From positions 18,345 to 82,344 of IMG/VR virus record IMGVR_UViG_3300032297_000199: a DNA stretch of 64,000 nucleotides, one strand, 5' to 3'. Position numbers and translations under genes: made by a program. Numbering within the stretch: the stretch's first letter is position 1; each line of letters begins with the position of its first letter. The notes beneath the pieces are model-generated. The model did not search any database. It had not been told where the DNA came from and saw only the letters and a program-made list of their open reading frames with translations. Of this stretch, positions 1 through 64,000 are shown piece after piece. Source of the DNA: a virus.

Positions 1-2
1 GA

Positions 3-446
3 TCGCAAGTAAGGGCAGTTGCACTTGATTCACTCAGTACAGGGTCGTTCATTGAGGGATATTTGATTCCGACCGGAACTAACTGGACAATTATTCCTAA
101 TAATGTATTCCCTGCAAATAGTCCTACCCTAAATTACAGTAATTGGCATTTTACTATTGGTGGAACATTTACTACCTCAACAGTATTTCCTATTAGAAGT
201 TTTAGCACATCAATGTCTACAAGTACATCAACTGGTGCTATCCAATTAACTGGCGGTATTGGTATGGGTGGTAGTTTGTTTGTCGGACAATGGGTTGTTC
301 CTCAGAATGTTAGTTCTGCAACCATTAAAAACTATATTGGTACTCCAACAGGTGCCACGGTATTCTTAACAGGTGCCGGATATAACAAACCTGCATATTG
401 GGATGGTACTAAATGGTACACTATGAACGGTAACGCTCTATATTAA
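3..446 (+). CDS. C-terminal part of a fibre/virion structural protein (5' partial)
   Basis: Frame is open from nt 3, so the gene starts before the window. Contains the STSTSTGAIQLTGGIGMGG motif shared with the giant fibre genes at 43.5-57.6 kb and ends in YWDGTKW. Confidence 0.7.
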   Translation, partial: SQVRAVALDSLSTGSFIEGYLIPTGTNWTIIPNNVFPANSPTLNYSNWHFTIGGTFTTSTVFPIRSFSTSMSTSTSTGAIQLTGGIGMGGSLFVGQWVVPQNVSSATIKNYIGTPTGATVFLTGAGYNKPAYWDGTKWYTMNGNALY

Positions 447-459
447 CGCCTAGGTTGCA

Positions 460-500
460 TTGTGTACCGTAAATATGTTAAACTATTTTACGGTACACAA
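460..500 (+). promoter_or_regulatory. 14-bp inverted repeat overlapping a TAAATA late-promoter motif
   Basis: TTGTGTACCGTAAA (460-473) pairs with TTTACGGTACACAA (487-500). TAAATA at 470-475; ATG at 503. Confidence 0.65.
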
Positions 501-502
501 AT

Positions 503-1180
503 ATGGCAACAATCACAAAAGAAAAATATCAAGAACACGAGTTAATTCCAAACATTGAATATTGTTTAGAACAAGCTCTTTTAGACAATTCTGAAATTCC
601 AGAATACAGTCTACAGATTCCTGGAATGAGCGGAATCAAGTATAGACACTTTATTAATAATCTACTTCGCAGTTTAGAAAATCCAAAGTACTTAGAAATT
701 GGTACATGGAAAGGATCTACTCTATGTGCTGCCATTGGCGGAATCGAAGGCGTAACAGCCTTAGCAGTTGATAACTACGGTTATGGTGGCGCAACAGAAG
801 ATGAAGTAAATGATAATGTTAATCAAGTAAAAAGCAACTCATCAAACATTACAATCTTAAATCAAGACTTTGTAGATTTTGATTTTGCAGCTCACGGTAA
901 ATTCGATGTATATCTTTATGACGGAGGTCATACACAAGAAGAACATTATGATGCTATTGTTAGAGCAGTCCCTGCATTAGAAGATATTTCCATTATTATT
1001 ATTGATGATTGGAATAATCACGATAACACTGTGTCGCATATTAAAACAGGAACTTACGACGGTTTTAAAGATGCAGGCTTAGAAATTCTTTATAAGTTTG
1101 AAGTTGAGACCGGAGTTAACCCTCCATTCCCAAGCGAGTGGCACAACGGCTACGGCGTATTTTTAGTTAAGAAATCATAA
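503..1180 (+). CDS. Class I SAM-dependent methyltransferase (Methyltransf_24-like)
   Basis: YLEIGTWKGST motif I, FDVYLYDGGH and IIIDDW motifs. Confidence 0.85.
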   Translation: MATITKEKYQEHELIPNIEYCLEQALLDNSEIPEYSLQIPGMSGIKYRHFINNLLRSLENPKYLEIGTWKGSTLCAAIGGIEGVTALAVDNYGYGGATEDEVNDNVNQVKSNSSNITILNQDFVDFDFAAHGKFDVYLYDGGHTQEEHYDAIVRAVPALEDISIIIIDDWNNHDNTVSHIKTGTYDGFKDAGLEILYKFEVETGVNPPFPSEWHNGYGVFLVKKS

Positions 1181-1950
1181 TGACAACTTTTTCACATTCA
1201 GGCACCTATGGTGATCTAATTTACTCATTGAGTATTACAAAACATCTCGGAGGTGGGGATTTTTATCTTCGTCTAAACAACATGGACGAAATGGCTCGAC
1301 GCACTTTTGGTCCACAAGCAACAGCTGGAGATCATGCTGGCGAGATGACAGAAGCTCAATTCCACGGACTAACAGAATTTATGAAAAGCCAACCGTACAT
1401 TAACAGTTGGAACATTTATAATGGTGAACACATTGACTATGCGCTAGAAGATAGCGGCAAAGAAATTGTTAAGCAACAAGGAAATTATACATTTGCTTAT
1501 GCTCGGTCTGTCGGAGTCGATCCGGCTCAGTACTACAAGGAATTTATGTTAGAACCTTGGCTAACTGTAAAGAATCCTATTAAGGTACCCGGAAAACCTA
1601 TTGTAGTTAATCGAGTCAATAGACACTTGTACGGGTGCGATCCTACTGCTAAGAACTGGCAAAATTTCTTTAATCGTGGGCTTGCAGAGTACGGAGTGTA
1701 TGTAGGTAAACCTGAAGAACACGCATGGTTTGAAGACTTCTTTAAAGTTAAGATTCAACATTACAGAACATATGACATTTTAGAATGTGCTCGTGTTATT
1801 GCAGGTGCTGAACAATTTGTCGGAAGTCAAAGTATGTGTCTAAGTCTAGCAATTGGTCTAGGTAAAACATATTTTTGTGAGTGCCGAAAAGACTTGCCCT
1901 TACAAAACAATGAATGTTATTTTGTGAGGCCAAATGGACACTACATGTAA
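1180..1950 (+). CDS. Putative GT9 (heptosyltransferase)-like glycosyltransferase, paralog 1
   Basis: N-terminal SGTYGDLIYSL and C-terminal FVGSQSMCLSLAIGLGK resemble the GT9 (I)GD and GNDSGxxHxAxALG motifs. TAATG coupling to the upstream gene. Confidence 0.55.
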   Translation: MTTFSHSGTYGDLIYSLSITKHLGGGDFYLRLNNMDEMARRTFGPQATAGDHAGEMTEAQFHGLTEFMKSQPYINSWNIYNGEHIDYALEDSGKEIVKQQGNYTFAYARSVGVDPAQYYKEFMLEPWLTVKNPIKVPGKPIVVNRVNRHLYGCDPTAKNWQNFFNRGLAEYGVYVGKPEEHAWFEDFFKVKIQHYRTYDILECARVIAGAEQFVGSQSMCLSLAIGLGKTYFCECRKDLPLQNNECYFVRPNGHYM

Positions 1951-2728
1951 ATCTTTTAGCCATAGCGGTACGCTTGGCGATGTATTAACTAGTCTGTGTA
2001 TTGTAAAGATCCTCGGTGGCGGGGATTTTTACTTGAAGCTAAACAATATGGACAAAATGATTCAAGAAAAGTTAGGCTGGCCTAATGCTGGTGTTCATAG
2101 CGGTCGTATGACTCAGAAAGACTTTGATATGTTAGAGCCTCTAATGAAAAGTCAAAGTTTCATCAAGAGCTTCCAAGTATGGAACGGCGAACAAGTTACA
2201 AACGAGTTTGAAGAAGTATGTAGACATCACCAAGCAAGCGGTTGGTGGCCTAGGAATTTTAGTAATCAATATGCATCTAGTCAAGACATAAATCCAGAAG
2301 AAAATTTTGAACAGCTACAGCAACAACCTTGGTTAGAGTGCAAAGATCCTATTAAGATTCCAGGTAGGCCAGTTGTTATTAGTCGTAATGAAAAATATCT
2401 AGACGGTGCTCCAGTGTATAATCCAATCTGGAAAGAGTGGATTGATTACGGATTAGCTGATAGATGTGTATTTGTTGGACATCCTAGCGAACACGCATGG
2501 TTTGAAGATCTATACAAATGTGAAGTTGATTATTATCCCACTGAAGATATGTTACACCTAAGTCGAGTGTTAGCAGGATGTGAATTGTTTATAGGCAATC
2601 AAAGCATGCCGGGAACAATGGCTTCGATTGCCTTAGGTAAGACAAGTAGGATTGAGTTAAGGAAGAATGAAACCCAAACTAATAATGAGTTCTTCTATCC
2701 TTATCGTCTTAATGTTAGCTATTTTTAA
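1934..2728 (+). CDS. Putative GT9-like glycosyltransferase, paralog 2
   Basis: Clear paralog of 1180-1950: FSHSGTxGD, LGGGDFYLxLNNMD, PWL..K.PIKxPGxP, EHAWFED, FIGNQSM. Confidence 0.55.
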   Translation: MDTTCKSFSHSGTLGDVLTSLCIVKILGGGDFYLKLNNMDKMIQEKLGWPNAGVHSGRMTQKDFDMLEPLMKSQSFIKSFQVWNGEQVTNEFEEVCRHHQASGWWPRNFSNQYASSQDINPEENFEQLQQQPWLECKDPIKIPGRPVVISRNEKYLDGAPVYNPIWKEWIDYGLADRCVFVGHPSEHAWFEDLYKCEVDYYPTEDMLHLSRVLAGCELFIGNQSMPGTMASIALGKTSRIELRKNETQTNNEFFYPYRLNVSYF

Positions 2729-3227
2729 GTGACTCTAAAATAGCAATTACTTCGTCGAGAGCAGGTTGAGGATTTTTATATACAACACGAATAGAATGAC
2801 CGCCTGCGTCTTTCCATTGCTGACAATTATCTAATCTATCGTCTACTAATATATCGCCTGCTGTACAGTGACTTTGTTTATCAGTGCTATATGGTCCAAA
2901 CATTACAGGAATATCTGGATATCTATTTTGCACCCATAGCATCTTGTCATAGAATGCCCATGGAAAGTCATTTCCCTTAGGAATCGCAGTTAAAAACTTT
3001 AGTTGCCATCCATGATTATCTCTAAATTTTCTTGCATTGCCTACTAGTGAATCTGCCCAAGGTGTTTTCGGTAAGTCTTTAAACCAGCGTTTATTTTCTC
3101 GAATTTTAACCCAGTCGTCAAATGCCCAACGATGTGAATCTGGATCCTTCTCGAAACCAATAAACTCTTTTGCGGCCTGGTCGAAGTCTGCGACTACGCC
3201 ATCCATATCTAAATAAAATGTTTTCAT
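2715..3227 (-). CDS. HAD-superfamily 5'(3')-deoxyribonucleotidase (NT5C-like)
   Basis: YLDMDGVVADF motif I, FLTA motif II, ILVDDRLDN motif IV. Start moved to the ATG at 3227, which has TATAAT 6 nt upstream. Confidence 0.88.
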   Translation of the reverse strand: MKTFYLDMDGVVADFDQAAKEFIGFEKDPDSHRWAFDDWVKIRENKRWFKDLPKTPWADSLVGNARKFRDNHGWQLKFLTAIPKGNDFPWAFYDKMLWVQNRYPDIPVMFGPYSTDKQSHCTAGDILVDDRLDNCQQWKDAGGHSIRVVYKNPQPALDEVIAILESLKNS

Positions 3228-3251
3228 AATGATATTATACATTCTTTTTTG

Positions 3252-3282
3252 AAAAAGAAAAAGTGGGACTATGCCCACTTTT
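3252..3282 (-). terminator. Intrinsic terminator
   Basis: AAAAGTGGG-N6-CCCACTTTT hairpin followed by a T-rich tract on the minus strand; overlaps the stop at 3269. Confidence 0.7.
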
Positions 3283-3457
3283 CTCTGTACTTTGCTAATG
3301 CAAGCTGCCTTGCAAGAAACAATCTCCAACGAATATGTTCTGGTAATTCTTCATCGTCATTGACAATTTTGATATCCCGAACTAATTCTGGACGGCGATA
3401 AGCAACATGCAGATCTAATTCACCTGCAATATCGTCATCGCTGTCATCGAGATCACT
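3269..3457 (-). CDS. Small protein with DUF3619-like (anti-sigma-like) helix; start uncertain
   Basis: Protein-like segment SDLDDSDDD...DDEELPEHIRWRLFLARQLALAKYREKWA in the +1 frame relative to the upstream gene. No ATG nearby; candidates are ATG 3610, GTG 3523 or a CTG after AGGTGA. Confidence 0.5.
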   Translation of the reverse strand, partial: SDLDDSDDDIAGELDLHVAYRRPELVRDIKIVNDDEELPEHIRWRLFLARQLALAKYREKWA

Positions 3458-3698
3458 TCTTAGCTGGAGTTGGCTCAGCAGCCTTTTTGTCGTCCTTTTT
3501 AGCAGGAGCGGCTTTTGCGTCACTGCTTTTAGTGTCGGCTTTTGCAGCCGGTGCGCTGGGTGCAGGAGTACTAGCGGCAGGTGCTGGTGCTGTAACAGCA
3601 GGTTTGGCATCGGCCTTCTTTTCTTCTTTCTTAGCAGGTTCTGCGGCGAAAGCTGTAGCGGCAAACATAGTTGCGATTAAAGTTGCAATCAATTTCAT
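3453..3698 (-). CDS. Small secreted Ala/Lys/Pro-rich low-complexity protein
   Basis: Sec signal peptide MKLIATLIATMFAATAFA, AAGGA RBS, repeated PAKK/KKA motifs. Confidence 0.85.
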   Translation of the reverse strand: MKLIATLIATMFAATAFAAEPAKKEEKKADAKPAVTAPAPAASTPAPSAPAAKADTKSSDAKAAPAKKDDKKAAEPTPAKK

Positions 3699-3749
3699 GA
3701 TAAAGTTTCCTTTTGGTTAATGTAAGAAGAATTATTCCCCTACATATAT

Positions 3750-3778
3750 ATAACGCGATAGCCCGGAAACTAGTTGAC
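3750..3778 (-). promoter_or_regulatory. Putative ECF-sigma-type promoter
   Basis: GTCAAC (3778-3773)-N17-CGTTAT (3755-3750) matches the generic ECF AAC...CGT architecture. Confidence 0.5.
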
Positions 3779-4465
3779 TTAGATACTTAATTTTTTATCA
3801 AAAAGATCGCCAATTGTGTCCATTAAATCTCCGAGCTTGCCGGAGTTTCTAAGACTCTTATATGTCAAATTTTGAATACTAAATTCCCCACCGGATGCTA
3901 GTCCTACTTTACGATAGTCGGCTAACATTTCTCTTACTTTTCTACAAACTTCTAAGTTACGGCTTTTAATAGCGTGATTGATAACTTCATCCCACTTTTT
4001 AACTTCTGCTTGTACAGCACTTTTATTATAACCAGTATTATCGGATTTTGGAGGCTTTGTCCATTTTCTACTTAGGATAGAGTATGCAGAACTAACAGCG
4101 GGTTCTGCTAAATCTTCTACATAGAGTTCAACTGGTATTCCGTGTACTTTAATGTCTCGCTGTTCTTTCCAATACTTTCTTTTAGTATCGAACAATTCGC
4201 TTACAGTCATTTCACATTCGACTTCACTGTAATCTACAATTAGATGTAGATCTAAATCAGAATATGGAGAATAGTTATAGTTTGCCTGACTTCCAGAAAT
4301 TATTAAGTCTTTAACATCAACAGGAACTTCTAAAAAATCGTAAAACTCCCTGGCAATATTCAATAATGCAACTGTAACATCAGGCCGTAGATCTTTGCCA
4401 GCCCACAGTTTAGGATTAAGATCTTGGTGTATTTCTACAGGAGGAACGAATTCAAAAATATTCAT
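3779..4465 (-). CDS. Pol-beta-superfamily nucleotidyltransferase
   Basis: IISGSQANYNYSPYSDLDLHL (GS...DxD) with a third carboxylate in PVELYV and a helical C-terminal lobe. Confidence 0.8.
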   Translation of the reverse strand: MNIFEFVPPVEIHQDLNPKLWAGKDLRPDVTVALLNIAREFYDFLEVPVDVKDLIISGSQANYNYSPYSDLDLHLIVDYSEVECEMTVSELFDTKRKYWKEQRDIKVHGIPVELYVEDLAEPAVSSAYSILSRKWTKPPKSDNTGYNKSAVQAEVKKWDEVINHAIKSRNLEVCRKVREMLADYRKVGLASGGEFSIQNLTYKSLRNSGKLGDLMDTIGDLFDKKLSI

Positions 4466-4473
4466 ATCTATAT

Positions 4474-5004
4474 TTATTTTAACAAGTGATCAGGTGTCTG
4501 AGTAAAATAGCATGTCATACTAATACGAATATCTTTGTTAGCAGTAAACACACAATGTGGCAACTCTGTGCGCCACACTACCGGTTGTTTAAGTTCAAAT
4601 TGATCTATCTCTTCATACCTTGTATACATTAAATCCCAATATACAACCTTACCGCTTTTTCTAAGAATAGGTTTTCCTTTTGTAAATTCGTAAAGTTTAG
4701 TAACTGATCCTATACAATTAAGTATTGGCCATTGTATCCTAGCAGTAGGTGCTAGATAGTCTAAATGCACCGTTGAAGTATCCGTGTCTTTTAATATAAT
4801 AAAGGCAAACTGAGTAGGGACTAGTTCCAGCGATGCAAAGTAATCTTTTAGTTCAGGAACATAAGTTAATACTTTATTAGCGTCAAATTCGTGATTCCAA
4901 AATTCACACTTCTCTAAAAAAGTAGTCTCGTTTTTAATATAAGAATATAACTTTTCTGTTATTAGTTCCCAATTATTACATTCTAAATACCTGAAATTTG
5001 TCAT
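4474..5004 (-). CDS. Hypothetical protein, possible cupin/2OG-Fe(II) oxygenase fold
   Basis: HLD...PHCV...RI pattern consistent with an HxD...H triad. Confidence 0.5.
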   Translation of the reverse strand: MTNFRYLECNNWELITEKLYSYIKNETTFLEKCEFWNHEFDANKVLTYVPELKDYFASLELVPTQFAFIILKDTDTSTVHLDYLAPTARIQWPILNCIGSVTKLYEFTKGKPILRKSGKVVYWDLMYTRYEEIDQFELKQPVVWRTELPHCVFTANKDIRISMTCYFTQTPDHLLK

Positions 5005-5032
5005 ACCAAATATTTACTGGTAAATATCCCGT
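5005..5032. promoter_or_regulatory. Back-to-back TAAATA late-type promoters
   Basis: TATTTAC-TG-GTAAATA; each TAAATA is exactly 6 nt from the ATG of a divergent gene (5004 minus, 5033 plus). Confidence 0.75.
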
Positions 5033-5593
5033 ATGATAGGTTCTTTGAATTTAACAGGCCATATTTTAGCATCTCAGCCCAAGGGTCCTGACTCGTTATT
5101 TACGAGGGGTATTATAGTTGTAGCCAAGCACAATGACGAAGGTGCTTGGGGTCTCATGGTCAACAAACCGACCACAAGGATTTCTCTTAGCCAAGTAATG
5201 GCCTCTACTGGAATCGCATATTCTGGACAAGAATCAATATATGTCGGTGGCCCTGTTGACACGCATCGAGTGCATGTTATTCATTCTTTAGATTGGCAAA
5301 GTGCTGGGACAGTGCCAGTTACTTCTGAGATAGGAATTACCAGTGAAATGTCTGTAATGTTAGCAATTGCTGGCGGAGAAGGACCTAATTTGTTTAGGAC
5401 TTGTCTAGGAGTTACTGGTTGGGCAGCCGGTCAACTAGACGGAGAGTATAAAGGATTACCTCCGTGGAAGCCGGAACAACGATGGCTCGATGCTCCGGCT
5501 ACAATTGATGCTGTGTTTAATCTAAACAATGACGAACAATGGGAAAAGTGTATCGACATTGTAGCATCTAGTAAAGTATCAGCTTGGTTTTAA
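5033..5593 (+). CDS. yqgE: YqgE/AlgH (UPF0301) family protein
   Basis: H..EGAWGLMVNKP, YVGGPV and LG..GWAAGQL..E motifs. Confidence 0.88.
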   Translation: MIGSLNLTGHILASQPKGPDSLFTRGIIVVAKHNDEGAWGLMVNKPTTRISLSQVMASTGIAYSGQESIYVGGPVDTHRVHVIHSLDWQSAGTVPVTSEIGITSEMSVMLAIAGGEGPNLFRTCLGVTGWAAGQLDGEYKGLPPWKPEQRWLDAPATIDAVFNLNNDEQWEKCIDIVASSKVSAWF

Positions 5594-7050
5594 TCCTTTT
5601 CTGAATTAATACTTTTTAATAAATCTCTAATTTTTGAAGTATTAACAGTTCCTCGAACTTTTCCAATTCCTGTTCCCTGCGATGGATCGTCATCTCTTCC
5701 AGCATTAGGTGCTGGATTAAACGGATCAAATCCTTCTTTGGGTTGCGCTCTTTCAACTGTACTTGTTTTTTTCAACCCATCTAATATCATTGCACCGGGC
5801 TTACTTGCTTGTGTTGGACCTTCTTCTTCATCTAAATCTTTAATACGAAGACTTTCAACATCAAATTCTAAGTCAACTTTTTGTCCAACGCCACTACTAG
5901 AACGAGTTTTCATAAACTGGATTTGATACCGTCCTCGTTCACGCATTGCTCTACTGGTAAAAATACCAATAACATTATCAGCAGTTTGAATCTTTGATAA
6001 ACCGCCCGAGATATGGCTGTGATCGAATTCAATTTCTTCAACAGCACTACGATTTAACTGTGCGGCAGTTACTACAACAGCTTGAGTTTCCATAGCAAAG
6101 TTACGAAGCTCTTCTGAAACATATTTGTCTTTAACAAACAAGTCACTTGGGCTAACTTTAACAGAAAGCGGCATCATTAGGTCTAAGTAGTCCACTAAAA
6201 TAACATCAGGTTTTTTGCCTGTTTTTACTTGATATTCTTTAAGATATGCTCTTAAATCATTACAATTCTTCCCGGACGGCATGTATTTTATCTGCATTCC
6301 GCCTGCTCTCTTGCCAGTGAGCTTAACCTTCATTTCAACATCATCTAAACTTTTAAAAATGTCTTTAGATGCCACACCTGTGATCATACTGTCCACACGC
6401 ATACTAACCAATTCTTCACTAAGTTCGAATGTAAAATAAATTACATTCAAGCCTGCAAGCGCAAAGTTAACTCCTAAATTTGCCAAGAACAAACTCTTAC
6501 CACCGCCTGATCCTGCACACCAAATATTCAACTCGCCTCGTTTGAATCCGCCATATAGCTTACGATCAATGCTAGGATATCCTGTACTAATCTGTCCGTT
6601 GTTATCTTTTAATTTTAATAATCGAGCTCTAGGATCTTCAAAGTAGTCTGTACCCATATCACGACTAAGACTAATCTGAATAGCATCTTTAATTAATTTT
6701 TCTACAGGTCCGTATTCTGCTTTTTCTAATAGATCTGCAGATTTAAGAATAGCCCGTTCTAATCCTTTATGCCTACTAAAGCTCTCAAACTCATTCATTA
6801 ACCAATCGTAGTTTTCTTTAGGAACTTCAATTGCTGATTTAAAGTCTGTGTTACACGAAGAATTCACAATACTAAGTTCTGGCATGACCTTGTACTTGTC
6901 CACATACTCTGTGATAAACTTTGCAGATTCTTGTAAGCCCTTATCAAAGTTTTCTGGATCAAAAATATTTTGACAGCGGACAAATGTTTCTGCGTCTGCA
7001 AGAAACATCTCAAGGTAAAGTTTTTGTATTTCTTTATTATAGTTGGACAT
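5590..7050 (-). CDS. DnaB-like replicative helicase (T4 gp41-like)
   Basis: Walker A AGSGGGKS, FTFELSE, VILVDYLD Walker B, AQLNR, MKTR. Confidence 0.93.
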   Translation of the reverse strand: MSNYNKEIQKLYLEMFLADAETFVRCQNIFDPENFDKGLQESAKFITEYVDKYKVMPELSIVNSSCNTDFKSAIEVPKENYDWLMNEFESFSRHKGLERAILKSADLLEKAEYGPVEKLIKDAIQISLSRDMGTDYFEDPRARLLKLKDNNGQISTGYPSIDRKLYGGFKRGELNIWCAGSGGGKSLFLANLGVNFALAGLNVIYFTFELSEELVSMRVDSMITGVASKDIFKSLDDVEMKVKLTGKRAGGMQIKYMPSGKNCNDLRAYLKEYQVKTGKKPDVILVDYLDLMMPLSVKVSPSDLFVKDKYVSEELRNFAMETQAVVVTAAQLNRSAVEEIEFDHSHISGGLSKIQTADNVIGIFTSRAMRERGRYQIQFMKTRSSSGVGQKVDLEFDVESLRIKDLDEEEGPTQASKPGAMILDGLKKTSTVERAQPKEGFDPFNPAPNAGRDDDPSQGTGIGKVRGTVNTSKIRDLLKSINSEKD

Positions 7051-8032
7051 TCTCTAATTTCTTCTTTAATAGTTGTTGTTTAATTTCGCTCTTTTCTCGA
7101 TAGTGAAGTATCGAGAACAATGTGTAGAATTTTCCGTATTTCTTTACAGCGTCTGCTACATCTTTAATGTCTTCACTCCAGTCAGGCAAGCTAACTGTCC
7201 ACCCATGTTCTAACGCTACAGCAATCATTTTAGCACCTGGTTTGTCTCTATCCGGTACAACAATTACTTCTTTACCTAGCGCATTGATTCTAGCACATTG
7301 AGTTTCGTTCGGTTCGTTGTGCATTACTGCAACACCATCAATTGCAATGGCATCGAATTGACCTTCTACGACAATTACATATTGTTTATCACTAGTTTGT
7401 TTGTCTATGTTAAAAACATATCCAGGTTGTGTGTGCGTAAGGTACTTAGGTTTCCCGTCTACAATTTTTCGTCCAGTCCAGCCTACAATTCTACCATCTT
7501 GATAGAAAGGAATAATGACTCTATCTTTATACCCGTTTGCAGAACTCCAATGCCAATTATAATCTTCTAATGTCAGTTTTCGTTTATTAATTATATAGTC
7601 TATGACTGCTACGAATTCCTGATCTTCTAGACCGGCATTGATCCATTCTGCAACGGGTAAACAATCCTCAGGAAGTGGCCTATCCTCGAGTACAAAGCTA
7701 AGTTCTTTACTGGGCTTTGGTTGATCTTCTTTTTCTTTTAGGGCGTGGAGGCTAAGTTTTTGTATGTCTGTTTCTGGCATACCAAACCACTTGAACAATG
7801 ATTTAGTATTATTTGAAAACAACTTACCAGGAGTCCAACCTGCTTTGAAATTACAATTAAAACAATGATATTGAAATCCCTCGCCGCTCATTAATATGCC
7901 GCCGCGAAGTCGTGTATCTTGTTTCTCTCCTTTGTGTACACAGCAGGGAGCATTGAAACTAATCCAGCCACTAGGTGTCTGTTTTCGTTTAGGTGGTAAT
8001 ACTGCTTGAACTGCTGCCTGTATGAGATTCAT
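7037..8032 (-). CDS. DNA primase (T4 gp61-like)
   Basis: Zn-binding CCVH...CFNC, RVIIPF..G..VGWTGR, KYL, TOPRIM VEGQFDA and DRD. Confidence 0.9.
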   Translation of the reverse strand: MNLIQAAVQAVLPPKRKQTPSGWISFNAPCCVHKGEKQDTRLRGGILMSGEGFQYHCFNCNFKAGWTPGKLFSNNTKSLFKWFGMPETDIQKLSLHALKEKEDQPKPSKELSFVLEDRPLPEDCLPVAEWINAGLEDQEFVAVIDYIINKRKLTLEDYNWHWSSANGYKDRVIIPFYQDGRIVGWTGRKIVDGKPKYLTHTQPGYVFNIDKQTSDKQYVIVVEGQFDAIAIDGVAVMHNEPNETQCARINALGKEVIVVPDRDKPGAKMIAVALEHGWTVSLPDWSEDIKDVADAVKKYGKFYTLFSILHYREKSEIKQQLLKKKLENVQL

Positions 8033-8038
8033 ACAGTT

Positions 8039-8067
8039 ATTTTAGCTTCTATATTGAACCTTGTCAA
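8039..8067 (-). promoter_or_regulatory. Sigma70-type promoter, leaderless to primase
   Basis: TTGACA-N17-TAAAAT-N6-ATG, embedded in the 3' end of the upstream gene. Confidence 0.8.
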
Positions 8068-9169
8068 TTTTTCCGAGCGGAAAATACTCCGTGCCAGGAG
8101 TGGGGTTACCGGGCATTGCTGGGCTATAATAATTAGAAACTCCGTCCGAATCCGGAATCCAAAGAACACGAACATCACTCCAGTTTCCTACAGCATTTTG
8201 GTAAACAATTTTTGTAGTAGGTGTAGAATAAGTTAGTTCTGCAAGAGTAGTATAATTAGCAAATGTCCCCGGGTTGTTTTCCAAAGTTGCTTGAATTTTA
8301 ATAGTACCCTTAAACGCATTTAGATGCATAGCTATAGTTGTCAACTGATTAAGCTCAGGATACCCTCTTAAATTTCCTGTGTAGAAATTATATTTTAACT
8401 GATTTTGATTGTAGTATTTTTGCCAGCTAGTAATTTCTAATGTTGGCTTAGGAGTTGGAAATACATCGTGTGTTAATCGTAATTGACCATTAATTCCGTA
8501 GTACACATTACTATAAGTAGGGAGGTCTGCTCCGTCTGCATCTGTACTAGTAACGCTAAAATTATAGTAAGTGGATTCTAAATTTCTAGTGTCATTTTCA
8601 GTCAGTGTTAATAGTGCTAATCCTCTAGAACTAGTTGTTATACCGTCATCTGTAACTTCGACATTTTTTCGAACAATTAAAGTATTGTTAGTGCTGTCAA
8701 ACATATTAAACACATAATTCTGCCCAAATACAATACTAGTACCGCTTGATATAGGTTTAAGAATAGGACTTAAGAAACTATCAGTGTCTGGATTGTATGC
8801 AGGATTTTGATTATAAACAGTCACTTGTGTTCCGTTTATTTCAGATACATAAGTGCCAGGTTGGAATGTGGGGTCATCAGCGTTGTCTGCAGAAATAGTA
8901 GGAAACATTCCCACTTTAATATTAGTTGTAGTTGTTAGATTAAGGACAAAAGTTCCTGTAGTAATAGGGCCAGCAGTTGGAGCAATACCCTTAATCCTTA
9001 CAGGTTTCTGATCAGCATTCTTAAACTGAAGTTGAACTTTGTTTTTAAGTCCTTTTTGTATTTTTAATTCGCGCTGATACATAGTGTTATAGGCTCCCCT
9101 AATCCCTTCGTCCAAACTTAGTTGCAGTTCCAGAAGATTGGAATATAAATAGATTGGTAATTTCTGCAT
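8042..9169 (-). CDS. Hypothetical, probable virion structural (beta-rich) protein
   Basis: Long Thr/Asn-rich ORF. Start moved to ATG 9169, preceded by TAAATA-N7. Confidence 0.6.
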   Translation of the reverse strand: MQKLPIYLYSNLLELQLSLDEGIRGAYNTMYQRELKIQKGLKNKVQLQFKNADQKPVRIKGIAPTAGPITTGTFVLNLTTTTNIKVGMFPTISADNADDPTFQPGTYVSEINGTQVTVYNQNPAYNPDTDSFLSPILKPISSGTSIVFGQNYVFNMFDSTNNTLIVRKNVEVTDDGITTSSRGLALLTLTENDTRNLESTYYNFSVTSTDADGADLPTYSNVYYGINGQLRLTHDVFPTPKPTLEITSWQKYYNQNQLKYNFYTGNLRGYPELNQLTTIAMHLNAFKGTIKIQATLENNPGTFANYTTLAELTYSTPTTKIVYQNAVGNWSDVRVLWIPDSDGVSNYYSPAMPGNPTPGTEYFPLGKIDKVQYRS

Positions 9170-9187
9170 AGGTATATATTTATTGTA

Positions 9188-9571
9188 ATGACAACTAAGG
9201 ACGGCTTCGAAAAACAATTCCCTTTCATAACCTGTATTAAGACTACAGATAATGAATATATAGGAATCTTAATAAATCTAGATGACAATGTCACGAGTAT
9301 CTACGATCTAAGTACAATCAAGACTGATACAGAGCGTCAACTTTTTCTAGAAATGGGAGAAACTTGGTGGTGGGAGAGCAATAGAAAAATACCTATTAAT
9401 ATTTTTTTAAAGCAAGAAATGGTAGCATTCAGAGGGTACATCAAAACTTTTAATAGTAAAGATGTAGAGGTAGTATTCGGACCAATAGTAAATCTAAGCG
9501 AGATCGCAGAAAAAAGAGTTAAACGAAAAAGTATTCAACTCGTTAGAACTGTTAAGAAAATCCGTAGCTAA
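9188..9571 (+). CDS. Phage hypothetical protein (weak resemblance to T4 gp2 DNA end protector)
   Basis: TATAAATA at 9144-9151 upstream. The FPFI...YIGI...YIKTF pattern is only loosely gp2-like. Confidence 0.5.
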   Translation: MTTKDGFEKQFPFITCIKTTDNEYIGILINLDDNVTSIYDLSTIKTDTERQLFLEMGETWWWESNRKIPINIFLKQEMVAFRGYIKTFNSKDVEVVFGPIVNLSEIAEKRVKRKSIQLVRTVKKIRS

Positions 9572-10130
9572 TTCTTTCGCAAATTAGATTAAGTTGTAAT
9601 ACAATTAAATGGGCATAACCAACAGCATGACTTTTCTTAAAATAATAGGCGTCTTCTGTTTTAATCCAGACTTCATTGTCGAGCGCCTTGAAACCTTTTT
9701 CCTTACATACTGGGATGAGGTGCTTTTTACCAGGCCTAATCAAAGCAAGGACAATGGCTAGTTCTTCAATACTAGCAGGCTTTAATTCTTTCATCAAATT
9801 GTGATAACCGTTAATATGGAATAGTTGATCACATACTTCTTTTTCGTACATTAAATCCCACAGCGGTTCTACACTAAGCAATTGATTAATATGTTCTTCG
9901 CTAGTCACTCCCGAATAGGCGCTAACATTTAAAAAGTCTATTTTAAAATAACCTCTTTCTTCTGCTTGTTCATACGGGATAGATGCCAAACCTGTTAACG
10001 GGTTAACTGGAATTTCGTGACAATACACTCCAGTATTGTGCTTCTTTCCGTCTGGCAAACTTGCAGGAATATGCTTAATAATTTTAAGCACTTCTGTCCT
10101 ATCTCGGAAGTCAATATCGATATCAGGCAA
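9552..10130 (-). CDS. dnaE: Miniature DNA polymerase III alpha (DnaE)-like catalytic fragment
   Basis: Ordered motifs PDIDIDF, KHNTGVY, GYFKIDFL, ALIRPG and YYFKKSHAVGY in 192 aa. Confidence 0.85.
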   Translation of the reverse strand: MPDIDIDFRDRTEVLKIIKHIPASLPDGKKHNTGVYCHEIPVNPLTGLASIPYEQAEERGYFKIDFLNVSAYSGVTSEEHINQLLSVEPLWDLMYEKEVCDQLFHINGYHNLMKELKPASIEELAIVLALIRPGKKHLIPVCKEKGFKALDNEVWIKTEDAYYFKKSHAVGYAHLIVLQLNLICERISYGFS

Positions 10131-10818
10131 TTCCGGCCTCCTTACATATTTCTTTTACTAAAGCAGTGTCACCTGGATTATCTTTAAACTTCTTCAGCCA
10201 GAATGCAACATCAAATGCAGGTGTAATCAATTCTAATTGATCGTCGTTAAACTTATTCACCATTTCTTTTCCGCTCTTACAGTTAAGTACGATCCAGGGA
10301 GATACAAGACCGTTTCTAATATCCTGTACTGCTCTGTTTAAATTGACATACAAGAAGTAATGTTCAAATGCCGCTCCACTTGTATCAGCCCAATCCATCA
10401 TATGTTGTATGCTTCGTTGAACAGCAGACTCTACTGGCTCAACTTTTAGTAAGTCATACAAATACTTTTCGTAAAGTTCATCCCTGCACCAATGATCTAA
10501 TTTAACTCCACTCTTAATTACATATACAACAAATCGTTCAGGATATAGCGGATTTACATTATTGATGAAACTTCCGAATTTTACAAACGCATTATAGAAA
10601 GAACTCTTACAAAACTCTTCATATGTTTTTTGTTTTCTAGAATTTTGTGTTAATTTATAAAACTGATCAAATGCATAAAAACCTGTCTGTACTCTTTTCT
10701 CATCTTTTTGCAAGACGCGGCGTTTAGGCTCACACATGTGAGCAATTAAAGTTTTTTCTTTCATAAACTTTTTGCCACAATGTACACAGTCGTAAGGTTG
10801 ATCAGCCAAAGTTATCAC
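10123..10818 (-). CDS. Hypothetical protein with N-terminal zinc finger
   Basis: YDCVHCGKKF....L..HMC; coupled to both neighbours. Confidence 0.7.
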   Translation of the reverse strand: MITLADQPYDCVHCGKKFMKEKTLIAHMCEPKRRVLQKDEKRVQTGFYAFDQFYKLTQNSRKQKTYEEFCKSSFYNAFVKFGSFINNVNPLYPERFVVYVIKSGVKLDHWCRDELYEKYLYDLLKVEPVESAVQRSIQHMMDWADTSGAAFEHYFLYVNLNRAVQDIRNGLVSPWIVLNCKSGKEMVNKFNDDQLELITPAFDVAFWLKKFKDNPGDTALVKEICKEAGIA

Positions 10819-11279
10819 TCGTATTCTTTCCGTTGTTTCTTGTCAAATCCCATCTTATCAAACAACTCTTCTTTGTCTTTTTTATCCATCATCGATGCCA
10901 GTATTTTAATTTCTCCCATCTTCATAGTAGGATACAGTTCTACTAGCAATTTCTCAATCTTGTTTGCTTTTTCTTTTTTGCCGGCAGCAAGATAAGGATG
11001 ATAGAAGTTAGAACCGATTCCAGTAGCGGCAAATAGTTTCCATAGGAGAGCTTTATGATTCTTACTTAATAGCCAATGATTTTTATTAACATACTCGTTA
11101 GTAGTTTCAATAAACCATTCTTGTATATCTCTGTCTGCTTGTACATTACTAGTGTACCGCATTAAAATAAATGGACTAAATGCTTTCTTTTCTTCGTCTG
11201 TTAAGTTGTCATAAAAATTGTAGTTCTTTTGATCTACAGCATTAAGTTCTCGTTTAATATCTAGTTTTGCTGTTGCCAT
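10815..11279 (-). CDS. Probable clamp-loader small subunit (T4 gp62-like)
   Basis: FSPFILMRYTS motif, size and replication context. Start set at the TAATG overlap (11279). Confidence 0.55.
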   Translation of the reverse strand: MATAKLDIKRELNAVDQKNYNFYDNLTDEEKKAFSPFILMRYTSNVQADRDIQEWFIETTNEYVNKNHWLLSKNHKALLWKLFAATGIGSNFYHPYLAAGKKEKANKIEKLLVELYPTMKMGEIKILASMMDKKDKEELFDKMGFDKKQRKEYE

Positions 11280-11572
11280 TATACTGGATGCCAATCTGGT
11301 GGTAGTGGATTATCTTTACTTAGATGATATATTATTATACACTGATCAAGTGCTTTTTGTAAAGCAGGATTATTCTTAGATGCTCGTCGAATCTCGCCCC
11401 ATAATTTAGCATCCATGATGTGTTCGCGTAGAGGCCTACCGTCTTCAGTTCGAGGATCGTAATCGTATCCAATTTCTTTCCTTGTGCTAGGATCGGACCC
11501 AATTTCGCGAGCATAAACAGTTCCTTTATCTCGCTCGTATATGTATGTTGCACCAGGTTTAAGACTGCCCAT
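11279..11572 (-). CDS. Hypothetical protein
   Basis: ORF tightly packed in the operon. Confidence 0.7.
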   Translation of the reverse strand: MGSLKPGATYIYERDKGTVYAREIGSDPSTRKEIGYDYDPRTEDGRPLREHIMDAKLWGEIRRASKNNPALQKALDQCIIIYHLSKDNPLPPDWHPV

Positions 11573-11575
11573 AAT

Positions 11576-12079
11576 TTACCAACATTTAGTGTAATCTACA
11601 ATCTCGCTTTGGCGGCTAACTTCTTTAACAAAGAACGCACAAGGAGGTGCCTCTCCTGCTCGAAGGGGAGTTGTTAATAGTTGTCCAGGTTTCATTTTGG
11701 GAAAATACCATTTAACATCTTGATACACATTAATGATATCAATCTCATGAAATTCTGGTCTAAAACTACTTAATGGATTAAAACAAAATGTCTTAAATCC
11801 TCTATCATTCAAACTTGTTAAAGGTAGCACTTCCATGTCCGGACCTTCCGGATCGCCAACAATAGTACACCAGTCTAACGGCATGTTAACTGTATATGGA
11901 CCTACTTTAAGTACTGCCGCCGGTGCAGTAAATGATTCTAAAAAGATTAGAGGAATATAAAAATAGTCAGGATTTTGAGGATCACTGTTATCAAATACTG
12001 AGAATCGTAAGTCGTCCTCTAATTCCTCTGGGAGGTCATTGAGATAATATGTTTTGTTTTCTAATACTAGTATTTGCAT
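11576..12079 (-). CDS. Hypothetical protein, possible degenerate Hint-like beta fold
   Basis: Beta-rich ORF with TAATG coupling to uvsW; the fold call is a visual impression only. Confidence 0.6.
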   Translation of the reverse strand: MQILVLENKTYYLNDLPEELEDDLRFSVFDNSDPQNPDYFYIPLIFLESFTAPAAVLKVGPYTVNMPLDWCTIVGDPEGPDMEVLPLTSLNDRGFKTFCFNPLSSFRPEFHEIDIINVYQDVKWYFPKMKPGQLLTTPLRAGEAPPCAFFVKEVSRQSEIVDYTKCW

Positions 12080-13560
12080 TAATACTTTACCTTTTCTATT
12101 GTAAATGGGTATTGAGCTTCTTTGTAGAATCTCTTTCGTTCTGTTAAGTGTTTTTTAGCATATTTCGAACTTGCTGTCAAGTCCCAGATCTGGACGAAGT
12201 CCTTGTCGTCAGCTTTTCTAATGCCTCGCCCAATACTTTGTATAACCCGTGTAAAGCTCTTTCCGGACTCCAAAAGAACCAGATTAAAAATCCTAGGAAT
12301 ATTAATGCCCACAGCGGCCACACCGTAAGTCGCCACAATAATCTTGTTAGTGCTTGTTTTAATTTCGTCATATTCTTCTTTTCGATCTTTAGTTTTTACA
12401 GACCCAGAAATAAACGCAACATCCGGTTCTTCTTTTTGTATGCTGAATAACTCACTTAAATTTGTTTGTAAAAAATTACCACTTTCAATTCTATCTACTA
12501 GAACTAGGGTGTTTCCTGAGTTAGAAATTTGTTTAATTAGTTTAGAAATCCATGTCATTCTATCAGTATCAGTGACTAGGAATTTTAATTCAGAAGCGTA
12601 ACTCTCAAATTCTTTCCACTCTGCTGTTTGAATAATGTTTACATGACATTGACTCAATACACCTTTTTCTTGTAACTCATGTGCGGCAACTCTATGAACT
12701 ACTTCACCTAAGCTAACTTTGATATTTTGGAAGTCAATATCGTCTTTAGGAATGGTACCAGTTAATCCCCAACGAATAGGCGCATTAGCAATGTTTTGTG
12801 TAAGTAATCTTTTTAAGACATCTGCCTTTGCCATGTGAACTTCGTCAACCATAACTGTAGACACGCCATCTAAGAATTCTGCTAGGCTTAACAAGTCATC
12901 ATTATCCTTGGATTTTTTGTCTAAAATATTGAGACTCTGCCAAGTACAAATAGTGTGTGTTCTTCCTAGTTCTTTTCTATCACCGTAGTACACACCTACA
13001 TCTAATTTACAGTTAATAAAGTCTTCTTCTGTTTGTTCAACTAAACTCTTGTTAGGGACAATGGTTATTGTTCGACCATATTTTTCACAGATTTTACTCA
13101 AAGTTGCAGTGGTAATTGTCTTACCAAAGCCTGTGGCAATTTCTTGAATACACTGAGGATTCTCAAGAAACTTATTTACTACTTCGACCTGATCATCACG
13201 AAGTCTAATCTTCTCTCCGGCAAATCTATGTCCTTCCGGCCATGTTTGATCACCCCAAAAATCTTCGGAAATTTTGGTGAAATTTAGTGGTACTGAAACA
13301 CGGTGATCTTCGACGATTGGATCGTAGCCAGCACTAACCAGTTCTTCTACCACCTCAGGTAATAGACTCATGTATGTTGCGCCGCCTAGACCGAAGAAGC
13401 TGGTGCATCCATCCCACCTACCTAGTTTGTAAGCAGGAAGATATCGAGCTTTTTGGTCAAAATATTTGAATTTTTTGACCAGATTTTTCCTGGTATCTAA
13501 ATCCAGGTTTTCAATTTTAACATTGACCTCGTCTTTTATGACAATTCTACATGTGGCCAC
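12079..13560 (-). CDS. uvsW: SF2 DNA helicase UvsW
   Basis: LRDDQ Q-motif, ATGFGKT, DEVH, GLTGT, QSIGRGIR. Confidence 0.92.
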   Translation of the reverse strand: MATCRIVIKDEVNVKIENLDLDTRKNLVKKFKYFDQKARYLPAYKLGRWDGCTSFFGLGGATYMSLLPEVVEELVSAGYDPIVEDHRVSVPLNFTKISEDFWGDQTWPEGHRFAGEKIRLRDDQVEVVNKFLENPQCIQEIATGFGKTITTATLSKICEKYGRTITIVPNKSLVEQTEEDFINCKLDVGVYYGDRKELGRTHTICTWQSLNILDKKSKDNDDLLSLAEFLDGVSTVMVDEVHMAKADVLKRLLTQNIANAPIRWGLTGTIPKDDIDFQNIKVSLGEVVHRVAAHELQEKGVLSQCHVNIIQTAEWKEFESYASELKFLVTDTDRMTWISKLIKQISNSGNTLVLVDRIESGNFLQTNLSELFSIQKEEPDVAFISGSVKTKDRKEEYDEIKTSTNKIIVATYGVAAVGINIPRIFNLVLLESGKSFTRVIQSIGRGIRKADDKDFVQIWDLTASSKYAKKHLTERKRFYKEAQYPFTIEKVKY

Positions 13561-14756
13561 TTAGTAACTCCCTTTGTTGCTTTGCTATTATACACAATTA
13601 TATCAGGGAAGTCTTGTAAAAAGGATGTCAGCGTGTAATGAGCGGTGTTCATTGAACCTAAATTGATAACACTATTAAACTGTATTCCGCTCTTGATCAC
13701 AGGCTTAGGTAATTTTTGACTCACAAACACAAATTTAGTGTCTTCGCTTATTGGACTGTTAAGTCCATAATCTTTCACTAATTCGTTAAACATCCTATCA
13801 TTACCGTTCTCAGTCCTAAACATCACAGAAACCTGATTTTTCTGGAAATTTTGTGAATTTAAGAAACTCCACCATTTTTTTAGGTTAGCAATTTCTGTGC
13901 CTGCTGGTATGATAACCAAGCAAGGACTAGCATATCTAACTATGTCTGAAAAATGTTCAATTTCATACTTTTCCGAATCAACCTCTAATCTTATCTTCCC
14001 AGTAGTAGACAAGAATTTTCTGGTTAATTTGGGAATTTCCAGGTTTTTTATGGTATCATTGATATCTTCGTCCCATACACTAATACCGTACCGTTTAGCA
14101 TGGAAAAGAGTTTCTAATAAACCTAAACCTCTCGGTTGGGGAATCGAAGGGTGTGTATTAACATATGAAAATTCTTCACCGTTTGATGTCAAACGAGGCA
14201 CATATCGGTCAAAATCTGCCGAAATTTCTTCAAGTTGAGACCATATTTCGTCAAATTTTTCACAGGTAGCAAAACCAGTAGGAACTAGTACATTCTTTAT
14301 GTAATCCACACTTCCTTCGGTTAAAGAAAACATCCAAGCCTTAGCTTCACTGTCCCAAGTAGCATTGTCCGGAGCTGACCTACTGTTCCATGCCCGTAGC
14401 TCAGATAGCAATTTTTCATCGTATGGGAAGGAAACTTTGATAGATTTCAGTCTATCTTGTTCAACCACTTCGACCTTTTTAGACTGTATGGCAATTTTTC
14501 GGATAGGTAGCCTAAAAGTTGGATTGTCAGTAAAAACAGTGATATCCTTCCCGAGGACTACTGATAGCTGGACTCTATATTTTTTACAAAATTTAACTGC
14601 TAGTGAGGATTGCTTCTCACTTAGTCCGTAACCTCGAAGAATTTGGTCAGAAAAACTGGAGAGGAGAGGTTGATCTCTGGTCTCTATGTCCAGAGGTGGT
14701 AGAAAAAGATATTGACCGCTACTTGAAAGACGATCAATTAGGTCTTCAATGTACAT
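13536..14756 (-). CDS. Hypothetical protein (possible HARP-like segment)
   Basis: 406-aa ORF between uvsY and uvsW; VSFPYD...WDSEAKAW segment. Confidence 0.65.
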   Translation of the reverse strand: MYIEDLIDRLSSSGQYLFLPPLDIETRDQPLLSSFSDQILRGYGLSEKQSSLAVKFCKKYRVQLSVVLGKDITVFTDNPTFRLPIRKIAIQSKKVEVVEQDRLKSIKVSFPYDEKLLSELRAWNSRSAPDNATWDSEAKAWMFSLTEGSVDYIKNVLVPTGFATCEKFDEIWSQLEEISADFDRYVPRLTSNGEEFSYVNTHPSIPQPRGLGLLETLFHAKRYGISVWDEDINDTIKNLEIPKLTRKFLSTTGKIRLEVDSEKYEIEHFSDIVRYASPCLVIIPAGTEIANLKKWWSFLNSQNFQKNQVSVMFRTENGNDRMFNELVKDYGLNSPISEDTKFVFVSQKLPKPVIKSGIQFNSVINLGSMNTAHYTLTSFLQDFPDIIVYNSKATKGVTKWPHVELS

Positions 14757-14764
14757 AGCGCACC

Positions 14765-15220
14765 TTAAATTGAGATATCTTCCATACCTGCTGTACGGAG
14801 TTTGATAATGTTACTCAACTGCCACTGTTTTATGTCTAAACCTTTGATAATACCTAACCATTGGTTCCTTAACAGGGCAAACTCGTTAATAATTTTTTCC
14901 ATATCAACTACATCGGCTTCACCTTCGACATATTTTTCAACATCTCGGCTACTTAATGCTCGTTGATAGTTTTCTAGATATTTTTTGAATGTCTTTGAAC
15001 GAAGCCTGCGGAGCTCAATGTTCAAATATTCTAAAATTCCTTCAATTTCTTGAAGTTGATTGAATCGTTGTTCAACAATTCCTGGAAGATTGGCGGAAGC
15101 CTTTTCTATGTTACCATATACTTTGACTTCTCGCCTTGCTTCTTCAATTTGAGTATAGTAATAATCAATACAGGCTGGAAGATGAGCAATATCCTTGCTC
15201 ACCTTTGAGTACCAATTCAT
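14765..15220 (-). CDS. uvsY: Recombination mediator UvsY
   Basis: Coiled-coil; C-terminal IIKGLDIKQWQLSNIIKLRTAG resembles UvsY; adjacent to uvsX. Confidence 0.8.
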   Translation of the reverse strand: MNWYSKVSKDIAHLPACIDYYYTQIEEARREVKVYGNIEKASANLPGIVEQRFNQLQEIEGILEYLNIELRRLRSKTFKKYLENYQRALSSRDVEKYVEGEADVVDMEKIINEFALLRNQWLGIIKGLDIKQWQLSNIIKLRTAGMEDISI

Positions 15221-15468
15221 TAATAGTCCTCGTCTTCCTCATAGTATCCGTCGTCTTCCTCAGAATCGAACTCTGCCTCTTCGTCAACAACCAATTTGAT
15301 TGCTTCGTCTAGGTGAGGATCGTATCCCATGAAACCTTCGAGTACCGATGTTTCGACATCTTTGCTCAATAAGAAATTAACATACTGATTAGCTGCCATT
15401 TCTTTATTTTTGTCAGGGATATATTCACGGAATGTATCCCATAATTCCATAATTAAACTATCATCCAT
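15220..15468 (-). CDS. Small acidic hypothetical protein
   Basis: TAATG-coupled on both sides; D/E-rich tail. Confidence 0.75.
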   Translation of the reverse strand: MDDSLIMELWDTFREYIPDKNKEMAANQYVNFLLSKDVETSVLEGFMGYDPHLDEAIKLVVDEEAEFDSEEDDGYYEEDEDY

Positions 15469-16520
15469 TATGCTTCCTCGGTTTCTTCTACAATTGTGAT
15501 ATCAACAGTTGGCTCAACCCACTCATCCATGATGAGTTTTAGTTTGTCTTCAGTCCATTGCTTGCGGAAATGTGACTGAACTTCTCCTGTCGTCTTACTT
15601 ATATATTGTAGCTTATTTCCTGATTTTGTCAAGACACCTTTAGCTTCAAATAAGTCCACTAAACCGCTTGTCGGAGCCATGCCAGTTGTATATGGGATTT
15701 CAACTTGAACTGATTCAAACGGTTTTGCATAACGAGTTTTCATAATCTTACAAGCGGAACGGATACCGTTAACTGTTGTAGTCTTATTACCATCTGCGTC
15801 TGTCTTCAACTTCAACTTACGCATAGCAACTACAATAGATGATGCATAAATGAAACCTTGACCACCTGAGATCTTATCATCTGGATCAAACATATCCTGA
15901 CTAGCGTAGGTGTGGTTAGTACAAACTAAACCAACATTGTAGCTACCAAACATGTTAACACAATTACGAACAAGTGAAGTAAGTGCTTTAGGTTTACGGC
16001 CCATATCACCTTTCATTTCACCTGCTTCGAACTGATTTACATCAGTAGGAGTAAGCAACATGCCTAAAGAATCAATAACAAATAAGACCTTTGTGCGATC
16101 TTCAACCGCCATTGCTTTATATTCTTTCATGAACTCGGAAATGGTTTTAGCCACATCGTCAATCATTGCCATGTTAAGTTTTAGAAGTTTATCTTCTGTA
16201 GTTTGAACACCTAACGCATGTAACCATGCTTCGTCAAGTGCGTTTTCGCTGTCAACTAAGATAACAAAAATACCTTGTTCCTGTGCTGCCTTGATAATGT
16301 TACCAGAACAGATATAACTCTTTCCGGCGCCACTTTCTCCGGCAAACACAGTCACCTTACCCAGAGGAACTCCTTTGTTGAAGTCCCCTGAGATAAGATA
16401 GTTAAGGGCATAGTTACCAGTTGAAATCCAGTCAGTTGGATCGTTAAATCCAATACCTAAGCCGTCGATAGACTTAGTGATAGATTTACGAAACTTAGAG
16501 ATATCAAATGCTTTTGCCAT
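15468..16520 (-). CDS. uvsX: RecA-like recombinase UvsX
   Basis: ISTG..ALN, GESGAGKS Walker A, DSENALD, VIDSLG, SGG...YASS; GGAG RBS. Confidence 0.95.
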   Translation of the reverse strand: MAKAFDISKFRKSITKSIDGLGIGFNDPTDWISTGNYALNYLISGDFNKGVPLGKVTVFAGESGAGKSYICSGNIIKAAQEQGIFVILVDSENALDEAWLHALGVQTTEDKLLKLNMAMIDDVAKTISEFMKEYKAMAVEDRTKVLFVIDSLGMLLTPTDVNQFEAGEMKGDMGRKPKALTSLVRNCVNMFGSYNVGLVCTNHTYASQDMFDPDDKISGGQGFIYASSIVVAMRKLKLKTDADGNKTTTVNGIRSACKIMKTRYAKPFESVQVEIPYTTGMAPTSGLVDLFEAKGVLTKSGNKLQYISKTTGEVQSHFRKQWTEDKLKLIMDEWVEPTVDITIVEETEEA

Positions 16521-16531
16521 TATCTATCTCC

Positions 16532-17527
16532 TTATTCAGACTTGTTGCGGTTACGAATCATTGCCAAGATATCTTGAGCACGACTACCAGCTTCTGACTT
16601 TTCTGCTACAGGAGCAGCCTCAGCAACTTTAGCGGGTGCTGATGCCGCTTGTTCAAAAGGGGGATCTTCGTCGTCCAAGTTAACAGGAGCAGGTGCTGCC
16701 TTAGAAGCAGAAGCTGCCGGTGTAGCATCGCCGCCTTTAGAGCTGTAGCCTGCTGGTTTGAAGTATTGACCCCAACGATCCATGTCAAATGCTTCACCGT
16801 CAACTGACGCTTCGAACATTTCCTTGATAACTTTGAGTTCAACATCTCCGGGCTTCTTGGGCAAGAAGTCTTTCAAGTTAAAGACACCGTGTGTCTTAAT
16901 TGCTTCATTTTCTTCATCACTCAATGCTCGTTCACGACGGGCCCAGTTTGAAGTAGAGTAGTCAGCATAACCGCCCTTGCTAGTTTTTGTGATACGGAAA
17001 TCTGTACCACGCAAGTAGTCTGTTGGCAATTCTTCCATATCTGGATCAAGTAATGCTGCCTTGATAATATTGAAGATCTGACTGCCGATGATGAATCGAC
17101 GAATTGGGTTTTCAGGAGTTTTATCTTCCTGCAATTTACTTTCAACAACAAAACCTTGGAACAAGTAACTACGCTTTTTCCAGTACTTACGACCCATTTC
17201 TTCTAATGCCTTGTCCTTGAACCAAGGACGAACCTCAGTAAGAATTGGGCAAGTCTCATTCCACATTTCCATACAAGGAACTTGTACTGTAACTGGTTTT
17301 GAGTTTGCTTCACCTTTAACACCGGCGAAAGGCAATTTGATCATTGCTCGTTCAATCCAGAAGAATGTGTTATTAGGATCTGCGTCAGGGAGGAATCGGA
17401 CTGTTGCGGATGAACCTTCTTGAATATTCCAGTGTGGAAATATTGCATTGTCACCACCACCGGATTGCCCGGTTTGTCCTGCTTGCGAAGCTTGAAGTTT
17501 TGCGCGAATTTCTGCTAAAGTTGCCAT
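16532..17527 (-). CDS. ssDNA-binding protein (T4 gp32-like)
   Basis: ATVRFLP, C...CP, YWKKRSY, GTDFRITK, YADYSTS and an acidic low-complexity tail. Confidence 0.88.
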   Translation of the reverse strand: MATLAEIRAKLQASQAGQTGQSGGGDNAIFPHWNIQEGSSATVRFLPDADPNNTFFWIERAMIKLPFAGVKGEANSKPVTVQVPCMEMWNETCPILTEVRPWFKDKALEEMGRKYWKKRSYLFQGFVVESKLQEDKTPENPIRRFIIGSQIFNIIKAALLDPDMEELPTDYLRGTDFRITKTSKGGYADYSTSNWARRERALSDEENEAIKTHGVFNLKDFLPKKPGDVELKVIKEMFEASVDGEAFDMDRWGQYFKPAGYSSKGGDATPAASASKAAPAPVNLDDEDPPFEQAASAPAKVAEAAPVAEKSEAGSRAQDILAMIRNRNKSE

Positions 17528-17582
17528 AATGTTTTTCCTTAATGTTTAATTTTATGTGCCATTTCTTTAAAGCCCACTGACT

Positions 17583-17635
17583 AAAAAGAAAAAGTGCATA
17601 TAGTTAACTATACGCACTTCTATTTATCTTTGCAA
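17583..17635 (-). promoter_or_regulatory. Overlapping terminator hairpin, sigma70 promoter and TAAATA upstream of gp32
   Basis: TTGCAA-N17-TATAGT (17635-17607), TAAATA (17626-17621), hairpin 17592-17619 followed by a U-rich tract. Confidence 0.65.
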
Positions 17636-17672
17636 CCTATATGGTTACTAAAATTGGTTTATTTTTGCCAAT

Positions 17673-19652
17673 TTATTTTTTCAATCGTCCGTCTTTCTCT
17701 GCACTCTGTAACATGTCAATACGATCACGGTATCCTGCAATTCCGGGTTTAATATCTTTGGCAGCTTTCTTTTCACCTGCTGTTGGATTTTTAACATGCT
17801 TCATTGTAGTTTTGGATTGATGACTTTCTTCACTCATTCCTAGTTCTTTCTTTTTACGAGCTAGGCCTGCAGAGCTAGTTGGGCTCTTTGTTTTCTCGTC
17901 ATCGAGATCTTTAGTAGACATTTTCCAGTCGCCGCCTTTTTCCTTACGCTTGAATGCAGGAATTTGACTCTTGTCTGGACCGCTTTCTTTTAGCCCGGCA
18001 AGTTTTAAAATACTTTCAAATGCTTGTTGAGTTTGACTTTGTTGTGTCAAATGTGATACTAATCGCTCTGCTAATGCACCAGCTTTGTCTCCAAATTGTT
18101 TCTTGATATGTGTAACTACACCTGTCTCACCTTTTGGAAACTTGCCAGTAGTTGAATCATAAAAACTCTTAACAACTTCAGCAATCTCTTTAGAACTAAC
18201 GCCTGGCTCTCGACGAGGCTCTTCGTTTTCCATATCCATTTGTTGAGCTGGTTCACCTGCAGGGGCTGCTGGAGCAGGAGCCGCTGGTGCAGCCGCTGCT
18301 GGAGGAGCTTCTGGAGCTGGCGCAGAACCTGCTCCGATTTCTTGCGCTGCCTGCGGGTCATTCTTTTCTAACCAAGCAAGGATAGTTTCAGTTGGTTCAG
18401 CATCTGGATTTACTTTTGATAATTCTCGTAAAGCATTTGCTAAATCTTTATCAGTAATACCTATATCAGCTAGTGCTGAAATAGCACTAGTACCATCGAT
18501 GCCTAATGTCAAACCGTCGTCTAATAACTGTTTTAAATCTGCAGGTTCAAATGTACCTTCGGCAATATGGTCAGCCCATGATTCAAACGCATCAAAAGCT
18601 TCAGCAGTGTGATCATCGCATGTGCAAGGATCTTCTTTGCACTCGGGGCAAATATCGCTACCTTCTGCAACTAAATCTTCTAGGTCTACTTCTCCACCTT
18701 CTTGCATGATAGAATATAATAGAGGAAAAATACCAGTCAAATCTTCTTCAAATTGTTTGATTGTAAATCTATCTTTATAATCTGCAATTGTAACTTCGTC
18801 TAATGCAATATCACCTACAGGTTTAAAATTTTCAACCCATTGCTGATAATAACCTTGCTTGCTTAGGTTTGTACATTCAACTCTTAATTGTTCTAATTTT
18901 TGTAAACTTTTTTCAACAATATCTTTTGTGCTTTCATTTACAAATCCTGCTCTAGCAATATGTCGTCTAAAGCTAGCTAATTGTAAAATGTTCTCGCTCA
19001 TGTTAACAATAGCACTACCGATATCATCGTACGGACGACCACCGTTTGCTACATGTCGTTGCATTGCCTTTGCACCAGCTAAATGGCTAACTGGATACTT
19101 GAATCTTTCTCCGTCACTGTTTTCGATAAACATAGCGTCAATGTGGCGGCTTCTTGCACCTGGCGATTCGTTAACCGCCTTCGAATGACGGATAATTAAT
19201 TTTGTATTTTCTAAAGTACGATAACTTGTTTTGCTGCTACCGAAGTATTGTGATTCGTTCATATTATTTTCCTTGGTTCCATTAGTGGCGAGGTATTGGA
19301 AATCGTTCTTGTTTAAATTTCCCTTCATAATGTCTCTTGTATCAAATCGCATCATTCTGCGTTTGGCAAAGAAACGCATTTCCTTTAGGAAATCGTACCA
19401 CATGCCTTTAGTGATAGAGTCACTATCTTCGGTAATTCCTTGACCGTAGTAAACTTTGAGTGTACCTACATCGTTGATGCTGATACTTACTCTGCCCAGA
19501 TTGTTACCTTCTATGGCAAAGTCAAAGTCAAAAAATCTTGCGTCTTTAGGACTGTTCGTGACATTCCCGTCCTGATCACCCATTTCTAAATTAGTAAAAC
19601 GGCTGCGAACTTTGTCAAATACATCCTGAGCTATAATTTCAATGATATTCAT
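17673..19652 (-). CDS. Large hypothetical protein, probable head/internal virion protein
   Basis: TATAAATA-N5-ATG; follows terminase; acidic middle, Pro/Ala linker and basic C-terminal modules. Confidence 0.65.
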   Translation of the reverse strand: MNIIEIIAQDVFDKVRSRFTNLEMGDQDGNVTNSPKDARFFDFDFAIEGNNLGRVSISINDVGTLKVYYGQGITEDSDSITKGMWYDFLKEMRFFAKRRMMRFDTRDIMKGNLNKNDFQYLATNGTKENNMNESQYFGSSKTSYRTLENTKLIIRHSKAVNESPGARSRHIDAMFIENSDGERFKYPVSHLAGAKAMQRHVANGGRPYDDIGSAIVNMSENILQLASFRRHIARAGFVNESTKDIVEKSLQKLEQLRVECTNLSKQGYYQQWVENFKPVGDIALDEVTIADYKDRFTIKQFEEDLTGIFPLLYSIMQEGGEVDLEDLVAEGSDICPECKEDPCTCDDHTAEAFDAFESWADHIAEGTFEPADLKQLLDDGLTLGIDGTSAISALADIGITDKDLANALRELSKVNPDAEPTETILAWLEKNDPQAAQEIGAGSAPAPEAPPAAAAPAAPAPAAPAGEPAQQMDMENEEPRREPGVSSKEIAEVVKSFYDSTTGKFPKGETGVVTHIKKQFGDKAGALAERLVSHLTQQSQTQQAFESILKLAGLKESGPDKSQIPAFKRKEKGGDWKMSTKDLDDEKTKSPTSSAGLARKKKELGMSEESHQSKTTMKHVKNPTAGEKKAAKDIKPGIAGYRDRIDMLQSAEKDGRLKK

Positions 19653-19660
19653 ATGCGTAT

Positions 19661-21256
19661 TTATATGAAGTTGTTTATAAAGATTGGCATGGGCATGTCA
19701 GCTTCGTCAATTTGGCCACGATCTTCTACCATTTGTTCGTAGATACTTTCGTCCCAATCTCCTAACATTCCGAACATTCTAACGGCTAAAAGTAGGCTAG
19801 CAACCAAATCGTCGTGCTCTAAGCTCTTTGCCTTAAATGTAATGCCGTGTGCAATATAAGTTTTAAGCTCAGAAATTAGACTAGCACTATGAATTTTTAG
19901 GCGTTTTTGTTCAATAAGCTGTTTAACTTTGGCACAGGCTGCAATCTTACTAATGTTAGTAGTATTGAATCCCCTGCGGAATCGTCGTACATGCCCTTTC
20001 TTAATAGGCTCGCTTAGAAACAATCCAGGAATTGTCTCCTCACCCATTTCATTAATAGCAACTAGAGCTGCTTCTCCTACTGTATTGTTTTCTACACTAT
20101 AATAAATTTGAGACATTACATCTTCGCTGTCTAATTGAGATTGTAGATACTTACAGATTTCTCTTAATATTCTAACCTGGCTTTGAATAGGTGTTGTATT
20201 ATGATGCCACTCACCTACTTGTTCAAATGTAGGTAACTCAAGAATTTGCATGGCTGCAAAATCTCCACCTGTACCTAGGCTAGGATCTAGCGCAACAATA
20301 TAGATATTCTTAGGGTCAATTTTCTTATACCAACGAACTTGCCCCATTTTCATAATAGGATTAGATGCTTCGAGACCTGCCAGCGTAACAGAGTTAATTA
20401 GCGTTTCATCAAAGATTAAGAATTCGCAATCGTGTTCTCGTTTAAATCGTTCTTCGCCAATACGGCTTCTTTCTTCGTTGGCCCATTCTTCGTCACGGTC
20501 TGGATGTTCGTTCCAGTATGCTCTAAAAGGAAAGAAACCGTTACGACCTAGTGGTGTTTCGTTACCGTGTTCATCTGTTCGTTTATTAGCTTCTAACCAA
20601 ATTTGTGCAAATTGATCTTCGTCGCTGTTCGGTGTTGATGTAATAATGGCCTTACCACCAGTTGCTAGTGTAGGCGAAATAGAAGTCCAGAATTCACTGG
20701 CAATGTTTGGTTCAACGAACGCAAATTCGTCTGCGTATAATAGTGATAGTGACAATCCTCGACCAGTAGTCTCAGTTGTAGTCTGTGCAATAATACGACT
20801 GCCGTTATCAAATTCAATACTTTGTTTATTGTAACTTGTGACGCCGCCTCGAATACTGTTAGGACATAATTCGTATGCGTAACGGATACGACTCATAATT
20901 TCTTGAGCACCTGTATATTTGTGCGCGGCAACTAGAATAGTCGAGTCCGGAATAAACATTGCATACCATAACAAATATCCAGCAGCAGTTGTTGTTTTAC
21001 CTGTTTGTCGAGGTAGTAAGTTTACATTAAATCTATGTTGATGATAACTGTCAATTAATCTTCGTTGATAATCAAATGGACTGTATAATAACTTGCCCTT
21101 AACTGGGTGTTGAATATAGAAAAAATGTTCAAGGAAGTAATGCGGTCCGTTGATAGGATCTGAACACTTCATAATGTGATCAATATCTTCTTCGGTCCAC
21201 TTTTGTTGTTGGTGGGCTCTTTTAATTAAATTTCCGTCGAGTGATTTGCTTACCAT
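19661..21256 (-). CDS. terL: Terminase large subunit (T4 gp17-like)
   Basis: PRQTGKT Walker A, LLYADEFAF Walker B, ITSTPN, ALDPS.G.GGD and HDDLV nuclease motifs. Confidence 0.95.
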   Translation of the reverse strand: MVSKSLDGNLIKRAHQQQKWTEEDIDHIMKCSDPINGPHYFLEHFFYIQHPVKGKLLYSPFDYQRRLIDSYHQHRFNVNLLPRQTGKTTTAAGYLLWYAMFIPDSTILVAAHKYTGAQEIMSRIRYAYELCPNSIRGGVTSYNKQSIEFDNGSRIIAQTTTETTGRGLSLSLLYADEFAFVEPNIASEFWTSISPTLATGGKAIITSTPNSDEDQFAQIWLEANKRTDEHGNETPLGRNGFFPFRAYWNEHPDRDEEWANEERSRIGEERFKREHDCEFLIFDETLINSVTLAGLEASNPIMKMGQVRWYKKIDPKNIYIVALDPSLGTGGDFAAMQILELPTFEQVGEWHHNTTPIQSQVRILREICKYLQSQLDSEDVMSQIYYSVENNTVGEAALVAINEMGEETIPGLFLSEPIKKGHVRRFRRGFNTTNISKIAACAKVKQLIEQKRLKIHSASLISELKTYIAHGITFKAKSLEHDDLVASLLLAVRMFGMLGDWDESIYEQMVEDRGQIDEADMPMPIFINNFI

Positions 21257-21270
21257 ATTTTTATTTACTG

Positions 21271-21298
21271 AAAAAAATAGGCTCCGGAGAGCCTATTT
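21271..21298 (-). terminator. Intrinsic terminator
   Basis: AAATAGGCTC-TCCG-GAGCCTATTT plus T run; TAAATA promoter motif immediately downstream. Confidence 0.85.
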
Positions 21299-21313
21299 GG
21301 ATTGACTTAGAGA

Positions 21314-22495
21314 TTAGTCATACTTATTATATTTGTCTCGAACCTTGTCTAAACTTTTGCCTTCTTTGCCTGCCTTGGCAAGTGCTTGCATACCATCTTT
21401 GCCGTATTTCATTACGCCTTTAGCGGCACGACTCATTGTTTTTTCGCCTGCTTCTTTAACAGAATATTCTTTTCCACCAACTTTAACTTTTTCGCCTTTT
21501 TGGACGCCGTCGGCTTTGGCATCACGAACTGCTTTACCAAATGCGTTGCCTTCTTTAGTTTTTGATTCGTTTACAAAAGAATTGTATTCAGAGAATAGCT
21601 TGCTAATTGCAGAAGATAGTGAGTCTTCTTCTTCAACTGGAGCTTCTACGCTTTCATTTCTTGGAATTGGGTTACTACCACTGCCGTAAGGAGTTTGATC
21701 TAAATCTTTAATCTTGTTAAACATTTGTGCAAAATCATTAGGGTTGTAATCTCTATTAGATTCTTTAGGGCTGTTAGTATATAAACGAGCACTTTCATCT
21801 GTTTTCTTTTCTTCGCCTTCGTCATCCTCTGGCTCATCATCACCACCGGCGTCAACTGCACCAGGCGCACTTCCGGCAGCACCAGGTTTAACTGGGTTAG
21901 TAGTTTTTACTTTGACTGGCATGTCTGTGCTAATCTTAACAGGCTGACCAGTGCGTAGTTTGTTCATCATATCGGCAAGTTCATCACCACCTTCTTCACC
22001 GGCGTCATCGCCAAATGTAGGACCACTGACAGGCATCTCTCCGCCCATAGCAGGAACATCATGTGCCATATCGTGCTCTGGTTCTGCAAACATCGGCTCT
22101 TTGCTTCCGCCCATTGATGGCATTGCTGGCATAGGAGCACCCATTGCTTGCATACCTGAGCTTGCTCCGCCACCGGATGCGATGTCAGCAAGGCCGCGCA
22201 TCATTGCAACAATCTCACTAGCGTTACCAGCACTCATGTTAAGACTGGCAGGCATCGATGGCATAGGAGCACCCATACCTGGCATACCACATTCTGCAAG
22301 TGTGTTGCTATATTCTCTACTTTCCATTAAACCAGATAATTGCTTTAATTGCTGCATATCTGGTTCTGGCATATTAATGTTTAATTGTTTAATACCTTCG
22401 CCTAACATAGGTACTTCAGAAATCATAGGTTTTTCAACTCTAGGATTTTTAGAATCTAATTCATTAAGGCGCTGTAATACATTGATCATGTTCAT
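21314..22495 (-). CDS. Low-complexity acidic protein, probable scaffold/internal head protein
   Basis: M/P/G/D/E-rich, many hydrophobic-x-Glu sites, basic C-terminal modules. Confidence 0.6.
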   Translation of the reverse strand: MNMINVLQRLNELDSKNPRVEKPMISEVPMLGEGIKQLNINMPEPDMQQLKQLSGLMESREYSNTLAECGMPGMGAPMPSMPASLNMSAGNASEIVAMMRGLADIASGGGASSGMQAMGAPMPAMPSMGGSKEPMFAEPEHDMAHDVPAMGGEMPVSGPTFGDDAGEEGGDELADMMNKLRTGQPVKISTDMPVKVKTTNPVKPGAAGSAPGAVDAGGDDEPEDDEGEEKKTDESARLYTNSPKESNRDYNPNDFAQMFNKIKDLDQTPYGSGSNPIPRNESVEAPVEEEDSLSSAISKLFSEYNSFVNESKTKEGNAFGKAVRDAKADGVQKGEKVKVGGKEYSVKEAGEKTMSRAAKGVMKYGKDGMQALAKAGKEGKSLDKVRDKYNKYD

Positions 22496-22497
22496 AA

Positions 22498-23088
22498 TTA
22501 TTTCCTTGGATCTTTAGCCTGTACTACAGGACTCGTTGTGTTTAGAGGAAGGGTATTTGTTGTAATGCCTTGCTCATCCCCTGGGATCTGTTCGCCACGG
22601 GCTTTTCGTTGTTCTTTCATAGTGGCATTTAATTCTTTAAGTAAACTTGAATTAAATTTGTCACCATAGTAATCTTCAAATTTTGCATTAGGAGATTCTT
22701 TGTAATCTGGGTCATCTAATAAAGCACCTGTTCTAGGCTCGCCTTGTGGCTGCTGATATTGTTCTGTTGGTTCGCCCGGAGCTCTAACTACTAATTCTTC
22801 ATTAGTAACACCAAGACCAAAACTTAGATACTCTGTTAGTTCAAACGGAGTTGTTGGATATTCTAGAGTTACTTCATAGATAGAAACATCTCTATTTTTT
22901 AATTTTGGAAAGTCTAGCGGAAAAGATTGAATAGGAGTTTTTCCAGCTTTGTTAAATCCAGCTACGCTGAAACGGTCTAGTAGGCCTCGCATACGAGACT
23001 CGTCTTCTGTGGTAAGGTCGCGGGCAACCTTCACTTTAAAGGTGTATGTTTTGGCTGATTCGGTTAGGTATTCTTTGAATGTTCTCAT
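22498..23088 (-). CDS. Putative capsid-targeted protein
   Basis: N-terminus MRTFKEYLTE resembles the T4 internal-protein capsid targeting sequence; TAAATA upstream. Confidence 0.6.
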   Translation of the reverse strand: MRTFKEYLTESAKTYTFKVKVARDLTTEDESRMRGLLDRFSVAGFNKAGKTPIQSFPLDFPKLKNRDVSIYEVTLEYPTTPFELTEYLSFGLGVTNEELVVRAPGEPTEQYQQPQGEPRTGALLDDPDYKESPNAKFEDYYGDKFNSSLLKELNATMKEQRKARGEQIPGDEQGITTNTLPLNTTSPVVQAKDPRK

Positions 23089-23104
23089 AGTGGTTCTCTA
23101 TGCT

Positions 23105-23584
23105 TTATTTATTCATATTTTTAAGTTTTTCTAGTAGACTGTTACGATCTGTTACTAGATAGCCCTCGGCCTGAATAGTTTCGCCGGTTGCATCGCCAGT
23201 TTTTTTATCAATTGCATATTTTTTAATCTGCAATTCAATCATTTTTAACTTTTTGTCAATTTTATTACTTTTTGCTTGTATAGCTGCGTTCATCATATTA
23301 GCCGCCACTTCAAACATTCTAGATCCGTACCTAGCTTCTACATTCATACCTAAATCCATTAGATCATCATAGGCTTTTTCTGCTTTGCTTGCCAGTGCAT
23401 CTAGCTCTGCATCGCTAATATCACCCAATCCTTTTACCCTAGGTAATGCCGCGCTAATTTTATCGAATTCTTCTAGTTTTTCTTGTAAGTCAATTGAGGT
23501 AGATACTTCAACAGTTGATTCTTCAATCACTGGATCTTCAGAAGATGTTGGCAGGTCAAAAAGTTCTTCAAGTTTCTTAGTCAT
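23105..23584 (-). CDS. Possible terminase small subunit (gp16-like)
   Basis: Size, coiled-coil, RMFEVA..M motif, C-terminal TDRNSLL and proximity to terL. Confidence 0.5.
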   Translation of the reverse strand: MTKKLEELFDLPTSSEDPVIEESTVEVSTSIDLQEKLEEFDKISAALPRVKGLGDISDAELDALASKAEKAYDDLMDLGMNVEARYGSRMFEVAANMMNAAIQAKSNKIDKKLKMIELQIKKYAIDKKTGDATGETIQAEGYLVTDRNSLLEKLKNMNK

Positions 23585-23592
23585 ATTTTTAC

Positions 23593-24033
23593 TTATCGTT
23601 TTTTGGATCCAGTATGGAAAATATCATCCTCGCTTACCACCCTAAATTGAAGTCCAAATCGTTTACACCAAGATTGTGCGGCTTGCCACTTGGCCATGTT
23701 TTTTATATATTGCGCCTGATTGAGTTTATTTTTACCTACAGATTCTAAGACAGCTTGATTTTTAGGTTTAATTTCTATTAGTTCTGCGTGTTTCTTTTGA
23801 TGTTTATCAATATACACAATTAAGAAATCTGGGACATATACAGTATTTTGTCCAGTTAACGGATCTCTATAAGGTATCTTTACACTTTCGCTTGCCCATT
23901 GCTCTACAGCAGGATTGTTATCACAAAACATCATAAAGGTCATTTCCCAACTTGACCTATATGTAGGTTCACCTGCTCCTACATATTTTTCTGGATTTTT
24001 TGGGCTAAATTTTCCCCTAGAGGTGTTTCTCAT
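23593..24033 (-). CDS. Head completion nuclease (T4 gp4/TnsA-like PD-(D/E)xK)
   Basis: GKF.PKNPEKY.G, YRSSWE, WASE...IPY, YVPDF, IEIKP, N.AKW.AA. Confidence 0.9.
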   Translation of the reverse strand: MRNTSRGKFSPKNPEKYVGAGEPTYRSSWEMTFMMFCDNNPAVEQWASESVKIPYRDPLTGQNTVYVPDFLIVYIDKHQKKHAELIEIKPKNQAVLESVGKNKLNQAQYIKNMAKWQAAQSWCKRFGLQFRVVSEDDIFHTGSKKR

Positions 24034-24398
24034 GCCACTATATTTCTTTTTACAAAATTAACTGGCTCTACTATTGAGACTACACCTAGGCTACTAGTTT
24101 TGAATCTATTATAGTTTAAAATTTCTGCAACAATACCACTAAGTTCTGTTTGACCAATACCTTTAATAGTTTCTAAAATTTGCATTGGATTATATCCGTC
24201 TTGTTTTGCTTGTTTTAAAATTGCTATTGAAATTATTTCAGCAGTTTCTTGACTAAAATTTCTAGACTCTAAAAATCCAGTCATCATAGTTAATACTGCC
24301 GGATCGAGTTGTGTTACAAATGACGATTGTTGATTGAAAGTTTTAAGTGTTTTATCACTCGATGAAGATGATCTATCTGATGGTATATTAGTATACAT
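24030..24398 (-). CDS. Hypothetical protein
   Basis: AGGA RBS; ATGA coupling. Confidence 0.7.
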   Translation of the reverse strand: MYTNIPSDRSSSSSDKTLKTFNQQSSFVTQLDPAVLTMMTGFLESRNFSQETAEIISIAILKQAKQDGYNPMQILETIKGIGQTELSGIVAEILNYNRFKTSSLGVVSIVEPVNFVKRNIVA

Positions 24399-24407
24399 AC
24401 AAAATCC

Positions 24408-26036
24408 TTATACAAAGTATCCGTTTGTACTTATATCATCTTGAGAGTCGTTACTTGCCCAAATGGTACTATTGTAATCTTGACCGTCTAATGTAGTATT
24501 TGCATAATTGCTAGGTAATGCCTCTTCATTACTGTTTAGTGTAGGAGCGGCAGTTTCTGAACCTTTGGCATTTTCTATTTCGTTTTGTAAACTATCAATG
24601 TTTGATCTTACAACATATAATGTATCATTTAATTTTTCAGGGTCAGTATATCCTAGAGTTTGTAGGTCAGTATATAGAGATTCTAATCCAGCATCATCAC
24701 CGATTGCCTGCGCTGCACTTATTTTTGGTGCAAATGATGCATAGATATTTTTATTTTTAGATATTTGTGCATCTAACTCTAATGCTAACTGTTGTTGATT
24801 TTGTTGTATCTCTTCCAAACTTGCAGAATCAGTCGGTAACGGACTAGGTAGGTCTGAACTAACTGACACATCCCCAGAAGCACTGGCTAAAAACTGAGGT
24901 ACTTGACTAACTTGAGGATTTGCAACTTTAGCAGATTTTGCACTAATTATTCCATTAGTAGTTGAATTAGACCCTTTGAATAAATTAAGCCCGATACCAA
25001 GACCCCCAACTCCTGCAGCAATACCGCCAAGGCCAGCTGATACTCCACCTTGTATACTGCCTGTTCTTCCAATGTTACCTACTACTCCGCCTAATATACT
25101 ATACGCTTCTGCACCTATACTAGCGCCTGAAACATTCTTACCGTTTCGAATAACATTACTAATTCCTCTTGCGCTTCTTAATAATCCTAGTGGGCTAGTA
25201 TCACCTGCACCTGCAAATATTTCTCCAATACCTGGTATAATGCCGCCAGGTCCAAATAAACTATTATTGCCACCGCCAAAAATACTCAACGGGCTAGGAC
25301 TATTATCGTAATGAAATTTTGCAAATCCGGCAGGACTGTCTGCTTTTACTTTGCCAGTTCCGTACAACACTGTTTCATAACCCACTGTCATTTTATTCTC
25401 TAACAATCTAGTTTCGCCTTGTTCCATCCTATCATGGGCCCAATCTGTAATTATCGGATTGATTAAAATAAACGAAGTAAACTGTTTTCTATTCAGTTGA
25501 TATATTTCAATACTGCTAAAAAACGGACCTGTTTGACCATTGTTTAATCCGTATGCTGTATTATCTGCTCGGCTTGTTGCTTGTTGATATTTGTTGTTTC
25601 CAAAATTAGGAGGTATGCCTCCTGTTGCATCGGCTTTGCCGTCTGCAATGTAATAGTTGTAATACACTTGCCATAAACGAGTTGTTGTATTGTTATGATC
25701 ATCGTGAAATGATACGCCAACTGGTTGATATTCTATTTTGCTTTGTACAATTGTTTTTCTATTGTATTGATTTAGAGTTTCCGTTTGCATTTTATACTTA
25801 GGAAGATCAACACCTTTAACTAATAGCCCAACTTCCGAGCCGTTCTGTTGAATAAAACTTTGTATTAGCGGATTATTATTTCTATTGATGTTGAATACAA
25901 CATAATATAAAAATCCTACTTTAGGGGCTAATCTATAAAAGTCGTTAACATACAATCGACTTGCATGTTCGTAATCTTTAAGGTTATAGGGAGAGTTAAA
26001 AACTTGTCCTATAAAGTTAGTAAATTTATTAGCCAT
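24408..26036 (-). CDS. Tube-like baseplate protein (gp48/gp54-like) with C-terminal extension
   Basis: VKGVDLPK..QYNRK..IEYQPV...FHDD tube-fold pattern; adjacent to the tail tube gene. Confidence 0.65.
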   Translation of the reverse strand: MANKFTNFIGQVFNSPYNLKDYEHASRLYVNDFYRLAPKVGFLYYVVFNINRNNNPLIQSFIQQNGSEVGLLVKGVDLPKYKMQTETLNQYNRKTIVQSKIEYQPVGVSFHDDHNNTTTRLWQVYYNYYIADGKADATGGIPPNFGNNKYQQATSRADNTAYGLNNGQTGPFFSSIEIYQLNRKQFTSFILINPIITDWAHDRMEQGETRLLENKMTVGYETVLYGTGKVKADSPAGFAKFHYDNSPSPLSIFGGGNNSLFGPGGIIPGIGEIFAGAGDTSPLGLLRSARGISNVIRNGKNVSGASIGAEAYSILGGVVGNIGRTGSIQGGVSAGLGGIAAGVGGLGIGLNLFKGSNSTTNGIISAKSAKVANPQVSQVPQFLASASGDVSVSSDLPSPLPTDSASLEEIQQNQQQLALELDAQISKNKNIYASFAPKISAAQAIGDDAGLESLYTDLQTLGYTDPEKLNDTLYVVRSNIDSLQNEIENAKGSETAAPTLNSNEEALPSNYANTTLDGQDYNSTIWASNDSQDDISTNGYFV

Positions 26037-26052
26037 GTTATTATTTAGTCGT

Positions 26053-26084
26053 AAAAAAAGGTCTGTTTTTACCAGACCTTTTTT
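26053..26084. terminator. Bidirectional-looking intrinsic terminator after tail tube
   Basis: A7-GGTCTG-N7-CAGACC-T6. Confidence 0.85.
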
Positions 26085-26098
26085 AGTTAAGTTATCAA

Positions 26099-26725
26099 TT
26101 AACCTGTAGCCATAGAACCTAATGTACGGCCAACTGCTGCTCCTAGTCCTAGCGGTGTGCCAGTAGCATCTGTCTGAATAGCGTTATCATAGGTAATTGT
26201 TAAAGCAATTTCCATTGGTGTGCTTTCTGCGTATGCTAATTCGTTATAGTTAACTTGTTGTAAATAGCAACCTGAGATTTGCCAAGTTTCTAAAACTGTT
26301 GGTTCGTAGTTGCCATTACCACCATCTAACATTTCAATGCGTGTCTGGAATTTGTAATCCATACCAGATGCTGCACTAGCTTGTTCAAAAAAGTCAAACT
26401 GTTTCTGTAACTGCTCGCCAACTCTCTTGGTCACTTCGCCGCCTACATCATCACGCAAAGTAAGAGTCATGTCTTGCCATGTGTGCTTACCGGCATACTT
26501 GATTGAACTGTTGTATACATGGATAGTTTGATTTTCAAACTGAACCTGTGGTCTAGCAGCACTTACTACCTGCTTAGTTAACTCTGTAGTTGGCTTAGAG
26601 ATGCCAAAGTTTTCTAGTTGTACTCTGAAACGGTACTTTAGTTTGGGCATCAGCAAGCCTTGTACGCTTGCTGACTGGCCTGCACCTAATGGTACTGTAA
26701 ATCTGCTTAAACTTGAGATTGCCAT
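26099..26725 (-). CDS. Tail tube protein (gp19-like)
   Basis: YRFRV, YAGKHTW..MTLTLRDD, I.LTITYD; follows the sheath; AGGAG RBS. Confidence 0.88.
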   Translation of the reverse strand: MAISSLSRFTVPLGAGQSASVQGLLMPKLKYRFRVQLENFGISKPTTELTKQVVSAARPQVQFENQTIHVYNSSIKYAGKHTWQDMTLTLRDDVGGEVTKRVGEQLQKQFDFFEQASAASGMDYKFQTRIEMLDGGNGNYEPTVLETWQISGCYLQQVNYNELAYAESTPMEIALTITYDNAIQTDATGTPLGLGAAVGRTLGSMATG

Positions 26726-26757
26726 ATTATTTGCTCCTGTCTTTCTATATTTACCAA

Positions 26758-29700
26758 TTATAATCCAGCTTTAATATCGCCAGTGTTCTTCAAGCGTAGT
26801 GGAATATAAATGAATTCCACTGCCTTGACAGGTTCAACAGCAATGTCTAGCCACAACTCAGAGCGATCAACTCTAGTCGGTGTATTGTTGCTTTCGTCAC
26901 AAACTACTAGGTAGTCGTATAAAGCTCTCTTGCCTACTAATTCTAATAAGAAACTATCAGCTGCTGCTTTAATTTCGTTACGAGTAATCTTGTCATTAGG
27001 TTCAAATAGGAACGGCTTAACTAGTAAACTCAATTGTCTGCGTAAGTAGCACACTAAACGAGCAACATTAATACGATCTAATGCACTAGCGTTTCTAGCA
27101 CGAGTGTACTGACCAAAGTTAACAATGCCTGCACCAGGTAGTGTAGCAATAGGATTAATCTTAGCAACTGCCATTACATCACGAATACTTTGTGGTAATG
27201 CAGCTCGCTTAAACTCACCGTCTTGAATATAACCAACTGCTGTGGCATTATCAACACCACCTCGGCGTGTACCAGCTGGTGCAAACCATTCGTAGCTTTG
27301 TTGATCACTAATAGCAATTGTTCTTAGCATCATATGGCTAGGAGGAACAACAATATAGTTTCCTGTATTGTCATTTGTGTAACCACTAGGGTAGAACATA
27401 GCCATATATTCGTCGTAACTTACAGAACCAGTGTCATTGTTATCTAGTGCGCCATTTGTATTGTCGCCCCACTCTTTCAATGCTGTGCCGGTTGCTGGCA
27501 ATCTAAACGGAGTGTCGCCAACTACGAACGCAGTTTGACCACGGTCCACATTGAATGCAACCATATTTTGAATTGCTTCTGGATAACCAGGTGCTGCAAT
27601 CAAATTAAAGATAACAGTATCTGTGTCACGAATAGATTGATTTGTATCAATTGTAGACTTTAGTCCAGCAACAATAAATCCTCGCTGTGCATGGCGACCA
27701 AATGATCCAGAGCCATCAGCAGCATTAGGACTTACACTAATCCAACGATCTGCAACATAGGCAGTTGTATTATTAGAACCATCCATTTGCTCGTCATTAT
27801 AACGACTGTTTTGACCGTTATTTGCATTAATGTTAATATGATTTTTTACATATTTTTTAACATTGAATCCAGAACGGCGTAGATTCCATAGCTTCATACC
27901 ACGAGGATATAATGCTGGATCCGGTGCGTCAGGATCGACATAGTCACTTAACAATAGATCAGCAATGTCGCTTGCCGCTGTTGTAGTTCCTGCGGTTGCC
28001 CAACGAGCATCAGCAAACAACCAACCATTTGGAGTTGTTTGATCAGTAACATCTTGTACTACCCACTTGCCGCCTGTGCGAACATAAATTACTTGTCCGT
28101 ATAGTTCAACATCAGCGGTGCTGATCCATAGATCATTATCTACTAAAGGATCGCCTGTGCTTTGTACTGTAGGTTCTGTTGCAGATACTAGAGGACCTGC
28201 TGGATCTGTACTTGGATAAAGTTTTCTATAACCTTTCCATGTAGTTCCATTATGTACCATAATATCAATTTCGTCAGCAACTGAATTATACCATAATTGA
28301 CCGTCTTCTGGATCTGTTGAAGGGCTGTTTGCTTTAGCTTCAAATACTAAAGGTTTCCAGTTACTAGCAACAAAATCTGCGGCGTCTGTGTCGTATTGAC
28401 CTTTATCGTATAGGTTTTTAGTACCAGTCTCTGTGCCGTCTTGTGCTCTTTCCCATGCATCAAATCCTAGTAAACTTGCTAAAGGAGTAGCAGTACCGTC
28501 ATTGAAACGAATCTCTCCACCACGAGCGTGGCTGATTGTTAGAGAAGTAGCATTGCCGTTTGTATCATAAGTAGTTGCCGCGGCAGTTACATAAGTTAAA
28601 CCAGCATTATTAATCTCTGTAATAATTGTGTCAAGAGTATCAGCGGCTGCTAGACTAATTGTAGCATAAGAACTATAGTCAGCAATACCGTTAGTACTAG
28701 TTTCTAGACCTTCCTTAATTTGGAAAGTTGAAGTTGTAGTAATTGTTGCTGTAGTAGTAATTGATTTAACTTTAGTTGCACCGGTAGCAGTTCTACGGAA
28801 TAATTTGAAATTAGCCAATTGCGGACTAGTTTCGTTTTCACCTGTACCGTGATCATAATTCTGTTCTACATATACGCTACCAACAGGAATGTCGCCTGTG
28901 GCATTAATACTGTTAATAGCAGTTTGATGATCAGCGTAAATTGGAGCTCTTACAGAATTCCAAACTTGTGAGCCTGCGCTGTATACTTTAACTGCCCAGT
29001 TTGCACCAAAGTTAGGATTTGTTGTTTTAATGTATGCAGATCCTGTAGGAGCATCAGTGAAATCAGGATACTTAGTGTGTGGTCCTTGAGACAAAGAAAC
29101 ACCAGTATAAGTACCGGCTGTTAAACCAAGTGTAGTTAGCATTCCTGCGCCGCCAGAGTCAGCAGCAATTTTAATCTTGCCGTCTTTTGTAGTGCTGCCC
29201 CCGTTAGATCTAGCAGAAGCATCTGCATAAATTTCTAAGTAGCCGCTTGCGTTAACTTTAGCACCGAAACCTTTTGTACGGCCTGCTGTATTAATAGCAG
29301 TTGCCATAGCTGTAATACTTGTACCACTAATAGTACATGTTTCGCCGTTAACAGCAATAGCTTGACCAGTAGTTAATACTGGGTTAGCTCTTGTAGATGT
29401 TACTACAGGGAAACTTGTCTGCCATGAGCTAGACTTAAATGTAGCAGTAGCATTAAAGTTAGTTTCTGAATTAGATCCTACTTCAACCCAGTTACCATCT
29501 TTATTTTTATACCAGACTCCAATCATGTTGTCGCTGGTTGCAAGAACTGCATAAGTGCCGTTAGCTCCAAAACTGGATCTAGGCAGGCCGCCTGATATTA
29601 CAACATTTACATTATCGTTATCAATAATTGCCGGAATCTTGTTAGTAAATGCGCCTGTGGTCTTATTCCACTCAAAAATACCAAATTTAGTATTAGATGT

Positions 29701-30114
29701 GTCTAACCAATATGTACCGTCAACTGCTTGGCCTTCTGGCTCACTAGCTTGTGGTAGTAATGATCCTAGGTCTAAGTCTGCACGAACAATATAGGCCTTA
29801 CTGCTAACACCTAGTAAGCTGTAAGCTGCTTGTAAACCATATTCATTTAACTCGCCGCCGTTGACAGGATTGCCACTTGCGTCTGTATAGAATATTGGTG
29901 TGCCAAATGTATCGGTAAGATCTCGTTGGCTTGTAATCAGCCATACTTTACCTGCGTTTGCAGGAGCTGTTCCTGCTGCTGTAGCTGTGCCACTAGCATT
30001 TGATTTGTTTGATGCGCTTGCAACAACGATTAACGGTACAGTGGACGGTGCCGCTGGTAAGTAAAAACTCTCGTCAACTACGGTTACTTGTACGCCTGGT
30101 GAATTTAAAGCCAT
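26758..30114 (-). CDS. Tail sheath protein (gp18-like), 1118 aa
   Basis: SPGVQVTVVDES N-terminus, WFAPAG.RRG, INP, DRINVARL, FEPND..TR, P.KAVEFI. Start set at ATG 30114 (GGAG RBS). Confidence 0.93.
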   Translation of the reverse strand: MALNSPGVQVTVVDESFYLPAAPSTVPLIVVASASNKSNASGTATAAGTAPANAGKVWLITSQRDLTDTFGTPIFYTDASGNPVNGGELNEYGLQAAYSLLGVSSKAYIVRADLDLGSLLPQASEPEGQAVDGTYWLDTSNTKFGIFEWNKTTGAFTNKIPAIIDNDNVNVVISGGLPRSSFGANGTYAVLATSDNMIGVWYKNKDGNWVEVGSNSETNFNATATFKSSSWQTSFPVVTSTRANPVLTTGQAIAVNGETCTISGTSITAMATAINTAGRTKGFGAKVNASGYLEIYADASARSNGGSTTKDGKIKIAADSGGAGMLTTLGLTAGTYTGVSLSQGPHTKYPDFTDAPTGSAYIKTTNPNFGANWAVKVYSAGSQVWNSVRAPIYADHQTAINSINATGDIPVGSVYVEQNYDHGTGENETSPQLANFKLFRRTATGATKVKSITTTATITTTSTFQIKEGLETSTNGIADYSSYATISLAAADTLDTIITEINNAGLTYVTAAATTYDTNGNATSLTISHARGGEIRFNDGTATPLASLLGFDAWERAQDGTETGTKNLYDKGQYDTDAADFVASNWKPLVFEAKANSPSTDPEDGQLWYNSVADEIDIMVHNGTTWKGYRKLYPSTDPAGPLVSATEPTVQSTGDPLVDNDLWISTADVELYGQVIYVRTGGKWVVQDVTDQTTPNGWLFADARWATAGTTTAASDIADLLLSDYVDPDAPDPALYPRGMKLWNLRRSGFNVKKYVKNHININANNGQNSRYNDEQMDGSNNTTAYVADRWISVSPNAADGSGSFGRHAQRGFIVAGLKSTIDTNQSIRDTDTVIFNLIAAPGYPEAIQNMVAFNVDRGQTAFVVGDTPFRLPATGTALKEWGDNTNGALDNNDTGSVSYDEYMAMFYPSGYTNDNTGNYIVVPPSHMMLRTIAISDQQSYEWFAPAGTRRGGVDNATAVGYIQDGEFKRAALPQSIRDVMAVAKINPIATLPGAGIVNFGQYTRARNASALDRINVARLVCYLRRQLSLLVKPFLFEPNDKITRNEIKAAADSFLLELVGKRALYDYLVVCDESNNTPTRVDRSELWLDIAVEPVKAVEFIYIPLRLKNTGDIKAGL

Positions 30115-30217
30115 TTTGCAATTCTCCCCATTAAATGGATTATTACAACTATTTAGTGCCAATGGTAAAAAATAGCGGTGTTAAATACCATTGAAAAGGG
30201 CAACAAAAAGGGCGGTT

Positions 30218-30553
30218 ATGAGAGATATTTGTAAAAAATGCAATTCTAAGCCAGTAGCAATTAATTATCGTAAAGGTGATCGTGTATTTTATAGGTCAAT
30301 GTGTGATCATTGTGCTAGAGGGTACAAAGAAACAAGGCCTCTATGGGCCTTGTCAGGGTATAAGAAAAAGACTGAATGTGACAAGTGCGGATTTACAAGC
30401 AAATTTCAAGAACAGTTTGATGTCTACTGTGTAGACGGAGATTTAACTAATAATAGATATGCTAATCTCAAAACTGTATGTGCTAACTGTCAACGAGTTC
30501 TTTATAAAGATAAAGTTAAGTGGAAACAGGGAGGTCTTCGACCAGATTTCTAA
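30218..30553 (+). CDS. Zn-ribbon/HNH-like protein (degenerate)
   Basis: Four CxxC pairs; DVYCVDGDLTNNRYANLKTVCANC is an HNH-like motif lacking His. Confidence 0.7.
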   Translation: MRDICKKCNSKPVAINYRKGDRVFYRSMCDHCARGYKETRPLWALSGYKKKTECDKCGFTSKFQEQFDVYCVDGDLTNNRYANLKTVCANCQRVLYKDKVKWKQGGLRPDF

Positions 30554-31163
30554 TCTGTGCAAACAGATCATCTATAGTTGTATTATTGTTTACAATGTGA
30601 TCAATGTCGCCACCTACCCATGCTGTTTCACTAGCGTGAATACCTAACTGCTCTAGTCGCCTGCGACCGATACTCCATCCAATTGTTTGAGGTCCTGAAT
30701 TAGCATTTACTGCGTCTTGGTACCATTCAGGATCTTCGCCTCTCTTTACACGAACTACAATACCGCCTGCGTTATGAATTGCTTTAATTTCATTAGGAAA
30801 ACGAACATCGCTAATGACAATATTATCAGCAGTTTTACGCATTTTATTTTCTACTGAAGCAATCCATATGTCGTCATGAAATCCTTTACGACAGACTTCA
30901 GTTCCCCATCGCTGTAAAACCCATCGAGGAGTTAGCTCTGGAATGCCCAATCGTGTCGCCCACCACTGATCTACTTGTTCTCGCCACTTACGGGCTTCGG
31001 CTGTACGACCCTCTAACATGATTCTATCCCAACCGAATACTGCGGCAACAGCATCTTTAAGGGTATTTGCAAATGAGTCTCGACGGAATTCGTGAAAGTT
31101 AACCAAATAATCTGCGGCAGTGTCTTTGCCAGAGCCAATAAAACCAACGAATCCAATAATCAT
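30516..31163 (-). CDS. Deoxynucleoside monophosphate kinase (T4 gp1-like)
   Basis: GFIGSGKDT P-loop, FANTLKD, PRWVLQRWGTE..R, SDVRFPNE. Confidence 0.9.
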   Translation of the reverse strand: MIIGFVGFIGSGKDTAADYLVNFHEFRRDSFANTLKDAVAAVFGWDRIMLEGRTAEARKWREQVDQWWATRLGIPELTPRWVLQRWGTEVCRKGFHDDIWIASVENKMRKTADNIVISDVRFPNEIKAIHNAGGIVVRVKRGEDPEWYQDAVNANSGPQTIGWSIGRRRLEQLGIHASETAWVGGDIDHIVNNNTTIDDLFAQIRNLVEDLPVST

Positions 31164-31180
31164 AGCATCTCCTGGGATAC

Positions 31181-31212
31181 TATAATTTACTATAATTCTG
31201 TATAATTGTCAA
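31181..31212 (-). promoter_or_regulatory. Sigma70-type promoter overlapped by three TATAATT direct repeats
   Basis: TTGACA-N17-TAAATT on minus; TATAATT at 31181, 31191 and 31201 on plus. Confidence 0.7.
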
Positions 31213-31220
31213 TATTTTTA

Positions 31221-31979
31221 TTAGCCAATTACAAAAGTTAGTGGTTGTGCGCCATCTTTGTAATTGATTAGGTCTTGCTCTAGCATTTCCATTTCGGCTT
31301 TGCCTTCTGCTTTTAGAGCAGTACCATTTAAGCTAGTTCCACCTTGTGGACTAGCAATAGTATTAAACTTTTCACGAGCTTCACCTAGCATTAGTTTGCT
31401 AGTTGCAAGTGCGTAATCTCTAAGCCACTGACCGGCATAGTTGTCTTGAAACAGGATATAATCAGGTTTATGATTGTACATCCATAATAGCACATTTTCT
31501 TCACCTCTGGGGCGTTGTGTAATTCTTAACTTTTTAGTTGTTGGATTAAAATCAAAGTTAATAAAAGATCCGAACATTTTACCGACTTCTTTTTGGTAGC
31601 TAGCAAACATCATATATGTTGCTAGACCGCCCATGTTTGTAGAACTTAGCAAATATGTATTAGAGTATGCCAAGTTGAACGGCTCAAACAGTGTGCCGCC
31701 ATCGCCGCCGCCAGATCTACTACCAATACTTCGTCTAAAAACTTGTCTAACTTGCATAACTTCAGGAGCAAGAGTGTACTCGTTAACATCAGTTTGCAAT
31801 GTTAAGAAGCCGAAGCTTTCTTCTACACTGTTTTGACTGCGCTGACGATACTTTCGTAGTGCTCGGTCAATAGCTGTATTATAGTGTGCAGGGTCTAGTT
31901 CGACATCGACCATACCATCGCCCAGCATGGTTCTTACATACTCGACTACTTTTTGCTTTTCGGTTTCAAGTTCGTTCAT
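31221..31979 (-). CDS. Neck protein (gp13-like head-tail adaptor)
   Basis: LG...VDVEL, W.RDYA.A..K..LG..R.KF, GG.SLNG. Start set at ATG 31979 (TAAATA-N5). Confidence 0.85.
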   Translation of the reverse strand: MNELETEKQKVVEYVRTMLGDGMVDVELDPAHYNTAIDRALRKYRQRSQNSVEESFGFLTLQTDVNEYTLAPEVMQVRQVFRRSIGSRSGGGDGGTLFEPFNLAYSNTYLLSSTNMGGLATYMMFASYQKEVGKMFGSFINFDFNPTTKKLRITQRPRGEENVLLWMYNHKPDYILFQDNYAGQWLRDYALATSKLMLGEAREKFNTIASPQGGTSLNGTALKAEGKAEMEMLEQDLINYKDGAQPLTFVIG

Positions 31980-32006
31980 ACAATTATTTACCATAAATAT
32001 AAGACT
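31980..32006. promoter_or_regulatory. Back-to-back TAAATA late-type promoters
   Basis: TATTTA-CCA-TAAATA, 5 and 7 nt from the divergent ATGs. Confidence 0.75.
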
Positions 32007-33209
32007 ATGCCAAGACTCTCTTTATACCGTCCCGAAAAGGGAAACGATTTCCGCTTCTTAGATCGTTCTATTAACGAGCAATTTCAAGTGGGCGGAACCG
32101 ACATTTTTGTCCACAAATACCTAGGACCAGTAGATCCTGCAGAAGGAGAAGCTACTCCCTCAACTCCAATTAATGGATCAGAAGTAGGAGAATTAGGTAT
32201 TCAAGACATACTGTTTATGGAAAACAGAGACCGTAAGTATGCTCCGGACATATACAGTGTTAGAGGCATTTATACAATGCAAGACTTAGACTTTAATCTA
32301 AGTCAATTTGGATTCTTTTTGGCCAACGATAATGTCATGATCACATTTCATCTAAGAAATTGCGTTGATACACTGGGCCGCAAGTTAATGGCGGGCGATG
32401 TATTAGAGCTTCCTCATTTAAAAGATGAATATGCGCTCGGCGATAGTATGCTGGCTCTTAAACGATTTTATGTAGTAACTGATGTTGCAAGAGCCGCAAC
32501 CGGATATAGTCAGACTTGGTATCCGCACTTAATTCGTGCCAAGTGTGAACCACTAATTGACAGTCAAGAATTTAAACAGATTCTTGACGGTGATGCAGGT
32601 GATGGCGAAAACAGTCTTAGAGATGTGCTGTCAATGTATCAAATGAATTTAAAAATTAACGATCAAATCCTTGCTCAGGCAGAAGCTGATGCTCCTACTA
32701 GCGGATATGATACTGCTCATTTCTATGTAATGCCGTTAAAAGAAGATGGTACATTAGACATTCAAGATACTAGTGACGAAACTAGAGATGCTAGCGAAGA
32801 CGACCATACGGTAGACGCTAGTTCTATCCTTGCTACACCTGATAAAAATGTCTATGTAGGATACTTAACAGGAGATGCAATACCTCCAAACGGTGCTCCT
32901 TACTCAGTTGGCGTAGAATTTCCAGCTCTTCCTACAAAAAATGCATATCATTTAAGAACAGACTACATGCCTAATAGGTTATTCAAATTTGATGGTAAGC
33001 GTTGGGTATTCATTGAAAAGAATATTAAGATGAATATGACTAACTTGCCTACAGATGGGGCGCCTGTTCCTAATAGTCAGTCTCAGCAATCATATGTTAC
33101 TAGCTTTGTTAATAATAGTACCACAGCAACAATTGCTGGCAAGGTCGTTGAAGAAAGACAGGCATTATCTAAAGTATTAAAGAAGAATAAAATTCAAGCT
33201 GATAATTAA
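32007..33209 (+). CDS. Neck/head-closure protein (gp14-like)
   Basis: LSQFG, GDVLELP and position between gp13-like and gp15-like genes. Start set at ATG 32007. Confidence 0.7.
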   Translation: MPRLSLYRPEKGNDFRFLDRSINEQFQVGGTDIFVHKYLGPVDPAEGEATPSTPINGSEVGELGIQDILFMENRDRKYAPDIYSVRGIYTMQDLDFNLSQFGFFLANDNVMITFHLRNCVDTLGRKLMAGDVLELPHLKDEYALGDSMLALKRFYVVTDVARAATGYSQTWYPHLIRAKCEPLIDSQEFKQILDGDAGDGENSLRDVLSMYQMNLKINDQILAQAEADAPTSGYDTAHFYVMPLKEDGTLDIQDTSDETRDASEDDHTVDASSILATPDKNVYVGYLTGDAIPPNGAPYSVGVEFPALPTKNAYHLRTDYMPNRLFKFDGKRWVFIEKNIKMNMTNLPTDGAPVPNSQSQQSYVTSFVNNSTTATIAGKVVEERQALSKVLKKNKIQADN

Positions 33210-33222
33210 AATGGAGGCTTAT

Positions 33223-33375
33223 ATGGACGATTTTGAAAACTATAAAAGATTCACATCTAAATGTAAATGCGGTTGCCCTGCACATTGTGAGCACGGTTGT
33301 AACAAATGCGAGTATTGCCCAGACTGCGAATGTTTGGAATGCCAGGAACTAGATAAAAGCAGAGGCTATAATTAA
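33223..33375 (+). CDS. 50-aa Cys-rich metallothionein-like protein (not in ORF track)
   Basis: MDDFENYKRFTSKCKCGCPAHCEHGCNKCEYCPDCECLECQELDKSRGYN; GGAGG RBS; TAATG coupling to the next gene. Confidence 0.75.
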   Translation: MDDFENYKRFTSKCKCGCPAHCEHGCNKCEYCPDCECLECQELDKSRGYN

Positions 33376-34829
33376 TGGAACATTTTTATGATGGGCAGAT
33401 ACGAAGATATCTAAACCAGTTCATGCGACTAATGAGTAACTTTACTGTTAAAGACGGTAGAGGAAATCTAACAAGAATCCCTGTTAGATACGGAGATATG
33501 AATCGACAAGTCGCTAGCGTAATGAAAAAGAACAGTGAAAACATTCTTAACTCTGCTCCTTTCATTGCTTGTTATATCAAGGGTTTAGATTTAGCCCGTG
33601 ATAGATTACAAGACCCTAGTTTTGTAAGCAAAATGAACATTAGAGAGCGACAGTGGGAGTATGTAGATGAGAATCCTGATAGTCCAACCTACGGCGAAAC
33701 TATTCAAGACTACGGAAATACTCAAGGAGAGAACTATACCGTTGAAAGACTAATGCCTACTCCGTTTAATTTGCAATTTACAGCAGATATATGGACAACA
33801 AACACTGATCAAAAGTTACAAATTTTAGAACAAATTCTAGTGTTGTTTAGACCAGCATTGGAAATTCAAACAACTAGCAACTATATTGACTGGACAAGTT
33901 TAAGCTATGTAGAGTTAGCCAGCATTAACTGGTCTAGTAGAAACATTCCGCAAGGCACAGAAAACGATATTGACATTGCTAACTTATCTTTTACATGTCC
34001 TATTTGGATTAGCACTCCTGCTAAAGTTAAAAAGCTAGGAATTATTACTAAAATTATTGCCAACATTTTTACAGAACCAGAAGGTACTGTAGGCAACGGT
34101 GAGTTAATATTCGGTAATCCTAACAGCCAGGTAATTGTAACACCAGGTAATTTTTCATTATTAATAACTGATAACATAGCAAGGCTAGTTAAAAGCACAA
34201 ATATCATTAAAGGCGATGGTTTCACTGAAGTTATCACCAAGGCAGGTGTTAGAGCAAGCTGGCAAACTTTGATAGATCTGTATCCTGGACAATTTAGAAC
34301 AGGATTAAGTTATATTGAAATCACAAAACCCGACGGCGAAGTAGTCATTGGTTATCTAAATTTAAGTCCCATTGACGAAGATCAAATGGAGTTTATGAAT
34401 ATTTCCTTTGACGGTGAAACATTATTAAACACTGATATTGCAGATTTAGACAACACATACACTAGAGGAACTGTTAATGCAGTAATTGATCCTACTACTT
34501 TTAATCCAGGTATTCCGTCAGTGGATACAAGATATTTGATATTAGAGGATATTAATACAGACACTACTATCGACGAAGAAGATATGCCAGTTGCATGGAA
34601 AAAGTTTGGAGCAGGTGATGCAACTACTACGCGATTTGTAGCACATACTAACGATATCATTCAATGGGATGGGGTGCAGTGGAATGTTATCTTCGATTCT
34701 CAGACATCTACAGAAGTCATTTATATAACTAATGCTTATACAGGAACACAATACAAATGGGACGGAACAGAATGGTCCAAGAGTGTTGATGGTGAATATA
34801 CCCCTGGTCAATGGCGTTTAGTTTTATGA
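33375..34829 (+). CDS. Tail completion/sheath stabilizer (gp15-like) with C-terminal extension
   Basis: FYD.QIRRY...F, IPVRYG, PTPFNL, QILEQI...F.P. Confidence 0.8.
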   Translation: MEHFYDGQIRRYLNQFMRLMSNFTVKDGRGNLTRIPVRYGDMNRQVASVMKKNSENILNSAPFIACYIKGLDLARDRLQDPSFVSKMNIRERQWEYVDENPDSPTYGETIQDYGNTQGENYTVERLMPTPFNLQFTADIWTTNTDQKLQILEQILVLFRPALEIQTTSNYIDWTSLSYVELASINWSSRNIPQGTENDIDIANLSFTCPIWISTPAKVKKLGIITKIIANIFTEPEGTVGNGELIFGNPNSQVIVTPGNFSLLITDNIARLVKSTNIIKGDGFTEVITKAGVRASWQTLIDLYPGQFRTGLSYIEITKPDGEVVIGYLNLSPIDEDQMEFMNISFDGETLLNTDIADLDNTYTRGTVNAVIDPTTFNPGIPSVDTRYLILEDINTDTTIDEEDMPVAWKKFGAGDATTTRFVAHTNDIIQWDGVQWNVIFDSQTSTEVIYITNAYTGTQYKWDGTEWSKSVDGEYTPGQWRLVL

Positions 34830-35254
34830 CATCAAAAAGAGATATTGTTTGCAGCGGTGGATTTTTCTTAGCTAAAGATACAAAAAGATTTCTTTTCTTA
34901 TTAAGGAATCAAGGGAAGACTGCTGGTACTTGGGGATTAGTAGGCGGAAAAGTTGAGAATAAAGAAACACCTGCAGAAGCTCTTATTCGTGAAATACAGG
35001 AAGAAGTTGGCGCTGTTGATTATAAAAAAATAATTCCACTAGAATTATTCACAAGTGAAGACCAACACTTCTTTTTTAATACCTATGTAATTTTAGTAGA
35101 GAATGAATTCATTCCTACGCTAAATGACGAACATGTAGGCTATGCATGGTGCAGTTACAATCAATGGCCTAAGCCGCTACACCAAGGCGTGAAAAGAAGT
35201 TTGTCAAACAAGACAAACAAAACAAAATTGGAATTGATTTTAGATCTTATCTAA
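34826..35254 (+). CDS. NUDIX hydrolase
   Basis: Nudix box GGKVENKETPAEALIREIQEEVG. Start set at the ATGA overlap (34826). Confidence 0.92.
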   Translation: MTSKRDIVCSGGFFLAKDTKRFLFLLRNQGKTAGTWGLVGGKVENKETPAEALIREIQEEVGAVDYKKIIPLELFTSEDQHFFFNTYVILVENEFIPTLNDEHVGYAWCSYNQWPKPLHQGVKRSLSNKTNKTKLELILDLI

Positions 35255-35584
35255 TTACCAAGGGCGTGCTAGTTGCGCCACTGATGGTTCGATCTGTTGA
35301 AGGACTTGAGTTTCTAAGTTCTGCTTAAATGTAGAAATAGTCTCTTCGCCTAGAGCTTGAAATACCATTTGTTCAACAGCCGGTTGTGTTAGTTGATTAA
35401 ACGGCACAAATGTCAATGGATCTGGCTCACTTAGCCCAACATTTCCAAAATATTGGGCGCCGTGACCATCTTCATCAGTTGCCGATAATATAAATTCTAT
35501 ATTATAAACAACATTGCTTAACTCATTTAATACAGGATGAGCTAAAAATCTACCAAATTCCCAAGTATAGGTTATTACTGGCAT
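35255..35584 (-). CDS. Small fibre-associated protein, paralog A
   Basis: TYTW...VV..I.F...ATD...FVPF.QLT pattern shared with two neighbours. Confidence 0.7.
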   Translation of the reverse strand: MPVITYTWEFGRFLAHPVLNELSNVVYNIEFILSATDEDGHGAQYFGNVGLSEPDPLTFVPFNQLTQPAVEQMVFQALGEETISTFKQNLETQVLQQIEPSVAQLARPW

Positions 35585-35586
35585 TA

Positions 35587-35964
35587 TTATAATCCTGGAT
35601 CACCTGCCACAAAATCGCCGGGCATTTCTGGAATCACTGAACTAGAAGTTGTATTAGTCTGAGGGGTTGCGTCAGGTAAGAAGCTTCGTGTGTAAGTGTT
35701 AGGTAAAATGCTTGCTTCAATAGCAGGAACATTTAACCAAACTTTAACCCATTCTAAAATTTGCTCTTTAGTAACTTCTTCGTACGGAACAAAATCTGGT
35801 CCTATATTACTAACTGGAAGTTCTTGAACGCCGATCATATCTTTGGTTCTTGCACCATCTGTTGCTGTACATTTCCAGACAACACGATATACAACATGTT
35901 CTTGATCTCCATGTTCTGCAATAACATCGATGCTTTGCACATCCCATTCATAAGTAACGGCCAT
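35587..35964 (-). CDS. Small fibre-associated protein, paralog B
   Basis: TYEW...VV..V.W...ATD...FVPYEEVT...LEWV; AGGAG RBS and TAAATA. Confidence 0.7.
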   Translation of the reverse strand: MAVTYEWDVQSIDVIAEHGDQEHVVYRVVWKCTATDGARTKDMIGVQELPVSNIGPDFVPYEEVTKEQILEWVKVWLNVPAIEASILPNTYTRSFLPDATPQTNTTSSSVIPEMPGDFVAGDPGL

Positions 35965-35987
35965 AAACTAATCTCCTAATGTACTAT

Positions 35988-36206
35988 TTATTGTACAGAG
36001 TTAACATTTACACCGTCTAAATTACCATTTGGCGGTGTAGATTTTTGCATTTCTTGAATTTGTGCAGATGCTTGGATTCTAACTGTATCAACTAATTGAG
36101 CTGATGTTTCGTATGGTAACTTTACCAAACCCATCATAATTACATTGATTTCGTCAATGGTAAATTCAAGATTAATTTTTTGTTGTTGTGGTTGCTGATT
36201 TTGCAT
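35988..36206 (-). CDS. Small hypothetical protein (fibre-assembly-like)
   Basis: TATAAATA plus AGGAG RBS; L.KLPY.....LV..VR.QA. Confidence 0.7.
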   Translation of the reverse strand: MQNQQPQQQKINLEFTIDEINVIMMGLVKLPYETSAQLVDTVRIQASAQIQEMQKSTPPNGNLDGVNVNSVQ

Positions 36207-36241
36207 AATAAATCTCCTATGATATTATTTATATAGGTATA

Positions 36242-36667
36242 TTATAGGGAAGGTCCTGGATTGGAATTAGTTGCCCACGGAACTTCAGTTGTTGGTGCCA
36301 CATGAATTTTAGCCAGTCTTTCGGCTAACGCTTGCATGGCCTGCGGAATAAGCAAGTCATCATCGATCCATTCTAATACCATTTCTTCAGTTAGTTCCTC
36401 GTAAGGAGTATAATTATTTGGATCAAAGTCGGCGGGTGCCGCTAGTACAGTAGCTCTGAGTGCTTTATCGTAATAATGAATATCTTTAGGTGTATAGGGT
36501 TTAGTACCATTTGTATTAACACTATGGCCGTCGGCATCAACTGCTTGTAATTTCCAGTGTACATGCGTTACTACATTTTCAATTTGATCAACTAAGGTTG
36601 TATTCAATTGGCTAATTGATAGCGTGTAAGTTATATTTGTTGAAGTATCAACAATAATTTTTGGCAT
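36242..36667 (-). CDS. Small fibre-associated protein, paralog C
   Basis: TY.L...VV..VHW...A.D...YTPYEELTEEMVLEWI; TAATG-coupled to the fibre gene. Confidence 0.7.
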   Translation of the reverse strand: MPKIIVDTSTNITYTLSISQLNTTLVDQIENVVTHVHWKLQAVDADGHSVNTNGTKPYTPKDIHYYDKALRATVLAAPADFDPNNYTPYEELTEEMVLEWIDDDLLIPQAMQALAERLAKIHVAPTTEVPWATNSNPGPSL

Positions 36668-39600
36668 TATGCTTCACCTTTTAAAAGTTTAATTTCTTCT
36701 TTAAGGGCGTCTAATTCGGCTTTCATATCTTTAAATGCTTCAATAAACAATCCTGCAAAGTTACCATAACTAACACCATATTCATCGTGTTCTTTATTAT
36801 ATGTAACAACTTCTGGGACAATTGGATCAACTTCTTGTGCAATAACACCTAAGTGCTGTTGATTTGGATTCCAATTATCGTTGTTCATTACAGGATTGTC
36901 TGTTCGTTTATAGTAAACGCCCCTTAATTGTAAAACTTTATTTAAAGCGTTATCAACTGTGACAATATCTTTTTTCTTTCTTACATCAGAGTAAGCATAA
37001 ACTTCACTGGTAGCATAGACAATACCGTCAACATAGTGGCTTCCGTTTGTTCTGGCTCTATATCCGCCTACAGTGCTCGAACCGCCAATGCCCATACAGG
37101 AATTGCCTCTTAACCAGTAAAAATGCCAACCAGTTGATGGATCCCAAGCACCTCCGTTACCGCCTGTGTCATACATACCTAATACATTGGCAGCACCATG
37201 TGTTAGCACAATACCAGTGTATCCGTTACGATATCCATTCATTACCATTGCGCCATAACTGCCGTCACCTGCGTTTGCGTACCAATGCGGAGCAGCACTT
37301 TGTCCAGACACACTAGGGAAATATAGTCCGTGAGCACCGTTACTTTGTAACCATGTATCTACTTGATAGTAACTATTACCTCGTTGACTTAATACACGAC
37401 TGCCAACATCATATAACGCTCCAGCATATAGTCCTTGGTTACCGTTACCGCCCTGACCAATTCTAATTACAGAGCTGTTAGAGTAATATACTAATTCTAA
37501 AGGATCACCGTTACTACCAGAGTTAACTGTGTCAAAATAACCGTTAGTACCAATTACTCCGTAAGCTGTATTGGTATTGTAGAAATTGCTTGCAAATATA
37601 CTAGAAGCAATTAAGTTTTCGTAGCCTGTACCTGGATTGTTAACAATACTAATACGACCACTAGATTCGATAGCAATAGAACTAGCTACAACACCTCCCC
37701 AGTGGAGACCTAGCCTAGGAGGAGTATAACTACTATTCCCACCAAAGTTAGCTTCTCGTAATTCTAAGGACGCATGATAGTATGCAGTACCGCCGTTGGT
37801 ACTATTAGCAATTTGATAGTCGCCTGCACTATTATTAGGAATGTAACCACTACCGTTACTTAACTGGTTGTTGTTAGTCAAATTACCTGTAGTCCATACC
37901 TGATTACCGCCGGCCCAAATATTGGTATTGAAGTAGAAGTTGTAACTACTGTAAATATGAGCCCACGATGAGTTTGCAGGTCCAAACTGTATATAACCTT
38001 GGTTACCAGTAAGTCTTACGCCCCAGTCGTTGTTGCCATGAAAGTAAGATCCAGTAGATGAGTTATCAAAATAGATACCTGCATCGGCCGGGTTACTTGT
38101 GCCACCGGCACCTACATGTAATTTGTTGTCGCCGCGACTTGTGTATGCTTGTGTTCCAGCACCGTTACCTACGGAGAAACTATTACCGCATGTCCAACGA
38201 GTTTCTGTATAACCGCCAGGAATTGCGCCGCCACTCCAGGTAATCGATGCTGCTCTTGCATCTAGCAAACTAATAGTCCAAGTTCCACCTGATCCAATAT
38301 AAGGTACATATATTTCTAGATATTGTTGATCATATGTACTAGCACTTAATACTCGAACATATTGAACTTGTGTGCCTGCATAACTAGATCCAGTAAGCTG
38401 ATGGAATGCAAAACCACTCCTGTCGTTAAATGCGCCACTGACAATAAATTCTGTAACACCGTGTGGGCCGCTACTATTACCGTCTTGAATAATAACACGA
38501 ACTGACCACTGGCTTGTACCTAAGTTAGCAATACGATACCAACCTACTCCTGGAGACTGTTGAGTGTTTTGTACATTCTGCAAGCCAGTTGGTACAGTCA
38601 TATAACTGCTGCCGTTGCTTAACTGTGTGTTGCTGGTTAAGTTACCTGCATGCCATACTTGGTTGCCGCGGACAAACGCATCACCGTTACCGTTTACTCG
38701 GTAAGTCCAAGTTGATCCATCATTAACCGCAATTGCATAAGTGGCACCGTTGGCAACTTGAGTATATTGTCCGTAGTCGTAACCGGCTTTATCAACTCTA
38801 ATACCCCAGTCTGCATTGCTTCTGTCACTGACTGCAAGTACAGCGTCAGTTCCTCCTAGTCCAAACGGGTTACTTGTTCTGTAGAATATTACAGAACCGT
38901 TGTCAACTCCGCCTGCAATTAATCCGCCACCGTGATTGCCGTAACCAACTGGTGTGCTAATGTGACGACCAAAAGTAGCATCATTGGTTGATAGGTTAAA
39001 TTCTAAAGGCCAGTAGCCGTTGACAGTTGACCAACTTGTACTGTTAACACCACCTCTTAGAACATAGAAAATGTTGCTGTTGTTGTGCAACATTGCACTT
39101 AACTGGTCAGTGTCTTGGAAATAGAGTGTTGGACTACTATTGTTAATAACAATATTACCAGTAAATGTCGGACTAGTACCTGAAATATATCCAGGACCGT
39201 TTGTCAGCTGATTCAAGTTGGTTAGACTGCTTGTTGTCCAATATTCAATCCAACTACTCCAACTTCCGCTGCTCATTGTTCTATATGAGGTACGGTTCTG
39301 ATAACCAGTCATACCGATAGCATGTTGGCTACCCCATGATCCGCCATCACCACTACCGCCACGATGTCTTGTATTAACTATGTGGTACCATGCTGTTCCG
39401 TATGGTGTGTTTGCCGTAGCATAGATAGAACCTACACGACTTCTGTCAGTACCCCAGGTGTTAAAATCGTTAGCACTATCACTGATGTTAGTTTGTGTGT
39501 AGTTGTGATCACCAGTTGGGCCGCCTGTAATACCGTCTGCGTATCCAGCATAGATCTTGTTCCACGCACCCCATGATCCGCCTTCGCGGAATCTGATGTT

Positions 39601-42600
39601 CATGTACGGATTGCCATACCCTGTTCTATTAATGGCAGTCATCATAGCATAACTGCTATATGCATACTCATTACCTAGACCTTGAGTCATTACATAGTAT
39701 TGATGTGCGCTACCGGGGCCGTCTGTAACACCTGTGTCTTGTCGCACATACCACATACCAAAATCAGGTATACCAGAGAAGCTGGTATATGTACTGTGAT
39801 TCTGTCCGCTATTATTCCATAATTGACTCTTGGTCAACCCGCCTAACTGTGCTGCGCTACCACTAGAAGTAATATATCCAGGACCGTTGCTCAACTGATT
39901 TAAGTTGGTCAAGCTAGTAGTTGACCAATTTCTTGCCGCTGTTACAGGACCAGCTTCAACAGTTCCAAATGATGTATCAAAGGTAATTGCCCAGTTGGCA
40001 ATCCAGTTGCTGGCAGTATATCCGCTGTAACCTAACTGAACATCAGTAACATATACTTGCGGGTAAGACCAACCGGAGCTTGTTTCTCCAATCCATATAC
40101 AGTTACGGGAGCCATCATGGCCCCAACGAATATTTAAATCGCCGCCACCATGTGTTGATTGATATGCAAAATTATTATACCAGCCACCTGGTCCATAGTT
40201 ATAACCGCCTACTTCGATAGTTCTACTTGTGCCAGCATTGCCGCCTGCGTATTCGTATATCACAATAGTCATACGCATCATGGTGCTGGTTCGGAATACA
40301 GGTAATCTAATTTTAATTGCACCTGTAATAGAACTTGTGCTAGTTACATAACTTCCGCCGCCTGGGCTAGTAATTCTTAGTCCGTTACCGGTACCGGAGT
40401 TATCTACAACAGCACCGTTAGTTGTATAAATGTTAGCAAATGTTGGACTGCTACCAGTGGTTACATAATTAGAACCGTTGGCCAATTGGTTTACATTGGT
40501 TAAGTTACCTGCATGCCATATAACATTTGATCCAACATAAGGATTGTAACCAAAAGTCATACGACCTGTGCTAGCACTGATATCAAATGCTGCATCTGAT
40601 CGAGCTGCTACAGATCCAGTGAAGCCATTTTTCATTACAGTAAACGCATCACCGTATCCACTAGTTGCTAGTTTACCTACAAACCAGGCAGTAGTCGAAT
40701 CAGCAACTACTGGGAATAAAATAGCAGAATAAGTGTTAGCACTAGGGTTAACCCTAATACCTTCACTCCAGTTACCACTTCCCGTTGTATTAATAGTCAG
40801 TGCAGGAGTACTATTTCCGCTACCGTTTAGTGTGCTACCGGCGGGCGCCCAAGTAGCAAAATTAGTTACAGTACCGCCGTTGGTACCCCAAGTATTTCCG
40901 TTACCAAAATATAATGTTCCGTTTGCAGCCTGAATAACTGAAGGGTTGTTCACGCCGGAACTATCTTGGTTACCCATTAACAGTCGTTGAGCGCCACCAG
41001 TGTTTGTAATACGGAAGTAGTCCTGTACAGCACCTGCACCAGTTACATCTAAAGCATAGGTTGGTGCAGAGCTGCCGCCAACTCTTGTTTTTCCGCCACC
41101 ACTTGCTACATATACATCACCGTTAATATAGTGATTTAAATAAACACCTTTACCGGTAGTAGATCCGTCAATGATAATTTGACCTTCGCCATAACCTTTG
41201 ATGTTCGCAACACCAGTAGTTCTATCTAATTGTAGATAGTCAGTCCGTTGATCTGCCATGTCGTAAATTGCGGCAGAACAAATAAACCATGTTACCGGAG
41301 CTGCTCCTGACGGATTTGGGCTACCACTTAGAGCAAAGAAATGTGTTGAACTAAATGTTCCTGAGTCTCCACACATTACTACATAGATATACTGCTCCCA
41401 TTTGCCTGTTCCAACATTATTAGTTGCCCAGTAACTGGCGCTGTTAGTTCCAAAACTGTTTGAATGAAAATTTAGTGTGTAACCTACTGGAATTCTTGCC
41501 TTGAACACACAGGCAATTACTGCGTTAGCTCTAGTTCCAACCGCAAAGTAGAAACCACCAAAATTTGGACTTTGGCCAGTGCCGGTATGTTGCACTTGCA
41601 TTACAAATCCACTTGTTGTAGGAGTTCCGGCAGGTGCCGCAACTCTTGTAACAGTAACCTGGCCGCTACTTGCATTATCGTAAACAGCAATTCCGTTATT
41701 TCCACTTTGGAAATTTTCATCCGGGTAGTTTGTATTTTTTCTTCCAGTTGCTCTTATAACACCATAAGATAATAGTTGAGCACCAGCTTGTGTAGTTTCT
41801 CGTTGATCCCAGTTTATGTCACCGTTGAATTTTAATGCACCACCGCTAGTAGTACCGCCGATGTTTAAACTAGTGCCGTCAAATGTCAAGTTAGCGGAAC
41901 CGGCAAATGCATTTCCGCCATCTTTATATATAACTTGGTTAGCACTACCTGCATTAATACCAGCTCCGCTAGCACCTGCAGATCCTTGTTCGCCTGATGG
42001 ACCAAATCCTACATTGGCTATACTAGAACTAGTTTCATAAAAACTACTGTCAAAGTATAATGCAGTTCCAATGGCTCTTGCCGTAGTTTTTACTAGAGTA
42101 CTGTTTTGATAGTATCTTACATTGGCACCATCGTATACAATGCTAAAAATATCTGTGTTTGCATAGCCGCCGCCGTTGTAAACGGATGCGTTATTTTCAT
42201 AAATTCGTACAACGCCAGCATCAAAATAGAATGAATAGTCAAGCGAACTGTAACTTCCATCAGCAGATGGGTCAGTATTGAGACCCCACATAACATGGGT
42301 AGTCTGTGAAGTAGGACTTGCTGTAGCAAACGCACCTCTTACATAACCTTGAACAGAATAAACTTGTCCGTCCCATGTGTTATTATTGCCTGATGACTTT
42401 GTAAAAATGCTGTAGTTGGTAGAAGACACACCACCAGTCATTACTGGAGTCCAGTGATTTGTACCTGCAATACCAGTTGCACCTGTGGCGCCAGTTGCTC
42501 CCGTTGATCCAGTACTACCGCCTACTCCACTCTGTCCAGTGGCGCCAGTAGCACCTTGCAGACCAGTAGCACCTGTACTTCCTGTTAGACCAGTGGCTCC

Positions 42601-43518
42601 TGTAGAACCAGTAGAACCTCGAATTCCGGTGGCGCCTGTAGTACCAAAAGTACCTGTGGCACCAATTGGTCCGGTTGAACCTGTACTACCTTGATTACCT
42701 TGCTGTCCTGTAGCACCAGTAGCACCTGTACTACCAACAGTACCTTGTGTTCCTGCGGCACCTGTAGCACCTTGTGGTCCAGTAGCACCTGTAGTACCTT
42801 GTAGTCCTGCTAAACTAAATGCCCAGTTAGCATAAGGACCGGCGCCAGCTGTTCCGCCAACTAAGTCCACATTAACTGTAATATCTAGCCCGCTAACTGC
42901 GGTAATATTACCTATCATAAAGTTTGTAGGAATTGCAGGATATACAATCTGTACTCTTGTTCCTACTATATAGGCATTAGCAATATTAACTGTCCAAGTT
43001 TTAGATCCTGTATTATTGGTATTACTTGTAGATGAAGTAACTTTGTAACCTAAACCAGTAGCACCTGTACCGCCAACACTACCTGCAGAACCTGCTGCTC
43101 CGGTAGAACCTTGTGGTCCTGTAGCACCTGTTGCGCCCTGCGGGCCAGTTGATCCTGTTGCTCCGCTAGCACCTGTAAATCCCGTTGAACCTGTAGCACC
43201 AGGATTACCTGATGCGCCTATACCAGTAGCACCTGTGCCTCCTTGTAAACCGGTTGCGCCTGTAGCACCTGTTGATCCAACTGGACCTGTAGATCCTGTA
43301 GCACCTGTTGATCCAACTGGACCTGTAGCACCTGTACTACCTTGTGGACCAGTTGCTCCGCTATTAGCAGCAACGAAACTTAATACACCGGTTCCGTCAG
43401 TGGATAATACATGGCCGCTAGACCCTGGTGTTTGCGGGAGGGTAAGTGTAACAGTTCCTGTAGTAGGACTTTTTAAGGTTACATTACCTTGTTGACTGGT
43501 ATCTAAATTGATTGACAT
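36667..43518 (-). CDS. Long tail fibre with collagen-like repeats and C-terminal intramolecular chaperone (peptidase S74)
   Basis: G-x-T triplets near the N-terminus; [10 protein letters not shown]...GVIAQEV...P..V...VSYG plus terminal coiled coil. Confidence 0.88.
42467..43359 (-). repeat. Collagen-like G-X-T/G-X-Q triplet repeats, including a 34-bp exact direct repeat
   Basis: GATG/GSTG/GPQG runs in two blocks; 43259-43292 is identical to 43295-43328. Confidence 0.9.
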
Positions 43519-43558
43519 AGGTTAAAACTTTATCCAATATTTATCTGTTCATAATTTG

Positions 43559-46500
43559 TTAATTTGTAACTTCTGCGGTATCCACATTTGCTACAAATCT
43601 TACTGTGTTTGATCCGTCGCCCTTGCCTGTAATTTGCAATACGCCGTTAACGGTATCTGCAGATATGTTAACATCCCACGCTGCTACGCTAGACCATATC
43701 TTTGTCTTGTTTAATACTCTTAGAATAGTAGTCCCTGCTCCAGAATAACGACTTGCAACACCGTTAAATTCCCAAGCACCCTCATCGTTTGAAGTTGTTG
43801 ATCTAGCAACAACCATAACTTTAAACGAATATGTACTGTTATCAGGAATAGCAATTTGATTTGCAGCCGATGCAACTCCGTTATTAGTAGTTAATGCAGT
43901 ATACAAGTTAGAGATGTTAGAAACTCTCATTACAAATTTTCTTGTTTGTGCATCGCCTGCTGTAGAGAAACTACCATTTGCTGTAGCTCTAACGCCTGTT
44001 GTTAATCCTCGTGCAGTGGCTCCTAAGCCTTGAACTAGCGTATTTCCGCCAACATATACATCACCTGCTATACCAACACCACCGGCTACAGTTAAAGCAC
44101 CTGTTGCTGTTGAGTTTGTAGCAGTTGTGCTATTAACAAATACTTTACCGTTGGCCTTAGGAGCTAAAATAATGTCAACAATTGTTTCACTACCTTGTGC
44201 AGATAGAGTTGCACCTGTTGCTGTACTACCACCAGTTACTTGTAGGTAGTTTAATGCAGCGGCGGTATGATTAATTCTAAACTGCGGTGAACCTGAACTA
44301 GTACCTATTGTAGCATTTGTTCCAAACAATAAGCCGTTGTTACTATTGTATACAGTAGTTGTTCCGCCAGATCCTTCAAAGAACAATCTAGCACTATTAA
44401 CACCAGTAACAATATCTTGTCCTAATACTAATCCAGTAGCTCCGCCAGATGCTTGTGTAATTCTTACATTACCGTTGCCCTTGCCAGTTAAGGCTAAATC
44501 ACTAGTTGGATCGCTACCTTGTGCGGATAGTGTGGCAGGATTACCTGTTGCTGCTCCTGCTGCTCTTACATAGTTAATGTTAGCTGTGCCAAAGTTTCCG
44601 TTGTTAGAAACATTAACTTGGCCAGCAATGTATACATCTTTACCAAATCCTGCTCCGCCGCTTACAATTAATGCACCGCTGTTAGTACTAACTGCGTTAG
44701 TAATATTAGTGATTGTCATTGCAACATTAGTAGATCCGCCACGACTTGTAACACTTTGTAGTGTAGAAGTATTCCAAATTACAATAGCACCGAATGTAGA
44801 ACTAACCGCAGTATCTGTGCCGGCATTGATAGAGCTAACACCAACACCTCCTGAACCTAGACTAGATGTTGTTAGTACTTGCAGGCCATTACTGTACATG
44901 TCTCCTGCATATAATTTACCGTTAATACCAACACCGCCTTGAACAATTAATGCACCAGTTGCTGTACTTGTGGCTGCTGTTCCCGATGCTAGGTATAGAG
45001 ATCCAAATCTTGCTGGTCCAAATGTTCCTGTATTAGTAAATGTTGGAGTATATGTTTGCGTACCACCTGGGTAAACATTTGTCTTGTAGACAAATGTTTG
45101 AGTAGCATTGTCCATACCAATGAAAGCATGGTTAGACCAAGTAGTATTTGAACTAGCTGTAGTGCTGTAGTGAAGAATCAAACCTCGATCAAAGCCGTCG
45201 TTAGTTGCAAGGCTTGTGTTTCCAACACCTGCACCTAATTCTAAAATTGGGTCAATTATATAAGTCTGTGTGCTATTAACAAATGTCTGTGTTCCAAATA
45301 CTTGTAAATTTCCGTAGACAGTAGCATTGCCGCCAATAATTGCGTTCTTAGCAACACCAATTCCGCCTGCAACACTTAAGGCTCCGTTTGTAGAAGTGTT
45401 AGACTCGGTTGTACTAGTAATACTAATTGACTGATTAGTAGTCGCACCTCGACTAGTTACACTTTGAAGGGTGTCAGTTTCAGTTGTTAGTACTAATAAT
45501 CCACCTGAGAAAATTGCTCCAGTTACAGTCAGTGTGCTAAGGATCTGTGTTAAAGTACTATAGATCGAAGTAACGCCTAACGCACCTGGAACTGACGATC
45601 CAATATTAATATTAGCAATAGAAGTTGCTGTACCAGATGCACCAATGTTAACTGTTTTTAGTACTGTAGCAAGAGTTGCACCAGATGCAATATTTGCAGT
45701 TAGTGCGGCTGTGCTGTTAGATATAAAAGAGTTTGTTCCACTGTGCGTCAATGTTCCACTAACAGTAATATCTTCCCAACTATTAACATCTGCATCGTCT
45801 ACTGTGACAGTTGTACCTAAAGTAGTAACCGCTGAAGACCAGTTACTATCTGTAATAATTACAGGAACTTTAGATTTGTATGCACTATTTTCTGCAAGAA
45901 CTTCTTGCATTAATATAAATGCTCGGCCACCTATTGCCGGAGATCTTCTCCAATATTCTACAACACCTGTCGAAGTACTGTATGTTACGGAGTGATTTGA
46001 CGCTGCTGAACTTATAGCACTTTCACTTGACTCATTAAACCAATAAGTTGTTCCAGCTAAAGTTGTTGCAGAATCTCTAGTATACGACATCCAAATAATA
46101 TCATTTTCTGAATTGTCACTGAGAGACGCACTGTTAAACACTTTAACAGTACTCTTAAATTTAAATGTTGCACTATCGCCAACTGTTGGTAAGGTAAAGG
46201 ACAAACACTTAATCCACCAGTTTGCTGTAGATACTGCGCCAGCAGTTACAGAATTTTCAACATATCCTGGAAAACCATATATTTCACCACCAACCCACAG
46301 GTCTCCACCAACTCCAACTCCACCAGTTACTTTTAAAGCACCGGTGCTAGTTGATGTTGCAGTTACAAAAGAAGTAATTGTAATTGCGTTTGATGTAGCA
46401 GCTCCTCTATCAGTAACTGCCTGTAGAGTATCAGTTGTTTCAATCTTAACAATGCCAACACCGGAATCAGGTGTTACAACAATACCAGAACCGGTTGTAA

Positions 46501-49500
46501 TTTTACTAACACCATAACTACCGATTGTAGATGTTGTTAATACTTGTGCTCCGTTTGCATAGATATTATAACCTTTGATATCGCCTGCAACATCTAACCA
46601 TACAGATGGTGTGCTAGTATTGATACCAATAAAGTTACTGCTAGTTCCGGAGGCAATAGTTAACGGGCTGTTTGGACCAAGTTTTAATCCTTCGTTAACT
46701 CCGCTTCCAAAAATCCATGATCCGCTATCGTATCTTAAGTCTATATATCCAACACCATTGAACCAAGTTTGTGCAAATCCTGGACTAAAAACATTAACAG
46801 CAGAGCGTGTGTACTGTGTAGAACTGCCAACACTTAACGAACTAGTAATGTTTATTGCATTAGTAGTAGTAGATCCCCTAGTAGTAACAGATTGTAGTGT
46901 ACTTGTATTAGTTACAACCACAATACCTCTTGGCGTATTAACAGAAATATCTTCTCCGCCTTGTAACTCTGTAACTGCGTAATTAAAAATAGTACCAGTT
47001 GTTACAACTCGAGATCCAAAATCATAGACTGCATTTGCCCATACTGATCCTTCAACTCCGATGCCACCGTTAACTAATACTGCACCAGTAGTTGTCGATG
47101 TAGAATCTTGACCGTAATAGAAAGATACTTGATTAGTAGTTACTCCGCCTCGGCCAGTAACTGATTGTAGGGTACTTGTATTCCAAACAGTTACTTGGCC
47201 AGTACTAGAACTAACTGCTGTATCAGTTCCTGCAACAATTGCACTTACACCAGCAGCACCTAAACTAGCAAGAGTAAGAACTTGACTGCCGTTGCTATAC
47301 ATGTTCTGAGCGTAAATATCACCTTGAACACCAGCACCTCCAAATACTTGTAATGCACCAGTAGTAGTCGAACTTGCTGTTGTACCATTTAATATAGCAA
47401 CACTGCCTGTACTGATAGCTAATCGTGTAACTCCATCGGTGTCAATAGTAGCAACACTGCTAGTAGAGCCTAGTTTAAATCTAACAGTACCTTCTTTATC
47501 TTTGAACACAATACTGTGATTTGGAGTCAGCATTGTGTCTGTCATTTCTAAGAATGTGCTAGGGCCTGCCGTTTTAATATGCTCGCCTAATGTTAACGAT
47601 CCTGAAATATTAATATTGCCCTGGGCTCCAATGCCACCTCCAACTATTAATGCACCAGTAGTGGAATTAATAGATGTAGTAGTACTTTCTAATTTTAAGC
47701 TACCAAATCTTGCAGGTCCCCAATCACCTAGACTAGAAAAACTTGTTACATTACTAAATGGTAGACCAGTTAAAATGTTAGTTTTGAATACAAAAGTTTG
47801 AGTAGGATTATCCATACCCAAGAATGCTTGACTAGAATACGCTGTATTTGATGTAGCTGTTGTACTATAATGTAATACAAGGCCTCGATCAATTCCATCA
47901 TTGACTGAAATAGTAGTTCCGCCGATTCCGCCGCCTAATTCTAATAACGGATCAGCAACAAAAGTATTTGTACTATCTACATAAGTTGTAGATCCGTATA
48001 CTTGTAAGTTACCATATACTGCTGCATTACCACCGACAATTAGATTTCTTTCAATGCCAACACCGCCTGCTACTCTTAGAGCGCCTTGCGTAGAAGTGTT
48101 GCTATCTAAATTATTTGTAATAACAATAGTTTGATCAGTGGAGCTGCCTCGACTAGTTACACTTTGTAGTGTTGAGTTACTCCAAATAACTACAGGACCA
48201 GTTGAGGTACTAACTACTGTATCTGTTCCGGCTGTTATATTACTAACACCGTAGTTGCCCAGAGTTGCTTGTGTAATTACACGACTATCTGAATCATAAA
48301 TTCCAGAAGCATAAATGTTTCCTCCTACACCCAAGCCACCTGTAATAACTAAGGCACCTGTTGTTGTAGAACTTGCATTTGTTCCATTGGTAAACAATAA
48401 TGCATTTGATGTAACTGTGCTTCTATCAGTAATACTTTGTAAAGTAGCAATGCTCCAAACTACAACATCGCCAGTTGAAGTACTAACTGCTGTATCTGTT
48501 CCGGCTGTTAAACTAGTAGTACCAATATTATTAATTGTAAATGTAGCTGTGGTTCCGCTTGAATTTAAATTAGTAATTGAGATTGCAGTTCCAGCAACTG
48601 GTACAACTTCTGTTACTACTCTATTTCCATTATCGTATACTTGTCCGGCACGAACTGATTTTACAACAGATATGCCACCATCTACTACTACTGCACCAAT
48701 GTTAGTTGAAGAACTATCTGTGTCAATTGCGCTTGAAATTCTTAAAGAATTTGTTACAGTTAAATCAGCAATAGTTGCACTAGTTACATTTAATTCTGAA
48801 ACATTAATTTGTCCGCCAACTGATAAATTTTTACTTATGCCAACACCGCCAGCAACAACTATAGCTCCACTGTTAACATCAGTTGAATTAGTTAAATTAG
48901 TTGAGGTAAAAATTGCATTAACAATTGCAGTGTTTACTTCTATATCTCTAATATAGGCATCGCCGACGATTAGATGTTCAATAGTACCTGTACTGCGAAC
49001 AGTAATACTACCACCTACCCCAACACCACCAGCAACAATCAATGCACCAGTACTGGTACTGAAACTATCTGTGGGATTAGTTATAGTAATTGCTTGATCT
49101 GTACTGGAACTTCTACTAGTAATACTTTGTAATGTAGCAGTACTCCAAACAACTACTACACCAGTTGAACTAGATACCGCTGTGTCTGTTCCTGCAGATA
49201 AATTAGTGATACCAAAATTGCCAATGGTTGCTGTGGTAATAACTCTAGCATCAGCATCATATAAACCAACACCATATATAGTGCCTGTAGTAATAAGACT
49301 GCCAACTGTTGATGTTCCTGTTACATTGATGCTACCGCCAATTGTAACATCTCTGCCAATGCCAACTCCACCCACTACTCTTAGTGCGCCGGTGTCAGTG
49401 CTAGTAGAATTTGTGCTAGATGTTACATAAGCCGTTACAACAGTAAATGGATTAGTACTAACGATACCGCTTTGTAACTGCCAGCCGGTGCCGTTCCATA

Positions 49501-49570
49501 CCCATGTTCTAATACCAATAACATAGGTGTCGCCTATTTGTGGGTTTGAAGGAAAATTTAAATCTGCCAT
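43559..49570 (-). CDS. Giant fibre/appendage protein with STxTGALxVxGGxGI repeats (2003 aa)
   Basis: Many copies of TGAL.V.GG.G and AGTDTAVS.STG...W...TLQSVT.RG units. Confidence 0.8.
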   Translation of the reverse strand: MADLNFPSNPQIGDTYVIGIRTWVWNGTGWQLQSGIVSTNPFTVVTAYVTSSTNSTSTDTGALRVVGGVGIGRDVTIGGSINVTGTSTVGSLITTGTIYGVGLYDADARVITTATIGNFGITNLSAGTDTAVSSSTGVVVVWSTATLQSITSRSSSTDQAITITNPTDSFSTSTGALIVAGGVGVGGSITVRSTGTIEHLIVGDAYIRDIEVNTAIVNAIFTSTNLTNSTDVNSGAIVVAGGVGISKNLSVGGQINVSELNVTSATIADLTVTNSLRISSAIDTDSSSTNIGAVVVDGGISVVKSVRAGQVYDNGNRVVTEVVPVAGTAISITNLNSSGTTATFTINNIGTTSLTAGTDTAVSTSTGDVVVWSIATLQSITDRSTVTSNALLFTNGTNASSTTTGALVITGGLGVGGNIYASGIYDSDSRVITQATLGNYGVSNITAGTDTVVSTSTGPVVIWSNSTLQSVTSRGSSTDQTIVITNNLDSNTSTQGALRVAGGVGIERNLIVGGNAAVYGNLQVYGSTTYVDSTNTFVADPLLELGGGIGGTTISVNDGIDRGLVLHYSTTATSNTAYSSQAFLGMDNPTQTFVFKTNILTGLPFSNVTSFSSLGDWGPARFGSLKLESTTTSINSTTGALIVGGGIGAQGNINISGSLTLGEHIKTAGPSTFLEMTDTMLTPNHSIVFKDKEGTVRFKLGSTSSVATIDTDGVTRLAISTGSVAILNGTTASSTTTGALQVFGGAGVQGDIYAQNMYSNGSQVLTLASLGAAGVSAIVAGTDTAVSSSTGQVTVWNTSTLQSVTGRGGVTTNQVSFYYGQDSTSTTTGAVLVNGGIGVEGSVWANAVYDFGSRVVTTGTIFNYAVTELQGGEDISVNTPRGIVVVTNTSTLQSVTTRGSTTTNAINITSSLSVGSSTQYTRSAVNVFSPGFAQTWFNGVGYIDLRYDSGSWIFGSGVNEGLKLGPNSPLTIASGTSSNFIGINTSTPSVWLDVAGDIKGYNIYANGAQVLTTSTIGSYGVSKITTGSGIVVTPDSGVGIVKIETTDTLQAVTDRGAATSNAITITSFVTATSTSTGALKVTGGVGVGGDLWVGGEIYGFPGYVENSVTAGAVSTANWWIKCLSFTLPTVGDSATFKFKSTVKVFNSASLSDNSENDIIWMSYTRDSATTLAGTTYWFNESSESAISSAASNHSVTYSTSTGVVEYWRRSPAIGGRAFILMQEVLAENSAYKSKVPVIITDSNWSSAVTTLGTTVTVDDADVNSWEDITVSGTLTHSGTNSFISNSTAALTANIASGATLATVLKTVNIGASGTATSIANINIGSSVPGALGVTSIYSTLTQILSTLTVTGAIFSGGLLVLTTETDTLQSVTSRGATTNQSISITSTTESNTSTNGALSVAGGIGVAKNAIIGGNATVYGNLQVFGTQTFVNSTQTYIIDPILELGAGVGNTSLATNDGFDRGLILHYSTTASSNTTWSNHAFIGMDNATQTFVYKTNVYPGGTQTYTPTFTNTGTFGPARFGSLYLASGTAATSTATGALIVQGGVGINGKLYAGDMYSNGLQVLTTSSLGSGGVGVSSINAGTDTAVSSTFGAIVIWNTSTLQSVTSRGGSTNVAMTITNITNAVSTNSGALIVSGGAGFGKDVYIAGQVNVSNNGNFGTANINYVRAAGAATGNPATLSAQGSDPTSDLALTGKGNGNVRITQASGGATGLVLGQDIVTGVNSARLFFEGSGGTTTVYNSNNGLLFGTNATIGTSSGSPQFRINHTAAALNYLQVTGGSTATGATLSAQGSETIVDIILAPKANGKVFVNSTTATNSTATGALTVAGGVGIAGDVYVGGNTLVQGLGATARGLTTGVRATANGSFSTAGDAQTRKFVMRVSNISNLYTALTTNNGVASAANQIAIPDNSTYSFKVMVVARSTTSNDEGAWEFNGVASRYSGAGTTILRVLNKTKIWSSVAAWDVNISADTVNGVLQITGKGDGSNTVRFVANVDTAEVTN

Positions 49571-49573
49571 TTC

Positions 49574-52444
49574 TTATACGCCTGTAAACTGGATCCAATA
49601 ATAGTTCAATCCGTCTTTAACCCACTGATATTCAACGCCAATGCTTGGATCAATCCAAAAGTCTCCGATATTATTTGTAGCTGTTGTTGGAGGTGTTAAC
49701 GAAATGCTAACCTTAGGAGCATACACTCTTAATCCATTGCTATAAATGTCACCGCCGACATGCAATTCTTGTCCGATTCCAACTCCACCTCCGACTACTA
49801 CTGCTCCAGTAGTTGTAGATCCAGAAGTAGTAATTGAAGTAACTGCTAAATCACCAGTAAATGTTAAGTTACCATTAACTTGTAAATCACTTTCGATAAG
49901 AGTTAAACTACCGCTAGGGTTAAGTGTTAAGTTACCGCTAATTGTTCCGATAGTACCTGACGCAAATAATAAAGAACCAACTTGAATACTTGTTGGCTGC
50001 AAAATAGCAGCATTAACACCGTCACTGATTGTTAAACTTTGAATAGGTCCTAGTTTAAAGTTAGCAGTACCAAAGTCAACATTACCGGTTCTTTGATTAA
50101 TACGGAACTGGTTTCCAACTCTAAAGTCTCCTATGTGGTCAACAGTTTGATAATAAATCTTGGCTCTGTTTAACTGTATAATTTCTTGACTTTGTATAGC
50201 TAGAGTAGGATCGTTTGATAGATCTTTACCTGAACCAATATAGCTCATATTAAAGGCAATGAGTTTAAAATCAATGCCTTCTCCGTCTCCATACGCACCG
50301 TAATTGCCATATACAGCCGCACTACCAATACTTCTTAATTCTGCACCAAACTGTCTATAATCAGCTAGTGTAATTTGTTTAGAACTTGCTACTACTGTGT
50401 CGTCAAATGCTCCAGCAGTAGAATATACATTTTGTGTTCCTAGGCCGTCATCTGAAAAAACTGTACCGCCATCACCGCCGTCACAATGTAAAAGTAAAAC
50501 TGTACTTGCATCGCTGTCAAATGATTTTATAGGAGGGGTAAAAGTAGTTGTATATCTATTCACACTACTTACGCGAACTTCATCTACATAACCTTTTAGA
50601 TACTTAGAGGGATCTAACCCGTCACCACCAATAGTCAAACTGTCACCGTTGGTTATATTGGCTACACTAGAAGTAGTTGCTTCTAATAATCCGTTATAGA
50701 ATATTCTATTGTTGTTACTGGCATCTCTACTCATAGCAACATGATGCCATGTTCCCGTACTTATTGAAGTAGTACCTGTGAAGATAGTGGTACCGTGACG
50801 ACCAGTTAATCTATTGGCTGCATTTATCCATAGTCCAAATTCTGTAGAAGCTACCGAGCCTTTATCAAAAATTTGTCTTATTCTGCCACTATCTTCTAAG
50901 AAAATAAATGCTTCAAGTGTGTACGGACTAGTTTCAAACTGAATATCAGTATTGTTAACAACTTCTAACAAATCACCTGCTGTAGTAAATCGTGCAGAAC
51001 CAGTTCCATATTTTCTTTGGAAACTGCTAATAGTTGTATTTCCGTAGACATTAACAATTTTACCAGGACGGTCAGCAGCTTCTTCAAATCCGCTGGCTTT
51101 TCCTTGCAGATAAAGATAATCATTATCAACTTCGTCAATAACTCCGCTGGCCAGTACAGTACCAGTTGAACCAATATAATATAAATTATGCCCAACTACA
51201 TAAGTTCCAGTATTATTAGATACTTTTAATCTAGTACGGCCAGCACCGCCCCATCCTAGCGTACCGCTTTCTCCGTGGAATGCTTTATCTGCAAAGTAAG
51301 CAAATGTGTTTAATGCTTCTAACTTAACTCCATTGGTTAAGTAGATTGATGTTGCGCCTGGAGTGATGAATGTGGCTTCGTTCACCAACAAAGCCGGCTG
51401 AATTGAATTAGTTGTTATATTAGCACCGTCAGCATATATTCCACCACCTGCATCGTTGCTGTCATAACCGTAAGGATCGCTTGCTGTTCTAACACTACCA
51501 CGAGTTAAAACTGTAAATCTTTCAATGTATGCGCTTCGTAAAACAGTAGTTACTGTTGATGCATATTTAAAAGCATAACCAGGCTTATAAAAATTACCAA
51601 CTGTAAAGTCACTAATCGTAGTTCCGCCGTTTATTAAGAATGCTGTTTGTGTATTGGTCGCTGTAGTCGGTTCTACAAATACTTCACGAAGTCCTGCTCC
51701 ACGAATACTAACACCTTCTGGAATTAACAAAGGAAATTCTTCAGTATAGTGCCCCGGTTCAATAAAAATAGTATGGCCGTCGGACGCCTGAGCGAGGGCA
51801 TGTTTGATGGTTCTAAATGCGCTTTCAGTTCTTCTACCGTCATTTGCGTCATTGCCAGCGCCGTCAGATACAAACCAAACATGGTCGTCATAATTTAATA
51901 GATCGACACCATTAACGAATGCACTACCGTTAACAAATAAATTATTTAAAGTTGCAGTACTTAAAATATTAAGATTGTTACTGTAAATATCATTCCAGTA
52001 ATTTGTACCGTTACCTAATTTATATAAATTAGCTGTCTTAGGTAAGATGTCAGATACAACTTCTGCACCAATGTATAGTGTATCAGTTCCAGTTTGGTTA
52101 CCTAGTTGAATATTGCCATCGGCTGTAATGTTGCCAACAGCATGAATGTTTCCGCCTACAAAAACATCTTGAACTACTGCAAGGCCGCCATCTACAATAA
52201 GTGCGCCTGTAGTAGTTGAAGTAGAATTAGTTTGATTGCCCGCTGTTAATGTGCTTAATACATTTACGCTACCGAATGCTGTAACTGTTCCGGTAAACGC
52301 TGAACGGCCACCGATATTAATATTCTCAGTGACTCCTAGTCCGCCATAGACTACGGCTGCGCCGGTGATTGTGCTTGTTGATGTAGCTGTTAGCCCGTTT
52401 AAAACCACAAGGCCATTCTTAACTACAAAGTTACTTTGTGCCAT
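49574..52444 (-). CDS. Appendage protein with beta-helix and LamG/ConA-like domain (956 aa)
   Basis: WFVS..GND.NDG....AFRTI..AL...IFI.PG.Y.E beta-helix cap; WHHVA.SR...GYVDEVRVS..RY...FTPP LamG-like pattern. Confidence 0.75.
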   Translation of the reverse strand: MAQSNFVVKNGLVVLNGLTATSTSTITGAAVVYGGLGVTENINIGGRSAFTGTVTAFGSVNVLSTLTAGNQTNSTSTTTGALIVDGGLAVVQDVFVGGNIHAVGNITADGNIQLGNQTGTDTLYIGAEVVSDILPKTANLYKLGNGTNYWNDIYSNNLNILSTATLNNLFVNGSAFVNGVDLLNYDDHVWFVSDGAGNDANDGRRTESAFRTIKHALAQASDGHTIFIEPGHYTEEFPLLIPEGVSIRGAGLREVFVEPTTATNTQTAFLINGGTTISDFTVGNFYKPGYAFKYASTVTTVLRSAYIERFTVLTRGSVRTASDPYGYDSNDAGGGIYADGANITTNSIQPALLVNEATFITPGATSIYLTNGVKLEALNTFAYFADKAFHGESGTLGWGGAGRTRLKVSNNTGTYVVGHNLYYIGSTGTVLASGVIDEVDNDYLYLQGKASGFEEAADRPGKIVNVYGNTTISSFQRKYGTGSARFTTAGDLLEVVNNTDIQFETSPYTLEAFIFLEDSGRIRQIFDKGSVASTEFGLWINAANRLTGRHGTTIFTGTTSISTGTWHHVAMSRDASNNNRIFYNGLLEATTSSVANITNGDSLTIGGDGLDPSKYLKGYVDEVRVSSVNRYTTTFTPPIKSFDSDASTVLLLHCDGGDGGTVFSDDGLGTQNVYSTAGAFDDTVVASSKQITLADYRQFGAELRSIGSAAVYGNYGAYGDGEGIDFKLIAFNMSYIGSGKDLSNDPTLAIQSQEIIQLNRAKIYYQTVDHIGDFRVGNQFRINQRTGNVDFGTANFKLGPIQSLTISDGVNAAILQPTSIQVGSLLFASGTIGTISGNLTLNPSGSLTLIESDLQVNGNLTFTGDLAVTSITTSGSTTTGAVVVGGGVGIGQELHVGGDIYSNGLRVYAPKVSISLTPPTTATNNIGDFWIDPSIGVEYQWVKDGLNYYWIQFTGV

Positions 52445-52505
52445 TCAGATTCCCTTTCCTCTTGACGGCTGGTCTTCGATATTTATGCTCAAACGAGTAG
52501 ATGTT

Positions 52506-52530
52506 AAAAAAGGACCTTTCGGTCCTTTTT
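52506..52530 (-). terminator. Intrinsic terminator
   Basis: AAAAAGGACC-GAAA-GGTCCTTTTT; TAAATA about 10 nt downstream. Confidence 0.85.
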
Positions 52531-55500
52531 ATGATGTAATTGCTAGTCTTAGTGCTTGTACTGCCATTGCAGTAGGCGAGTAATTAGGTGTAAATGTGAC
52601 TTGTATTAGTCCACCGTTATATACGGCGTTAAATTCTCCTAACTCTCCAGTGTTAGTTACAATACCGTATTGGCTAATATAAGAACCATTAGTCTGTTCG
52701 CTACCATCGTAAGTTACCATGATTTCAACTACATGGAATTTGTTAGGAACAAATCCAGTATCAGTAATTTGTACTAGATATTTTGCTGTCCTAAAAGATC
52801 CGCCATTGAAAGAGTCAATTGTAATCTGTCCATTTGATACAATTCCTGTAGTACTAGTTGACGCAATTTGGTTATCAACTACCTGTACAGTAGCTCCTTT
52901 AATTGTCCCGCCGGCTGTAATGTTTCCACCAACTCCAACTCCGCCTACAACTTGTAATGCACCTGTGTTTGTTGTACCGTTGTTGATCGAACCTGAACCA
53001 AACTTAACTTGACCATTAGATACCCATAGCGCATATCTGTTAGTAGCACTTGCTCCGCCGATAACCGCTGGGGCATCTTCAACAAACAATGTAGCAATGT
53101 TTTGCCAAGTAGGATTTAAAGTACCAACTAAGTTAGGCTTATTAATACTATGAATAACAGCATTACCTGCATTTACTCCGGTGCTGTTTAAATCAGTGTA
53201 TGTTGATGTTGATAATTGTAAGCCAGGACCGTTAACAGTCCACTTGCCTGCTTGCACATCGCCAACTCGCTTGATACTTCCGCCAACCCATAGGCCTTCG
53301 CCAATACCAACTCCACCCCAAACTTCTAATGCGCCTGTACCAGTTGTACTTGTTACAGTATTTTGTGATAGGATGTGCGTAGATTTATCAATCCATACAT
53401 CACCCCCAATGCCTACACCACCTGCAACAGTTAAATCACCATATGCTGTACCAGTTGACACAGTACCGCTATTGATACTAGCAGTGTCTACATTGATTCT
53501 TCTGGCATTAATTGTTTCTAAAACGCCTAAACCACCTTGTACAGTCAACGCACCGCTTGTTCTATCAATACTAGGAGTAGTTCCGTCAACTTGTAAAGTA
53601 TTTTTTACAGTTAAGTTTGTACCGACTCTTGCACTTTGTCCAATATCTAGTGTTTGGCCGATGTGTACATCACCGCCAATACCAACGCCACCGTCAACAA
53701 CTAATGCACCATCAGTAGATGTAAAGTTGCTAGTAGTGCTATAAATTCTAGTATTTTCTTGGACATTTAGTGCGCCACCTATGCCTACGCCACCACCTAC
53801 TACTAATGCGCCGGAGTATGTGTTAGATGATACATCAGTTGCCCAAACATAAGCAGAACCTGTTGATACAAATGTACCACCGACATTTAAGTTCTTACCA
53901 ATACCAACACCACCGCCAACAATAACTGCACCTGTATCAGTACTTTCTGATTCAGTTTGATTGCTAAAGAAGAATGTTGCTGTAAACTCTCCACCAATGT
54001 TACTATTAACAGTACCAGTAGTAAGAATCTGTGCGCCTGCGATATAACCTGCTTCACTTACTAACAAATATTTGGCGCCAATACCACCATTAGGTACTTG
54101 GATAGTGTTGTCAGTAATTGTGGTTAGACTCCACGCACCGTTAATGTAAGTAGAAGTCGAGTTTGGACCAAAGTAGCTAGATCCTCCGACGCTAATGCCG
54201 CCTGCAACTTGTAAAGCTCCGGTTAACGCACTGTTAGAATCGTCTGTATTATGTAATACTAACTTGCCTGCTTCTAGTGTAGCCCAAGAACCAGTTGTGT
54301 ATAGTTGGCTAACATCTGTCTTACCATTAGCATCTGGAAGAATGTCAGTCTTTAAAATAAAGTGTTGGTTAGTTTGTTCAATACCAACAAATGCTCTGTA
54401 ATCAGTTAAAGTATTAACTGCGTTTTGGTAGTGAATTAACAAGCCCTTGTCATAGACATCAGGAACTTGAAGCATTGTGCTGTCAACACCACCACCAATT
54501 TCAATTACAGGGTCAACAATATATGTGTTTGTACTGTTAACAACAACTTGTGTGCCTTGGCCTAATAGTAATAAGTCACCTTTAATAACTGCATTACCGT
54601 CTACAGATAAATCTCGTCCAATAGCAACACCACCAGCAACAACTAAAGCGTTTGTAGCAGTAGTTCCTGTTGAACTATCAGTTGCGCCAATAATTAAATT
54701 CTTTGTAATTCCAACGCCGCCGGTGACAACTAAAGGTGCTGCACTTTCAGAAAGAGCTGCTGAATCGTCGTCTACAACAATGTTAAAGGCATGTAAAGTC
54801 TGACCAATACCAACACCACCTTCTACAACTAACGCTCCAGAGTATGTGTTAGATGCATCAGTGCCGTTAGCTAGAAAAACTTGTCCAGCAATGTATGCAG
54901 AACCAGCAACTCCTATACCACCATTATTTGTAACTTGTAAACTATTACCTGCAACAGATGTTAAGTTTGCATCTCCAGAAACAAAGATGCCGTTCCTAGC
55001 ATATAAATCTTGGCCTACACCTAGACCGCCCTGTATTGTTAGAGCACCTGTTGATGTACTAACTGAATTTTCTGTGCTTTGGAATGTACCTGTAGTTTGA
55101 CCAACAAATCGGCCTCCTACATATAAATTACCGGCAATTCCTGCGCCGCCGTTGGGAATTTGTAAGGCGCCAGAACCTGTACTAATAGAATTGGTATTAG
55201 TTAAAATTCTAACTTCGTTAGGAAACTCAGCTACGCCAACATTCATCGTGGCTCTAGTTATAATTTCACTATTTTCGATGTAGTAGGTACCGTAGAAATT
55301 ACCGCCACCTACACCATAAATTCCGTTGCCAAAACTCAAACCACCTACAACTTGTAATGCTTGAGATGAAGTGGTACTTGTACTACCTTTTGTCTCGCCA
55401 ATGTATACAGTACCTGAAGTAATGTAGATAGAATATGGATTAACAATTGAAAGATTTGTACTTGCTGTGCTAGGTGCGCCGCTAATAAACAAACTAGCAG

Positions 55501-55813
55501 CATTGGTTAATGTAACATTTGTGTTAGTTGTATCAACTAACGAACTACCGAAGTAATTAATTGATGTCCAAGGTATTGTACCTACACCAGCAATGTCAGT
55601 ATAAACAGAGTTGTTTAATGTTAAAGCTGCACCTTGGCTAAAATCTGTTCCGCTTACTGCGCCTACTCGCGAAATATGGCCTTGAACATTTAAATTGCCA
55701 CCTATGCCGGCGCCGCCAGCGACAATTAAAGCACCGGTTGCCGTCGAGTCTGACTGTGCAGTCCCTTCTGCAACTATGCCTTGCTTGACAATAAAATCTT
55801 TATTCAATGCCAT
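52529..55813 (-). CDS. Fibre/appendage protein with TGALxVxGG repeats (1094 aa)
   Basis: Repeats as above; C-terminal domain paralogous to that of 55830-57593; AAGGA RBS. Confidence 0.8.
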   Translation of the reverse strand: MALNKDFIVKQGIVAEGTAQSDSTATGALIVAGGAGIGGNLNVQGHISRVGAVSGTDFSQGAALTLNNSVYTDIAGVGTIPWTSINYFGSSLVDTTNTNVTLTNAASLFISGAPSTASTNLSIVNPYSIYITSGTVYIGETKGSTSTTSSQALQVVGGLSFGNGIYGVGGGNFYGTYYIENSEIITRATMNVGVAEFPNEVRILTNTNSISTGSGALQIPNGGAGIAGNLYVGGRFVGQTTGTFQSTENSVSTSTGALTIQGGLGVGQDLYARNGIFVSGDANLTSVAGNSLQVTNNGGIGVAGSAYIAGQVFLANGTDASNTYSGALVVEGGVGIGQTLHAFNIVVDDDSAALSESAAPLVVTGGVGITKNLIIGATDSSTGTTATNALVVAGGVAIGRDLSVDGNAVIKGDLLLLGQGTQVVVNSTNTYIVDPVIEIGGGVDSTMLQVPDVYDKGLLIHYQNAVNTLTDYRAFVGIEQTNQHFILKTDILPDANGKTDVSQLYTTGSWATLEAGKLVLHNTDDSNSALTGALQVAGGISVGGSSYFGPNSTSTYINGAWSLTTITDNTIQVPNGGIGAKYLLVSEAGYIAGAQILTTGTVNSNIGGEFTATFFFSNQTESESTDTGAVIVGGGVGIGKNLNVGGTFVSTGSAYVWATDVSSNTYSGALVVGGGVGIGGALNVQENTRIYSTTSNFTSTDGALVVDGGVGIGGDVHIGQTLDIGQSARVGTNLTVKNTLQVDGTTPSIDRTSGALTVQGGLGVLETINARRINVDTASINSGTVSTGTAYGDLTVAGGVGIGGDVWIDKSTHILSQNTVTSTTGTGALEVWGGVGIGEGLWVGGSIKRVGDVQAGKWTVNGPGLQLSTSTYTDLNSTGVNAGNAVIHSINKPNLVGTLNPTWQNIATLFVEDAPAVIGGASATNRYALWVSNGQVKFGSGSINNGTTNTGALQVVGGVGVGGNITAGGTIKGATVQVVDNQIASTSTTGIVSNGQITIDSFNGGSFRTAKYLVQITDTGFVPNKFHVVEIMVTYDGSEQTNGSYISQYGIVTNTGELGEFNAVYNGGLIQVTFTPNYSPTAMAVQALRLAITS

Positions 55814-55829
55814 TTCTTATTCCTTAGTA

Positions 55830-57593
55830 TTACCTAGTTATGCTGGTTCTTTGAACTTTTACAGTTTTGTTACTTGGGCTAGCAGCTCTAAACAATAACC
55901 TAACTAAGCCATTGCCCCCGACATTGAAATCAACATCAAAACTGCCATTTACTCCCCCAGTGGTGATTATACCGTATTCTGATTTGTAAACATTACCTGC
56001 ATTATCGTTTAACACTACAATCTCCACTACATGAAACTTTGCTGTAGGTCCGGTTCCGTCTGTTACCTGAACTAAACTCTTTGCAGTTCTGTAACTTAAG
56101 GCGGGCCAACTGTCAACTACAGTAGTACTCGTGTTATTTATGCTGGTACTGCGAGTAAACAGTTGGGCATCCCCGTATTGGATACTGCCGTTAACCTGTA
56201 ATTTATCTACAAGATTGTCTGTTTGTTGGCCAACTAGTAAATTTCCAGTAGCTTTAACTAAAATTAATCTATATTGATTGTTTCTGTCGTCATATAATGT
56301 TAAGCTACCTTCCCTTAAACTTGTTCCGCCTTGACCTGCTGCGTTATTTCCGCCTACTGCCCATGTATAACTTTGTCCGTTAGTAGCTGTGTTACGCATA
56401 CGGAAGAATACACTGTCAACTGCTACGCGACTTTCTAGTGTTAGGCTCTTACCGCCGTAAATATTACCGCCAATTCCAACTCCTCCTAGTACTTTTAAAG
56501 CACCGGTCATTGTACTAAATGATTCTTCTATGTTAGCTACATAAAAAGGACTTGAAATTTCACCGCCATTCCATAACGGTGTTTCTAACGGAACTCCGTC
56601 TACATAAACTGCTCTGGCATAAACTGCACCGTTAACTCCTAGTCCGCCAGCTACTTGTAATGCACCAGTAAATGTAGATGTTGCAGAAGTTGCATCCATT
56701 ACTGTTACAGTACCAGTGGACACTATTTGTCCTCCAATATTAACATTTCCGCCAATACCTGCTCCGCCGGCAACAATTAATGCACCAGTATCTGTACTAA
56801 TACTTGTTTCTGTGCTTAACAGTCTTAGTTTATTTGCTTGAAATGTTCCAGTAGAATATAAGTTTGTAAAATATCCTACATCGGGAATTCTAGTTCCAAT
56901 AGGACTTGAATCAATAGTCTTTGCAAATAGGTCTTGAGTTAACCCATCTCCTACAATTTGATACCAATATAACGGATCTATGTTTAATTTTTGGCTAGTT
57001 GTCCAGTCCGTAAAAAAATATCGGCCAGGACTAACAGTACCTGTACTAACTGCTACAATAGCACCAGCAAGTTCTTGTGTGGTATCTGCATCTTTTGCTC
57101 GTGCCCAAGTTCCGTTAAATCCAATACCTAAGAAAGCAACAGTATAGACACCGTTTTGTGCTGGGTTAGTTTGATTTTTAACTAGCACCCTATCGTCTAA
57201 TTTTAAATCAACTCCGCTAACTTTGTTAGGTGCTCCGCCAACTAGTGTAACATTAGATGTAGTTGCAACTCTAACAGGTCCTTTAAAGGCTGTGTTTGCT
57301 TCTAGCGCAGGAATTACAACTGGTCCGTTAATATATAATGTACCTGTTCCTTGAGGATTGATAATAATATTGCCGTTAGGGATAATACTCTGTAAAAAAG
57401 TTGCAGTATTACTAAAAGTAAAATTTAATTTACCTAAAGTAGTTTGATAAGTCGTTTGACTATTAATAGTTGAAATTGTATAACCAGTTCCAGTAGTAGG
57501 AGAATTACCTAAAGCAGCCTGTGTCTGATTAAGTGTAATGTAACCGCTAGTAGAACTGGGGTTTTTAACTTTTCCGCTTAAAAGCAATGCCAT
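55830..57593 (-). CDS. Fibre/appendage protein (587 aa)
   Basis: VRVATT.N..L.G...DRVLVKNQT..AQNGVY head-fibre-like domain, TGAL repeats, YRTAK..VQ.TD...FHVVEI C-terminal domain. Confidence 0.8.
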   Translation of the reverse strand: MALLLSGKVKNPSSTSGYITLNQTQAALGNSPTTGTGYTISTINSQTTYQTTLGKLNFTFSNTATFLQSIIPNGNIIINPQGTGTLYINGPVVIPALEANTAFKGPVRVATTSNVTLVGGAPNKVSGVDLKLDDRVLVKNQTNPAQNGVYTVAFLGIGFNGTWARAKDADTTQELAGAIVAVSTGTVSPGRYFFTDWTTSQKLNIDPLYWYQIVGDGLTQDLFAKTIDSSPIGTRIPDVGYFTNLYSTGTFQANKLRLLSTETSISTDTGALIVAGGAGIGGNVNIGGQIVSTGTVTVMDATSATSTFTGALQVAGGLGVNGAVYARAVYVDGVPLETPLWNGGEISSPFYVANIEESFSTMTGALKVLGGVGIGGNIYGGKSLTLESRVAVDSVFFRMRNTATNGQSYTWAVGGNNAAGQGGTSLREGSLTLYDDRNNQYRLILVKATGNLLVGQQTDNLVDKLQVNGSIQYGDAQLFTRSTSINNTSTTVVDSWPALSYRTAKSLVQVTDGTGPTAKFHVVEIVVLNDNAGNVYKSEYGIITTGGVNGSFDVDFNVGGNGLVRLLFRAASPSNKTVKVQRTSITR

Positions 57594-57594
57594 A

Positions 57595-60500
57595 TTATGA
57601 TCCTACCACTAAAATAAACGGTGTCATTGTAGCATACAAACTCTTCTCAAAAGTTCGTCCTGCTAATACACCTGTACTCTGGCTAATAACTAAAGTTGGA
57701 CCAATTCGGAAGTCACCATTTTGGTCAGTTGATGTAAAGAATACCTTACCATTGTTCAACTGAACAGTTTCTTTTCCTTGGTCTGGGTCAGCAGTACCAA
57801 CCTGAGGTAAAGCACCGTACTGAGTTCCTGCTCCAACATATTCGAACAAGTACCCTGAAGCTGAAATATAACTCTGTTGATAGAAGTTAACACTACATCC
57901 ATCGATAAACAATGTTGGATTTGTTACATTTTGTTCTAGTTTCACAATATGATATTGACCTTTTCTTGAGAAATAACCATTGCCTGTATTTACTGACCTG
58001 TAATTTCCGCCATACACAATATCAAAGATTACTGCATCAATAATTGCTCCTGTATCTCTATAACATTTATTTTTATCATAGTTATACTCACCTGTAAATG
58101 TTTGATCAATGTATGCAATAACTTCTGCTTTAACAAATTCCTTATTTGCCATAATCATATTATATGCATTAATTTTATTTGTACTAGGCGTTGAAGTCCC
58201 GTCAATTGGTTCTGGAGTTGGAGCAACGCTTGGTCCATTATTAATAATGTTTGTAATTAGATCAACGCCTGCGTATGCAAGTGTAGTTTCGCTGCTACTT
58301 GCAATTGGCAAATTAACAACTTGTCTTTGTTTTCTTTGATAAGTTTTATTAACTGGAGTTCCTTGAATAATATTACCAATAATTTGTCTAATAAATTCAT
58401 AGGCAGCAGTAGTCTGAGGAATTTCATTTTCAATAGCAGTTGATTCACCGTCAAAGCCGTAGTAATAAACTCCTGCATGTACACTTTGACGATTTCCGCC
58501 GTGTGTTAAATCAAATCCAATGCAATCAATTACATATCCAATATCTCTCTTACATTTAACATCATCAAATGCCCAACCATCATTGTCTAAACTAATTCTA
58601 GCAACAACTTCATCTTCGATGAATGTTTTGTTAGCAACAAGAATATCAAATGAATCTAACAATCCTGTATCAGTTGTAATAAGTCCGTTTGGTACAATAA
58701 TGTCACTTACTCCACCTGTGCCATTTTCTAATATGTTAATAATTACACTCATATTAGAGTTAAGTAGAGTAGCTGCTTCTTGAGTACCTGTAGTTAAATT
58801 AACAACTTGTGTGGTTACATTTCCTGTTGATACAGACACTGTTTCATTTAGCACAATTTTCTCTACTATTTCTTTCATGTAACTGAAAGCATTTGTAGTC
58901 GTAGTAATTTCATTACTTATATCGCCAGTGTATCCACTTTGATTCCAATATTGTAATCCTGCAAATGCGCTTTGCGTATTACTATCATATAAGATATCCA
59001 TTGCAATACTATCTAAGATTAGTCCAGTATCTCGTTTGCATTTTGTCTTATCGTATAAGAATCCAGTATTGAATGTATTATTAATATATGCAATAGTTTC
59101 TGCTACAATGAAAGACCTGTTTGCATTTAGTAGTTTAGCACCATTTAATGTGCTTAAAGTTGCACTAGGTACTAGTCCAATTGAGCTAGGTTCAGGAGCA
59201 ACAGTAGGACCATTGCTAATAATATTAGTAATGATATCAATGTTGTTTCTTACATTTTCAACTTCAGTATCAGTTCCTGCTAGATATGTATAATTTACAT
59301 AGTTAACAATTTCTTCTTGAATAAATTCTCTGTTTGCTGCAAGAATACTTGCCGCACGACTTACATTTGTAGAAGTAGACCTTGCTTGACCTACTGGTAA
59401 CTGTGGTTGAGACGCTGTAGGACCGTTGTAAATAATTCCTGTTATTAAATCTACCATGTTACCTAACAAGTTACTTTCACTAACTGTTGCGGTAGCCAAA
59501 TTCTTAACTTGTGCAATAGTATTATTTGGAGAAACAACCACAGTTTGATTTGTAACAATGTCTGATAAGATATCTTTCAGTCTGTTATATGCTGCAATTG
59601 TTTGATCTCTTTCTCCCGGGATAGCAGATGCAGTATCTGAGAATCCGTAATAGTACACGCCACTTTGAATAGCTTGTCTATTTCCGCCGTATAAAATATC
59701 AAATGCAACACTATCAATTATGTATCCAACATCTCGATAGCATTTATCTCTATCAAACTCAAATACATATTTGTTGTTAATGTATGCAACAACCTCTGCT
59801 TTAATAAACTCTTTGTTAGATAACAATAACTGTGTAGCATTTAATCTACCTTCATCAGTTGTTTTTGTTAAACTAATAGGTTCTACACTAGTAATAGTCT
59901 GAGGACCGTCGTTAATAATACTATTAATTAAATTAATTTCGTCTGCAACAAAATCAACTTCAGCAGGAGTCGATGATGCGTCATTAATAACCTGAGTCAC
60001 ACTGGTTTGTGCAGGATTAGTAATTAGCGTATTTGTAATAATTTTCTGTGCAATTGTCTTAATATAATTAAATGCATCAGTCGTCTGTGGAACTTCAGTA
60101 GGAATTGCACTCGAATTAGAATTAAACGAGTAATAATAAACACCGCTAGTTATAGCTTGTCTATTACCTCCATACAACAAATCAAATGCAACACTGTCTA
60201 ACATGTATCCAGCATCTCTCAAACATTTGGCTTGATCATAATCAAAGCCAATTGGTTTAATACTTTCGACATAAGCAACTACTTCAGCTTGAATATATTC
60301 TCTGTTTGCTACTAATAAATCATAAGCAGTTTGTACAGTAGAAGTTGAGCTGGCAGTAGTACCTTCTGTAACTATTAAATCTGATACGCCTGCTGTACCG
60401 TTCAACAATATATCTGTAATTATTGTAAAATCTGCGCTAATGGATGCTGTTTCAAATACAGTCGCAGTAGTTGTAAAGACTGTCTGAGTTGCAGTGCTTT

Positions 60501-63500
60501 GATATCGAGGACCACTAGTATCGTTAATTGCAATTTTTTGTGCTAACTGACTTAGATAATTAGTTGCACTAACTGTTACATTTAATTCAGATAAAATATC
60601 TCCGGTATATCCGTCTTGATTCCAGTATTGTAATCCAGCAAAAGTACTTTGACTCTTAGAAGCTGTCGGAAATGCTAAATCTAGTGCCATTGCTTCAACA
60701 ACAAGACCTGTATCACGAGCACATTTAACTGGATCGTAACTAAATCCTTTTGCTTCTTCTACATAAGCAAGTGTTTCTGCTTGCAGATATGCTTTGTTAG
60801 CCATTAATATATTGTAAGCATTTTGAGCATCAACTGAAGTTGCAGTTGTTCCGTTTGCAACAATAATATCACTTACTCCGGCTGTTCCGTTCGTCAAGAT
60901 ATTTGTAATAACTTTAAAATCTGCTCTCAACGCCAATGATTGTGTGGTAGTTGCAGAAGTTAAGTTTGTGATTTGACTCACTGTATTCTGAAATCTTACG
61001 ACCGTTGAAGTGTTGTTTAATACAACTTGTTGCGCCAATGAGCTTAGGTACTTAATTGCATTAGTAGTAGTAGTTAACTGGTTAGCAATGTCTCCTGTGT
61101 AGCCTGCTTGATTCCAGTATTGTAACCCGGAAAAATTACTTTGCGTATATCCGTTACCTTGAAATAGTAGGTCAGTGATAAACGAATCTACAATGATTCC
61201 GGTATCTCTGAAGCATTTGTCTTCGTTATAACTGCTCAAAGTAGACTGGACAACACTAGTTTGTTGAGGAATAATAATTTGCCCTGTTACAATATCACCT
61301 ACAATGTCTTTGATAAATTCATAGGCCGCAGTAGTTTGTGGGATTTCATTAGGAATAGCTGTACTATATTGATCAAAGCCGTAGTAGTACACGCCACTTT
61401 GAATAGCTTGTCTATTACCGCCATACAATAAATCATAACTTACACTATCTACCATGTAGCCAACATCTCTGTAGCACTTATTCTGGTCGTATTCAAATCC
61501 AGTAAATGTAGAATTAATGTATGCAATTACTTCGGCAGCAATAAAATCTCGGTTAGCTAATAATAAATCAAACGCTTTATCTACATTAGGGTCTGCACTT
61601 TCTGTTAAGCTAATAGGAGTAGGAGCCGCAGCAACACTTGGACCATTATTAATAATATTTGTAATTGTAGTAATAAATCGTTGTGCCTTAACAACTTCAG
61701 AAATAGTTGCAGGTCGCATGTATGTAACTTGGTCTGCTGTATTTCCTGGACTCTTTGTAATCGGAGTGCTCTGTAAAATGCTTGTTATAATAGAACTAAT
61801 ATGATTATATGCCGCAGTAGTCTGTGGAATTTCTCCAACAATTGCTGTTGAAGTTGAATTATACCCATAGTAGTATACACCACTTTGAATAGCTTGTCTA
61901 TTACCACCGTGTAACAAGTCAAACGCTACACTATCAATCATATATCGCATATCTCGGCGGCATTTTTCTTGATCATAATCGAACAATGCTGGACGAGTAG
62001 CTTCAATAGACGCAATAACTTCTTCAACCATGAAAGTTTTATTAGCTATCAATAAATTGTATGCCTTGCCAATATTTTCATCGTATGTTTTTTGTCCGTT
62101 AGGAATAATAATATCAGTTATTCCTTCAGTTCCGTTTTGTAATATATCTATGATGTATCCAAAACCAGTTCCTGCTTTGGCAGATTCAGTTGCAGTTGCG
62201 GGTTCTAACTCTAATTCTTGTGCGACTGCGTACTGATAACGAGTTCCTGTTGAATTAACAATAACTTGTTGTGCTAATTGTCCTAGATAGATAATAGCAT
62301 TTGTAGTGGTAGTTAATTCGCTTTGAATTGTGCCAACATATCCGTTTTGATTCCAGTACTGTATACCTGCAAAAGTACTTTGACTATTATTTGTAGTTGG
62401 GTACTTTAGGTCAAATGCAATCGCATCAACAATTAATTTTGTATCTCGTAAGCACTTAGCTTGATCGTATTGAAAGTCAGCAATAGAATTAACATAGGCT
62501 ATTGTTTCTGCCTGAATAAATTCTTTGTTAGCTTGCAATGCTGTGTATGCATTATTAGTACTAGTAGAAGAACTTGCAGTTAGACTATTAGGAATAATCC
62601 TATCTGTTACTCCCTCGGTCCCGTTATCAATAATATCAACAATTAAATTAAATTCAGAAATAACTCTATTTGAATCTGCTTCAGATGCTGAGGGAGTATC
62701 TAAATTCTGTGTTACTGAAGTTTGATATGTATAACCAACACTTTGATTTTTAACAATCTTGGAAGAAATATCTCTTACAAATTTAATTGCATTGGTTGTG
62801 GTAGTTAACTGTCCGCCAATTCCGTCAACATATCCGCTTTGGTTCCAGTATTGAACGCCAGCAAAAGTACTTTGGCTCGAAGTATTGAATAATAAATCTT
62901 GTGCCAATGCATCAACAATTAATCCTGTATCTCGAGCACATTTAACCGGATCGTAACTAAACTTACTAGGCCATATTGAATCAACATAAGCAACTGTTTC
63001 TGCTTGAATAAAGTTTCTATTCTTTTCAAGTAATTTCTTTGCAGATTTAATTTCGTTACTAGGCTGAATATATTGTCTAGCTGGAATAATTTCAGGAGCA
63101 CTATCAGGACCTTTCCTAACGATATCTGCAATAATATTAAATTTTTCTTGTAAACTATCTATTGCTACTTCACCGCCTGGGAAAGTAGGATCAATAGTTT
63201 GAGAATATATTGATTGATAAGTTCCAGTAATTAAACTATTAGCAACAATTTGTGTAGCTAAGTCTCTGGCATATAAAATTGCCAAACTAGTAGTTGTTTC
63301 TTCACCGGGAATTAAAGTAGTTTTTGTAGTCGTAGTTGAACTTAAACTTTCGTCAACTACACTAGAAAGCACTGTGTAATATGCATTTCCGCTAAAGAAT
63401 AAATTTAAGAAATTTGGATTTGTAGGATCGCTAACGCCATTTAAAATAGGTCTGCTTAAATGTACTGTTTGATATGTAACATCAACTACTTCTGTATCGT

Positions 63501-64000
63501 TATTTAGATACTTAAGACCGGGTGCAGGGCCTTCTTCTCCGTAAATATCACGAATGTTTAATGTATGACCAATTGCAATATTGCTTACATCAATGCCGCT
63601 AATAGTATAGCTACCTGTAGTAAGTGTTCCGGTATTAGAAGTAGCAGCTAGGTAACCAGGATACCCTTGTTCGTTAACAAAAGGAACACGCTTACCTTCG
63701 TAGTCAAGATAAGTGTCCGGCGGAACTACTTCCATAACTAATCCAATGTGAGGACGATTTGCAGTATCAGGTACAAATACTTCCATTCTTTGGTCTTGTG
63801 GCCAGTATCCTATTGGATAAAATTCACTATTTGGAATATTTGAAGGGTATGGAGGGTTATGAATAATACCAGAGAATTCATTAACTCCAATACCTTTAGC
63901 AACTAAACACAAATCACCGAAGTTAGCGTTGGAGTTGGTAATAGAAGCAATGCCGCCGTTCTCTACAATAACAGCTTCTGAACAGAAAATTGTAAACACA
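57595..64000 (-). CDS. Giant appendage protein (>2134 aa, 5' partial): beta-helix scaffold with 11 phycobiliprotein-like helical repeats
   Basis: Frame is open to the window edge; 11 KCxRD motifs; C-terminus KVFFTSTDQNGDFRIG resembles a segment of the 956-aa gene. Confidence 0.85.
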   Translation of the reverse strand, partial: VFTIFCSEAVIVENGGIASITNSNANFGDLCLVAKGIGVNEFSGIIHNPPYPSNIPNSEFYPIGYWPQDQRMEVFVPDTANRPHIGLVMEVVPPDTYLDYEGKRVPFVNEQGYPGYLAATSNTGTLTTGSYTISGIDVSNIAIGHTLNIRDIYGEEGPAPGLKYLNNDTEVVDVTYQTVHLSRPILNGVSDPTNPNFLNLFFSGNAYYTVLSSVVDESLSSTTTTKTTLIPGEETTTSLAILYARDLATQIVANSLITGTYQSIYSQTIDPTFPGGEVAIDSLQEKFNIIADIVRKGPDSAPEIIPARQYIQPSNEIKSAKKLLEKNRNFIQAETVAYVDSIWPSKFSYDPVKCARDTGLIVDALAQDLLFNTSSQSTFAGVQYWNQSGYVDGIGGQLTTTTNAIKFVRDISSKIVKNQSVGYTYQTSVTQNLDTPSASEADSNRVISEFNLIVDIIDNGTEGVTDRIIPNSLTASSSTSTNNAYTALQANKEFIQAETIAYVNSIADFQYDQAKCLRDTKLIVDAIAFDLKYPTTNNSQSTFAGIQYWNQNGYVGTIQSELTTTTNAIIYLGQLAQQVIVNSTGTRYQYAVAQELELEPATATESAKAGTGFGYIIDILQNGTEGITDIIIPNGQKTYDENIGKAYNLLIANKTFMVEEVIASIEATRPALFDYDQEKCRRDMRYMIDSVAFDLLHGGNRQAIQSGVYYYGYNSTSTAIVGEIPQTTAAYNHISSIITSILQSTPITKSPGNTADQVTYMRPATISEVVKAQRFITTITNIINNGPSVAAAPTPISLTESADPNVDKAFDLLLANRDFIAAEVIAYINSTFTGFEYDQNKCYRDVGYMVDSVSYDLLYGGNRQAIQSGVYYYGFDQYSTAIPNEIPQTTAAYEFIKDIVGDIVTGQIIIPQQTSVVQSTLSSYNEDKCFRDTGIIVDSFITDLLFQGNGYTQSNFSGLQYWNQAGYTGDIANQLTTTTNAIKYLSSLAQQVVLNNTSTVVRFQNTVSQITNLTSATTTQSLALRADFKVITNILTNGTAGVSDIIVANGTTATSVDAQNAYNILMANKAYLQAETLAYVEEAKGFSYDPVKCARDTGLVVEAMALDLAFPTASKSQSTFAGLQYWNQDGYTGDILSELNVTVSATNYLSQLAQKIAINDTSGPRYQSTATQTVFTTTATVFETASISADFTIITDILLNGTAGVSDLIVTEGTTASSTSTVQTAYDLLVANREYIQAEVVAYVESIKPIGFDYDQAKCLRDAGYMLDSVAFDLLYGGNRQAITSGVYYYSFNSNSSAIPTEVPQTTDAFNYIKTIAQKIITNTLITNPAQTSVTQVINDASSTPAEVDFVADEINLINSIINDGPQTITSVEPISLTKTTDEGRLNATQLLLSNKEFIKAEVVAYINNKYVFEFDRDKCYRDVGYIIDSVAFDILYGGNRQAIQSGVYYYGFSDTASAIPGERDQTIAAYNRLKDILSDIVTNQTVVVSPNNTIAQVKNLATATVSESNLLGNMVDLITGIIYNGPTASQPQLPVGQARSTSTNVSRAASILAANREFIQEEIVNYVNYTYLAGTDTEVENVRNNIDIITNIISNGPTVAPEPSSIGLVPSATLSTLNGAKLLNANRSFIVAETIAYINNTFNTGFLYDKTKCKRDTGLILDSIAMDILYDSNTQSAFAGLQYWNQSGYTGDISNEITTTTNAFSYMKEIVEKIVLNETVSVSTGNVTTQVVNLTTGTQEAATLLNSNMSVIINILENGTGGVSDIIVPNGLITTDTGLLDSFDILVANKTFIEDEVVARISLDNDGWAFDDVKCKRDIGYVIDCIGFDLTHGGNRQSVHAGVYYYGFDGESTAIENEIPQTTAAYEFIRQIIGNIIQGTPVNKTYQRKQRQVVNLPIASSSETTLAYAGVDLITNIINNGPSVAPTPEPIDGTSTPSTNKINAYNMIMANKEFVKAEVIAYIDQTFTGEYNYDKNKCYRDTGAIIDAVIFDIVYGGNYRSVNTGNGYFSRKGQYHIVKLEQNVTNPTLFIDGCSVNFYQQSYISASGYLFEYVGAGTQYGALPQVGTADPDQGKETVQLNNGKVFFTSTDQNGDFRIGPTLVISQSTGVLAGRTFEKSLYATMTPFILVVGS
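57970..63300 (-). repeat. Tandem ~163-aa (about 489 bp) protein repeats
   Basis: KCxRD codons near 62938, 62452, 61961, 61474, 61213, 60721, 60223, 59740, 59038, 58552 and 58063. Confidence 0.9.

Follow-up and report, generated by a model that had tools for sequence, protein, structure and literature searches.

Layout and genomic context of the cassette

The minus strand of the window, that is, the whole 64-kb stretch of viral DNA analysed, carries a compact unit in a replication-gene neighbourhood, flanked by a nucleotidyltransferase gene and an NT5C gene (Table 1). All the elements listed in the original prediction, i.e., GTCAAC-N17-CGTTAT, a hairpin leader, a secreted Ala/Lys/Pro ORF, the segment DDEELPEHIRWRLFLARQLALAK and a terminator, were found on this strand. 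The first reading frame (ORF1) starts with MKLIATLIATMFAATAFA followed by AEP... and then an Ala/Pro/Lys-rich part, and it forms a G+C island (0.52 vs 0.33–0.43 in the surroundings). The second frame (the tail), to which DDEELPEHIRWRLFLARQLALAK belongs, overlaps ORF1 by ~8 codons, by analogy with relatives. Past the ORF1 stop it encodes, in order, a disordered acidic stretch, the motif HVAYRRPEL, another acidic stretch and a helix, and its peptide (...DDEELPEHIRWRLFLARQLALAKYREKWA) ends at position 3272.

The signals around the two frames recur in related cassettes. AAAGGA of the Shine-Dalgarno sequence is conserved in the alignment of relatives, and a terminator-type hairpin with a T-run was found in 95 of 102 of them. 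The leader hairpin in the window is not significant alone (dG −6.6, z −1.41); in relatives, all 63 of the 63 unique leaders fold into a stem of 6 bp or more (mean dG −9.5, z −4.3), built from 39 different stem hexamers. These structures were scored by folding each sequence separately, because MAFFT misplaces the variable stems, and RNAalifold on the MAFFT leader alignment gave 0 pairs. The neighbours of the cassette are diverse, falling into 34 upstream and 28 downstream clusters over 77 loci. Phage morons have their own promoter and terminator and are sited between phage genes; the cassette, with its own promoter and terminator and varying insertion contexts, likewise appears as a self-contained unit in many genomic contexts.

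Table 1 Features of the cassette (positions in the window)
Feature	Position	Strand	Remarks
Cassette	3249–3778	−	Every element of the original prediction found
−35 element GTCAAC	3773–3778	−	Exact motif; sole exact promoter match in the 64-kb window
−10 element CGTTAT	3750–3755	−	17-nt spacer from the −35 element
5′ leader hairpin	3720–3745	−	Starts 5 nt past the −10 hexamer
Shine-Dalgarno AAGGAAA	3706–3712	−	7 nt upstream of ATG
ORF1, 81 aa, stop TGA	3453–3698	−	Signal peptide and Ala/Lys/Pro-rich region, C-terminal PAKK
Predicted Sec-type signal peptide, 18 aa, AFA-A	3645–3698	−	Pattern and hydropathy heuristics
AAA AAG Lys-codon run, candidate +1 slip site	3483–3488	−	ORF1 codons −11/−10
Invariant AAG-TGA junction	3453–3458	−	Last ORF1 codon and stop; overlaps ORF2-frame codons AGT GAT
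Conserved +1-frame tail (ORF2)	3269–3479	−	Stop at 3271–3269; 249 relatives at E ≤ 1e-3
Amphipathic C-terminal helix LPEHIRWRLFLARQLALAKYREKW, anti-sigma-like	3275–3340	−	AF2, hhalign, complex model
Intrinsic terminator, hairpin and T-run	3249–3286	−	dG −13.5, z −3.18; ORF2 stop within the loop

Distribution and homologues

Loci with the tail domain number 331 in viruses and at least 344 in metagenomes; its carriers are many uncultured freshwater phages, some of them jumbo. Counts below refer to 160 fetched loci or, among related cassettes, to 104–105 unique loci. Promoter and peptide are conserved in relatives, a point that the original prediction had put forward as a check: the promoter is present in 83/104 unique loci, and in 141/160 fetched relatives the tail occupies the frame +1 relative to the signal-peptide ORF. 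Neither blastn with the region nor tblastn with the tail gave a match in 50,697 GenBank phage records, ORF1, the tail and two relatives fall in no PHROGs family, a sequence search of the PDB with the family profile returned nothing below E 0.09, and the ESM Atlas, queried with a bacterial homologue, yielded no usable match.

In bacteria, a search of 301 Burkholderiales genomes with ORF1 gave five weak matches, two of which are informative (L248 and L249). They are host signal-peptide/APK genes of the same kind as ORF1, plainly encoding secreted peptides, and such a host-type gene is complete by itself, ending AAG AAG TAA. The genome-contig scan found no cellular relatives of the phage-type tail. 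Azonexaceae have signal-peptide proteins with two such helices; an in-frame signal peptide is present in 36 of the 150 relatives listed and also in the bacterial homologues (all full-length Azonexaceae ones among the matches listed). At the 2 of 35 loci scanned, no sigma gene adjoins the bacterial homologues. Both the cellular homologues and the sigma operon described below are betaproteobacterial, in line with the proteobacterial host that had been hinted at, and this sequence evidence would assign these freshwater phages to betaproteobacterial hosts.

A putative ECF-type promoter

The loose core CAAC-N16-18-CGT occurs in the window at chance frequency (15 found vs 15.5 expected), and the promoter therefore rests on conservation in relatives rather than on window statistics. 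The 83 related loci share TGT[CA]AAC-N16/17-CGTTA[TA]; the spacer measures 17 nt in 75 of them and 16 nt in the other 8, and the −10 hexamer is CGTTAT in 77 and CGTTAA in 6. In two large phage records the motif was found at the cassette only. Conservation falls on GTCAAC and CGTTA rather than on TTGACA and TATAAT, which agrees with the earlier view that this is not a sigma70 promoter.

The motif leads to a particular group of host sigma genes. In all 28 DUF3619-linked Burkholderiales ECF sigma genes extracted from 33 DUF3619 loci (L232, L234, L239, L240 and L242 were left out), GTCAAC-N17-CGTTAY is embedded in the sigma-4 coding part, ~130 nt upstream of DUF3619. It is made by the codons CGT, CAA and CGT, each used in 28/28 genes against codon bias; each of the remaining 32 invariant, degenerate amino-acid columns is encoded by 2–6 codons. 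The operon, sigma-DUF3619-DUF3106-RDD, is present in 33 of 41 sampled Burkholderiales genomes. The cassette motif also precedes the host genes L248 and L249, and of 27 Azonexaceae helix-protein genes examined, 10 are preceded by TGACAAC-N16-GCGTTA. The ECF sigma genes themselves have AAC-N15-18-CGT upstream in only 7/31, at inconsistent positions, so that the assignment to this sigma rests on the embedded motif and the shared targets. The cassette fits the consensus inferred here for the PRK09047-type sigma, GTCAAC and CGTTA placed 16–17 nt apart. A phage-encoded sigma was not detected, with Sigma70_r2 in 0/5 large phage records (one 99% complete) and none on this contig. Nothing relevant to TGTCAAC ECF promoters was found among the papers screened by title and abstract, and no RNA run was among the public sequencing runs listed as containing the sequence. 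Taken as sequence evidence, the conservation in relatives and in the sigma genes supports the bipartite motif as a genuine alternative-sigma promoter, probably of the ECF type, as originally proposed.

Conserved +1 overlap of the two reading frames

In the window, the tail is not a separate ORF, since it overlaps ORF1 and has no ATG, GTG or TTG past the ORF1 stop. Among the 104 unique loci, the overlap contains ATG in 18 and none of ATG, GTG or TTG in 38, a start within the first 15 codons past the ORF1 stop is present in 10, and an SD-plus-start arrangement for the tail was not seen. The last sense codon of ORF1 is AAG in 104/104 (AAA:AAG elsewhere in ORF1 is 702:525), and it is followed by TAA in 93, TGA in 11 and TAG in none, with T as the next base in 93. 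In E. coli, termination at Lys-UAA-U is efficient, which speaks against recoding at this site.

Both frames bear the marks of coding sequence. The codon-position entropy in the tail frame (0.65/0.35/1.30) is a coding signature, and in ORF1 variation is greatest at third codon positions as far as codon −4. At codons −8 to −1, the synonymous sites of ORF1 are biased to K-K-x-x-L-L-R-S in the +1 frame, indicating dual coding, and this bias agrees with the PKxK(L/I)FRSNP motif of single-frame relatives. Dual coding begins at codons −8/−7, where most relatives have the run AAA AAA G and AAA is enriched (61:16 and 74:5). Some relatives (P0018, P0035, P0062, P0084 and P0107) naturally encode the signal peptide, the linker and the tail as one continuous frame.

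An overlapping +1 frame that has no start of its own and is conserved in diverged relatives is the layout of a programmed +1 frameshift, which is the best reading of the two frames from their sequences. Transcriptional slippage is unlikely because the A-runs are just 5–7 long and are missing in some loci. A universal slippery site was not found (an A-run of at least 5 is missing in 14/105 loci), RNAalifold on the MAFFT alignment gave 0 pairs for the region 3′ of the stop, which we read as a lack of conserved structure there, and tRNA genes able to decode a quadruplet were not found on the 82-kb contig.

Signal peptide and site of action

By our own pattern and hydropathy heuristics, which stand in place of a trained predictor, 100 of the 104 unique ORF1s have the features of a Sec (SPase I) signal peptide, i.e., a basic n-region, a hydrophobic core and AxA followed by A, Q, E or T, the last lying after residue 18 in 76 of them. 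With these signal peptides and the in-frame relatives, the tail should be exported, while the sigma is cytoplasmic; if made behind a signal peptide, the tail would meet the sigma only before export or on export failure. The tail had been described as a soluble, anchorless fragment, a description that is not supported for a frame that lacks its own start and is joined to a signal-peptide ORF by the conserved overlap. Likewise, the in-frame signal peptides of the relatives and bacterial homologues speak against a free cytoplasmic decoy as the likeliest product.

Anti-sigma likeness of the helix

DUF3619 (PF12279) is the one Pfam family that repeatedly matches the helix, and it does so below threshold: against a gathering cut-off of 22.2 bits, the window peptide scored 12.4 bits (HMM on the contig), relatives 12.9–13 and the best member of the wider family 18.7, and hmmscan of the window peptide gave no DUF3619 match at E ≤ 10. 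Profile comparison by hhalign aligned the helix with the N-terminal helix of DUF3619 over 29 columns (76.9%, E 2.1e-5), the matched profile positions being only 12–42 of 130. The tail lacks the full DUF3619 architecture, in which a pair of N-terminal helices is combined with a membrane segment and a conserved C-terminal region. Membership of DUF3619 was rejected on the score, on this missing architecture and on a location that is not after an ECF sigma gene; what stands of the proposed relationship is the helix likeness. No paper was found on DUF3619 as an anti-sigma or on DUF3106 with a sigma, and the anti-sigma role of DUF3619 is presumed here.

AF2 predicted one confident helix in the tail (residues 40–61, pLDDT ~95), the remainder being disordered. 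Modelled with a DUF3619-linked ECF sigma, as the original prediction had suggested, the helix reached an ipSAE of 0.75 (runs 0.82, 0.58 and 0.75) against 0.01 for the best of three controls; the ipSAE mark applied is reached by 58/80 solved complexes and 2/110 mismatched pairs. The runs shared at least 66% of contacts, with a partner pLDDT of at least 62, and the modelled interface lies on sigma residues 2–47, i.e., region 2, of an Azonexus stand-in that may not match the sigma of the phage's actual host. Solved ECF sigma/anti-sigma complexes exist, and the favourable score may thus reflect likeness only.

Proposed mechanism and alternative explanations

Combining these sequence and model data, we favour, at a probability of about 0.45, a betaproteobacterial ECF-regulon cassette that is recoded in +1 and whose anti-sigma-like tail feeds back on the host sigma. 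Phages would have copied a moron-like monocistronic cassette from the regulon of a betaproteobacterial ECF sigma, of the NF006550/PRK09047 type encoded in the sigma-DUF3619-DUF3106-RDD operon. This host sigma would read GTCAAC-N17-CGTTAT and give a short mRNA with a stabilising hairpin at its 5′ end and the intrinsic terminator at its 3′ end. Translation, as conservation suggests, would start at a single AUG and produce the Sec signal peptide and the Ala/Lys/Pro-rich linker; the majority of ribosomes would terminate at AAG-TGA and release the 81-aa product. A minority could shift +1, most likely by slippage of tRNA-Lys on the AAA-A/G run shortly before the stop and less likely at the invariant AAG-stop itself, and append ~65–70 residues comprising the acidic disordered segment and the amphipathic helix. 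The helix is similar to the second of the N-terminal helices of DUF3619 and is modelled onto sigma region 2, and the two together point to an anti-sigma-like module controlled by the very sigma that it is predicted to bind. The outcome during infection would be negative feedback on the host envelope-stress response, with the tail acting either in the cytoplasm, before or without export, or in the periplasm. Of the anti-sigma feedback originally envisaged, the ECF promoter, the helix likeness and the complex model are retained as in silico evidence, and the soluble decoy form is not supported.

A more specific version, which we regard as rather unlikely, is an export-gated anti-sigma that would follow the logic of FlgM through Sec. 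Here the helix of the precursor would hold the ECF sigma in the cytoplasm and export would remove it, so that sigma activity would be tied to the secretion capacity of the cell. The two-helix signal-peptide proteins of Azonexaceae would work likewise, and phages would have attached a single helix to a gene of the host regulon through a new kind of +1 recoding at the Lys-codon run or the AAG-stop, the recoding setting the ratio of inert secreted peptide to inhibitor.

The same anatomy could also serve a periplasmic effector, a somewhat doubtful alternative, in which the long product is exported and acts in the envelope, e.g., in a stress-protective, membrane-active or superinfection-exclusion role, or as a partner of the periplasmic C-terminal parts of DUF3106/DUF3619. 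The DUF3619-helix likeness would then be convergent or inherited without sigma binding. The canonical signal peptides of ORF1, the in-frame signal peptides in listed relatives and full-length Azonexaceae homologues, the plainly secreted peptides of the same-regulon host genes and the sub-threshold DUF3619 match would all suit such a role; however, the complex model beats its controls by a wide margin, the only Pfam family of the helix partners the sigma whose consensus the cassette carries, and no result points to a periplasmic partner. Translation of the tail alone, whether re-initiated or begun at an unconventional codon close to where ORF1 stops, would give the soluble cytoplasmic anti-sigma decoy of the original prediction. 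The two-frame layout does uncouple the helix from the signal peptide at 141/160 loci, the sigma-binding model passes, and ORF1 alone looks like a complete host-type gene, but this reading is unlikely given that neither a conserved start nor an SD-plus-start arrangement was seen and that separate lineages have joined the tail to the signal peptide and linker in one frame, at differing positions. Such fusions would export the tail and so disable a purely cytoplasmic factor.

Two further readings question the promoter and the tail themselves. The motif might serve a phage factor or sigma-70, or be the binding site of a regulator, and both the chance frequency of the loose core and a weak sigma-70-like CTTACA-18-TATCAT at 3726–3697 could be cited for this. 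It is nevertheless very improbable, as the conserved hexamers are not those of sigma-70, bacterial chromosomal genes have the same motif, the large phage records examined (0/5) lack a sigma-70-family domain, and synonymous codons hold the motif inside the ECF sigma gene. That a mutation threw the tail out of frame and left it as a decaying relic that is not produced any more is scarcely credible: in a single sequence a frame break without a start looks like a pseudogene, but the break is kept in 105 unique loci whose tails are just 40–60% identical, with an invariant junction hexamer and the entropy profile of a coding frame.

Comparison with known systems

DUF3619 is among the known systems closest to the cassette. 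The cassette helix has the DUF3619 form L-x5-6-RL-xx-AR-xx-AL, and the cassette promoter is the consensus embedded just upstream of DUF3619 genes. In contrast to DUF3619 proteins, the tail has no first helix, transmembrane segment or C-terminal YWQ...DDLP..AYLD.GF, its helix is C-terminal behind a signal peptide rather than at a cytoplasmic N-terminus, and the cassette does not adjoin a sigma gene (no sigma domain was found on the contig). T4 AsiA is a phage anti-sigma directed against region 4 of sigma-70 within the phage's own programme, and the phage anti-sigmas known to us target housekeeping sigma-70. The cassette would likewise be a phage gene directed at a host sigma, but it is predicted to target an ECF sigma and to be driven by that same sigma. 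If correct, it would be, to our knowledge, the first phage module against an ECF sigma and wired into the same regulon. It would also supply the uncharacterised sigma-DUF3619-DUF3106-RDD system with a testable consensus (GTCAAC-N17-CGTTA), the first members of its regulon and a candidate feedback loop, add a widespread conserved case of +1 recoding with an unusual site, and raise the question of why a sigma-binding-like helix lies behind a signal peptide.

FlgM, the anti-sigma-28, is exported from the cell by the flagellar type III apparatus and lacks a Sec signal peptide. It resembles the predicted long product in being small and largely disordered, with a C-terminal sigma-binding helix and an export signal, and both would couple sigma activity to export; they differ in the export route, and for the cassette binding and export are predictions. 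In Rz/Rz1 spanins one gene lies inside the other, in its +1 frame. The cassette shares with them the +1-frame overlap, two envelope-directed frames and phage origin, but ORF1 lacks a lipobox Cys, neither a transmembrane segment nor a start is present in the tail, and the neighbourhood is one of replication genes. A spanin reading was rejected because ORF1 lacks Cys and the tail lacks a hydrophobic or membrane segment.

Programmed +1 frameshifts are known at CUU-UGA-C in prfB, UCC-UGA-U in antizyme and CCC-UGA in Listeria phage PSA, and dnaX has the slippery run A-AAA-AAG. Unlike in these +1 frameshift genes, no SD-like or structural stimulator was found in the cassette, which has candidate positions (the Lys run or AAG-stop) for its shift site, and on the dnaX heptamer its shift would go the opposite (+1) way. 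In the searched passages of the review by Atkins et al. (2016), AAG-UAA and AAG-UGA are absent. The cassette shares with +1 frameshift genes the overlapping frames, a downstream frame without a start and a stop right after an invariant codon, and its Lys-codon run, like that of dnaX, permits cognate re-pairing (AAA to AAG).

Organization of the cassette and its distribution

The cassette lies on the minus strand of a phage-like contig (82,344 bp, 40% G+C, completeness 23% by CheckV), where ORF1 forms a G+C island (0.52 versus 0.33-0.43 in the surroundings). The elements named in the original prediction, made from the sequence alone, are all present in the window (see table), and the exact promoter string occurs there only once in 64 kb. 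The loose promoter core CAAC-N16-18-CGT is not above chance in the window (15 found versus 15.5 expected) and the leader hairpin is not significant for the window sequence alone (z -1.41), so the weight of the observation comes from the comparison with relatives. An extended -10 element, TGTATAAT, precedes the NT5C gene in the window, and five relatives (L001, L002, L003, L005 and L006) carry a near-consensus sigma-70 promoter (TTGACc/a-N17-CATAAT) 30-90 nt 3′ of the tail stop, right behind the cassette.

Features of the cassette, its host counterparts and other parts of the window (window positions unless a locus is named)
Feature	Position	Strand	Remarks
Nucleotidyltransferase gene stop		-	5′ boundary of cassette; gene by Pfam
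Promoter hexamers	GTCAAC 3778-3773; CGTTAT 3755-3750	-	17 nt between hexamers
Leader hairpin	3745-3720	-	
AAGGAAA, then ATG	ATG at 3698	-	
ORF1	end PAKK-TGA at 3455-3453	-	81 aa; MKLIATLIATMFAATAFA followed by AEP..., then Ala/Pro/Lys-rich
Conserved peptide (tail)	stop 3271-3269	-	frame +1 relative to ORF1, open from 3664; ends ...DDEELPEHIRWRLFLARQLALAKYREKWA
Terminator	3′ of tail	-	hairpin and T-run; dG -13.5, z -3.18
NT5C-type nucleotidase gene	3′ of cassette		by Pfam; own extended -10 promoter
Motif embedded in sigma gene	L048:1340-1370; equivalent place in 27 others (L046, L047, L049, L216-L244)		sigma-4 coding part
Host ORF1 counterparts	L248:1495-1686; L249:1495-1689 in turned locus	L249 reverse	two Burkholderiales genomes
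Adjacent overlapping ORFs	1180-1950; 1934-2728	+	256 and 264 aa
ORF on strand opposite to neighbours	5033-5593	+	186 aa
Very large ORFs	36667-63786	-	2283, 2003, 956, 1094, 587 and 2063 aa

A profile search of 1.84 billion proteins with the tail returned 249 representatives at E<=1e-3 (40 at E<=1e-10), in which the match was always C-terminal. Pattern scans confirmed 331 loci in IMG/VR and at least 344 in JGI metagenomes, the latter among 600 pattern matches listed; the cassette was absent from 50,697 GenBank phage records, its family had no match in PHROGs, and no cultured phage or solved structure with the tail family was found. One script was applied to 160 fetched loci (two overlapping sets of 80), and in 141 of them the tail lay in the +1 frame behind a signal-peptide ORF, giving 105 unique sequences, 104 with an ORF1 no shorter than 45 aa. 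Among the others, nine had the tail assigned by the script to an ORF in a different frame, mostly an unrelated upstream gene, seven had no signal-peptide ORF by the criteria used and three lacked the helix motif; separate inspection identified three true single-frame genes (L176, L186 and L195).

The promoter TGT[CA]AAC-N16/17-CGTTA[TA] was found 44-53 nt 5′ of the ATG in 83 of the 104 unique loci, with a looser AAC..CGT in 15 of the remaining 21, none in four and too short an upstream sequence in two. All 63 unique leaders contained a stem of at least 6 bp beginning 2-8 nt past the -10 hexamer (mean dG -9.5, z -4.3 versus mononucleotide shuffles), built from 39 different hexamers, and a hairpin with T-run followed the tail in 95 of 102 loci. 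Nearest neighbours in the 77 loci with enough flank fell into 34 upstream and 28 downstream clusters (largest 24 and 33), and the cassette was the sole place where the promoter pattern occurred in two large phage records. With its own promoter, its own terminator and varied neighbours, the cassette behaves as a moron, which bears out the earlier view of it as a self-contained unit. Its commonest context, in L204 and 32 other loci, is just 5′ of one shared downstream gene, whose product may be a T4 gp32-type single-strand DNA-binding protein.

Promoter and the host ECF sigma factor

The only cellular homologues of the tail that were found come from Rhodocyclales/Azonexaceae-type betaproteobacteria (35 loci, with the titles Azonexus, Dechloromonas, Ferribacterium and similar). 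They are about 200 aa long, with a signal peptide and two helix copies. After eight short or partial loci were left out, 10 of 27 carried TGACAAC-N16-GCGTTA 59-65 nt 5′ of the start, as did L012 by eye; in the two loci scanned for neighbours, these were ordinary chromosomal genes with no sigma gene. The same genomes each contain one ECF sigma-DUF3619-DUF3106-RDD operon, whose sigma scored 277 bits against NCBIfam NF006550 (cut-off 173). Sampling within the same GTDB order showed DUF3619 in 33 of 41 genomes (a tally that includes the unpublished G071), and sampling at class level in one of 41, the query genome itself.

No consistent AAC..CGT motif was found upstream of the sigma genes (7/31). 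A pattern search of two genomes that also hold ORF1-like genes brought up the motif inside the sigma gene. In all 28 sigma genes extracted from the 33 DUF3619 loci (L232, L234, L239, L240 and L242 were dropped), the codons for RQR(E/Q)AF..RY in region 4 read CGT CAA CGN ... CGT TAY, that is, GTCAAC-N17-CGTTAY, about 130 nt 5′ of the DUF3619 start and with the consensus and spacing of the phage cassette. Of 35 invariant degenerate amino-acid columns, only these CGT, CAA and CGT codons were invariant (28/28), the other 32 using 2-6 codons each with the top codon in at most 25 of 28; overall, CGT makes up 23% of Arg codons and CAA 40% of Gln codons in these genes. Such codon invariance is the hallmark of a promoter lying within a coding region, and the motif is probably an internal sigma-dependent promoter providing feedback on the anti-sigma.

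Host counterparts of ORF1 were also found (L248 and L249, 63-64 aa), with a signal peptide, an Ala/Lys-rich body and the ending AAG AAG TAA. Each has a terminator on its 3′ side, and the promoter sequences in front of them are TGTCAAC-N16-CGTTAG and CGTCAAC-N16-CGTTTA. No sigma-70-family region 2 was detected on the contig or in five large cassette-bearing phage records, one of them 99% complete. From these sequences, we infer that a betaproteobacterial host would transcribe the cassette with its DUF3619-linked ECF sigma, and that both halves of the cassette would have relatives in the small regulon of that sigma. Azonexaceae genomes contain two more exact matches to TGWCAAC-N15-18-GCGTTA, at L053 (G001:C1:515957) and L055 (G004:C15:106412), one 5′ of a small gene without signal peptide and the other about 130 nt 5′ of a cytochrome c gene. 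Reversed-pattern controls gave 0-1 matches per genome, so that these two may belong to the regulon or may have arisen by chance.

Frame change and dual coding

In the helix region, entropy by codon position in the tail frame is 0.65/0.35/1.30, showing purifying selection on the tail in its own frame. The comparison also indicates that the tail has no start of its own: an ATG occurs in the overlap in 18 of 104 loci, at scattered positions, 38 lack any ATG, GTG or TTG there, and a start codon within 15 codons past the ORF1 stop exists in only ten; the window has none of the three in the tail frame 3′ of the ORF1 stop. A mutational remnant is ruled out by the conservation of the frame break.

The periodicity of ORF1, with the third position most variable, reaches about codon -4 in an alignment anchored on the stop, and from codon -8 on its synonymous sites are biased toward K-K-(P/Q)-(S/N)-L-L-R-S in the +1 frame. 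AAA outnumbers AAG by 61 to 16 at codon -8 and by 74 to 5 at codon -7 (background about 50:50), CCT is used in 61 of 78 at codon -4 (background 0.39) and GCT in 74 of 82 at codon -3 (background 0.38). Since the +1-frame peptide also matches PKxK(L/I)(F/L)RSNP of single-frame relatives, the last ~8 ORF1 codons appear to be read in both frames, which places the shift at or before an AAA-AAA-G run. There, tRNA-Lys would slip by +1 and still pair cognately, on AAG instead of AAA, and the join would be seamless because both frames encode Lys-Lys. Several observations weaken this slip model. Counting the window, whose run is AAA AAG at codons -11/-10, 58 of 105 loci have 6-7 A, 33 have 5 A and 14 have none. 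No conserved RNA structure 3′ of the ORF1 stop was found in 25 of the 104 loci and the window, and no SD-like stimulator was recognised.

Slippage at the run alone leaves the absolute AAG-TRA invariance unexplained. AAG is the final sense codon of ORF1 in all 104 loci and also the penultimate one in 89, with AAA there in two, versus an AAA:AAG ratio of 702:525 elsewhere in ORF1; the stop is TAA in 93, TGA in 11 and never TAG, and the base next to it is T in 93 of 104. A shift at the stop, or backward re-pairing of peptidyl-tRNA-Lys there, is a possible alternative to the run; neither AAG_UAA nor AAG_UGA was found in the searched part (first 300,000 characters) of the review by Atkins et al. 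2016 (PMC5009743). Signal peptide, linker and tail share one frame in P0018, P0062, P0035 and P0084/P0107, protein relatives in which the joins fall at differing places, and further relatives with non-APK linkers are single-frame throughout; by a hydropathy filter, 36 of 150 listed matches have an in-frame signal-peptide-like N-terminus. These independent single-frame lineages argue for the fusion, rather than the tail alone, as the functional long product.

The C-terminal helix and its likeness to DUF3619

The AF2 model of the tail (mean pLDDT 74.6), built on a 104-row alignment of the window, 68 of 90 unique locus tails and 35 database relatives, has a helix at residues 40-61 (pLDDT about 95) as its sole element, the rest being without secondary structure. 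A resemblance to DUF3619 had been proposed, and an HMM search gave no Pfam match for the window peptide, but DUF3619 was the only recurring family, at 13 bits in three of seven close relatives, 12.4 bits on the contig and 12.6-18.7 bits in five of ten wider relatives, always on profile positions 12-42. Profile-profile comparison with 31 DUF3619 proteins (33 extracted, two dropped) gave 76.9% probability (E 2.1e-5, 29 columns), and a bacterial five-sequence profile only 20%. By these profiles the tail family is not DUF3619, yet the two have the second N-terminal helix in common.

The proposed pairing with a DUF3619-linked sigma scored well above controls in complex models, with a sigma (28-row alignment, first row Azonexus L048) standing in for that of the host. 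With window tail residues 20-62 the runs scored 0.82, 0.58 and 0.75 (median 0.75), versus 0.01 for the best of three controls; 58 of 80 solved complexes attained that mark, as did 2 of 110 mismatched pairs, although these counts apply only roughly because the alignments were custom-made. No less than 66% of contacts are shared between the runs, partner pLDDT does not fall below 62, and helix residues 37-62 are placed on sigma residues 2-47, region 2. Solved ECF sigma/anti-sigma complexes exist, so the modelling result may reflect likeness instead of binding.

Possible function and compartment

In the mechanism we propose, infection, or whatever activates the host ECF sigma, would switch the cassette on; most ribosomes would make the secreted 81-aa peptide, and a fraction would add the tail, whose helix is predicted to fit on the sigma and would thereby dampen the response by negative feedback. 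Among the public sequencing runs listed for the sequence, none was an RNA run. The scheme comes near the anti-sigma feedback of the original prediction, but its soluble decoy, a tail made alone, is not supported by the start-codon evidence. The compartment is in conflict with the scheme, because a canonical AxA signal peptide is present in 100 of 104 ORF1s, and single-frame and bacterial relatives also have one, so that the helix should leave the cytoplasm. Three readings remain. An export-gated design would let the tail act before export or on export failure; alternatively, the tail may act in the periplasm, its likeness to a sigma ligand being a relic; or the tail may be made alone after all, a reading against which the start codons speak.

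Titles and abstracts yielded no paper on the function of DUF3619 or DUF3106, nor on this promoter. The cassette varies on known kinds, namely phage anti-sigmas, morons, programmed +1 frameshifts and exported anti-sigmas; their combination in one cassette is new, and so would be, if confirmed, the recoding site and the embedded promoter of the sigma.

Other features of the window

The overlapping 256- and 264-aa ORFs have similar N-termini (FSHSGT.GD...GGGDFYL.LNNMD) and similar C-terminal parts, which suggests a tandem duplication. The 186-aa ORF, where G+C rises to 0.44-0.49, is a candidate member of the YqgE/AlgH (UPF0301) family and may be another host-derived gene. The very large ORFs, which fill the second half of the window, presumably encode the structural or fibre proteins of a large phage.

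Follow-up and report, generated by a model that had tools for sequence, protein, structure and literature searches.

A gene of an uncultured phage encoding the probable C-terminal unit of a predicted two-chain minimal family C DNA polymerase

Introduction

According to a computational description by Iyer, Anantharaman, Krishnan, Burroughs and Aravind (Viruses 13:63, 2021; PMC7824862), the group 2.2 jumbo phages encode a split DNA polymerase III alpha (Pol III alpha) of minimal size, which accompanies a family B polymerase in this group. In our literature searches, this 2021 computational description was the only account found, and no bench activity of the split enzyme was recorded. For the E. 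coli Pol III alpha, PMC8485763 gives D401, D403 and D555 as the active-site residues and H760 as a proposed steric gate. In Bacillus subtilis, DnaE is presented in PMC5627055 as a second replisomal polymerase, which briefly extends the primer before the hand-off to PolC.

In the present work, we analyzed a gene for a 192-aa protein in a window of 64,000 nucleotides (positions 18,345 to 82,344 of the IMG/VR virus record IMGVR_UViG_3300032297_000199, which has a length of 82,344 bp and is 23% complete). The preliminary description of this DNA had proposed a naturally split family C polymerase with its GS-bearing half encoded elsewhere, which matches the enzyme described in PMC7824862 as well as the separate N-halves that we recovered in five relatives. 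We conclude that the 192-aa gene very probably encodes the C-terminal unit of a minimal family C polymerase (Pol III alpha/DnaE-like), predicted to consist of two chains, of the T4-like group 2.2 jumbo phages.

Results

The 192-aa gene and its family

As presented in Table 1, the 192-aa protein is encoded by an intact ORF that begins at the catalytic DxD and holds five DnaE motifs in order. It is a stand-alone protein, with a Shine-Dalgarno sequence and a start of its own, and the other DnaE domains gave no Pfam match. The GGAGGCCGGAA-TTG arrangement was also present in locus L007, which is 96% identical, and in 71 of the 79 related loci a start codon coincided exactly with the MPD position.

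Table 1. Positions of the features discussed, in window coordinates or in residues of the 192-aa protein.
Feature	Position	Strand	Details
C-terminal (metal-/template-binding) unit gene of split minimal Pol III alpha	9552..10130	(-)	192 aa, intact ORF, TTG start
TTG start codon of the 192-aa ORF	10130-10128	(-)	
Shine-Dalgarno-like GGAGG	10137..10141	(-)	6 nt 5' of the TTG start; read from sequence
PDIDIDF	residues 2-8		192-aa protein
KKHNTGV	residues 29-35		192-aa protein
FKIDFL	residues 62-67		192-aa protein
IRPGKK	residues 131-136		192-aa protein
FKKSHAVGYA	residues 164-173		192-aa protein
D3-I-D5-I-D7 codons, DxD metal ligands	10110..10124	(-)	equivalent to E. coli D401, D403; model aligns from E. 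coli residue 400
K63-I-D65 codons, third catalytic Asp	9936..9944	(-)	equivalent to E. coli K553-F-D555
R132-P133-G134 codons, finger motif RPG	9729..9737	(-)	conservation and alignment to E. coli LFRPG
F164-KKSHAVGYA-173 codons, finger helix with K166-S167-H168	9612..9641	(-)	equivalent to E. coli K758-S759-H760
231-aa gene, weak C2H2-like zinc finger (PHROG 11058, unknown function)	10123..10818	(-)	upstream; stop overlaps the C-half start by 8 nt
Convergent 127-aa gene (PHROG 11637, unknown function)	9188..9571	(+)	shares 20 nt with the C-half gene at their 3' ends
DnaB/gp41-type helicase	5590-7050	(-)	Pfam DnaB_C
DnaG-type primase	7037-8032	(-)	Pfam DNAG_N, sub-threshold
UvsW-type helicase	12079..13560	(-)	Pfam ResIII, DEAD, Helicase_C; synteny

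The protein matched PHROG 11778 'DNA polymerase' with an E value of 1.9e-60, its residues 3-186 lying on positions 8-194 of the 197 positions of the profile. Homologues were found in 96 phage records and covered at least 80% of the length in 94 of them; all the matches listed were jumbo phages (Phosso, Atu_ph07, the PA5oct group, XacN1 and the 121Q/PBECO4 group). Identity was about 40-47% with the copies of cultured phages and 66-74% with the C-halves of two related records, G001 and G002. The family is very large, with at least 7955 protein clusters of similar length from environmental phages. In a search of the PDB with a profile of 89 homologues, nine out of nine matches were Pol III alpha chains (best E value 1.3e-5). 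Among the curated models, Pfam DNA_pol3_finger (PF17657) remained just sub-threshold (21.1 bits for a cut-off of 22) and TIGR00594 gave 19.6 bits for a cut-off of 434. At E <= 1, no Pfam family for PHP, thumb, HhH, OB or intein was detected in the 192-aa protein, nor did PF07733 match; together with the GRGS searches, this bears out the preliminary description, which had noted the absence of GRGS, PHP, thumb, OB and intein. Taken together, the 192-aa protein is the C-terminal unit of the known "minimal, split DNA polymerase III alpha" of the group 2.2 jumbo phages.

Catalytic residues and selection

The reading of five DnaE motifs in an ORF starting at MPD, already made in the preliminary description, holds by the motif positions, PHROG 11778, the PDB profile and the fold match, and lies far outside what chance would give. 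Conservation was analyzed over 89 homologues. D3 and D5 were invariant (89/89) and D7 was present in 87; K63 and D65, the latter being the third catalytic Asp, were likewise found in all 89, and a profile alignment with residues 538-641 of the E. coli alpha chain placed KIDFL on KFDFL. In the finger motif, P133 was kept in 89 of the 89 sequences and R132 in 87, the RPG aligning both to the E. coli LFRPG, which ends at residue 641, and to the RPG of one bacterial DnaE. The last motif, FKKSHAVGYA, aligned to the E. coli FNKSHSAAYAL within residues 740-771, with H168, the counterpart of the proposed E. coli steric gate against ribonucleotides, in 88/89 homologues, K165 in 82/89 and K166 in 70/89. 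In comparison with L007, dN/dS was 0.059 (26 synonymous and 7 non-synonymous differences), and for those pairs whose dS was 0.05-1.5 (113 out of 3160) the median was 0.12. Purifying selection acts strongly on the catalytic Asp residues, on K63, on RPG and on the K-S-H helix.

The 192-aa protein has about one sixth of the length of a cellular DnaE and the curated DnaE models score it below their thresholds, as might be expected of a decaying remnant of a full-length dnaE from phage or host. The conservation data refute this reading, to which we give practically no credit: the similar-length clusters number in the thousands and 149 of the best 150 representatives had at most 233 aa, so that homologues are not full length; the three catalytic Asp residues D3, D5 and D65 are invariant; the start is conserved; dN/dS, which the preliminary description had named as a check, lies at 0.06-0.12; and the fold model described below is very confident. 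Full-length homologues and loss of the catalytic Asp residues had been named in the preliminary description as refuting findings, and neither was encountered.

The GRGS-bearing N-half in related phages

A separate N-half gene (PHROG 11127) was located 31-224 kb from the C-half gene in 121Q, Atu_ph07 and Phosso, the three cultured phages searched, as well as in the related records G001 and G002. The N-halves of these relatives have 169-180 aa, with a C-terminal end of the form ...WGVGRGSSV.S...EFL[KR], and stop just before the DxD strand. The motif WG.GRGSSV.S was invariant in 45 out of 45 N-halves. In Atu_ph07 the match is at 240,841-241,083; Attai et al. (2018) name a 'DNA polymerase III alpha gp316' in this phage, which may be this N-half.

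The preliminary description had looked to the rest of the genome for a GRGS fragment and a family B polymerase (PolB); both were found in relatives, and neither in the 82-kb, 23%-complete record of the phage itself. For the GRGS-bearing unit, the window and the whole 82,344-bp record were searched with PF07733, with the N-half protein of a relative and with PHROG 11127, the last having positive controls in two relatives, and gave no match; a degenerate GRGS DNA pattern matched once, for a chance expectation of 3.9. Since the record is only 23% complete, the blank searches for N-half and PolB are not evidence of absence. The pairing of the window protein with an N-half is therefore argued from its relatives, namely G001, G002 and the cultured phages.

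Predicted fold of the two halves

The AlphaFold model of the C-half had a pLDDT of 95.7 and a pTM of 0.87. Its residues 1-190 superposed on residues 400-784 of the E. coli Pol III alpha (2hnh) with Z 9.8 and an rmsd of 3.9 A over 184 residues, the alignment stopping at E. coli residue 784. In the structural list of the C-half, family C polymerases filled the first 13 rows, and Z fell to 3.1 in the row that followed. Foldseek alone gave borderline E values (C-half, 1e-3; N-half, 0.047), and the VIA re-alignments are second looks at Foldseek's own lists rather than an independent search. The fingers of the C-half are shortened, about 90 residues (E. coli 641-740) being missing, and there is no thumb: from the DxD strand to the region aligned with E. 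coli residue 538, the C-half has about 44 residues and E. coli about 131, which leaves no room for a thumb.

For the N-half, residues 76-172 of the model aligned with E. coli residues 279-393 (Z 10.1-11.2, rmsd 2.2-2.4 A, 93-96 residues), and its first 75 residues had no counterpart among the solved polymerases. Both halves were also placed on one bacterial DnaE, a protein of 1160 aa: the N-half mapped to residues 294-402, with an hhalign probability of 96.5, and the C-half to residues 546-644, with an hhalign probability of 72.

Evidence for the pairing of the two halves

PHROG 11127 and PHROG 11778 occur together in one chain in three protein clusters (375-376 aa), rare natural fusions in which the TIGR00594 match runs continuously across the junction. 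No mention of such fused forms was met in the available text of Iyer et al. (2021; PMC7824862). A word-index search for longer fused relatives (337-2000 aa) found none; an exhaustive search of representatives later found one fused form, so that the blank of the word index reflects its limited sensitivity. Among viral contigs no locus of a fused form was recovered, and metagenome contigs searched with the fused forms yielded one locus with a stand-alone C-half and two loci with an ordinary bacterial dnaE (L181 and L182), L181 being used only as a reference for full-length DnaE.

We computed a quick tree of 103 C-half sequences, comprising the 89 rows of the homologue alignment A1, the C-parts of three fused proteins and the 11 stand-alone sequences most closely related to these proteins. 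The fused proteins formed a clade (SH-aLRT 100) inside a set of 14 rows that were otherwise stand-alone C-halves, in a tree that comes from a quick search only, is midpoint-rooted for display and has 51 of its 100 inner branches open. This placement hints that the fusion may be secondary to the stand-alone halves. A mixed alignment of a fused protein with N-halves and C-halves (A3) was discarded, MAFFT having put the N-halves on the C-terminal region.

The window C-half was co-folded with the N-half of G002, a stand-in from a relative and not the window phage's own protein. The ipSAE was 0.91 in each of three runs and 0.00 for the best of three controls; the runs agreed in at least 96% of the contacts, with a partner pLDDT of 90. 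Of 80 solved complexes, 58 attained the mark used for a pass, as did 2 of 110 mismatched pairs; these counts hold only roughly because custom alignments were used. In the co-fold model, W137-G138 of the N-half lie against residues 6-8 of the C-half. Since both parts share one chain in the solved Pol III alpha structures, a pass in the co-fold may reflect this likeness rather than binding.

Neighbouring genes and the replication block

The preliminary description had considered the coupled neighbours as possible accessory parts of the polymerase, a suggestion for which we obtained no support: no DnaE domain was matched in them and the tight coupling to the zinc-finger gene is a minority arrangement. 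We weighed the related reading that the 192-aa protein acts alone or with these neighbours (the 231-aa zinc-finger protein and a 159-aa protein) instead of a distant N-half. It can appeal to the stop/start overlap of 8 nt and to the presence of the zinc-finger gene upstream of the C-half in 76 of the 80 related loci. Against it, the two genes abut (gap <= 20 nt) in 23 of these 76 loci only, the gap being 150-3538 nt in the other 53, and the neighbours match no polymerase family: neither the zinc-finger protein nor the 159-aa protein gave anything above a Pfam or NCBIfam cut-off, their PHROG matches were of unknown function only, and a protein atlas search with the zinc-finger neighbour returned no usable match. 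In addition, the C-half by itself lacks the nucleotidyltransferase GS loop, and the natural fusions link it to the N-half and not to a neighbour. We consider action alone or with the neighbours very unlikely, and retain the N-half as the probable partner.

On the other side of the gene, the convergent 127-aa gene occurred in 77 of the 80 related loci and overlapped the end of the C-half gene in 75 of these 77 (projected coordinates). The T4-like setting claimed in the preliminary description was confirmed by Pfam matches to a DnaB-type helicase, a DnaG-type primase and a UvsW-type helicase. The primase-helicase gene order is the same in Phosso, Atu_ph07, 121Q and the IMG/VR loci; the UvsW-type gene lies near the head of a co-directional run of which the C-half is the last gene. 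Between positions 8800 and 16000, promoter-like sites showed no enrichment (18 observed for a shuffle mean of 23.3), and TATAAATA occurred 3 times in the window for 8.4 expected. These scans give no indication of the timing of expression.

PolB (PF00136) had no match in the phage's own 82-kb, 23%-complete record. It was present in four of the five related records searched, namely G001 (94% complete), G002, Atu_ph07 and 121Q, the miss being G003 (40% complete); these four are all the relatives that have both halves and were searched for PolB. Could the split enzyme be the sole replicative polymerase of the phage, displacing a T4-type gp43? The blank in the 82-kb record would agree with this; the incompleteness of that record, the four relatives carrying PolB next to both halves, and the PolB reported alongside in group 2.2 by Iyer et al. 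(PMC7824862) speak against it, and we regard it as extremely unlikely. In these relatives, the mini enzyme is an addition to the family B polymerase, not its replacement.

Discussion

In the mechanism that we propose, an N-half of about 170 aa, encoded tens to hundreds of kb away, would supply the rest of the palm. The two chains would join non-covalently into one Pol-beta-type palm, in which the GS loop of the N-half would hold the triphosphate and the C-half would hold the metals and the sugar gate, the product being a small DNA polymerase that would use dNTPs. Because there is no thumb, PHP, clamp-binding or OB domain, such an enzyme should be distributive and dependent on partners. Our best guess is a second, specialised replisome polymerase beside PolB, which may extend primase-made primers over a short distance or fill gaps during recombination-dependent replication; such a role in primer extension or repair is suggested by the position of the gene in the UvsW-primase-helicase block. 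Taken in full, the proposal is that a thumb-less heterodimer of about 360 residues is an active, dNTP-selective polymerase which, in a two-polymerase replisome, extends primers or fills recombination gaps before handing over to the family B replicase, and this we put forward as tentative and somewhat doubtful.

The two chains might instead form a repurposed Pol-beta-type nucleotidyltransferase, adding untemplated tails, making or extending primers or acting on another substrate, and not a templated DNA polymerase. The loss of thumb, clamp-binding, HhH and OB parts, the shortened fingers, the 75-residue N-half extension unmatched in solved polymerases, the family B replicase already present in related genomes and the absence of a recorded activity in our literature searches would all suit such an enzyme. 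Selection has nevertheless kept the DnaE-specific RPG and K-S-H helix, beyond a generic DxD...D, and these are what a dNTP-selecting, template-reading enzyme needs; the gene moreover sits in a conserved replication block. We judge a repurposed nucleotidyltransferase rather improbable.

Should the two chains form an active polymerase, they would define the minimal catalytic core of a bacterial-type replicase and indicate that the active site of such a fold can be built across two polypeptides. No templated polymerase of family C smaller than this heterodimer would then be known, and it would serve, in line with the suggestion of Iyer et al. (PMC7824862), as a working model of the ancestral core. 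The rare natural fusions offer a convenient single-chain version of the split enzyme.

Comparison with known systems

The window gene is ordinary for its phage group, and the kind of split enzyme to which it belongs was already described from sequence in 2021. With the enzyme described by Iyer et al. (2021) it shares the family of the C-unit (PHROG 11778), the architecture, in which the Mg- and template-binding unit stands alone and begins at the DxD, the T4-like replication core and, in relatives, the distant N-terminal NTP-binding unit (PHROG 11127) and the family B polymerase. Nothing essential differs; the window copy belongs to an uncultured phage, and the fragment does not include the N-half of this phage.

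With bacterial DnaE (E. coli alpha, 2hnh; Thermus aquaticus alpha, 2hpi/3e0d), the phage protein has homologous palm and finger elements, the Asp triad, RPG and the K-S-H helix in common. The phage enzyme differs in being made of two chains, with the break falling after the GS helix and before the DxD strand, so that the complete palm is not found in one chain and the GS loop is, in relatives, on a separate protein. It is also without the PHP, thumb, clamp-binding/HhH, OB and tau-binding parts and about 90 finger residues, for a total of about 360 aa compared to more than 1100 aa.

In cyanobacteria, DnaE-n and DnaE-c are encoded by two distant genes as split-intein parts, which are trans-spliced to a full-length chain. 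The phage system is similar in that a family C polymerase comes from two genes lying far apart. No intein/Hint family was detected in the C-half (Pfam E <= 1) or in three N-halves (E <= 0.01), and the end of the N-half and the start of the C-half abut exactly on the DnaE sequence, from which it follows that the predicted assembly must be non-covalent.

Finally, B. subtilis DnaE provides a possible functional analogy, as a family C enzyme working beside another main replicase; the phage gene would likewise act next to PolB, near the primase. The B. subtilis enzyme is full length and its role was shown at the bench, whereas the phage analogy is drawn from gene position only. If the heterodimer is active in a two-polymerase replisome, this arrangement would be analogous to the DnaE/PolC pair of Firmicutes or to Pol alpha/delta of eukaryotes.

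The C-half is a conserved part of a family C polymerase palm

The 192-aa protein of window 9552-10130 (hereafter the C-half) comprises the DxD, third-Asp and finger elements of a family C palm and is both conserved and under selection. As presented in the table, the five DnaE motifs announced in the preliminary description were all present, in the same order. The ORF starts with TTG, with a GGAGG 6 nt upstream, and overlaps by 8 nt the TGA end of an upstream 231-aa ORF. Against Pfam, only a sub-threshold match to DNA_pol3_finger was observed and no PHP, HhH, OB or intein family, in agreement with the absence of PHP and OB parts and of an intein described earlier. The protein was assigned to PHROG 11778 ('DNA polymerase', 197-position profile, E 1.9e-60).

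Coordinates of the features in the window, in the C-half and in related loci
Feature	Position	Strand	Remark
C-half ORF	9552-10130	-	uninterrupted, 192 aa
PDIDIDF	C-half residues 2-8
KKHNTGV	C-half residues 29-35
FKIDFL	C-half residues 62-67
IRPGKK	C-half residues 131-136
FKKSHAVGYA	C-half residues 164-173
DnaB/gp41-type helicase	5590-7050		Pfam
DnaG-type primase	7037-8032		Pfam
391-aa gene	8042-9217	-	PHROG matches weak
TATAAATA word	9144-9151		37 nt 5' of the ATG of the 127-aa gene
127-aa gene	9188-9571	+	PHROG 11637 (unknown function)
UvsW-type helicase	12079-13560		Pfam
406-aa gene	13536-14756	-	no Pfam family matched
N-half gene neighbourhoods inspected	L087:780-2007, L088:1207-2366, L004-L006

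Using tblastn, a homologue was detected in 96 phage records, over at least 80% of its length in 94 of them; among the matches listed, identity was 40-47% and all the phages were jumbo phages (Phosso, Atu_ph07, the PA5oct group, XacN1/XaC1 and the 121Q/PBECO4 group). Within a large protein collection, matching clusters (105-336 aa) numbered at least 7955, with lengths of 188-204 aa among the 120 matches listed. Full-length homologues, and hence a decayed gene, had been considered earlier; an exhaustive phmmer search of 1.84 billion representatives returned 405 matches at E <= 1e-3, and 149 of the best 150 were of 233 aa or less. Shortness is hence the normal state of this family and no truncation.

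Among 89 homologues with 31-84% identity to the window's protein, D3, D5, K63, D65 and P133 were invariant, including the three catalytic Asp (D3, D5, D65) whose conservation was to be checked, while H31, G34 and H168 were each kept in 88 and R132 and D7 in 87. Comparison with the 96%-identical locus L007 gave 26 synonymous and 7 non-synonymous differences (dN/dS 0.059), and for the 113 pairs, out of 3160, whose dS lay between 0.05 and 1.5, the median dN/dS was 0.12 (range 0.03-0.27). Across 79 loci, ORF lengths were 186-198 aa and the start codon fell exactly at the window's Met1 position in 71. Invariant catalytic residues, low dN/dS, and kept start position and length therefore led us to reject the reading of the C-half as a pseudogene.

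A separate N-half and a family B polymerase occur in relatives

The main inference of the preliminary description, a split polymerase whose GS-bearing half is encoded elsewhere, was right: a separate GRGS-bearing unit (the N-half, PHROG 11127) was found in five relatives. A PF07733 search detected it as a stand-alone ORF of 177-180 aa in all three cultured relatives (121Q, Atu_ph07 and Phosso), at model positions 16-98 of 260 and with the C-terminal end ...GVGRGSSVASY...LD..EFL[NKE]. The two IMG/VR relatives of greatest length have it likewise: G001 (345 kb), which is 94% complete and whose C-half shares 66% identity with that of the window, and G002 (221 kb), whose C-half shares 74%. The motif W-G-x-G-R-G-S-S-V-x-S was invariant in 45 of 45 N-halves. 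Among the cultured phages, the N-half and C-half are separated by about 31 kb (121Q), 182 kb (Atu_ph07) and 224 kb (Phosso); in the two IMG/VR relatives the separation is about 175 kb (G001) and about 152 kb (G002).

A family B polymerase (PolB) co-occurred in four of the five records searched (G001, G002, Atu_ph07 and 121Q); no match was obtained in the fifth, G003, a record 40% complete. In the phage collection, the two halves shared host groups with nearly equal record counts (N-half/C-half: Escherichia 34/34, Pseudomonas 11/11, Klebsiella 10/11, Salmonella 8/8, Erwinia 8/8, Xanthomonas 4/4), the N-half search also catching phages with full-length DnaE. The record of the window itself, an 82,344-bp fragment (CheckV 23% complete), yielded neither N-half nor PolB, and therefore we infer the pairing in this phage rather than see it.

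Downstream of the N-half gene come, in all five relatives inspected, first a gene for a small protein with a ...NARGD..G..GG motif (PHROG 14844, unknown function) and then a GroES-like co-chaperonin/head-morphogenesis gene (PHROGs 931 and 3188). In Atu_ph07, the PolB match (212336-213688; loci L093, L094) is divided between two separate open frames, of 418 and 578 aa, in line with the two 'DNA polymerases gp276, gp277' of Attai et al. (2018), so that PolB itself may be split in this phage.

Natural fusions and co-folding suggest that the halves may work together

Two indirect lines bear on whether the halves work together. The first consists of natural fusions: P0164 (375 aa) and two clusters of 376 aa, 78-81% identical to it. 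In the fused proteins, PHROG 11127 matches residues 8-180 and PHROG 11778 residues 190-374, and a single TIGR00594 match spans the junction (residues 92-206 on model positions 302-417). The 16 matches of P0164 of 206-657 aa comprised 3 fused proteins, 11 stand-alone C-halves and two PHP-bearing DnaE pieces of 540-551 aa. In a quick, unfinished tree, the clade of fused proteins lay among stand-alone C-halves, a hint that the fusion was secondary. The fused proteins (P0164, P0271 and P0272; 375-376 aa, not in the window) are encoded on contigs of 2.4-5.9 kb in ENA and Logan, and a pattern scan of IMG/VR recovered none.

The second line is a co-fold of the window's C-half with the G002 N-half, a stand-in from a relative. 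The ipSAE was 0.91 in each of three runs and 0.00 for the best of three controls; among solved complexes 58 of 80 reach the mark, against 2 of 110 mismatched pairs, a rough calibration since own alignments were used. The runs shared at least 96% of contacts, with a partner pLDDT of 90. The predicted model sets the strand preceding the GRGS loop (N-half W137-G138) next to the DIDF strand (C-half residues 6-8). The pass may reflect likeness to solved Pol III alpha chains, because these contain both parts.

The two halves would assemble non-covalently into one Pol-beta-type active site. H168 is the counterpart of E. coli H760, which Vaisman et al. (PMC8485763) propose as the steric gate, calling it invariant in Pol III alpha, and its retention suggests that the assembled enzyme would use dNTPs. 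That the two chains form a nucleotidyltransferase other than a polymerase seems improbable to us. The predicted two-chain polymerase should be distributive, because thumb, clamp-binding, HhH and OB parts are missing.

The C-half gene lies in a T4-type replication block

The T4-like replisome setting described earlier was borne out by helicase, primase and UvsW genes around the C-half gene. The order (UvsW, p167, p97, p159, Zn-finger protein, C-half, convergent 127-aa gene, structural protein, primase, helicase) is shared by 121Q, Atu_ph07, Phosso and 80 IMG/VR loci. Because of this UvsW-primase-helicase context, our guess would be a second, specialised polymerase beside PolB, acting in primer extension or recombination-linked gap filling.

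The coupled neighbours had been suggested as the missing polymerase parts, which our results did not support. The 231-aa upstream protein gave only sub-threshold C2H2 zinc-finger matches and a PHROG of unknown function, and the 159-aa protein nothing above any cut-off. Of 80 related loci, 76 have the Zn-finger gene upstream of the C-half, with a spacer (L007-L086) of 0 or negative, i.e. abutting, in 23, of 150-390 nt in 30 and of 666-3538 nt in 23. The spacer between homologues of window 10123-10818 and 9552-10130 is a variable spot across these loci.

The 127-aa gene, present in 77 of 80 related loci, overlaps the C-half 3' end by 20 nt, and projected coordinates place an overlap in 75 of the 77. 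The TATAAATA word is not enriched in the window. Counterparts of the 391-aa gene, between the C-half block and the primase, are annotated 'virion structural protein' in 121Q and Atu_ph07; thus a structural gene is embedded in the replication block. The 406-aa gene lies upstream of UvsW, and its positional counterpart in 121Q is annotated 'DNA polymerase exonuclease subunit'.

Comparison with known polymerases

A split minimal Pol III alpha has already been described from sequence by Iyer et al. 2021 (PMC7824862), who suggest a possible cooperation with the B-family enzyme, in making one strand or in repair. Our literature search turned up neither a later paper on this enzyme nor a bench test, and the accessible text of the Atu_ph07 paper (Attai et al. 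2018) goes no further than noting predicted alpha and epsilon subunits of Pol III. The interest is modest and lies in the biochemistry of a very abundant, minimal, two-chain predicted polymerase core, whose testing the rare fused forms could ease.

Over residues 1-190, the predicted model of the C-half (pLDDT 95.7, pTM 0.87) matches E. coli alpha 400-784 (2hnh) with Z 9.8 and rmsd 3.9 A over 184 residues, and it also aligns with Thermus alpha 461-841; the 13 best rows were all family C polymerases, the next having Z 3.1. For the N-half model (pLDDT 84.5), the alignment of residues 76-172 to E. coli 279-393 had Z 10.1-11.2 and rmsd 2.2-2.4 A over 93-96 residues. Residues 1-75 (L088:1207-1431), unmatched in the solved family C structures compared, are a phage-specific extension. 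N-half residues 1-31 and 65-78 touch the C-half in the predicted co-fold.

Aligned by hhalign to a full-length bacterial DnaE (L181, 1160 aa), the N-half covers 294-402 with a probability of 96.5 and the C-half 546-644 with a probability of 72. The sequence of this DnaE, ...ERFLNPERVTMPDIDVDF..., places the phage cut in a short loop, after the helix that follows the GS motif and before the DxD strand. By profile alignment, C-half residues 52-138 correspond to E. coli 538-641, and residues 150-180 to 740-771. From this spacing, compared to E. coli alpha, the C-half lacks about 87 residues between the DxD and third-Asp strands (the thumb site), has fingers shorter by about 87 residues, and ends at the equivalent of E. 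coli residue 784.
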